A stretch of 31,664 nt of DNA from Candidatus Sigynarchaeum calidifontis (GTDB lineage Archaea; Asgardarchaeota; Lokiarchaeia; Sigyniarchaeales; Sigyniarchaeaceae): the NCBI GenBank assembly GCA_030587475.2, contig JAUQYZ020000195.1, positions 1-31,664 on the forward strand, given 5' to 3'. Positions 1-31,664 of this stretch are shown here, piece by piece. Position numbers and translations under genes: made by a program. The notes under the pieces are model-generated. The model saw only the letters and a program-made list of their open reading frames with translations, had not been told where the DNA came from and ran no database searches. Position 1 is the stretch's first letter, and every line of letters begins with the position of its first letter.

Positions 1-66
1 CCCGCGCGGCGGGAACTTGTCCTCCTGCCCTGTCGTAAGGACCATCAAGAGGGCAAGAGGTATCCG

Positions 67-675
67 CTACAGGAGGTGGCCATGAAATCCTCGGTCGCGC
101 TCGTCGTTATCGCCGCGCTCGTCCTTGAAAGCCATCAAGTACTTGCCGTTGTTGAAGTTGATGGACGCGTCGATGCAGTTGAAGCCAGGGTCGAAGAACA
201 AGCGGGTTTTGGAAAACACGCGGAAATCCTTCGTGCGACACGCGTAGATGCGGTGATTCTTGTAATCGTTAGGCTTATTCAGATGATCGGGAAACGCGGC
301 GGGCACGGTGCTGCTCCAGAAGATCACGTAATCCTTCAGCTGCCGGTCGTAGCATGCCTCTGGCGCCCACGCGTTCTTCGCATCGGGAAAATCCTTCATC
401 ACGGGGAGGAGGCCCTGGGGCGACCACGTGAGGAGATCCTTGCTCGACGCGTGGACAATGTCGGGAGAGGCCCATCCATCCGTGCAAAGCAAGTGGAAGG
501 TGCCATCCTCAGCTTGGATGATGAACGGATCGCGCCAGTACCGATGACCCACTTTCGATTCCAGCACGGGCTCCTCGTCAGTGATCTCTCGCCACGTGAG
601 CAAATCGTCGGAGATGGCCAAGTGCAAGGCGGGTGCCATTTCCCGGAAGAAGCTGAAGCAATACATGATGGTCAC
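67..675 (-). CDS. Glycoside hydrolase family 43-like (5-blade propeller), C-terminally truncated or frameshifted
   Basis: LHLAISDDLLTW, RDPFI (general base), NAWAPE, CIDASI and FKDER motifs. It stops at 202 aa (TAG 67-69), before the blade that normally carries the catalytic acid Glu. Confidence 0.75.
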   Translation of the reverse strand: MTIMYCFSFFREMAPALHLAISDDLLTWREITDEEPVLESKVGHRYWRDPFIIQAEDGTFHLLCTDGWASPDIVHASSKDLLTWSPQGLLPVMKDFPDAKNAWAPEACYDRQLKDYVIFWSSTVPAAFPDHLNKPNDYKNHRIYACRTKDFRVFSKTRLFFDPGFNCIDASINFNNGKYLMAFKDERGDNDERDRGFHGHLL

Positions 676-790
676 CCGGAGGGGAACAGATATTATCCTT
701 TCTCTCCGACTTTGAAACCCTTACTGGACAGAACATTCCATCGGGAGGCTCGTTCCCGACTACGGGATAATGTTAAAGAGAAAGATCGAG

Positions 791-805
791 AAAAAAAAAC
801 AAAAA
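791..805 (-). terminator. Oligo-T tract, candidate archaeal-type terminator
   Basis: A9-C-A5 on the + strand, read as T-runs on the minus strand, a few nt after the stop of the 810-1703 gene. Confidence 0.45.
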
Positions 806-809
806 TGGC

Positions 810-1703
810 TTATTTCTTCTTATGCTTATGGATGCTGACAGCGATGATCACGACGATCAATACGCCACCGCCGATCCCGATGAACCATTCGACGGGTATA
901 TAGCTCGCGAGGTCAGATGGGTACACGGCTTCGTAAACATGGCGGCTTCGTGCGGTCTGCGTCTGGTAACTGGACGTCGTGCTGTTCCATTTCACCTGGG
1001 TCATTTCAAACGTCGTGTCCAACGAGTCGAGCACGAGGTTGTAGATGGAATAGGTGAACGAGCTCGTGCACTTGATTGTCGCGTTAGTCCAATGGCCACT
1101 ATCCTGGTACCCAAAAGCGATATCGAGCGTGCCCGACACGTAGGAGAGCAGCGCCAAGGAGATCGAGGCCGATGACGTCTCCCAGTACGTGCTCGGAGAG
1201 AATGCCTTTGCCAGCGACATCGCCAGGGCCATCCCGAACATTTCTGGCACGGGCAAAATGTGCATGCTCAAGAAAGCGGTGTACTTGTCCCGGTCGCCAA
1301 GCCCTAGCAGGTTCAGCATCGACACGCCGGATTTGCAATAGAAGCCCTGGTACCAGTAGGTCTGGTTAGCATCGAGCATCTTGAGGGTGAGCGCGCTACT
1401 CGACCCCCAGCTCGTCCCGTCCACGCCATGGGCCTCGTAATCGCTCTGGTTTGCGTAGGGAAATCTCGCCGATATGTTCAAGTGATCCGAGCCAGCTACG
1501 ATTCCTGTCACGTTCATGAGCTTGTACCGTATCGTGGTCTGGTCGACTGTCAAATCCGGCTTGTACGTGTAATAGGTCCAACGCCACACGAACTTGTTGC
1601 CCGCGGAAAATCCAACCGATGAGGAACTCGCCTGCACGCTTTGCATCAGCAAGCACGCCATGAGCAAGCACGTGCCAGCGATCATCCAAATCCTTTTCTT
1701 CAT
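810..1703 (-). CDS. Cell-surface (glyco)protein with signal peptide and C-terminal membrane anchor
   Basis: MKKR + hydrophobic stretch + VQA cleavage-like site. Ser/Thr/Tyr-rich body with 6 N-x-S/T sequons. C-terminal TM followed by HKHKKK. GAGGA lies upstream. Confidence 0.8.
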   Translation of the reverse strand: MKKRIWMIAGTCLLMACLLMQSVQASSSSVGFSAGNKFVWRWTYYTYKPDLTVDQTTIRYKLMNVTGIVAGSDHLNISARFPYANQSDYEAHGVDGTSWGSSSALTLKMLDANQTYWYQGFYCKSGVSMLNLLGLGDRDKYTAFLSMHILPVPEMFGMALAMSLAKAFSPSTYWETSSASISLALLSYVSGTLDIAFGYQDSGHWTNATIKCTSSFTYSIYNLVLDSLDTTFEMTQVKWNSTTSSYQTQTARSRHVYEAVYPSDLASYIPVEWFIGIGGGVLIVVIIAVSIHKHKKK

Positions 1704-1712
1704 GATATCGTC

Positions 1713-1776
1713 CTCGGTAGTAAATTATGAGTGACATGCAACTGGAGGAAAAGCATGGATATAATTTTCTACCGAG
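1713..1776. repeat. 16-bp inverted repeat (15/16 match) with inner 5-bp stem
   Basis: CTCGGTAGTAAATTAT (1713-1728) versus ATAATTTTCTACCGAG (1761-1776). Inner CATGC (1735-1739) pairs with GCATG (1753-1757). Confidence 0.8.
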
Positions 1777-1796
1777 CCATCTTGCTACCCAGGATC

Positions 1797-2186
1797 TTAC
1801 TTGAAGGTGTTCACGTCCGGCGGGTATTTCAAACAAACTTGATCGCTCGTGACCTCGCGCTTCATGCTCGATTCGCCGGACTGGCCCGCCACGTTGTATT
1901 CCACCACGAGCTCGTGCTCGTCGATCATCTTGGTGCCGGGCGGTTATTCATTCTCGGGATAGTCGTAGATGCCGACGATCTTGGCACCGACGGGAATGTT
2001 TATCCCGGTCGCATCGGCGATATTGCCCATCTCCAGGCTACTGTCCTCCTTCCGCAGCTCGAGCTTCTTGAAGTCGAACTTGAAATCGTTGCCATCTAGC
2101 GTTCCGGTTATCAGGAAATCGAGGTCGCTCCCGCCGGCGAGCTTCGCGAGCTCTTCGGGATCTTTCGCCCCGATCCTCGCCCCGAG
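1797..2186 (-). pseudogene. 5'-truncated gene remnant with in-frame TAA
   Basis: The minus frame reads LGARIGAKDPEELAKL...DGNDFKFDFKKLELR...INIPVGAKIVGIYDYPENE*PPGTKMIDEHELVVEYNV...CLKYPPDVNTFK* with coding-like GC3 codons. Internal TAA at 1944-1946, TGA at 2187-2189, no convincing start. Absent from the ORF track. Confidence 0.65.
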
Positions 2187-2328
2187 TCAATATGAATGAT
2201 CTTGTCTTCTCAACGAGAGCGCCTTTCATGGTGCAAGGTTAATGAGTTAATAACGATGGTTTTATGCGCCGCTTCAGAACTTAGCTTGTTCCTCTTCTTT
2301 GCATTCCATCACCACAAGGTTGACCGAA

Positions 2329-3726
2329 ATGGGTGGACTCTTTGGCGTTGCATCTCGCGGCGATTGTGTCTCCGACATTTTCTATGGTACGGACTACCAC
2401 TCACATTTGGGAACTTACCGTGGTGGCCTGGTCTGCATCAATTCGGTGGGCTTCAAGCGGTTCATTCATGACATCACGAATAGCCAGTTCAGGTCGAAAT
2501 TCGAAGATGACATAACGAAGATGCACGGGCACAAGGGGATAGGTGTCATCAGCGATACCGACGACCAGCCGCTGATCATCGGCTCCCATCTCGGCACGTT
2601 CGCCATCGCGACCGTCGGGCGCATCAACAACCTCGACCAGCTCGCCAGCGACCTGTTCCGCAAGGGATCCCACTTCTCCGAGATGTCGGGAGACTCGATC
2701 AACCCGACCGAGATGGTCGCAAAGTTAATATGCCAGGGGGAAAAATTCGTCGACGGCATCAAGCGAGCGCAAGAGTTGATCGATGGCTCGTGCACCATGC
2801 TCTTGCTGACGAGCGACGGGGTCTACGCCGCCCGCGACAGGCTCGGCCGCACGCCGTTGATCCTCGGCAAGAAACTGGGTGCCCACGCCGTGACCATGGA
2901 AACTTGCGCCTTCCCGAACCTCGGATACGAGTACGTCCGTGACCTTGGCCCAGGCGAGATCGTCAAGATCACGGAAGATGGCGTCGAGGTCCTCAAGGAA
3001 CCAGAGCGCCGGCTCCAGATCTGCGCCTTCATGTGGGTGTATTACGGGTATCCGGCGTCGAACTACGAAGGTATCAACACGGAAGCCGTCAGGTACAGGT
3101 GCGGGGCGTGCCTGGCGCGGCACGAGAAGGGGATCGACATCGATCTGGTCACCGGGATCCCGGACTCGGGCACGGGGCACGGGATCGGGTATGCCAACGA
3201 GGCGAAGGTGCCGTTCATGCGGCCATTCGTGAAATACACGCCGACCTGGCCGCGGAGCTTCATGCCGCAGGATCAGAACCACCGGAACCTCGTGGCGCGC
3301 ATGAAACTCTTGCCGATAAAGGAATTCATCGAGGGGAAGCGCATGTTATTCTGCGAAGACTCGATCGTGCGGGGAACGCAGCTGCGGGACACGATCCAGC
3401 AGCTTTACACGCTCGGCGCGAAGGAGGTCCACATGCGCCCCGCGTGCCCGCCGCTCGTGTACGGGTGCAAGTTCTTGAATTACTCCCGGTCCAAGTCCGA
3501 CCTGGACCTGGCTGCACGGCGAGCCATTAAAGAGCTCGGGGGCGATGGTGGTGACTTGAAAGAGTTTGCGAATCCAGATTCGGACAAGTACAAGGTCATG
3601 GTCGAAAATATCCGGAAACAACTCCACCTCACCTCGTTGAAATACCAGCGGCTCGATGATCTCGTCCGCGCCATCGGTTTACCGAAGGAAAAACTGTGCA
3701 CGTATTGCTGGGACGGCGCGGAGTGA
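2329..3726 (+). CDS. purF: Amidophosphoribosyltransferase (PurF-like), variant lacking the N-terminal Cys nucleophile
   Basis: MGGLFG start, RDRLGRTPL, QICAFMWVYY, IPDSG, RSFMPQDQ, PRPP loop EDSIVRGT, RPACPP, CTYCWDG. ATG 2329 preferred over TTG 2299. Confidence 0.92.
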   Translation: MGGLFGVASRGDCVSDIFYGTDYHSHLGTYRGGLVCINSVGFKRFIHDITNSQFRSKFEDDITKMHGHKGIGVISDTDDQPLIIGSHLGTFAIATVGRINNLDQLASDLFRKGSHFSEMSGDSINPTEMVAKLICQGEKFVDGIKRAQELIDGSCTMLLLTSDGVYAARDRLGRTPLILGKKLGAHAVTMETCAFPNLGYEYVRDLGPGEIVKITEDGVEVLKEPERRLQICAFMWVYYGYPASNYEGINTEAVRYRCGACLARHEKGIDIDLVTGIPDSGTGHGIGYANEAKVPFMRPFVKYTPTWPRSFMPQDQNHRNLVARMKLLPIKEFIEGKRMLFCEDSIVRGTQLRDTIQQLYTLGAKEVHMRPACPPLVYGCKFLNYSRSKSDLDLAARRAIKELGGDGGDLKEFANPDSDKYKVMVENIRKQLHLTSLKYQRLDDLVRAIGLPKEKLCTYCWDGAE

Positions 3727-4028
3727 TCTTGATCCCCCCCCCCATGTGACTATCCGATTAGCGATTCGCCGCCATTCCAGGGGCGGCATTCGTATAACGT
3801 CAGTGCCGATTAACCCGCATCCGTTTGTCAACCATACTCTCGGATATAGCTTTATTTGTGATTCTATCATAAAGGCCATTGCTAACAATACCCGATTTGG
3901 TCATCTTTAAAAAGGTCTGGAGACGTTCCCGTGGAAGTAAAACGCGGGAATCGAAGGTCACGATAAAATCGATGGTTAAATAGAAACGATCTGAAAATGG
4001 CGGGGATAGTCGCCAGAAAGGTGAAAGA

Positions 4029-4784
4029 TTGGCATCCTCCAACATAGCCTTGTCTGCGGGGATACTGGCATTCACGGCAGGCATTATCGCGGCATACATG
4101 TCTGTGCTCTTGTTCAAGCGGAACAAGCTTAAGCCCCAGAAGGCAACATTATATGTTTTTTTTGCAACGTTCTCGTGGACGATCGTGTTCTTCTTGGCTT
4201 CACAGATATACTTCTTCGCGGGGATGAATCTGGCCTTGGCGTATGTGCTTCAAGTGATGATGTACGGTTCCATCTTCTCAGCAGTGATTTTTCTATACAT
4301 GTTTGCCAGGAAGACTTTTTTCAGGGAAAAAACGAGATTTTACGTTGCATATATCATCCTGGGAATCGTCCTTGTCGTGATATTGGCTGCAACCGAATCG
4401 AGCTACGTTGAACCCTTCCCGGATAGTATAGGGGGAGATTTCCCGGCTGTCATTTTGAAGACCGAACAAGGTCTTGTCCTTGTCGCATACGTCGTACCCA
4501 CTCTCGTGGGGATAGCCGTGTCAGCCTTCAAGGTCGCATCACGGCTCGAGGACAAGCTCTTTGCCCGGGGCTTTCAAGTGATAGGATTTGGATTGATCAT
4601 CGCGCTGATAACGATGGGATGCGACACGGTGGCAACCCTGGTCATTTCGAGTGCCATTGGCTATGCATTAGCGTTGTATGCCCAATGGATATTGAACGTG
4701 CTTGCTGCGGTTTTCTTGTACGTGGGATGGACGATGCCTGGCTGGTTCCAGCGAAGGTATGGTACCAGGTCCAGGGACGCGTGA
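4029..4784 (+). CDS. Stand-alone 7-TM membrane protein (receptor-like, no output domain)
   Basis: Seven hydrophobic segments with a longer loop between TM4 and TM5. C-terminal YVGWTMPGWFQRR. AGGTGA precedes the TTG start. Confidence 0.8.
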   Translation: MASSNIALSAGILAFTAGIIAAYMSVLLFKRNKLKPQKATLYVFFATFSWTIVFFLASQIYFFAGMNLALAYVLQVMMYGSIFSAVIFLYMFARKTFFREKTRFYVAYIILGIVLVVILAATESSYVEPFPDSIGGDFPAVILKTEQGLVLVAYVVPTLVGIAVSAFKVASRLEDKLFARGFQVIGFGLIIALITMGCDTVATLVISSAIGYALALYAQWILNVLAAVFLYVGWTMPGWFQRRYGTRSRDA

Positions 4785-5164
4785 GTATAGGCGGGGGCAT
4801 CCGATGGATGTCGCGAAATTCTTTACCAATGGTTTTCTTTTTGAGCAATACGGAAGTGTTAATGCGCCATCGCAGTCTGTTTTGCAAAAAATGAAGGTGT
4901 CTTTCCTTTTTTTAAAGAACGATGGTAGGAAATAAGCGCTTGTCCAATTATAGATTGGTTCTTTAAGCAAGTGTTACTCGATTAAAGCAGCCGCGTTTCT
5001 CAAATTGATAGAAGTCCGGAAAACAACGAATGCACGGATTCACCGCACGACCAGAATTCGACCAGATATTCTACGATTTTTATGCAGGGAAACGAATGGC
5101 TAAAGTATATGGCCCAGTAAACAAGGAAACAACGCATCAAGTGACAGAATAAAGGGAAAAGACA

Positions 5165-5575
5165 ATGGCCAATGGAACCGTGAAGTGGTTTAATAGCAAG
5201 AAGGGTTTCGGCTTTATTACACAGCCGGGAGTCGAAAAGGATGTATTTGTTCACTTTAGTAATATCAAAGTAGAAGATGGCGCGTTTGCCACGTTGAACG
5301 ATGGTGACGAGGTCGAATTCGAGATAGCGGATGGACAGAAGGGTCAGGAAGCAAAGAATGTTGTCGTTACAAAAGCTGCACCCCCAAAAGAACGGCCAGC
5401 GCGCCGCAGTTATGGAGGCGGCTATGGCGACGACGATGACCGTGGAGGTTATGGGAGCTATGGTGGCGGTCGTGGTGGCTATGGTGGCGGCGGCTACGGC
5501 GGTGGCAAGAGATACGGCGGTGGTGGCAAGAAGTACGGTGGCGGCCGGGACGGCGGGTACCGGCGGAGATATTAG
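5165..5575 (+). CDS. Cold-shock domain protein with Gly/Tyr/Arg-rich low-complexity tail
   Basis: GTVKWFN, RNP1 KGFGFI, RNP2 VFVHF and [10 protein letters not shown], followed by about 55 aa of YGGG/RGG repeats. Confidence 0.95.
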
Positions 5576-5617
5576 ATTTCGTGAATTCATCGCGTTTCGA
5601 GACCCAATCTCATATTC

Positions 5618-5624
5618 TTTTTTT
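5618..5624 (+). terminator. T7 tract, candidate terminator of the cold-shock gene
   Basis: TTTTTTT about 40 nt downstream of the stop codon. Confidence 0.4.
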
Positions 5625-5702
5625 GGATCTTCACGCTCGTGATTTTCGGAATTGTCCGCCGGCCAGCGAATCCTTTAATAGGTTCATGCCGAGAGACACG
5701 GC

Positions 5703-8636
5703 ATGATCGCCACGATCTCGTGGAACCTCCTATTGTACTACCTGTTGGCTGGGATCTCTAGCTTCATACTCGATGGAAGCCAGATGATAATGATCGATCT
5801 TCCTATCATGCTGGTTTCAGTTGGCGTGTATTTATTTACATTTTATTTGAATTATTTCAATAGAAACACCGCGTCTCCAGATATAAATGTCGTAACACGC
5901 GATATGAAAAAGAAAGGAGGTGCTGGACTTCTCGTCCGGTGTACCGTCGCCGTCCTCTTTGGCATGACTCACGTGAGCATCGCGGTCGGCCTATCTTGTT
6001 ACTTTTTACTGCTCTCGTGTGGTTATGTTAAACAGATCTTGGAACGAATCGCGCCGATGAAGCAATGGGCGATTACGGCTGACATCGCGTGCATGGCCAT
6101 CCCGCCTCTCCTCCTTGCTTTGCTCCTCGCCGTCGGGGGCGAGTTCGCTTTTATCGGCATCATTCCCGTCATCATCGCGGTCTTACTCCATGTCCACTGG
6201 GGAAGGCATCACGTGAAGGTCTCGGTAAGAGACTACTTCGCGAGATACGAGTGGAACCTCGGCCCGAGGATCCCGTCGAGCGTGCAATATGCCTTGTTCG
6301 CAGCACTCGTGTTATTGATCACGCTGCCCTGGATCGGGCTTACCATCGGCAACGGGAGCTTCATCGATAACGGTTACGTGTTGATGGCCGAGATTTTCGC
6401 CCCGGCCAGGATCTGCCTAGTGAACTTTCCAGTCATCGTTGTTTCACGGTGGATCTTCTTGAAGGTCCGGGCACGTCACCTCCTGGCATTGAATGGCCAA
6501 AATCGAGGCGTTAACAATGGAGATTCTCTTGATCTGGGCGATCGTATCATCAGGGTACACGTTATTGCCAACAATCTCACGATCATCTTGGCCGGGATTC
6601 TCGTCGTCCACGTCGCTCTCGCCGCCGGGACGTATTCGCTGCTCCTCTCTGCCCTTTACATTTCACGTTCGGGAGGACGGGGCAGGATTTCCATTCACAA
6701 CAAGGTTTATTTGGTGGTCACCTGCGCGATCATCCCCTTCGCTTTCTTGGTTTCTCTCCTGGCATATCCACTCACGTTCATACTCGCCACTGGCCTGGCA
6801 TCAGTTGGTGTCGCGTTCTTGGGAGCCATCATGAAAGGAAAAACGATCGTCAATATGACGAGGGCGGAGATGATCCTCCAGGTCAGGCCACACTGGCGGA
6901 AAATCACGGTCGCTCTCGAGATCGCCTTGCTCGTGTATGGCTTCTGGATGCCTGGTATGCTCCTCGCCGGAAATCTCGGCGGGGGTCTCGTCGTCGAGCA
7001 TTACAAGCTCACGATGTCGGACGGGATCCACCTCGCGACCGATGTCTACTTCTCCCCGCTGGTCGGGCGAAATCCCGCCCCCGTGATTCTCGTCAGGACG
7101 CCGTACGGGAAGAATGAAACCGGGTTGCTCTATGCGAGTATCTATACAGCACAAGGTTACCACGTGGTCGTGCAAGATTTCAGGGGAACCCACGAGAGCG
7201 AAGGCGGGAGCGATTTCCTCATCTTCACGAAAGATATATTCGACGCACCCGAGACGATCGCATGGATACGAAACCAGTCCTGGTGCAACGGGAAGGTGGG
7301 TTCCGCGGGCGCTTCGGCTCTTTGCATCACGCAATACCTCTACGCGGGGATGAATCCAGAGGGCCTACTCGCCCAGAGCTTCTGGTTCGGGACGCCGGAC
7401 TTGATAGAAGACGCCATCCTGGAGGGTGCATTTCACCAGGGCCTCGTCGAGTACTGGCTCGAGGGCGTCGCGCACGACAACTGGCGCAAGCAGATCGACA
7501 TCATCTTCGCGCACATGGCAAACCTGAGCATGCTCGATAGCCTGGAAGCCAGTAGCGTCACCCTTAGCAAGCCACCGAACGTGTATGGTAATGTGACCAC
7601 CCGGGGCATCCACGTCGGCGGTTTTTACGACCATTTCCTCCGCGGCACGATCCGCGGGTACACGCAAATCGACGACAACGGCGCTCCGAGAGCCCGCGGC
7701 CATCAACGGATGGTCATCGGGCCATGGACGCACTGTGCCGTGTGGGGCGGCAAGCAAGGGGAACTGGTATATCCTCCCAATTCGAACGGCCTGGGCATGC
7801 TCATCGACTGGGAAACAGAGATATTTAACGAGGCATTCCTCGGTATACCGGCAAACTGGGACGGAAACCGCGTTGCCTATTATTTAATGGGTGACGTCGA
7901 CGATCCGGCTGCGGGCGCGAATTACTGGAAGTTCGCGAAAGACTGGCCTATCAACGGCATCAACAACTCGTACGAGACGTGGTACCTCGGTGTCGATGGC
8001 GCCGGCAACAAGAAACTCGCCCTCAACGCCGCGGGGTTGCAGACCGGCGTGAACTTGTCCTACTTGTATGATCCTCGCGACCCCATCTACACGCGCGGCG
8101 GGAATAACGAGCCGAGCTATACCGAGAAGGGAGCCGGGCCGTTCGACCAGCGACCCGTTGAAACGATCGATAGTGCATATACAATCCTTCGCGACGATTT
8201 GCTGCTCTTCCAGTCGGACGTGATCCGAGATCCCATCACGTTCGAGGGGAATCTCAAGGCGAGGCTGCACGTCAGCAGCAACTGCACGGACACGGACTTC
8301 ATGGTGAAGCTCTGTGACGTGTATCCAGACGGCAGGCGCATGCTGATCATCGACTCGGCGCTCACGACCCGCTACCGTGTTAGCCACACCAGCGAGAATT
8401 TTCTAACCCCGGGCCAGGAACACGTGATCGACGTGGACTTGATCGCGACCGCGTACAAGTTTAACAAGGGCCATCGCATCGCCATCACGATACAATCGAG
8501 CAACTACGATCGATACGCGATAAACCCGAACACCGGCGGGCCGATCACCGACCATTTTGCCGAGGGCTTCATCGCGAACAACACGATTATCACGGGGCCG
8601 GGCAAATCTTGCATTTTTTTCCCGAAAATAATATGA
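5703..8636 (+). CDS. CocE/NonD-family (peptidase S15-like) hydrolase fused to an N-terminal polytopic membrane domain
   Basis: MSDGIHLATDVY, LVRTPYGK, QDFRG, WCNGKVGSAGASA (nucleophile Ser), IGPWTH, YDPRDP, DTDFMVKLCDVYPDG, GHRI. The first ~430 aa hold many TM segments. Confidence 0.9.
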   Translation: MIATISWNLLLYYLLAGISSFILDGSQMIMIDLPIMLVSVGVYLFTFYLNYFNRNTASPDINVVTRDMKKKGGAGLLVRCTVAVLFGMTHVSIAVGLSCYFLLLSCGYVKQILERIAPMKQWAITADIACMAIPPLLLALLLAVGGEFAFIGIIPVIIAVLLHVHWGRHHVKVSVRDYFARYEWNLGPRIPSSVQYALFAALVLLITLPWIGLTIGNGSFIDNGYVLMAEIFAPARICLVNFPVIVVSRWIFLKVRARHLLALNGQNRGVNNGDSLDLGDRIIRVHVIANNLTIILAGILVVHVALAAGTYSLLLSALYISRSGGRGRISIHNKVYLVVTCAIIPFAFLVSLLAYPLTFILATGLASVGVAFLGAIMKGKTIVNMTRAEMILQVRPHWRKITVALEIALLVYGFWMPGMLLAGNLGGGLVVEHYKLTMSDGIHLATDVYFSPLVGRNPAPVILVRTPYGKNETGLLYASIYTAQGYHVVVQDFRGTHESEGGSDFLIFTKDIFDAPETIAWIRNQSWCNGKVGSAGASALCITQYLYAGMNPEGLLAQSFWFGTPDLIEDAILEGAFHQGLVEYWLEGVAHDNWRKQIDIIFAHMANLSMLDSLEASSVTLSKPPNVYGNVTTRGIHVGGFYDHFLRGTIRGYTQIDDNGAPRARGHQRMVIGPWTHCAVWGGKQGELVYPPNSNGLGMLIDWETEIFNEAFLGIPANWDGNRVAYYLMGDVDDPAAGANYWKFAKDWPINGINNSYETWYLGVDGAGNKKLALNAAGLQTGVNLSYLYDPRDPIYTRGGNNEPSYTEKGAGPFDQRPVETIDSAYTILRDDLLLFQSDVIRDPITFEGNLKARLHVSSNCTDTDFMVKLCDVYPDGRRMLIIDSALTTRYRVSHTSENFLTPGQEHVIDVDLIATAYKFNKGHRIAITIQSSNYDRYAINPNTGGPITDHFAEGFIANNTIITGPGKSCIFFPKII

Positions 8637-8761
8637 TGCAATAATCTTCATTTTATTTTCAAAAAGGGAGAAAATCATTAAAAGATAATAAAAAACACAA
8701 TAATATTCCCAAGATCGAGTTCGACACATCGCGATGAAGGGCTTGTGAAGTAAAAAACCCT

Positions 8762-9010
8762 TTAAAAAAAACGGGATTTCACGCCCCCGAACATCAAGAG
8801 CCAGCCAAGCCCGGGCATTATGAAACTGAGGATCACGAACAAGTCATTCGTGTCCACGCCGATCGGGATGAGATTCGGGTCGTAGTTGTGCAAATATCCA
8901 GTTATTCCGAGGTAGATCCCGCCCGCGACCAGCAACACAGAGAGAAAGGTGACCAGCGCGCTCGGCGGGGTCCATCCGGACCCACCACTTTGCTTCTTTT
9001 TACGCGCCAT
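8762..9010 (-). CDS. Small 2-TM membrane protein (82 aa)
   Basis: MARKKKQ...WTPPS + TM + loop + TM ending GLGWLLMFGGVKSRFF. ATG at 9010 sits 2 nt after the stop of the upstream gene. Confidence 0.75.
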   Translation of the reverse strand: MARKKKQSGGSGWTPPSALVTFLSVLLVAGGIYLGITGYLHNYDPNLIPIGVDTNDLFVILSFIMPGLGWLLMFGGVKSRFF

Positions 9011-9012
9011 GA

Positions 9013-9237
9013 TTACAGACCTCGCAACCGTGTTCCCAGGAAAAGCAAGAACCAGCCAAAGCCCTGGAAGCAAAGGCCTAAGACGAATACCGACCCATTA
9101 CCATCAAACCCGGGTATAAACGCGGGGAACATCGAGCCCGTGGCGGTCACGCCGACGATGCCGATGATGATGCCAATCACGAGAATGATCGCTGAGATTA
9201 TCACGGTACCTTTTTTCGGAGGGGACACGCCGCCCAT
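9013..9237 (-). CDS. Small 2-TM membrane protein (74 aa), apparent paralog of 8762-9010
   Basis: VSPPKK + TM + loop + TM ending GFGWFLLFLGTRLRGL. GAGGT lies upstream. Confidence 0.75.
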   Translation of the reverse strand: MGGVSPPKKGTVIISAIILVIGIIIGIVGVTATGSMFPAFIPGFDGNGSVFVLGLCFQGFGWFLLFLGTRLRGL

Positions 9238-9319
9238 GATACTGACCTCTATATGGGTCTAAAAAACCAGGATACAATTCTCGCCCGGGTTTAAATGCGT
9301 GGTGCTTTTGAAGGGATGG

Positions 9320-9470
9320 ATCGCTGACTTCAATCAGGATGTTCTGGATGGCTTCCTCACAGGGTTAGATTGATGTCCACCACGTGGATCGTGATGGCGC
9401 CCGAGCTGGTCAAGAACGTGCCGATCACGGAACGGATGTTGGTGAGGCCCGCGAGTGCGAAACCCACGTC
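9320..9470 (-). pseudogene. Possible decayed gene fragment
   Basis: The minus frame 9470-9357 reads DVGFALAGLTNIRSVIGTFLTSSGAITIHVVDINLTL* with coding-like codons. A shifted frame continues EEAIQNILIEVSDP. No start codon. Confidence 0.35.
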
Positions 9471-9577
9471 TTTTCAAAACACGTTTAGTTGCCAGAGACC
9501 CCGTTTTTTAAAAGTTTTAATCTTTTTAAAAGAAGTCTTAATTGACCCGTTAATACGCATTGTAATGGGGATGCTCG

Positions 9578-10780
9578 ATGCCTAATAAAAAAGCCATTTT
9601 CTTATCAATTTCAATAGTTATTACGATCTGCATTTTATTCTCAGCCAACGTGGCTGCGATCGTGGAAACGAAGCCCGAGATCCGGGAGAACGAACTGTTC
9701 TGGGATGCATTCGCGTTCGGGGAACAACAACCTGTCCCGTTCACTGTAAAATCCGCCGGGAACGTTTCGATTTGGATTCTGACGCCCACTGAATTTGCCC
9801 CGCTCCTCCATGACAATGGAACTTGCCAAGTTCCGTCGGTAGCCGCGGACCTCAACACGATCACCGATGGTTCCCTTGTTAACGGGGTATACGTCATCCA
9901 GCAGCAGTGGACTGTCGATTTCTTAAATATAACTTATGGCCTTCCCAAATACACGCCATCAAGCGCAGGCGCGAGGCCCTCGGTCTACGTGTATCTCGTC
10001 TTGCAGAATCATGGTCCCGGTGACCAGCGGGTCCTGATCCAGGTGAAGCCAGTGTTAGAGTTCGTCTCGCACTTGAGTATCTCGCTGAAATGGCTCATGA
10101 TCTACATCAACGCGGTACTGGTCATCTGGCTCTTCTGGAACGGGCACGCGTGCACGAGGTCGGAAACGCAGAAGAACAAGGCAAGGATGTATTACGGCTT
10201 TGGCGCCGGGTTCGGTTTCGGGATGGCAGCAAGGATCATCGGGGAGACCGTCCATTACTACGACCGGGATGTTGGCCTCTATCTTTTCCCGCAAGACAGG
10301 CTTCAAGGTACCATCGCTTCTGTCATCTTCAACAGCCAGGCCACCACCGCGATTCCCGCAACGCTGTTCGTCATACTACTTGCGCTCGCGTTCGTGGGGT
10401 TTTCCTACATCGTCGAGAAGATCGTGAAGAACCGGAAGCCCGTTTTTACCGTTAACTTGATCGTCGCCGCTGCTGTAGCGCCATTCATGCTGGTCCTCGG
10501 CGATTACACGGATATTATCCTCGGGTACGTCATGGTCTCCATCGTGCTCGCGCTGTTGAACGTCATGCTCGTTTACATCGCTGTAGCAAGGAGCTCGAGC
10601 GGGATTCTTCGCAGGCAAGCCATTTACACGATGGTGGGCGTGCTCATTCCCGTCATTTTCCAAGTTTTCGATGCCGCTATAACTTTCGGTAATTTCCTCT
10701 ATTCCGCGGATATCAAAAGCATCGTGTTCAACTCGATCATCGTGCTAGGGCTGATAGTTTTCTACAAGAGCAACAAATGA
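9578..10780 (+). CDS. Signal peptide + beta-rich ectodomain + 7-TM membrane protein
   Basis: MPNKK + hydrophobic stretch + VAA cleavage-like site. About 135-aa soluble domain with NVS, NGT and NIT sequons, then seven hydrophobic segments to the C-terminus. Confidence 0.85.
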   Translation: MPNKKAIFLSISIVITICILFSANVAAIVETKPEIRENELFWDAFAFGEQQPVPFTVKSAGNVSIWILTPTEFAPLLHDNGTCQVPSVAADLNTITDGSLVNGVYVIQQQWTVDFLNITYGLPKYTPSSAGARPSVYVYLVLQNHGPGDQRVLIQVKPVLEFVSHLSISLKWLMIYINAVLVIWLFWNGHACTRSETQKNKARMYYGFGAGFGFGMAARIIGETVHYYDRDVGLYLFPQDRLQGTIASVIFNSQATTAIPATLFVILLALAFVGFSYIVEKIVKNRKPVFTVNLIVAAAVAPFMLVLGDYTDIILGYVMVSIVLALLNVMLVYIAVARSSSGILRRQAIYTMVGVLIPVIFQVFDAAITFGNFLYSADIKSIVFNSIIVLGLIVFYKSNK

Positions 10781-10856
10781 ATTATTTTCCCCAACGTGAG
10801 ATCAATTTAATTAATTCTTTCCATTTCCACAAGAATTCAAGCATGTTGATGGACTC

Positions 10857-12770
10857 ATGATAGAAAATTCAGATACGAGCGGTGGATCAACGAATCGCCA
10901 AAAAGATGCTGAAAAGATAAAGATATTGCAAAATGTTCGAGAAAATGATTTATGGGACGTTATTGGCTTTCACCGGCCCTTGGGCGGGTTCTGGTATAAA
11001 CTAATCCTCGAAATCGGTATCATTCTCATCCCGATCCTGTTCGTCTCGTTCTGGCTCACGGTGCTGTATCCTTATCCCGAGAGCTTGGGCTATTCCTCGG
11101 CATTCTCGGGGCTGTTCGTGCTGGTCTTTACAGCATTCGACATCGGCACCGCAAACACGTTGAACAGGTTCGTGGCAGATTCAGCGATCAAGAACCCTGC
11201 AAGGATGGTCCAGTACATCCAGTATTTTATATGGTATCAAGCAATCACCGGCCTCGTGCAGATCACGATCTTGAGCGCGTGGTCGATCCTGGTCATGCCG
11301 AACACGCCGCAAGCCTACGGGATCTGGATCATCCTCCTGGTCGTGTCCAAGCAATACCCTGGCTATTTGGCCGTCTTCAAATCTGCCCTCGGATCCCTCC
11401 AGCAATTCAACAAGAAGTCGGCCGTCGATTTCCTCCAGTCAGAGGCGTTCCAACGTCTCACCGAGGTTGGCTTCGTTTTACTCGGCCGCTGGCTTGGCGG
11501 GTTGAACCCAGCAGTGGGCGAGCTCATGGGCATCGCGATGGGGTCGGTTCTAGGCTTGTATCTGGATGATTTCGTTGCCATGATCGTTTCTGGATATCTC
11601 CTGGCGAAGCATCTCAAGCCGTGGGGCATAGAGTTTAAAGACCTCTTCCGGGTCGAGTTCGACAGGCATCTCGTGAAGGAATGCGTGTTATTCGGGTTGC
11701 GGACGGGCATCCCGGGCTTGCTCGTCGCGAACACGCAAGTAATCGGCCTCACCCTGTTCCTAGCGCTGCTCCCCCAGTACACGACCTTCGTCGTCCTGAG
11801 CGGCATGGCCACGCAGCTCGTCGCCATCACGCAGCGCTTGGTCGACCAGGACTTCTCGCCCTTGTTCACCGAGGCTTACCAAAACGGCAAGAAGAAGCTG
11901 TGCCAATATTACCATGCACATGCCATGCGCTTCTTCGCCATCAACACGGGCTTTGCAATGGCCATCATGCTCATCGTGATGACCGTGCTCGGCGACGTTT
12001 TTGCAGCCCTCAAGTTAGAGCGCTACATGCTCACCTTGCCGTTTCTTGTTCCGGCGGCTATTTCCCGGGTCTCGAAGACCTACTTCAATTACCCCGAGGG
12101 CATCATAATCGCCGCCCACAAGCCCACGCAATACATGATCCTGAAGATTATCGAGGAAGGGCTCAGGATCCTCTTTCTATTGTTGACGGTCGTCGTGTTC
12201 CGCGTGCAGAACCTTGGCATCTACGGCGTCGTCTACGTACTCTCCCTGGTCGACTATCCTGCCTACCTTTTGAAGGCGATCATTGCATATACATATATCG
12301 ACCGCCGCTTGTTCAAGCTGCGCCTCATGACGTGGCAAACCTTCGTCGCACCGTCATTGTCGTGCGGGATCTTGTTCGTGGTCTTCGTGACCCTCAAGAT
12401 CTCGGTGCTCGACCCGTTGATGAGATGGAACACCATCGTGGCGATCGCCATCGGCATTGCAGGCATCGCGATCCTCGTGTTCACGTTCTATTTCCCGCTC
12501 ACCGTGCTACTCGGGGGATGGGATGACAACAGCATCAGCGACTTCAGGAAGGTAGTCAAGATGACAGGCCCGAGCAAGATCATCGTGAACCCGATCGCGA
12601 AGATGATCTTCAAGACCGTCCCGGTCGCCCGTCTCCACAATCGATATAAATACGACGAGACGGAGGCGTTCGTGGAACTCAAGGAACTCGTCGCGCTCCG
12701 TGATGAGAACCGTGGCAAAGCCGCCACCAAGCCCGTATCGAGGAAGGACCGGTTGCTGTCGATGTTTTAA
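10857..12770 (+). CDS. MOP-superfamily flippase / polysaccharide-biosynthesis transporter-like protein
   Basis: About 14 TM segments. FDIGTANTLNRFVA after TM2, FSPLFTEAY and overall spacing resemble Wzx/MurJ-type exporters. Confidence 0.7.
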   Translation: MIENSDTSGGSTNRQKDAEKIKILQNVRENDLWDVIGFHRPLGGFWYKLILEIGIILIPILFVSFWLTVLYPYPESLGYSSAFSGLFVLVFTAFDIGTANTLNRFVADSAIKNPARMVQYIQYFIWYQAITGLVQITILSAWSILVMPNTPQAYGIWIILLVVSKQYPGYLAVFKSALGSLQQFNKKSAVDFLQSEAFQRLTEVGFVLLGRWLGGLNPAVGELMGIAMGSVLGLYLDDFVAMIVSGYLLAKHLKPWGIEFKDLFRVEFDRHLVKECVLFGLRTGIPGLLVANTQVIGLTLFLALLPQYTTFVVLSGMATQLVAITQRLVDQDFSPLFTEAYQNGKKKLCQYYHAHAMRFFAINTGFAMAIMLIVMTVLGDVFAALKLERYMLTLPFLVPAAISRVSKTYFNYPEGIIIAAHKPTQYMILKIIEEGLRILFLLLTVVVFRVQNLGIYGVVYVLSLVDYPAYLLKAIIAYTYIDRRLFKLRLMTWQTFVAPSLSCGILFVVFVTLKISVLDPLMRWNTIVAIAIGIAGIAILVFTFYFPLTVLLGGWDDNSISDFRKVVKMTGPSKIIVNPIAKMIFKTVPVARLHNRYKYDETEAFVELKELVALRDENRGKAATKPVSRKDRLLSMF

Positions 12771-12926
12771 TCCACGATAGCCGTCATCGTGCCGTGTGCA
12801 ATCGTTCTATTATTTCTACTTGCGATCCGAGCTGGTGGATGCCATGACAATTGCAACCATGAGATCAAGAGCATCGTAACGATCGAACCAATCGCAAGAT
12901 ATTCGCCCACGAGATCCGAGCCCGTT

Positions 12927-14459
12927 CTATGAATTGAGCCAATCTTCTAGCTGCTTGGCATGTTCGGCCGTCCAGCCCTTGTACGTGTTTGCCATGACAT
13001 CATCGTAGGTCGCCCGGGGATTTTTCGCCCCGTATTCGAATAAGGGTATGGTCTTCCCCTTGAGCTTGTCCCGGTAGGCGCGGAAGGATGCCTTGCACCA
13101 TGCTTGCCATTCCGCGTGCACGCGCTCGTAATCGCAGATGGTTCGTAGCTTCTCGTCCAGCTGCTTGACCATGTCTGGATTATTACTTGCAAGGTTCGTT
13201 ATCTCGTGGGGATCTGCTGTTAAATCGAACAGCTGCGGTTGGAAGCCTGGATAAGCAATGTACTTCCATCGCCCCGTCCGGAGCATGAACATCGACGTGT
13301 TCGCCGCCGTGCCCGTGTACATCGAAAAGGCGTGATCGCGGCGCCACCCGGGAATTCCCTCGAGCAGGGGCAAGAGCGATTCCCCGTCCAAGCGGGTCGG
13401 CGCGTGCTCTTTCGGGATGCCGGCCAACTCGAGGATCGTCGGGTAGAGGTCGACCAGCGAGACGAGTTGATCGACGACCACGCCTTGCTGGAGACCCGGC
13501 CCGGCGATGACGAGCGGCACGCGGGCCGAGGACTCGTACATGTTCATCTTGTAAAACAAATCGTGCTCCATGTTGTTCTCGCCGTGGTCGGACGTGATGA
13601 TCACGTGCGTGGTGTCCCGCAAGCCCAGTTTATCGATCTTGTCCAAGATCTCGCCGATGATGGCATCGGTTTCCGCGATCATGGCATAATAGATTGCCCG
13701 GGTGCGCTTTACCGAGGCCGGGTCGAGCCCGTGTGTCCACGCCTTCGAGATCCGCTGGTACTTGAAGACCGGATGGATGGGCTCTGGATCTTTCGGGGGA
13801 ACCGAGACCGCATCGTAATCGACCCGCGACAGCCAGTACCGAGATGTCTTGAACGCGGGATGGGGGGTCGTGAGCCCGATGTAGAGGAAAAACGGCTCCT
13901 TGTCCCGCTTCTTTTGCCGCTTGGCTTGTTTTTCCAGGAATCTTTTTGCTTTCGCGCAGCGGAACCAGTCTTCCAGGTGATATTTCTCGTCATCCGATTC
14001 CTTGACTTTCGGCGCGGGCTGTAAATACGAGGGAAGCTGGATGTTGGCAGCGCATGTCCAGTCGGTGATGCGGTTCTGCTGCGAGTGCCCGCCGGAAAGA
14101 TAGTCGTGCTTTCCGATGCCGATGCCGCCTTTCGCGCCCCATTTTCTCGTCGCGAGCATGTACCCGCCCTCGTGCACGAGCACGTCGCGCAAGATGGGCG
14201 TGCCGGGCTCCAGCCCCTTGTGATTGCTCCAGCTTTTGCAGTTGAACGTGTATTGTCCCGACCACAAGTTAGCTCGCGCGGGGCAGCAGATCGGATGGGG
14301 CGTGTAGCATTGCGTGAATAACACGCCGCGCTGGGCGAGCTTGTCGATGTTCGGCGTCACGTTCTTCAGCGCGGGATCGCCGAGGCACCCCAGGACCCGG
14401 CCGTCCCACGACTCGACGATGACCAGCACGATGTTTGGCCGTTTCGCTTGCGTGTCCAT
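12927..14459 (-). CDS. Formylglycine-dependent (S1) sulfatase, arylsulfatase K-like
   Basis: RPNIVLV, PICCPARANLWSG (CxPxR), GKHDY, TPHP, YYAMIAETD, SDHGE, YKMNMYESSARVP, QLFDLTADPHE. No signal peptide. Confidence 0.93.
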   Translation of the reverse strand: MDTQAKRPNIVLVIVESWDGRVLGCLGDPALKNVTPNIDKLAQRGVLFTQCYTPHPICCPARANLWSGQYTFNCKSWSNHKGLEPGTPILRDVLVHEGGYMLATRKWGAKGGIGIGKHDYLSGGHSQQNRITDWTCAANIQLPSYLQPAPKVKESDDEKYHLEDWFRCAKAKRFLEKQAKRQKKRDKEPFFLYIGLTTPHPAFKTSRYWLSRVDYDAVSVPPKDPEPIHPVFKYQRISKAWTHGLDPASVKRTRAIYYAMIAETDAIIGEILDKIDKLGLRDTTHVIITSDHGENNMEHDLFYKMNMYESSARVPLVIAGPGLQQGVVVDQLVSLVDLYPTILELAGIPKEHAPTRLDGESLLPLLEGIPGWRRDHAFSMYTGTAANTSMFMLRTGRWKYIAYPGFQPQLFDLTADPHEITNLASNNPDMVKQLDEKLRTICDYERVHAEWQAWCKASFRAYRDKLKGKTIPLFEYGAKNPRATYDDVMANTYKGWTAEHAKQLEDWLNS

Positions 14460-14752
14460 GATCCTTCGCGTTCAATTTACCGCCAGGCCATTTGAGGTTT
14501 CGTCAAGCAAAGGAGGGATTGTCGGTCATGATCGTGAACACGACTAACTACCAGAAAGCCCCCAGGTTTCATCATTACATCGACCACCGCAATTCGATGA
14601 TAGAACCGGGTTATTCACTGCCATGGATCAATATATATTTGATCGAGTGAAACTCTTAACCGGGAAATGGTTCATCTGCAGAACAAAAACAAACGCTTTT
14701 CAACCGATTCCCAGCAAACAATTCGTATTTCAACACGAATCTGGGGTTCATC

Positions 14753-16480
14753 ATGGAAAAGAAAAGGTCCTTGAGGCTCATCGTGTTTTACTTGATCGTT
14801 TTTTTAATCTCGCTGTCGTTTTTCATGGCGTTGATCCCGCGCTTGATGCCTTCCAATCCTCACCAAGGCGTGCGCGTGCATCTCCGCGTGGGAGCCTACG
14901 AAAACGCCCCGAAGATCTTCAAGGACGAACGAGGCAATTGGGCGGGGTTTTGGCCCGATATAATCGAGCATATCGCGGTTAAAGAAGGATGGACCATCGA
15001 GTATGTCGAAGGGACTTTCGACGACGGCCTTAACCGGATCAAAAATGGAACGATCGACATCATGGTCGATGTCGCTTATGCAAAAGACAGGATACAACAA
15101 TACGACATGGTTTACAATAACATAACCGTGTTCGTCAATTGGGGCGCCATATATGCAGGTAAAGCAGATATAATTCACGATTTTGGCGACCTGGAAAATA
15201 AGACTATCGCGACGATGACCAGCAGCATCCATACCACCGGTACTTATGGCATCGTGAATATAACGACCCATTTTGGGATCCCGAATTGTACGTTCATATA
15301 CGTTCCAGACTACACGCGAGTCTTCGAAATGGTGCACAACAAGTCAGCGGATATTGGCGTCGTGAACAGATTATTCGGGATGCTGAATAAGGGAAAATAC
15401 AACGTCGTGGAAACCAGCTTGACTTTTAATCCATCCGAGCTCAAATTTGCCTTCCCGAAAAATGCTTCGATAAATAATGTCATCATTCCACGAATAGATG
15501 ATCGGATGAAAGATCTGATAGCTAACAAAGATTCGGTTTACTACCAATCCATCGACCGCTATTTCATGACCGGCGTTCCGGTCGTCGAAAAGATACCTGA
15601 TTGGTTAGTTTACGTGATAATAACCGTCACGATCGTGGGAATTGTCTCTGTATCGATGAGCATCTATCTAAAGCGTGTCGTCAACCAAAAAAACGCCACG
15701 ATCGAAGAACGAAACCGGATCGAGAGCAAATTGCGGACGGTATTGGGCGAATTGTCGGTTGCCAAGGAAAGGGCCGAGGAGTCAGACAGGCTCAAGTCTG
15801 CGTTCTTGGCCACGATGTCACACGAGCTGCGCACGCCGCTGAATTCCATCATCGGCTTCACCGGGATCCTCCAGCAAGAGCTGGTCGGCCCCTTGAACGC
15901 GGAACAAAAAAAGCAACTCGGCATGGTGCGGGACAGCTCCACCCACTTGCTCAACTTGATCAACGACGTGCTCGACCTCTCCAAGATCGAGGCTGGTCAA
16001 CTGACGGCGGTAATGGCGCCTTTTGACTTGCGTGCTTCGATCGAGAAATGCGTCCGGACGGTTCGACCTCTGGCGGACAAGAAGGGGCTCGTACTGGAAA
16101 CAGAGATCGGTCAAAATGTCGGAAGCATCACGAGTGACCAGAGGCGCGTGGAGCAGATCATGCTCAACCTCTTGAGTAATGCAGTGAAGTTCACCGAGAA
16201 GGGAACGGTTCGCTTTGAATGCAAGATGGATGAAAATAACGTCTCGATCCGCGTCATTGACTCGGGGATCGGGATCAAGAAGGCGGACATGGACAAGTTG
16301 TTCAAGCCATTCCGCCAGATTGACACGAATATCACGCGGAAATACGAGGGCACGGGATTGGGGCTCTCGATTTGCAAGAAGCTAGTCGACTTGCTAGGAG
16401 GCAATATTTGGGTGGAAAGCGAGTTCGGTAAGGGAAGCACCTTCTCGTTCACCTTGCCGATTACAAAGGGATCATCATGA
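14753..16480 (+). CDS. Membrane sensor histidine kinase with extracellular solute-binding (family 3-like) domain
   Basis: N-terminal TM, LRVGAYENAP...GFWPDI binding domain, second TM, H-box FLATMSHELRTPLN, N-box NLLSNAVKFT, DSGIGI, GTGLGL, GKGSTF. Confidence 0.95.
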   Translation: MEKKRSLRLIVFYLIVFLISLSFFMALIPRLMPSNPHQGVRVHLRVGAYENAPKIFKDERGNWAGFWPDIIEHIAVKEGWTIEYVEGTFDDGLNRIKNGTIDIMVDVAYAKDRIQQYDMVYNNITVFVNWGAIYAGKADIIHDFGDLENKTIATMTSSIHTTGTYGIVNITTHFGIPNCTFIYVPDYTRVFEMVHNKSADIGVVNRLFGMLNKGKYNVVETSLTFNPSELKFAFPKNASINNVIIPRIDDRMKDLIANKDSVYYQSIDRYFMTGVPVVEKIPDWLVYVIITVTIVGIVSVSMSIYLKRVVNQKNATIEERNRIESKLRTVLGELSVAKERAEESDRLKSAFLATMSHELRTPLNSIIGFTGILQQELVGPLNAEQKKQLGMVRDSSTHLLNLINDVLDLSKIEAGQLTAVMAPFDLRASIEKCVRTVRPLADKKGLVLETEIGQNVGSITSDQRRVEQIMLNLLSNAVKFTEKGTVRFECKMDENNVSIRVIDSGIGIKKADMDKLFKPFRQIDTNITRKYEGTGLGLSICKKLVDLLGGNIWVESEFGKGSTFSFTLPITKGSS

Positions 16481-16854
16481 GTGCAAAGATCTTGTACATA
16501 GAGGATAACGAACAGAACCTCTATCTAGTCACGTTCTTGTTGAAAACGAAAGGGTACGAGGTGCTGCAAGCCCACGAGGGCCAGGAAGGCATCAACATGG
16601 CCGTTCAAGAACGGCCAGACCTGATATTGCTCGACATACAGCTGCCATCCATGGACGGCTATACCGTGGCAAGGATGCTGAGAACCGAGGCCGGCCTGAA
16701 AAAAACGCCCATCGTGGCCTTGACTTCCTATGCCATGCCCGGGGATCGCGAGAAGGCTTTGGCCGCTGGTTGCACGGGCTATATAGAGAAGCCCATCAAT
16801 CCGGACACGTTCTTGACTCAAATCACGGAATATTTGAAAAATGTTGAGCCTTAG
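16477..16854 (+). CDS. Single-domain response regulator (DivK/CheY-like receiver)
   Basis: ILYIEDN, LLDIQLP (phospho-Asp), ALTSYAM, YIEKPI. ATGA overlap with the kinase stop. Confidence 0.95.
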   Translation: MSAKILYIEDNEQNLYLVTFLLKTKGYEVLQAHEGQEGINMAVQERPDLILLDIQLPSMDGYTVARMLRTEAGLKKTPIVALTSYAMPGDREKALAAGCTGYIEKPINPDTFLTQITEYLKNVEP

Positions 16855-16865
16855 GGGAAAGAACA

Positions 16866-18890
16866 ATGACGATGGTCTTAATTGCTGATGATAACGCCCA
16901 GAACTTGTACTTGCTCGAAACGATACTCAAAGCGAACGGTTACCAGGTCGTTTCGGCAACGAACGGCGCCGAGGCACTCGACATTTGCCGGAAAAACCCG
17001 CCAGACCTCATCATCTCGGATATCTTGATGCCCGTGATGGATGGATTCGAGCTGTGCAGGCGATGCAAGACCGACAATTCGCTAAAACATGTGCCCTTTA
17101 TCTTCTACACGGCCACCTACACGGATCCCAAGGACGAGCAATTTGCCCTCAGCCTTGGAGCAGAAAGGTTTGTTACCAAGCCGCAAGAACCAGACGTGTT
17201 GATCAAAATCGCTCAAGAAGTCATGGACAAGGTTAAAAAAGGCGAGATCGTTCCCACCGAAAAACCGATCGGAGAAGAACTAGAATTCCTTCATGCCCAC
17301 AGCGAAGCGCTTCTACGCAAGTTGGAAAAGAAAATGCTTCAATTGGAGCGAGAGGTGAATGAACGCAAACGCGCAGAACAGCAGCTGCGCGATCATGAAG
17401 AGCTCCTCGATAATGCCAACGAAGCAATCATTCGTACGGACGTGGATGGCAAGGTCATCTTTTGGAACAAGGGATCCGAGCGGCTCTTTGGGTGGAAATC
17501 TGAAGAGATCGTTGGTAAATCGGGGAACGATGTTCCCTTCAAGGTGGAACGTGCGCAATTGAGATCCATTCTCAAGACGGTGAAGGGAAAAGGGGAATGG
17601 CATGGAGAGATGCGGCACGTCGATCGGGACGGAAAGCAAATCGTCGTCGAGAGCAGTTGGAAGGCCGTGCATGACAAGGCAGGGAAGCTCGAATCGATCT
17701 TGATCATCGACACGGACGTCACCGAAAAGAAAAGGCTGGAATCCCAATTCTTGCGCGCCCAACGGCTCGAGAGCATCGGCACGCTCACCAGCGGCATCGC
17801 GCATGACCTCACTAATATATTAACGCCGATCAAGCTGGCCGTGGAAAATCTAAGGCTGTTATACCCGAATCAAAAAGCCCAGGAATTGCTCGCCATGATC
17901 GAAAGGAACGCGCTGCACGGTGCAGACTTGATCAAGCGCGTCTTGTCATTCGCGCGAGGCATCGAGGAGGAACACAAGGACCTCTTGATTACGGATATCA
18001 TCACCGAGCTTGATAGACTCGTCCAAGATTCCTTCCCCAAGTCGATAGAAATACGGGTCAAGCTACCAAAGGGCCTCTGGATGGTCTCTGGCAACCCCAC
18101 GCAATTGCACCAGGTGCTCATGAACTTGAGCGTGAACGCCCGAGACGCGATGCCCGATGGGGGAGTTTTGACCATTTCCGCGGAGAATGTTCGCGTAGAC
18201 GAAGACCAGGCAAAGATAAATCCTGATGCCAAGGCCGGTAACTATGTCGTTGTCACCATATCGGACACGGGTGTTGGGATGTCCAAGGATGTGCAAGAAA
18301 GGCTTTTTGAGCCGTTCTTTACCACGAAAGAGCAGGGCAAGGGCACCGGGCTTGGTTTGTCCACGTCACTTGGTATCGTGAAAGGACACGGCGGGTTCAT
18401 CCTTGTCAATAGCGAGGTCGGAAAAGGAACGTCATTCAAGGTTTATATTCCCGCGATCAAGGTACCCGTTGAAAAAGCTGAGGAACCATGCCTTGAAGCA
18501 CCGCATGGTAATGGCGAAGTCGTTCTCGTCGCCGATGCCGACGGGCCGTCCCGCAAGATGGCCTATGCCATCTTGAAATCCCACGGGTACGAGGTGCACG
18601 TGGCCAGGAATGGTTCCGAAGCGATCGCGACGTTTGCGCAGAAAAAGGACAAGATCCAGGTTGCCATCGTGGACTTGGCGATGCCGATCATCGACGGGAT
18701 CGAAACCATTCGCATCATCCAGCAAATCAATCCCGGCGTGAAAATAATCGCTACCGGCCATGCAGCGGAAAATGAAGGAGATACGAGTGTGCTTGGAAAA
18801 AGAACACAAGCCTTTTTATCGAAACCTTTCGAGGCCAACGTCTTGTTGAAAAATGTCTATGAAGCCATCAATCCGACCGACGCGGGATAA
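16866..18890 (+). CDS. Cytoplasmic hybrid histidine kinase REC-PAS-HisKA-HATPase-REC
   Basis: REC (IADDN, ISDILMP, TKP), PAS (WNKGSERLFGW, DVTEKK), H-box GIAHDLTN, NARDAM, FEPFFTTK, GTGLGL, C-terminal REC (IVDLAMP, SKPF). Confidence 0.95.
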   Translation: MTMVLIADDNAQNLYLLETILKANGYQVVSATNGAEALDICRKNPPDLIISDILMPVMDGFELCRRCKTDNSLKHVPFIFYTATYTDPKDEQFALSLGAERFVTKPQEPDVLIKIAQEVMDKVKKGEIVPTEKPIGEELEFLHAHSEALLRKLEKKMLQLEREVNERKRAEQQLRDHEELLDNANEAIIRTDVDGKVIFWNKGSERLFGWKSEEIVGKSGNDVPFKVERAQLRSILKTVKGKGEWHGEMRHVDRDGKQIVVESSWKAVHDKAGKLESILIIDTDVTEKKRLESQFLRAQRLESIGTLTSGIAHDLTNILTPIKLAVENLRLLYPNQKAQELLAMIERNALHGADLIKRVLSFARGIEEEHKDLLITDIITELDRLVQDSFPKSIEIRVKLPKGLWMVSGNPTQLHQVLMNLSVNARDAMPDGGVLTISAENVRVDEDQAKINPDAKAGNYVVVTISDTGVGMSKDVQERLFEPFFTTKEQGKGTGLGLSTSLGIVKGHGGFILVNSEVGKGTSFKVYIPAIKVPVEKAEEPCLEAPHGNGEVVLVADADGPSRKMAYAILKSHGYEVHVARNGSEAIATFAQKKDKIQVAIVDLAMPIIDGIETIRIIQQINPGVKIIATGHAAENEGDTSVLGKRTQAFLSKPFEANVLLKNVYEAINPTDAG

Positions 18891-18912
18891 CACGCACGTC
18901 CGTGGTTCAAAT

Positions 18913-18926
18913 CTTTTGATCAAAAG
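18913..18926. promoter_or_regulatory. Perfect 14-bp palindrome, possible operator or terminator element
   Basis: CTTTTGATCAAAAG between the kinase stop and the lipase start. Confidence 0.3.
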
Positions 18927-19009
18927 CACTTTCACCAAGCAGAGCAAGCATTGTTATGCACGGGCGTTGACATCGTAAAATGCCATAAAAGGAATAGAGG
19001 GCATCAAGC

Positions 19010-19945
19010 ATGAAATCATCGACATTCACCTTCAAGGACGCCCATGGCGTCGATATCTTCGTTTACAAGTGGCTTCCGGATGGTGGTGACATCAAAGCCT
19101 GTGTCCAGATCGAGCATGGTCTAGCGGAGCATGCCGGGCGTTACGTGGAATTCGCGGAATCGCTCACCAAGGCTGGTTTCGCGTGTTACGCTGACGATCA
19201 TCGCGGCCACGGCAAGACGGCAGGCGCCGAGTCGAAGCGGGGGATCTTCGGCCCCGGCGGGTGGAACGCGGTCGTCCAGGGCATGAAGCAACTCACGGAC
19301 ATCATCAAGAAGGAGCAACCGGGCAAGGCCTTGTTCATGTTCGGCCACTCGTGGGGCTCCTACCTCGCCCAGGACTACATCCAGCAGTACGGCAACGAGT
19401 TGAAGGGCGTCGTGCTCTGCGGGTCGGCGGGAAAGCAGTCTTTCCTCATTCAAAAACTCGGCCCCGTGCTTGCCAAGTCGCAGATCAAGAAGATCGGCGC
19501 CGACACGCCCAGCGACTTCTTGTACAAGATGACATTCAAGGCGTTCAACAAGAAATTCGAACCATCGCCGACCGGCACCGATTTTGACTGGACGAGCCGG
19601 GACGTGGCGAGCGTGAAGAGCTACGCGGCCGACCCGTTCTGCGGGTTCAAGATCACGCCGGGCTTCGGGCTAGAATTTGCCAACAAGCTCAATAAACTCT
19701 GGAAGCCAGAGAACGAGAAGCGCATCCCCGTGGAGTTACCCGTGTACATCATCGCCGGCACGATGGATTCAACGAACGGGTTCTTGAAGATGCTAAAACC
19801 GCTCCCGAAGCGGTACAAGGAGCAGCTAGGCCTCAAGGACGTGACGGAGAAGTATTACGAAGGCGCCCGGCACGCGATACACCACGAAACCAACAAGGAC
19901 GAGGTCATCGCGGACTTGATCGCGTGGTTTAACGCGCATCTGTGA
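19010..19945 (+). CDS. Alpha/beta hydrolase, lysophospholipase / monoacylglycerol lipase family
   Basis: HGLAEHAGRY, DHRGHG, nucleophile GHSWG, GTMD, GARHAIHHE. Confidence 0.92.
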   Translation: MKSSTFTFKDAHGVDIFVYKWLPDGGDIKACVQIEHGLAEHAGRYVEFAESLTKAGFACYADDHRGHGKTAGAESKRGIFGPGGWNAVVQGMKQLTDIIKKEQPGKALFMFGHSWGSYLAQDYIQQYGNELKGVVLCGSAGKQSFLIQKLGPVLAKSQIKKIGADTPSDFLYKMTFKAFNKKFEPSPTGTDFDWTSRDVASVKSYAADPFCGFKITPGFGLEFANKLNKLWKPENEKRIPVELPVYIIAGTMDSTNGFLKMLKPLPKRYKEQLGLKDVTEKYYEGARHAIHHETNKDEVIADLIAWFNAHL

Positions 19946-20098
19946 TATATTCCTTCATTTTTCATTTCTTGATAACAACCCGGCCATCTGTCTCCCGCTT
20001 TTCCGCGCGAAGAGATACGGGATTTGCACGATACGCTCCATTCTTTCACGCTTGGTACTAACGAATTTCAAGATGAAAGGAGAAACGGAGCGCACGTG

Positions 20099-21256
20099 TT
20101 ACACGAGATCCTTGTCTTGGTAGGTATGCTGCAGCGCCGGATAGTCGGCAGGTTTATCGTCGAAAGGAAAAGTGATTTTCTTTCCTTCTACTTGGCTGAG
20201 CAAGATCGCTCGCAATAGTTCGATCGACTTGCGCCCCTCGTTGACATCAACGGAGATGCTCTTCGCATCGTCATTCGCGACGGCGTTGATGAAGTTGTCC
20301 ATGACCGCCTTGTTCAAGTTGATCTTGAGCGATGGAACGTATGACCACATGCGTTTTTTCTTCTTGATGGCTTTCTTCCTGTAATCCTCGAAGAAGCGGG
20401 GAATCCCGAACAGCCCCTTATTGTTCTTCCGATGCACGATGGCACCCTCCGTGCCGTACACGCCAAACACGTCGTCCCTGTCGTGCTGGTATGCGACGCC
20501 AGCTTGGATGATTCCCATCGATCCGTTTTGGAACTCGACGATCACGTTCGTGTTGTCATCCGTCTCGATGAACGTGTGCTTCGCGACCTTGCTTAACGCG
20601 ATAACGGACTTGACCGGGCTGGGAGCTATCCATTGGAACAAGTCCATGTGGTGCATGATCTGGTTTGCGAGGGCTCCACCACCTTCCGTGAGCCAATGGC
20701 CCTTCCAGCCGGGCCAATCGAGGTCCATGTTCTCGGGACCGGGAGTGGAATTGAGGTAATAATCCTCCTTTCGCCACCAGTGGTAAATCGCGTTGATCTG
20801 GAATATGTCACCCATATCTCCCGAGCGAACTGCGTTTTTCAAGGCGACGTAGATGGGGTCGAACCGGTGCTGAAAGCCGACAGCGAGCTTGATCCGGGAC
20901 TTCTCGACAGCGGCACGCATCTCGTCTGCTTGCTTCAAGTTGATGCACATGGGCTTCTCGCAGAAAACATTGATGCCGCGTTCCGCCGCCGCGATTGCCA
21001 TGGGCGCGTGGACGTAATGCGGGGTTGCCACGACGACGATGTCCGGCTTTTCCTTGTCCATCATCTCGATGTAGTCCTTGTAGCCTTTGCAACCGAACTT
21101 TTCAACGGCCTTGTTGAGGGAAATCTCGGAGATATCTGCTATGGCCACGAGCTGCAGCTGGTGGGCGTCGCCCTTCGGCCACCGGTGGATACGAGCCGCC
21201 CACCCGCGACCGCGACCCCCGCCACCGCCGATAACCGCACATCTATAGCTTGCCAT
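20099..21256 (-). CDS. Gfo/Idh/MocA family oxidoreductase
   Basis: Rossmann CAVIGGGGGRG, VATPHYVH, CEKPM, GFQHRF, GGGALANQIMHHMD. ATG 21256 preferred. Confidence 0.93.
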   Translation of the reverse strand: MASYRCAVIGGGGGRGRGWAARIHRWPKGDAHQLQLVAIADISEISLNKAVEKFGCKGYKDYIEMMDKEKPDIVVVATPHYVHAPMAIAAAERGINVFCEKPMCINLKQADEMRAAVEKSRIKLAVGFQHRFDPIYVALKNAVRSGDMGDIFQINAIYHWWRKEDYYLNSTPGPENMDLDWPGWKGHWLTEGGGALANQIMHHMDLFQWIAPSPVKSVIALSKVAKHTFIETDDNTNVIVEFQNGSMGIIQAGVAYQHDRDDVFGVYGTEGAIVHRKNNKGLFGIPRFFEDYRKKAIKKKKRMWSYVPSLKINLNKAVMDNFINAVANDDAKSISVDVNEGRKSIELLRAILLSQVEGKKITFPFDDKPADYPALQHTYQDKDLV

Positions 21257-21356
21257 GAAGGTCAATCGGACGGGAAGATAAAAAAGGCAATATTATGAAC
21301 GAGGAGGATTGCCCCGCTTCTCCATGAATATGTATTTGTACCCTGCATTAAAATGA

Positions 21357-22532
21357 ATGATCAAGCACATGTCTCGGTTTCATTACTGCAAGACTACCGC
21401 GATCGCCTTCGTTGCCTGCTGCTTCGCGACCAACGCCCTTGCTGCATGCTATCTCTGGTATAAAGGTCCATATTGCGAAGGAAAATGCTACGTGGTCGAG
21501 CAATCGTTCGACTTCCAAGCGGGCAGTTATCCGCGAATGGCCCAGGCTGGTGATCTTCTCCTGGTGGCCTATTCGGATGGTCGGTTTGTGCTCGATGGCA
21601 TCAATCTCACGTCAGGGGAAGGACTCGGTGCCCACATCATCATCCCGTACGGTATCGACGCCGCCCGCAACACGCTCCACTATTCACAAGCGCTGGACTT
21701 TGTTATTGATGTTTATAACCACGATGCAGCCAGGTCGATCGGTATCGCGTGGGCATCACGAGTCGACGTCCTGAACCCACAAGCGTGGCAGCGGCAGGAC
21801 AACTTGGTTGGCCCGGTGGACCAGCCGTTCGAAGACATCGGCTTGTGGGAACCATACCTTGCACCGTATAACGAGACGACGTTCCTGCTGTGCTATTCCA
21901 ACCAGACGATGTTCGATCCGGCGCATCCGATCGATGCCAACGGGTATTATTTTCTCTTGAAGGGGTACAAGGTCGTCCAGAAGATCGACATCTGCTGGGT
22001 ACAATGGAACGGGACGAGCTTCAATGCTCGGTATTGCGGTGCCGCGTCGCACGATATTCCAGGCGGGCCGATACATTACAAGGACGGCATGGCTTCCAGC
22101 GTGATGGCCGGGGGGAACGAAACGTGCAAGGAGTATCTCATGACCTTCGAGCAGTTCAAGCCCCCAACCTACGACATCAACATCGCCATGGTGAAGCTAC
22201 GGGTTTCCGAGACCGGCGTGCAGACACTGTGGCGGCGGGACATCCCCCGCAGTTCAGGCGGGGCGCCGTTCATGGCCCGGACGGGTGACGGGACGTTCGT
22301 GACCAGCTTCCGCCATTTCTACACCGGCGACGACACGGATCGCATCGCCTTCGTCGCCATGGCCGCGGACCAGGCGAGCTATTCCCAGCCCATCATCCTC
22401 TCGGCCGGCGTGTTCGGTTGGCCCTCGATCCTCGCGGATTCACAGGGACGGTTGTGGCTTGCAGGCGAGCGGGAGAATCCCTGGAAAGTGGTCGTGATGC
22501 AACTTTCGATGTATTTCAACTGGCACGGGTGA
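21357..22532 (+). CDS. Secreted or membrane-anchored beta-propeller glycosidase, sialidase-fold / GH93-like
   Basis: N-terminal hydrophobic segment. Motif series GLWEPYL, LCYSNQ, KDGMAS, MTFEQ, GGAPFM. Five N-x-S/T sequons. Confidence 0.6.
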   Translation: MIKHMSRFHYCKTTAIAFVACCFATNALAACYLWYKGPYCEGKCYVVEQSFDFQAGSYPRMAQAGDLLLVAYSDGRFVLDGINLTSGEGLGAHIIIPYGIDAARNTLHYSQALDFVIDVYNHDAARSIGIAWASRVDVLNPQAWQRQDNLVGPVDQPFEDIGLWEPYLAPYNETTFLLCYSNQTMFDPAHPIDANGYYFLLKGYKVVQKIDICWVQWNGTSFNARYCGAASHDIPGGPIHYKDGMASSVMAGGNETCKEYLMTFEQFKPPTYDINIAMVKLRVSETGVQTLWRRDIPRSSGGAPFMARTGDGTFVTSFRHFYTGDDTDRIAFVAMAADQASYSQPIILSAGVFGWPSILADSQGRLWLAGERENPWKVVVMQLSMYFNWHG

Positions 22533-22536
22533 ATGG

Positions 22537-23946
22537 ATGACCATTCCAACTACAAAAAATGAAGCAGCGGGCCGCGTCCGGCCGATCGGGTTCCGGAACG
22601 TGATTACCATATTGTTACTCGGCACGACGGGGCAGATCGCGTGGATATTAGAGAACAACTGGTTTAACGTGTTCGTGTATGACGAGATCACGGACATGAC
22701 GGCCCCGATCGCGTGGATGGTAGCCGTGAGCGCCATTGTGGCAACCCTAACCACGCTGGTGATGGGTGCGGCGAGCGACCGGGCACGCGGCCGGTTCGGC
22801 AAGCGAAAGCCATTCATCGTGCTTGGTTATATAGCCTGGGGTATCATCACGGCAATTTTTCCCGTGGTCGATTGGATCCAGCATGTCGGCGTCGCCGTGG
22901 TCATGGTGGTAATCATCGACGCGGTCATGACGTTTTTCGGTTCGACAGCCAACGATGCCGCGCTGAACGCGTGGATGACAGACATCGGGCATTCGAGCAA
23001 CAGAAACCGCATCCAGAGTTTGAGCTCCATCGCGACGTTGATCGCCGGCGTCGTCGGTTTGGGCCTCGCGGGCGTCATCATCGACTCGCTTGGATATTTT
23101 GTCTTCTTTTATATGCTCGGTGGCATTGTTTCCGTGAGCGGGGTGATCGGCGCAGCCTTGATTCCAAGTCCCGTGGAACATGCCACTGCCAGTCATCACG
23201 AGGGGTCGATTTGGCGCGATCTCGCTGCTCTCCTCGACCCACGCGTCTTGCGTGACAACCGTACACTGTTCTTGCTGTTCGTGAACATGGCGATATCGGG
23301 AATCGCATCGCAAGTGTATACACCCTACTTGTTCATCTTCGTCGAAAACTACATCGGCGTTCCCAAGGCGGTGATGAGTTTTTACTTGATCATCATCCTT
23401 GGGGTCACGCTGCTGTCTCTCGCGATCGTCGGCGCGATCAGCCACAGGTTCAACCGGCGAACGCTGATCGTCCTGGGCACTATCACGGGCGGCCTTTTCA
23501 TGGTGCTCGCGGGCATCGTGGTTCCTCACTTGAGAGGAATTCCGGAGGCAATCCCGTGGGCGTTGTTCCTTTACGTGCTCGGGATGGTCCCGGGCTTGGC
23601 AGCGGGAGTCGCCCACGGGGGATGGCTCCAGGACACGTATCCCGAGGGAAACGTGGGAAAGTTCCAGGGCGTCCGCATGATCTTCATGGTGCTGTTGCCC
23701 ATGGTCATCGGGCCGTGGATCGGTGACGCGGTCATCTACACTTTCGGCATCCCGACGGTCTCGGGAGGACGCATCCCGACCCCCGAGATATTTCTCTTCG
23801 GCGGTCTCATCTCCTTGTTCGCGGTCATTCCAATCCTGGCAATTAGTAAATCCGAAGGTGTTGTTAAACTCGAGAAACGTCGGCCCGATGCAGTGCCAGA
23901 AAATCTGCCTCTGCATTCAGTTGAAAATGGCGAGAGAACGAGGTGA
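22537..23946 (+). CDS. MFS transporter (GPH/MelB-like sugar permease)
   Basis: About 12 TMs, GAASDRARGRFGKRKPFI loop, GAISHRFNRR second-half motif. Confidence 0.9.
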   Translation: MTIPTTKNEAAGRVRPIGFRNVITILLLGTTGQIAWILENNWFNVFVYDEITDMTAPIAWMVAVSAIVATLTTLVMGAASDRARGRFGKRKPFIVLGYIAWGIITAIFPVVDWIQHVGVAVVMVVIIDAVMTFFGSTANDAALNAWMTDIGHSSNRNRIQSLSSIATLIAGVVGLGLAGVIIDSLGYFVFFYMLGGIVSVSGVIGAALIPSPVEHATASHHEGSIWRDLAALLDPRVLRDNRTLFLLFVNMAISGIASQVYTPYLFIFVENYIGVPKAVMSFYLIIILGVTLLSLAIVGAISHRFNRRTLIVLGTITGGLFMVLAGIVVPHLRGIPEAIPWALFLYVLGMVPGLAAGVAHGGWLQDTYPEGNVGKFQGVRMIFMVLLPMVIGPWIGDAVIYTFGIPTVSGGRIPTPEIFLFGGLISLFAVIPILAISKSEGVVKLEKRRPDAVPENLPLHSVENGERTR

Positions 23947-25791
23947 ATGAAATTGTCCCCAGAAAAAATCGAACACGGAAATCATGGCGATGGCGGCTGG
24001 TGGAAACCGGCCGGGAACCGTATCAAGACACGCTGGACAAAAAATGTCGACCCGTCTTCCCCGCTGCCAGAATATCCCCGGCCACAGATGGTCCGGGCGC
24101 GGTGGCTCAATTTGAACGGGGCCTGGGCATATACGATAACGCGGCGAGGTGAAGATCTACCATGTAGTTATGACGGCAAGATCCTTGTCCCATTCGCCGT
24201 GGAATCCTCGCTGTCGGGGGTCATGCGGCGTGTCGGTTCCAAGTCTTACCTCTGGTACAAGCGGACGTTTACCATCCCGTCCGAATGGAAGGGGCAACGA
24301 ATCCTCCTCCATTTTGGCGCGGTCGACTGGGAAGCGACGATTTTTTTCAACGGCCACGAAATCGGCGTGCATCGTGGCGGTTTCACCCCGTTCACGTTCG
24401 ATGTCACAGATCACGTGGTTTATAAAGATGAAAACGTGCTCGAGGTGCGCGTCCACGACCCGACCAACACGGCGCTCATCGCGCGTGGAAAACAAACGCT
24501 GCGACCGGGCAACATCTTCTACACGGCGGTCACTGGAATCTGGCAAACCGTGTGGATGGAACCCGTACCAGACCCCTGGATTGATCGGCTGCACATCGTG
24601 CCTGATCTCGATGCTGAACAAGTATCCGTGCGCGTGCATGTTTCCAGGATGAATAAAACGAAAGAACGCTTTCTTGTTCGGGGAGAGGTGCTCGATGGTG
24701 ACCGCGTGGTTTCCACCACGGAAATTCCGAATTCTGAGCAGGAGATGATGCTCCCGGTGCGAGAAGCCAAGCGCTGGTCTCCCGCTTCTCCATTTCTTTA
24801 CGGGTTGAACGTCCGTCTCGATACCGGTACCAATGATGGAGACGAAATCAAGAGTTATTTCGGGATGCGCAAGATCGCCGTGCAACCTCGCCACGCCGGG
24901 AGTATTGCGGCCCCGCAAATATTGTTGAACGGCGAACCGCTGTTCCAGCGCGGCGTTCTCGACCAGGGATATTGGCCCGATGGCCTCTATACTGCACCGA
25001 CCGATGATGCCTTGCGATTTGACATCGAGATGGCAAAATCGATGGGTTTTAACATGCTGCGGAAGCACATCAAGGTAGAACCCGACCGCTGGTATTATCA
25101 TTGCGACCGGCTAGGCATGCTCGTTTGGCAAGACATGCCCAGCTTGCTTTCTTTCAAGAATTACGCCATGGAAATCCTCTACGCCCTCGTGAAAAAAGAG
25201 TATCGGGTAAAGAAAGATTTACGGGATCCATCCGGGAACATCGATTACCGGCAAGTATTCCTCGACGAACTCGATTCCATGATCGGCGCGCTTTTTAATC
25301 ATCCTTGCATCGTGACTTGGGTGCCATTTAACGAGGGCTGGGGCGAGGAGTGTTTCGACGTGCGCGAGGTAGTCGCCCGGATAAAGCACCTCGATCCCAC
25401 GAGGCTCGTTGATAATGCTAGCGGCTGGTATGACAAGGGCGTGGGTGATGTGCGGGACGTCCATGCATACCCGGGGCCTTCGATGGCCGAGATCGAGAAC
25501 GAGCGTGCAGCCGTTAATGGCGAATTTGGTGGCCTTGGCTTGAAAATCGCGGGCCACGTGTGGAACAAGCGAGGGGGGTGGGGTTACAAGATCTTGAGGA
25601 ACAAAGAAGCACTGGAGGCCAAATACCTTGATCTCATGCACCAGGTTAACGTCTTGAGGCAAAAAGGGCTTGTTGCTTCAATCTACACGCAATTGACCGA
25701 CGTGGAAACCGAGGTGAATGGCTTGATGACGTACGATAGGGAATTTTTCAAGATCGACGCGGACGCGCTTGCACGAATGCATCGCCCTTAA
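23947..25791 (+). CDS. Glycoside hydrolase family 2
   Basis: EYPRPQ, LNGAW, LHFGAVDW, GIWQTVW, LDQGYWPDG, GFNMLRKHIK, acid/base WVPFNEGWG, nucleophile GEFGG, YTQLTDVETE. Confidence 0.95.
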   Translation: MKLSPEKIEHGNHGDGGWWKPAGNRIKTRWTKNVDPSSPLPEYPRPQMVRARWLNLNGAWAYTITRRGEDLPCSYDGKILVPFAVESSLSGVMRRVGSKSYLWYKRTFTIPSEWKGQRILLHFGAVDWEATIFFNGHEIGVHRGGFTPFTFDVTDHVVYKDENVLEVRVHDPTNTALIARGKQTLRPGNIFYTAVTGIWQTVWMEPVPDPWIDRLHIVPDLDAEQVSVRVHVSRMNKTKERFLVRGEVLDGDRVVSTTEIPNSEQEMMLPVREAKRWSPASPFLYGLNVRLDTGTNDGDEIKSYFGMRKIAVQPRHAGSIAAPQILLNGEPLFQRGVLDQGYWPDGLYTAPTDDALRFDIEMAKSMGFNMLRKHIKVEPDRWYYHCDRLGMLVWQDMPSLLSFKNYAMEILYALVKKEYRVKKDLRDPSGNIDYRQVFLDELDSMIGALFNHPCIVTWVPFNEGWGEECFDVREVVARIKHLDPTRLVDNASGWYDKGVGDVRDVHAYPGPSMAEIENERAAVNGEFGGLGLKIAGHVWNKRGGWGYKILRNKEALEAKYLDLMHQVNVLRQKGLVASIYTQLTDVETEVNGLMTYDREFFKIDADALARMHRP

Positions 25792-25920
25792 TGGATGAAC
25801 GCACGGGATTGCAATACAATTTTTATCTAAATCGAAGCACTAGTGTATTGAAGAATCGCGAAACGATTCTTTCCTTGGAGGGATTGCATACACTCTCCCA
25901 CTTCAAAGGAAAAATTCAAG

Positions 25921-26877
25921 ATGGATGGGAAGACCGTGAGTTCCGGGATCACGACGTTTCTAGCAGAGTGGGACGAAAACACGGGACCGAAGATAATCGA
26001 TTCGTACCCTGCATCGAAAAAAATTGATTTGGAAGATATAACGATGCAAATATTCACCGGTTTCCAGACCGTGTTCGGCACATCGGATGACGTCGCGTTC
26101 GACCGGACTAACCTAATTCTCCCGCTGAAGTCGCACAAGGTCACCGCGAAAATCTTGTTGGATTCCTACCGTTCCAAGCGAGTCCGGGGCGGCCGATTAC
26201 CGTTCATCGTGGCATTTCTCGTGCCGGTGAAGTTTTACGAGCGCGAGCTCCACGTGTACAACGATATTCAAGAACGGATCGTCGACCAGTACGCGAAGGC
26301 CAAAGTCATCGAGATGAAGGCCTATTTCGACGAGGTCGTCCAGATAACGGAGAAGCTCGCGATGGACACGCGGGAAAAGGCCGAGGCCCTGCTGAAAAAG
26401 AAGGATTACTGGGAATCCGTGGAGGAATTCCGCAACGCGCTCTTCTTGTTCAAGTTGACGAAAAACACCGAAGCAACGGAAGATACCTTGAAGAGAATGG
26501 AAGCGGCCATCACCAGGTACTCGAAAGAGATACTGGACGAGGTTAACGAGAAGATCAAGGCAGGCAACTGGGCACAAGCAGAGAAGGATCACTTGTTGAC
26601 CGTGCGCCTCGCCAAGGAAGTCAAGAACGAGAAGATCATCGACCTCTTCACGGGCAAGATGAACGATTTCTACGGGAGCTGGATCAAGGTGCTGGAGAAG
26701 GAGGCGAAGGCGGCGCAGAAGGCCAATGATCCCGCTACCACCAGGGCCATCCAAGAGAAGATCGTCAAGCTGGCGCAAAAAACCAAGGATGAGAAGCTGA
26801 TCAAGAAAAAAGAAAAGGATCTTGGCAAAGTCGCGCCACAACAGCCCGACGAAGCTGGCTTAGACGAAGAGGAATGA
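25921..26877 (+). CDS. uDENN/longin-like domain + tandem alpha-helical repeats
   Basis: N-terminal FLAEWDENTGPKIIDSYP and RVRGGRLPFIVAF, then three helical repeats at a 54-aa period and an acidic tail. Confidence 0.7.
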   Translation: MDGKTVSSGITTFLAEWDENTGPKIIDSYPASKKIDLEDITMQIFTGFQTVFGTSDDVAFDRTNLILPLKSHKVTAKILLDSYRSKRVRGGRLPFIVAFLVPVKFYERELHVYNDIQERIVDQYAKAKVIEMKAYFDEVVQITEKLAMDTREKAEALLKKKDYWESVEEFRNALFLFKLTKNTEATEDTLKRMEAAITRYSKEILDEVNEKIKAGNWAQAEKDHLLTVRLAKEVKNEKIIDLFTGKMNDFYGSWIKVLEKEAKAAQKANDPATTRAIQEKIVKLAQKTKDEKLIKKKEKDLGKVAPQQPDEAGLDEEE

Positions 26878-27834
26878 TTTCACGAGCCACTTGAAGTTTT
26901 CCTCGATGCCCTCGCTGTTCACGGCACTGCATAGGCCGATCCGGTAGTTCAAGCCACTGATCTTGCCTGGCTTCAACAACGCGTCGATCGATTTTTCCGT
27001 GAACGACGGGTTCAAGTCGATCTTGTTGCCGAGGATCAAGACAGGCGTGTTTTCGGCGACCTTGTTCGGGCCATCCTTTTTAAAGAGGTTTTCGATCATG
27101 CGGTCGAACTCGCGCTTCGATTCCTCGAGCTGCTCCTTGCTCGCGGTCGCGTCGATCACGAAAATCACGGCATTGGGGTTCACGTTCTGATCGTACCAGC
27201 GCTCGCGGATTTTCTCTTGCCCGCCCAGATCATAAATGTTGAACTTGAACGCATCGACGGCAGACTTGATGATTTGCATGCCGAGGGTTGGTTTTATCCC
27301 GGGATTGAACTTCTTGCCCGTTACCACGTTGATGATGGAGGATTTGCCGACTGCTTGGAGCCCGAGGATCAGCATCTTGCCAGGCTTCTGCGCTTCGGGT
27401 TTACGTCTGCAAGCTTCATATGCGTCCGTGATTAATAGTTTGATCAGCTTGTTGGCTTTTTCAATGCCTGGATCTTTTTTATCGCTTTTAACGTAGAAAC
27501 CCTTGTACCCGTCCTTTATTCCCTTTAGCGCGGTCGCGAACTTGGACAGCGTTGATTCGAAAATCGATGGCTTGAGATCCTCGTCGACCGTGAGGCTGAG
27601 CATTGCCATCTCCTTGTTACCCCGTGCCCATTGACTGTCCATGAAGAAGAGATAATTTGCGCACGAGAATGGCTCGCCACCGATCTTCGAGTGATGCTCG
27701 AAGAATCCTTCTCCCTCTGAAACGTCAAATAAACGGACGAGCGCCGCTTCGATGTCCTTGGACACGGCTTTTGGGATGGCATCGAACGCGATCGGCCCGC
27801 TCTGGTTGTCGAAATGCATGAGAACCAAGATCAT
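26860..27834 (-). CDS. uDENN/longin-like domain fused to an Arf-family-like small GTPase
   Basis: N-terminal LMHFDNQSGPIAFDAIP and DSQWARGNKE. G1 GLQAVGKS, G2 PTLG, G3 YDLGGQ...IRERW, G4 NKID, G5 CSA, terminal GIEENFKWL. ATG 27834 preferred (324 aa). Confidence 0.9.
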   Translation of the reverse strand: MILVLMHFDNQSGPIAFDAIPKAVSKDIEAALVRLFDVSEGEGFFEHHSKIGGEPFSCANYLFFMDSQWARGNKEMAMLSLTVDEDLKPSIFESTLSKFATALKGIKDGYKGFYVKSDKKDPGIEKANKLIKLLITDAYEACRRKPEAQKPGKMLILGLQAVGKSSIINVVTGKKFNPGIKPTLGMQIIKSAVDAFKFNIYDLGGQEKIRERWYDQNVNPNAVIFVIDATASKEQLEESKREFDRMIENLFKKDGPNKVAENTPVLILGNKIDLNPSFTEKSIDALLKPGKISGLNYRIGLCSAVNSEGIEENFKWLVKSFLFV

Positions 27835-28014
27835 TTTCCCAGCGACCTTTTTTCGAGTAATGGTCAATGATCTCCCCGGGCGGCACAAATATTTAATTGC
27901 GAATCAATTGTTGGAGCCAGCAAGAAATCATGACATAATATACCGTGAGATAGATTCTATACACGATAATGGTGGATTTGTAACGATAACCACGTGAACC
28001 ACCCGTGCATCTTC

Positions 28015-29442
28015 ATGAAAGTTCTCCTCGTCCAACCAGATTACCCGCTGAATCACAAGTACAATCCAAAGAATGCTTTCATGCTACCACCGCTCGGCCT
28101 TGAATGCATAGCTGCACATGTGCAAGACATAGCTGAAACCCGCATCGTCGATAACCGGCTGCACGGATTGTCCTGGATCCGAGCGGAAATCCAGCGGTTT
28201 CGTCCCGATATTATTGGCATCAGCTGTAGTTTCAGCATGGGGATAGGGCGCGGGCTCGAGATCGCGAGGATTGCCAAGCAGCACGGCGCGACCACGGTGC
28301 TTGGCGGCTGGCACCCCACGCTGCTCGTGGACGAGGTCATCGCGTCGCCTTACATCGACATCATCGTGCGATCGGAGGGCGAGTTGACATTCCGGGAGCT
28401 CGTCGAGCGTGGCACCCCCGTCGGCGTCGCTGGACTCTCCTACAAGCAAGATGGCAAGGTAATCAACAACCCGGATCGCCCCCTCGCCGACATGAACCAG
28501 TTCAAGCTTCCAGCCCGGGATCTCCTCACGGCAAGCTCGAAGCGCGCGTATGGCATCTTTGGATACCCCATGGACGTCATTGAATCGAGCCGTGGATGCC
28601 CGTTCAGGTGTACTTTTTGCGCTATTCATAATTTCTATCGGAAAACGTACCGGCATCGCTCGGTCCCGCATATAATGCAGGAGCTGCGCCAGATCCGGAA
28701 AACATGCCGCTCCGTATACTTCATCGACGACAATTTCATGGTTGACATACGCCACGTGTCACGCCTCTGCGACGAGATTATTCGGACGCGCTTGAACATG
28801 GTCTTCATGACCACGACGCGGGCAGACACCGTTGTCAAACATCCAGACTTGTTCAAGAAGATGGCCATGGCTGGTTTTATCCTCGTGTTCATCGGATTGG
28901 AAAGCTTTTCAAACAAATCGCTCAAGGAGCTAAATAAACAACTCGACTTCCAGCAGACGATGACGGCGATCAAGATCCTTCACGACCTCGGTTACATCAT
29001 CCAGGGAAACGTGATTCTCGGTGCGAGTCTCTCGGACACAGAGGTTGATTTGCAGAGAACCATCAAGATTTCGAAATATCTCGGGGTGGACGTGCCCACG
29101 TTCTCCATACTCACCCCTTTCCCGGGCACTGACCTCATGCGGGAGGTCCAGGAGAAACACCTTCTCATCAAGACCAACTGGCGCGATTTCAACTGGGTGA
29201 CCCCGACTATACGCTACCAGAACTTGACGCCCGAACAGCTGGTGAAATACCACTTGAAGGCCTACGAAGAAGTCCCCTTTTTCTCCCGCTCAGGACAGAG
29301 ACTTTTCAGGATGCTCCGCGCAAGGAAAATCACCTTCTACATCTCGCGTTTTCTCAATAAAGAAACGTTGAGGGGCTTTGTCTCGATGTCGGTCAACGGG
29401 ATCCATAGATTCCTCAACAAGCGACGACCAACCGCTCCATAA
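28015..29442 (+). CDS. B12-binding domain radical SAM enzyme
   Basis: MKVLLVQP, PPLGL, PDIIGIS, GGWHPT, SRGCPFRCTFC (CxxxCxxC), IDDNF, IGLES, LTPFPGT. Alternative GTG start at 27994. Confidence 0.93.
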   Translation: MKVLLVQPDYPLNHKYNPKNAFMLPPLGLECIAAHVQDIAETRIVDNRLHGLSWIRAEIQRFRPDIIGISCSFSMGIGRGLEIARIAKQHGATTVLGGWHPTLLVDEVIASPYIDIIVRSEGELTFRELVERGTPVGVAGLSYKQDGKVINNPDRPLADMNQFKLPARDLLTASSKRAYGIFGYPMDVIESSRGCPFRCTFCAIHNFYRKTYRHRSVPHIMQELRQIRKTCRSVYFIDDNFMVDIRHVSRLCDEIIRTRLNMVFMTTTRADTVVKHPDLFKKMAMAGFILVFIGLESFSNKSLKELNKQLDFQQTMTAIKILHDLGYIIQGNVILGASLSDTEVDLQRTIKISKYLGVDVPTFSILTPFPGTDLMREVQEKHLLIKTNWRDFNWVTPTIRYQNLTPEQLVKYHLKAYEEVPFFSRSGQRLFRMLRARKITFYISRFLNKETLRGFVSMSVNGIHRFLNKRRPTAP

Positions 29443-29620
29443 GGGTAATCTAACTCGGGCAGCGCGCCGCGTGACCGCGGCCATACAGTGCCTCCAATAA
29501 TGTTAGATGCTGAAGATCCTAGAACCACCACCTATTTCAAAAAAGGTATAAGATCCGTGGAGTCATATTCCAATAGCAAGCTGGCTGGGAATTGCTCGAA
29601 ACACGTAGAGGCGCTGGGCA

Positions 29621-30709
29621 TTGCGACATCTCGGTGGCAAGAAAACGCTGCGGTATTGCGGGTGGATGGTCGGGATCTCCTATTGTGCCCCCGAGCCAGG
29701 GGGGGTCACGCATGACCACTTGCACGGGCTACTTCACGAGATGCGCGAGCACGACATGAATTACCTTAGCCTGATGATGCAAAGCTATGCCTATTTCGAT
29801 CCCGTCCATGACGGGTATGCATGGCCCGTTGGCAATCCTCGCCTCGCCGGGTACATCGATGAAAAAAACATCAACGCCCGAGCGGAATCCGAGTTCGTTT
29901 CGCGCATCTTGCAAGAAGCAGAGCAGCTCGGGATCGTCGTCGAGATGACGCTCAACTGGGGGATCTGGAACCATGCACGTATCATCGATGCTTACCCGGA
30001 GGCCAGCCTCCAGTGCGACAAGGATGGCATGCCGCTTCCGGGCTCCCTTCACTGCCCGGACTCGCCGGGCGCCTGGCAGCTTGGCCTTGACGAGGTGGTC
30101 GATCTTCTATCGTTTTATGGCAAGTACCCGGCCTTGAAGCGGTTCGCGTTCGAGCGCATCAGCTATGCCGGAAAAAAAGGGTGCTTCTGCCCCCACACCA
30201 GGACGGCGTTCGCCACCCAGCACGCCACGTCGATGGAGCGCGCGTCCACCGCTGAACTGGTTCGCTGGAAATCAACGAACATTGGATGTAAGATCGCGGA
30301 ATACACGTCATTCATCAAATCAAGGTTTCCTCGCATCGAGATTGGCTGCTCTACGGTCGGGAACCCGCATTGGGGGCACGATCTTGCCAAGTTCAACGAG
30401 TGGGGCATCAACTACGTCCAACCCCACACGATCCAGTTCAAAACGGGGAAACGACAGCTTCTCCGCACGTGGGCACGCGTATCCCCGAACCCGATGATCT
30501 TGCACTTCGACTTGCGCGACCGCGCGCCTCAAAACTACCCGATCTGGCAAAAGACGCCAAAGATCATCAGGCAAGTCTTGTCCTGGGTGAAAAACGCCCC
30601 CGTCACGAACCTCGATGGAATCCTCTTCTTTAACGAGCCCGTGGTTCCTAAACCAAACCGTGAAGCGATGTACGACACACTGGCTAGCTCGTTTACTATC
30701 GGCGTTTGA
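29621..30709 (+). CDS. Hypothetical protein, probable TIM-barrel glycoside-hydrolase-like
   Basis: Pattern LHEMREHDMNYLSLM ... ILQEAEQLGIVV ... LHCPDSP ... FERISY ... GCFCPH resembles GHL10/GH42-type barrels. Start uncertain. Confidence 0.55.
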   Translation: MRHLGGKKTLRYCGWMVGISYCAPEPGGVTHDHLHGLLHEMREHDMNYLSLMMQSYAYFDPVHDGYAWPVGNPRLAGYIDEKNINARAESEFVSRILQEAEQLGIVVEMTLNWGIWNHARIIDAYPEASLQCDKDGMPLPGSLHCPDSPGAWQLGLDEVVDLLSFYGKYPALKRFAFERISYAGKKGCFCPHTRTAFATQHATSMERASTAELVRWKSTNIGCKIAEYTSFIKSRFPRIEIGCSTVGNPHWGHDLAKFNEWGINYVQPHTIQFKTGKRQLLRTWARVSPNPMILHFDLRDRAPQNYPIWQKTPKIIRQVLSWVKNAPVTNLDGILFFNEPVVPKPNREAMYDTLASSFTIGV

Positions 30710-30788
30710 AAAACTCGCAAAACTGTTATCGAAAGGTTTTCCAAGGACGAGCCATGTTGATGCATGCTGGATTAAAGCGGTGCTGATC

Positions 30789-31664
30789 GTGGATCCACGA
30801 GCCGACGGGACTTTGGAGGGGGAACACGCACTGCTGCGGTTGGTCGAAAAAGGCAAGACGGAACTCGACGGCAGCAGCGCCAGTCTGGAACGCTTGCTCC
30901 AAGCATTCAGCAACCTGGGCGGCTTTTACCAGCTCTCCGGGCATCTAGATGAAGCCGAGACCACGTACAAGGAGGCCATTGACTTCAAGGTGACATGCGC
31001 GCCTGAAATGGTTGACGCAAACGTGATGTTCGTGCTCAGCTCGATCCACACGGAACTGGGAATCGTTGACCGGAAGCGTGAAAAATTCGCCGATGCGGTT
31101 CCTCAATTCGAGGCCGCGCTCGATATTAGAAAGAAACTTGCCGAGGAGAATCCAGTTTCGTACAACTCGCAACTTGCCGAGGCCTGGAACAACATCGGTA
31201 CCGCCATGCGCAAGGTTGGCAAGCACGGCGAAGCATTGAAAGCTTTCCAGCAAGCACTGGAGATGCGGAAGGAGCTCGTCGCGTCGGGCACGCCCGAGAG
31301 CCACCATGATCTCGCCAACACCTACGCGAGCATGGGTACCTTGTTCCGGGAGCAAGGGAACCTCGAGGAATCAAAGGCCGCGTTCGAGGCCGCGCTCGAC
31401 GCCCACAAAAAGATTCCAGCGGGGCAGGTTGGGCCATTCATGGCCACGCGTGCCAATTTGTTCAATAATCTCGGTGTCGTGAAAGGCGACTTGAAAGACT
31501 TCGAGGGCGCGCTGGAATCGTTCCGCAAAGCGCTGGCCATATACGAGAAAGCGGGCGGCACGGGAGCCGCGTCCCGAATGCCGGAAATGGCAATGGTATG
31601 CAACAACATGGCCAGCGCTTACCAGGCCACAGGCCAGCTTGATGCAGCCGAGCGGGCGTTTCTC
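30789..31664 (+). CDS. TPR-repeat protein, runs off the window end
   Basis: Open frame to the end with repeated units FSNLGGFYQLSGHLDEAETTYKEA, WNNIGTAMRKVGKHGEALKAFQQAL, FNNLGVVKGDLKDFEGALESFRKAL. GTG start at 30789 or 30780. Absent from the ORF track. Confidence 0.9.
   Translation, partial: MDPRADGTLEGEHALLRLVEKGKTELDGSSASLERLLQAFSNLGGFYQLSGHLDEAETTYKEAIDFKVTCAPEMVDANVMFVLSSIHTELGIVDRKREKFADAVPQFEAALDIRKKLAEENPVSYNSQLAEAWNNIGTAMRKVGKHGEALKAFQQALEMRKELVASGTPESHHDLANTYASMGTLFREQGNLEESKAAFEAALDAHKKIPAGQVGPFMATRANLFNNLGVVKGDLKDFEGALESFRKALAIYEKAGGTGAASRMPEMAMVCNNMASAYQATGQLDAAERAFL

What the first reader, a model, noticed from the sequence alone, without database searches (positions are those of the whole stretch)
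25921..27834. Paired uDENN-longin genes, one fused to an Arf-like GTPase: candidate ancestral FLCN/SMCR8-type GAP-GTPase module
Seen: two adjacent convergent genes begin with related domains. They carry FLAEWDENTGP-x5-YP versus LMHFDNQSGP-x5-IP, and later SKRVRGGRLPFIVAF (Arg89, nt 26185-26187) versus FFMDSQWARGNKEMAMLS (Arg71, nt 27622-27624). Known (sequences recalled from memory): the uDENN-longin domains of SMCR8 (ISEFSEQVGP...IP; DLEARGFVRPFCMAY) and folliculin (FFIKDSLARGFQR) have these two motifs, and the Arg of ARG is the GAP arginine finger. These domains work as longin-longin heterodimers (C9orf72-SMCR8, FLCN-FNIP, NPRL2-NPRL3) on Arf/Rab/Rag GTPases. Inference: the two proteins dimerise through their longin domains, giving a two-gene prokaryotic GTPase + GAP + scaffold unit. 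Longins and Arf-like GTPases are each known in Asgard archaea, but I know of no characterised paired module of this kind.
Basis: partly seen in the sequence, partly recalled or inferred. Interest (0 to 1): 0.88.

Follow-up and report, generated by a model that had tools for sequence, protein, structure and literature searches.

The report
Paired folliculin-type longins with Arf GTPase
Two neighbouring genes of a Loki-group Asgard archaeon encode related folliculin/NPRL2-like longin domains, one fused to an Arf-like GTPase; relatives join the same three parts in one protein, so the pair is a good but untested candidate for an archaeal forerunner of the eukaryotic longin-type GTPase off-switches.

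Summary
Both N-terminal domains fold as longins. The closest solved structures are NPRL2, folliculin, Lst4 and a Lokiarchaeal longin. The two domains are homologous, with GP aligned to GP and Arg71 to Arg89.

P0002 is a longin with GP and an invariant ARG, joined to an intact Arf-type GTPase. P0001 is a longin with WDxxxGP (the C9orf72 spacing) and RGG, followed by a helical, probably TPR-like tail. Neither has a DENN domain, so "uDENN" is wrong.

The new point is linkage. The convergent pair is kept in every orthologous locus that could be read. Sister lineages have longin-Arf genes in operons with longin-TPR genes. A third lineage has one chain, longin-Arf-longin-PAS/GAF. Pairing is not general, though: in five closed genomes only 1 of 30 such longins lies near a partner-type longin.

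Dimerisation and GAP activity are not shown. Much is already published: Asgard folliculin-type longins with GP and an arginine finger, and longin-fused Asgard GTPases. This scan had already noted the single-chain form in other genomes. Verdict: a new variant of a known kind, and a convenient two-protein test of which GTPase these longins act on.

The parts
25921..26877 (+). P0001 gene, 318 aa: partner longin plus helical tail
   Evidence: ORF and translation. Twelve orthologues at 53-85% identity, with no Pfam family.
25942..26310 (+). P0001 longin domain (residues ~8-130), order beta-beta-alpha-beta-beta-beta-alpha
   Evidence: AlphaFold2 model with mean pLDDT 84. Foldseek top hits are GATOR1 chains, SEAC, the Loki longin 8yqg and the Lst4 longin. 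VIA Z is 12.2 for 8yqg, 10.7 for Lst4, 10.2 for 8dhb_J and 9.2 for C9orf72.
25969..25989 (+). W17-D18-x3-G22-P23 motif at the beta1-beta2 turn
   Evidence: W17 and G22 are invariant and D18 is at least 90% conserved in 33 family members. The spacing equals C9orf72 W33-D34...G38-P39 (PMC12290439). A weak profile match aligns these residues (E 0.5).
26182..26193 (+). V88-R89-G-G loop between beta4 and beta5 (Arg89 = 26185-26187)
   Evidence: Invariant in orthologues and at least 90% conserved in the family. It aligns with Arg71 of P0002 in the profile-profile comparison.
26311..26874 (+). K/E-rich helical tail (residues 131-318), probably TPR-like
   Evidence: No Pfam match. The longer (~690 aa) relatives of this longin type carry Pfam TPR repeats at this position. 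There is a weak 54-residue periodicity.
26860..27834 (-). P0002 gene, 324 aa: longin fused to an Arf-like GTPase
   Evidence: ORF and translation. Orthologues at 64-90% identity over the longin are named Arf-like or GTP-binding by their sources.
27400..27834 (-). P0002 longin domain (residues 1-145)
   Evidence: AlphaFold2 model with mean pLDDT 95. VIA Z is 13.2 to NPRL2 chains (rmsd 2.5 A, 129 aligned), 12.1 to the Loki longin 8yqg and 11.7 to FLCN complex chain 8dhb_J; generic longins score about 10.
27793..27798 (-). G13-P14 (GP motif) at the beta1-beta2 turn
   Evidence: Invariant in 30 family members. A weak profile match aligns it with NPRL2 G20-P21 (E 0.9).
27619..27630 (-). W69-A-R71-G72 loop between beta4 and beta5 (Arg71 = 27622-27624): candidate arginine finger
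   Evidence: R71 and G72 are invariant, and R is the only invariant column in 57 other members. The GP-to-Arg spacing of 57 residues equals that of NPRL2 from P21 to R78 (numbering; R78 from Shen 2019 as cited in PMC8213707).
26875..27396 (-). Arf-family G domain (residues 147-320)
   Evidence: Pfam PF00025 at E 2e-33, 115.6 bits against a cut-off of 22.3. The best solved relatives are ARL3, ARL8, ARL2 and Asgard Arf GTPases 8oul/8ouk.
27340..27363 (-). P-loop G158-LQAV-GKS165
   Evidence: Pattern match. The conserved positions are invariant in orthologues.
27217..27231 (-). G3 motif D202-LGG-Q206 with the catalytic Gln, followed by EKIRxxW (Arf-type)
   Evidence: Pattern match. The conserved positions are invariant in orthologues.
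27016..27027 (-). G4 motif N270-K-I-D273
   Evidence: Pattern match.
26860..26877 (.). 18-nt overlap of the two convergent 3' ends
   Evidence: Coordinates. The same arrangement, with an 18-21 nt overlap, is seen in L080/L089, L090 and L091.

Best explanation
The two genes encode one regulatory unit for a small GTPase.

P0002 is an Arf-type G domain. Its membrane-binding N-terminal helix is replaced by a folliculin/NPRL2-type longin that carries a GP turn and an invariant Arg71 in the beta4-beta5 loop. P0001 supplies a second, homologous longin with WDxxxGP and Arg89, followed by a helical, probably TPR-like tail.

Inferred mechanism: the two longins pair side by side, as in C9orf72-SMCR8, FLCN-FNIP2 and NPRL2-NPRL3. 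The pair forms a cradle for the tethered G domain. The WD face of P0001 holds the G domain, and an arginine (Arg71, possibly Arg89) reaches the gamma-phosphate to trigger GTP hydrolysis. Switching-off would therefore depend on P0001 docking, and the tail of P0001 would couple that docking to another partner or signal.

Shown here: the folds, the motifs and their conservation, an intact GTPase with a catalytic Gln, and genetic linkage of the three parts. Inferred: the dimer, the geometry of the arginine, GAP activity and the output.
For: Fold: both longins match the GAP-type longins best.

Homology: the two domains are homologous, with GP and Arg in register.

Conservation: the Arg is the most conserved residue of the family. 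W17 and G22 are invariant in the partner family, with the spacing of the C9orf72 residues W33/D34 and G38/P39. Mutation of W33/D34 abolishes ARF1 GAP activity (PMC8213707, PMC12290439).

G domain: it is Arf-type, has the catalytic Gln206 and no evident arginine of its own in the P-loop or switch I, so it would need a finger supplied from outside the G domain.

Linkage:
- The convergent pair is kept in all five other loci that extend past the 3' end, down to 49-61% identity.
- A sister clade has longin-Arf genes in co-directional operons with longin-TPR genes in four genomes.
- A third clade has a single chain, longin-Arf-longin-PAS/GAF, in at least seven proteins. The break point of the split form lies exactly at its Arf/longin boundary.
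- The three arrangements are separate, well-supported lineages of the longin-Arf part.
- REC-longin genes of the partner type sit beside stand-alone Rag/Arf-like GTPases in five genomes.
Against: - No dimer, no arginine geometry and no activity has been shown.
- Sequence profiles do not reach the Pfam Folliculin, NPR2 or C9orf72 models. PDB sequence matches are not significant (E 0.5-0.9), and none was found for the Arg region alone.
- Generic longins and roadblocks score only 1-3 Z units lower, and for P0001 the separation is weak.
- One orthologue has Gln in place of Arg71.
- Both subunits keep the Arg, unlike the eukaryotic complexes, where only one does.
- The linker from the longin to the G domain is only about 7 residues. 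Whether the G domain can reach its own longin was not modelled.
- The genes are convergent, so they are not co-transcribed.
- Pairing is not a general property of the family. In five closed genomes only 1 of 30 P2N-type domains lies within 10 kb of a P1N-type domain.
Confidence: 0.5

Rival explanations
1. P0002 is self-sufficient. Its longin homodimerises, as the solved Lokiarchaeal longin domain 8yqg does. Arg71 then acts on its own G domain or on that of the other protomer, as in a GTPase activated by dimerisation. P0001 is not a longin-longin partner. It would be an effector, adaptor or competitor that reads the nucleotide state and passes it on through its helical tail.
For: The closest archaeal structure, 8yqg, is titled as a longin homodimer. 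Many family members stand alone or have no partner-type longin nearby. Published AlphaFold models of MK-D1 longin- or roadblock-fused GTPases were built as homodimers (PMC10933270).
Against: This does not explain why a second homologous longin with its own conserved WD, GP and Arg is fused directly after the G domain in one lineage and kept adjacent in two others.
Confidence: 0.2
2. The longins are platforms rather than GAPs. They might anchor or dimerise the G domain, as the roadblock domains of Rag GTPases do, or act as an exchange factor, as DENN, TRAPP or Mon1-Ccz1 longins do. The conserved Arg would then be structural or would bind some other ligand.
For: Most longin-containing regulators are GEFs or scaffolds (PMC12290439). 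The fold matches include DENND1 GEF domains, roadblocks and MglB at Z 8-9.4. No activity data exist.
Against: The GP motif together with the loop Arg is reported only in the GAP-type longins and not in GEF or scaffold longins (PMC12290439). The Arg is the single most conserved residue. The best structural matches are the catalytic subunits NPRL2 and FLCN.
Confidence: 0.2
3. The two genes are unrelated neighbours that merely share a common domain of a large, expanded family.
For: The genes are convergent and so not in an operon. The flanking genes (GH2 glycosidase, MFS transporter, B12 radical SAM) are unrelated. The domain family is large and multi-copy: 2-9 copies per genome and 607 clusters.
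Against: Adjacency with the same overlapping 3' ends persists to 49-61% identity. The same parts are also found in operons and in single chains.
Confidence: 0.03

Closest known systems
C9orf72-SMCR8(-WDR41) complex, longin-DENN heterodimer and GAP for ARF1 (PMC8213707; PDB 7MGE, 7O2W, 6LT0)
   Same: Two homologous longins act on an Arf-type G domain. One carries GP plus a loop arginine (SMCR8 R147; here P0002 R71). The other carries WDxxxGP with identical spacing (C9orf72 W33-D34...G38-P39; here P0001 W17-D18...G22-P23).
   Different: There are no DENN domains and no WDR41. The substrate G domain is covalently fused to the finger-bearing subunit. The C9orf72-like subunit also keeps an arginine. 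Similarity is at the level of fold and motif only (Z 8-9, profile E 0.5). Nothing has been tested biochemically.
GATOR1 NPRL2-NPRL3 and FLCN-FNIP2 (Lst7-Lst4), GAPs for Rag GTPases (PDB 7T3B, 9O5A, 8DHB, 6ULG, 4ZY8)
   Same: These are the best structural matches to both longins. P0002 scores Z 13.2 against NPRL2 and 11.7 against chain 8dhb_J of the FLCN complex. P0001 scores 10.7 against Lst4, 10.2 against 8dhb_J and 9.9 against a GATOR1 chain. The GP-to-Arg spacing is identical to NPRL2.
   Different: The attached G domain is Arf-type by sequence, not Rag with a roadblock. There is no DENN or NPRL2 C-terminal domain. No Pfam NPR2 or Folliculin match.
Asgard 'FLCN/SMCR8-type' and 'NPRL2-like' longins (PMC12290439; 10.1101/2020.10.19.343400)
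   Same: The same kind of domain: a GP motif plus an arginine finger in Asgard longins. Fusions to PAS, histidine kinase and REC domains are seen here too.
   Different: Those papers leave the partner GTPase open and describe no two-type longin pair. Here the G domain is fused, and a second longin type is linked in three gene arrangements.
Longin- or roadblock-fused Arf/Rag-like GTPases of Asgard archaea (PMC10933270; PMC11914678)
   Same: The longin-then-G-domain layout of P0002 is catalogued in MK-D1 and among 'AArfs'.
   Different: Those catalogues do not analyse the GP and Arg motifs or a partner gene. PMC11914678 states that the regulators of AArfs are unknown.
Avl9 family of DENN-domain Arf1 GAPs (bioRxiv 10.64898/2026.01.05.697756)
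   Same: A longin-type domain with a catalytic arginine acts on Arf1. A few family members give faint Pfam hits to Avl9 and Afi1 (best E 0.019-0.028).
   Different: Avl9 is a full DENN protein. The Pfam hits are below any threshold.
MglA-MglB (bacterial Ras-like GTPase with roadblock-dimer GAP)
   Same: A prokaryotic small GTPase regulated by a dimer of the roadblock/longin superfamily.
   Different: MglB has roadblock topology, is a homodimer, supplies no arginine finger and is not fused. Its structural match here is lower (Z about 8.5-9).

Membership tests
GAP-type longins (FLCN / SMCR8 / NPRL2 class) | Longin fold (beta-beta-alpha-beta-beta-beta-alpha-alpha) | tested here: met
   Models have pLDDT 95 and 84 with this order of elements. 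The top solved matches are NPRL2, the FLCN complex, Lst4 and a Loki longin.
GAP-type longins (FLCN / SMCR8 / NPRL2 class) | GP motif at the beta1-beta2 turn | tested here: met
   P0002 G13-P14 is invariant. P0001 G22 is invariant, followed by P23. The feature is defined in PMC12290439.
GAP-type longins (FLCN / SMCR8 / NPRL2 class) | Catalytic arginine in the loop before beta5, superposing on FLCN R164 / SMCR8 R147 / NPRL2 R78 | tested here: inconclusive
   A conserved Arg is present in the beta4-beta5 loop of both proteins. The spacing from GP equals that of NPRL2. No model coordinates were available for a residue-level superposition, and a profile of the Arg region found no PDB sequence.
GAP-type longins (FLCN / SMCR8 / NPRL2 class) | Sequence membership in Pfam Folliculin (PF11704), NPR2 (PF06218) or C9orf72-like (PF15019) | tested here: not met
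   No hit up to E 10 for either protein, and none among 30 and 33 family members up to E 1. ESM Atlas structural neighbours of P0001 include clusters with these families, as leads only.
GAP-type longins (FLCN / SMCR8 / NPRL2 class) | Longin followed by a DENN domain (the 'uDENN' context) or the NPRL2 C-terminal domains | tested here: not met
   The P0002 longin is followed by an Arf domain, and the P0001 longin by a helical tail. Longer relatives carry TPR or PAS/GAF domains.
GAP-type longins (FLCN / SMCR8 / NPRL2 class) | Longin-longin heterodimer with a homologous partner | tested here: inconclusive
   Gene fusion and conserved adjacency of the two longin types argue for it. There is no structural or biochemical demonstration.
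GAP-type longins (FLCN / SMCR8 / NPRL2 class) | Arginine-dependent GAP activity on a small GTPase | not testable with these tools
   This needs a GTPase assay with Arg mutants.
Arf family GTPases (Arf / Arl / Sar; Asgard ArfR / AArf) | Match to Pfam PF00025 above the curated cut-off, with Arf/Arl as the best solved relatives | tested here: met
   115.6 bits against a cut-off of 22.3. ARL3, ARL8, ARL2 and Asgard Arf GTPases are the top PDB sequence hits.
Arf family GTPases (Arf / Arl / Sar; Asgard ArfR / AArf) | Intact G1-G5 motifs with a catalytic Gln in DxxGQ, and the Arf-type GGQxKIRxxW | tested here: met
   GLQAVGKS at 158-165, T183, DLGGQ at 202-206 followed by EKIRERW, NKID at 270-273 and CSA at 302-304. 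The conserved positions are invariant in orthologues.
Arf family GTPases (Arf / Arl / Sar; Asgard ArfR / AArf) | N-terminal amphipathic helix for membrane binding | tested here: not met
   The G domain starts about 7 residues after the last longin helix. PMC11914678 notes that some AArfs have a longin instead.
C9orf72-type substrate-holding longin | W-D then G-P four residues later, at the start of the longin | tested here: met
   P0001 has W17-D18-x3-G22-P23; C9orf72 has W33-D34-x3-G38-P39 (PMC12290439). This is motif level only, and the profile match has E 0.5.
Roadblock / MglB-type GAP | Roadblock topology (alpha-beta-beta-alpha-beta-beta-beta) | tested here: not met
   Both models begin with a beta hairpin and end with helices, which is the longin order. 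Roadblocks score lower.

The most novel reading that the evidence does not exclude
The pair is a working prokaryotic counterpart of the C9orf72-SMCR8 Arf GAP. P0001 would be the C9orf72-like subunit that holds the G domain through its WD-GP face. P0002 would be the SMCR8/NPRL2-like subunit that inserts Arg71, with its substrate Arf domain tethered to it. The heterodimeric longin GAP acting on Arf-type GTPases would then predate eukaryotes. The single-chain, operon and split forms would be stages of one module whose partner longin is wired to TPR, PAS/GAF or REC input domains.
Probability: 0.3. Interest if true: 0.8.

Novelty: new variant of a known kind. Interest (0 to 1): 0.55.

Why it matters
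Two 2025 papers leave matching questions open. One asks which GTPases the GP/Arg-finger longins of Asgard archaea act on (PMC12290439). The other asks what regulates Asgard Arf GTPases, after no convincing GAP was found by structure search (PMC11914678).

Natural fusions and conserved neighbourhoods of two longin types with an Arf-type G domain point to an answer. The split form in this window is the most convenient version for the bench: two soluble proteins of about 320 residues, with the partner titratable and three obvious mutants (R71, R89, W17/D18).

If the arginine-dependent switch is confirmed, the longin-heterodimer GAP principle of folliculin, GATOR1 and C9orf72-SMCR8 would be rooted in archaea, and linked there to prokaryote-style sensor domains.

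Tried and rejected
- Complex prediction on the two longin domains (alignments A3 and A4) gave no verdict: scores 0.31, 0.29 and 0.31 against a mark of 0.32, and the controls were not run. It counts neither for nor against binding.
Adjacency of orthologues was checked instead with the search for related loci and genome-search loci.
- Sequence links to eukaryotic proteins were sought and not found. The Pfam scans of both proteins and of 63 family members gave only faint Afi1 and Avl9 hits. PDB profile searches gave non-significant NPRL2 (E 0.9) and C9orf72 (E 0.5) matches over the GP region. A profile of the Arg region alone found nothing.
- The profile search of 1.84 billion representatives listed only the 150 best of 607 hits, all close family members. 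It could not show whether eukaryotic proteins are reached.
- No supplementary sequences are held for PMC12290439, so the published Asgard longins could not be compared with this family.
- No RNA holder was listed for the stretch.
- Residue-level superposition on FLCN, SMCR8 or NPRL2 was not possible, because model coordinates are not exposed.
- An idea considered and dropped: that the tail of P0001 is a DENN remnant. It is all-helical, and relatives carry TPR repeats there.
Full report
**What is there.** The stretch holds two convergent genes. P0001 (25921-26877, +, 318 aa) and P0002 (26860-27834, -, 324 aa) overlap by 18 nt at their 3' ends. The ATG at 27834 is the start shared by orthologues; the upstream TTG is not conserved. 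Flanking genes encode a GH2 glycosidase, an MFS transporter and a B12-binding radical SAM enzyme, with no evident link to the pair. Source names of orthologues and one contig title place the organism among Lokiarchaeia-type Asgard archaea (Sigynarchaeota/Promethearchaeota labels).

**Domains.**
- P0002 residues 147-320 are an Arf-family G domain. Pfam PF00025 scores E 2e-33, and the best solved relatives are ARL3, ARL8, ARL2 and Asgard Arf GTPases.
- The G domain has an intact P-loop, switch-I Thr, DLGGQ followed by EKIRxxW, NKID and CSA. These are invariant in orthologues at the conserved positions.
- The usual N-terminal amphipathic helix is replaced by a 145-residue domain with no Pfam match.
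- P0001 has a 130-residue N-terminal domain and a K/E-rich helical tail, also with no Pfam match.

**Fold of the two N-terminal domains.** I built alignments of 30 and 33 diverse relatives from genome loci and predicted both domains.
- The P0002 domain gives a very confident model (pLDDT 95) with the longin order of elements. GP lies at the beta1-beta2 turn and Arg71 in the beta4-beta5 loop.
- The P0001 domain gives the same order at pLDDT 84.
- Foldseek and VIA-align put GAP-type longins on top for P0002: NPRL2 chains at Z 13.2 (rmsd 2.5 A, 129 residues, almost collinear), a Lokiarchaeal longin 8yqg at 12.1, and FLCN-complex chain 8dhb_J at 11.7. Generic SNARE and adaptin longins follow at about 10.
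- For P0001 the top matches are 8yqg (12.2), Lst4 (10.7), 8dhb_J (10.2), a GATOR1 chain (9.9) and C9orf72 (9.2). Roadblocks are only slightly lower, at 8.5-9.
- The longin fold is therefore firm. Assignment to the GAP subclass rests on rank plus motifs, and is weaker for P0001.

**Homology and motifs.** Profile-profile comparison shows that the two domains are homologous (probability 91%, E 9e-7), with GP on GP and Arg71 on Arg89.
- In the P0002-type family F8, G13, P14, R71 and G72 are invariant. In 57 further members with other architectures the Arg is the only invariant column. One orthologue has Gln instead.
- In the P0001-type family W17 and G22 are invariant, and D18 and R89 are at least 90% conserved.
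- The published defining features of the eukaryotic GAP longins are a GP motif at this turn and a nearby arginine finger. C9orf72 additionally carries W33-D34 four residues before G38-P39 (PMC12290439). Its W33G/D34K mutant loses ARF1 GAP activity, while SMCR8 R147 is the finger (PMC8213707).
- P0001 has WDxxxGP with the same spacing. The GP-to-Arg distance in P0002 (57 residues) equals that of NPRL2 from P21 to R78 (numbering; R78 from the paper cited in PMC8213707).
- Weak profile matches to NPRL2 (E 0.9) and C9orf72 (E 0.5) align exactly these motifs, but they are not significant on their own.
- No Pfam Folliculin, NPR2 or C9orf72 model is matched, and no DENN domain follows either longin. 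'uDENN' is therefore not an apt name.

**The family.**
- The P0002-type longin occurs in 161 of 400 genomes of the phylum. Nearly all are in the window's own class, with about 2-9 copies per genome.
- A profile search of 1.84 billion representatives finds 607 clusters.
- Of the best 150 clusters, 35 are longin-Arf, 10 are longin-Arf-longin(+more), 48 are a longin alone, and 57 carry other tails. Those tails are mostly PAS, histidine kinase, V4R, TPR, REC, zinc ribbon or TIR. This matches the published remark that NPRL2-like longins of Asgard archaea are fused to two-component domains (10.1101/2020.10.19.343400).
- The window's own genome has further copies: a second longin-Arf, REC-longin, longin-double zinc ribbon and others.

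**Linkage of the two genes.** This is the main result beyond the literature.
- *Split form.* The convergent arrangement with overlapping ends recurs in the same-genus genome (L080/L089), in three metagenome contigs at 58-80% identity (L090-L092), and in a genome of another family (L012, 49% identity in the longin). That is every orthologous locus that extends past the 3' end. Shared contig lengths in the protein searches suggest four more cases.
- *Operon form.* In four other genomes, longin-Arf genes of about 320 aa lie in co-directional clusters with genes of about 690 aa that start with the P0001-type longin and continue with TPR repeats.
- *Fused form.* In at least seven proteins from six genomes the parts are one chain, longin-Arf-longin, followed by PAS/GAF or other domains. 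The split form is broken exactly at the Arf/second-longin boundary.
- *Three lineages.* A tree of the longin-Arf part (27 rows, quick IQ-TREE) separates the split (SH-aLRT 98), operon (91) and fused (100) forms into distinct lineages. The association with a P0001-type longin is therefore kept in three paralogous lines.
- *REC-longin neighbours.* REC-longin genes of the P0001 type lie next to stand-alone Rag/Arf-like GTPases in five genomes.
- *Limit.* The link is not universal. In five closed genomes chosen without regard to synteny, only one of 30 P0002-type domains lies within 10 kb of a P0001-type domain, and that one is a fused protein.

**Mechanism.** The best reading is a longin-longin pair that cradles the tethered Arf domain and supplies an arginine to its active site, with P0001 docking as the regulated step. 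The folds, motifs, intact catalytic Gln and genetic linkage are shown. The dimer, the reach of the short and highly conserved linker, the choice between Arg71 and Arg89, and any GAP activity are inferred. Both subunits keep the arginine, unlike the eukaryotic complexes. Rival readings remain open: a self-contained P0002 homodimer with P0001 as effector, or longins acting as scaffold or exchange platform.

**What is known already.** Asgard FLCN/SMCR8-type longins with GP and an arginine finger were reported in 2025, and their partner GTPase was explicitly left open (PMC12290439). Longin-fused Arf/Rag-like GTPases were catalogued in MK-D1 and among AArfs (PMC10933270, PMC11914678). The latter paper states that AArf regulators are unknown. 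This scan had also already noted the single-chain double-longin Arf proteins and related fusions in other genomes; I found them independently. The finding is therefore a new variant of a known kind: a split, two-gene version, which together with the operon and fused versions points to Arf-type G domains as targets of these longins.

Model coordinates are not exposed, so no residue-level superposition was possible.

Noticed in passing
window 26370-26825 (P0001 residues ~150-302): The helical tail shows a weak 54-residue periodicity (12 of 40 identities at offset 54). It is not an exact repeat. Longer relatives have Pfam TPR repeats at the equivalent place, so the tail is probably a short TPR-like solenoid.
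   Followed up: partly
L058, L061, L064, L066, L067 (five genomes of the same order): Response-regulator receiver domains fused to a P0001-type longin (about 300 aa) lie directly beside stand-alone GTPases of 184-188 aa. These GTPases score for both Gtr1/RagA and Arf in Pfam. This looks like a phosphorelay-controlled longin next to its likely GTPase target.
   Followed up: partly
L070 (G273:C152) 2669-9368: Four genes lie in one direction: longin-TPR (693 aa), two tandem longin-Arf genes (323 and 296 aa), and a second longin-TPR (675 aa). G155 (L072) and G277 (L069) have similar clusters with a longin-TPR gene on both sides of the longin-Arf gene.
   Followed up: partly
L091 4001-4261 (metagenome contig Ga0172366_10001329): The P0002 orthologue here is only an 87-residue open frame, holding the start of the longin and scraps of the G domain. 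This looks like an internal deletion or an assembly fault. The adjacent P0001 orthologue appears intact as far as the fetched stretch reaches.
   Followed up: no
own genome C95 20312-21283 (-): A second longin-Arf gene (323 aa) of this genome groups with the single-chain longin-Arf-longin clade in the tree. It ends after the G domain, and no partner-type longin lies within 6 kb. It may be a truncated or split descendant of the fused form.
   Followed up: partly
own genome C234 30580-31485, C215 71-1735, C209 22993-24444: Further longins of both types occur in other contexts: REC-longin, longin-double zinc ribbon, and a 483-aa longin protein flanked by two small Arf-like GTPase genes.
   Followed up: partly
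P0012 (orthologue of P0002, source name Sigynarchaeota): This is the only family member seen with Gln in place of the otherwise invariant Arg71 (WVQG). The record also lacks the C-terminal end.
   Followed up: no
window 26197-26841 (-): A 214-aa open frame lies antisense inside P0001. It is a shadow ORF of the K/E-rich coding region, not a gene.
   Followed up: no
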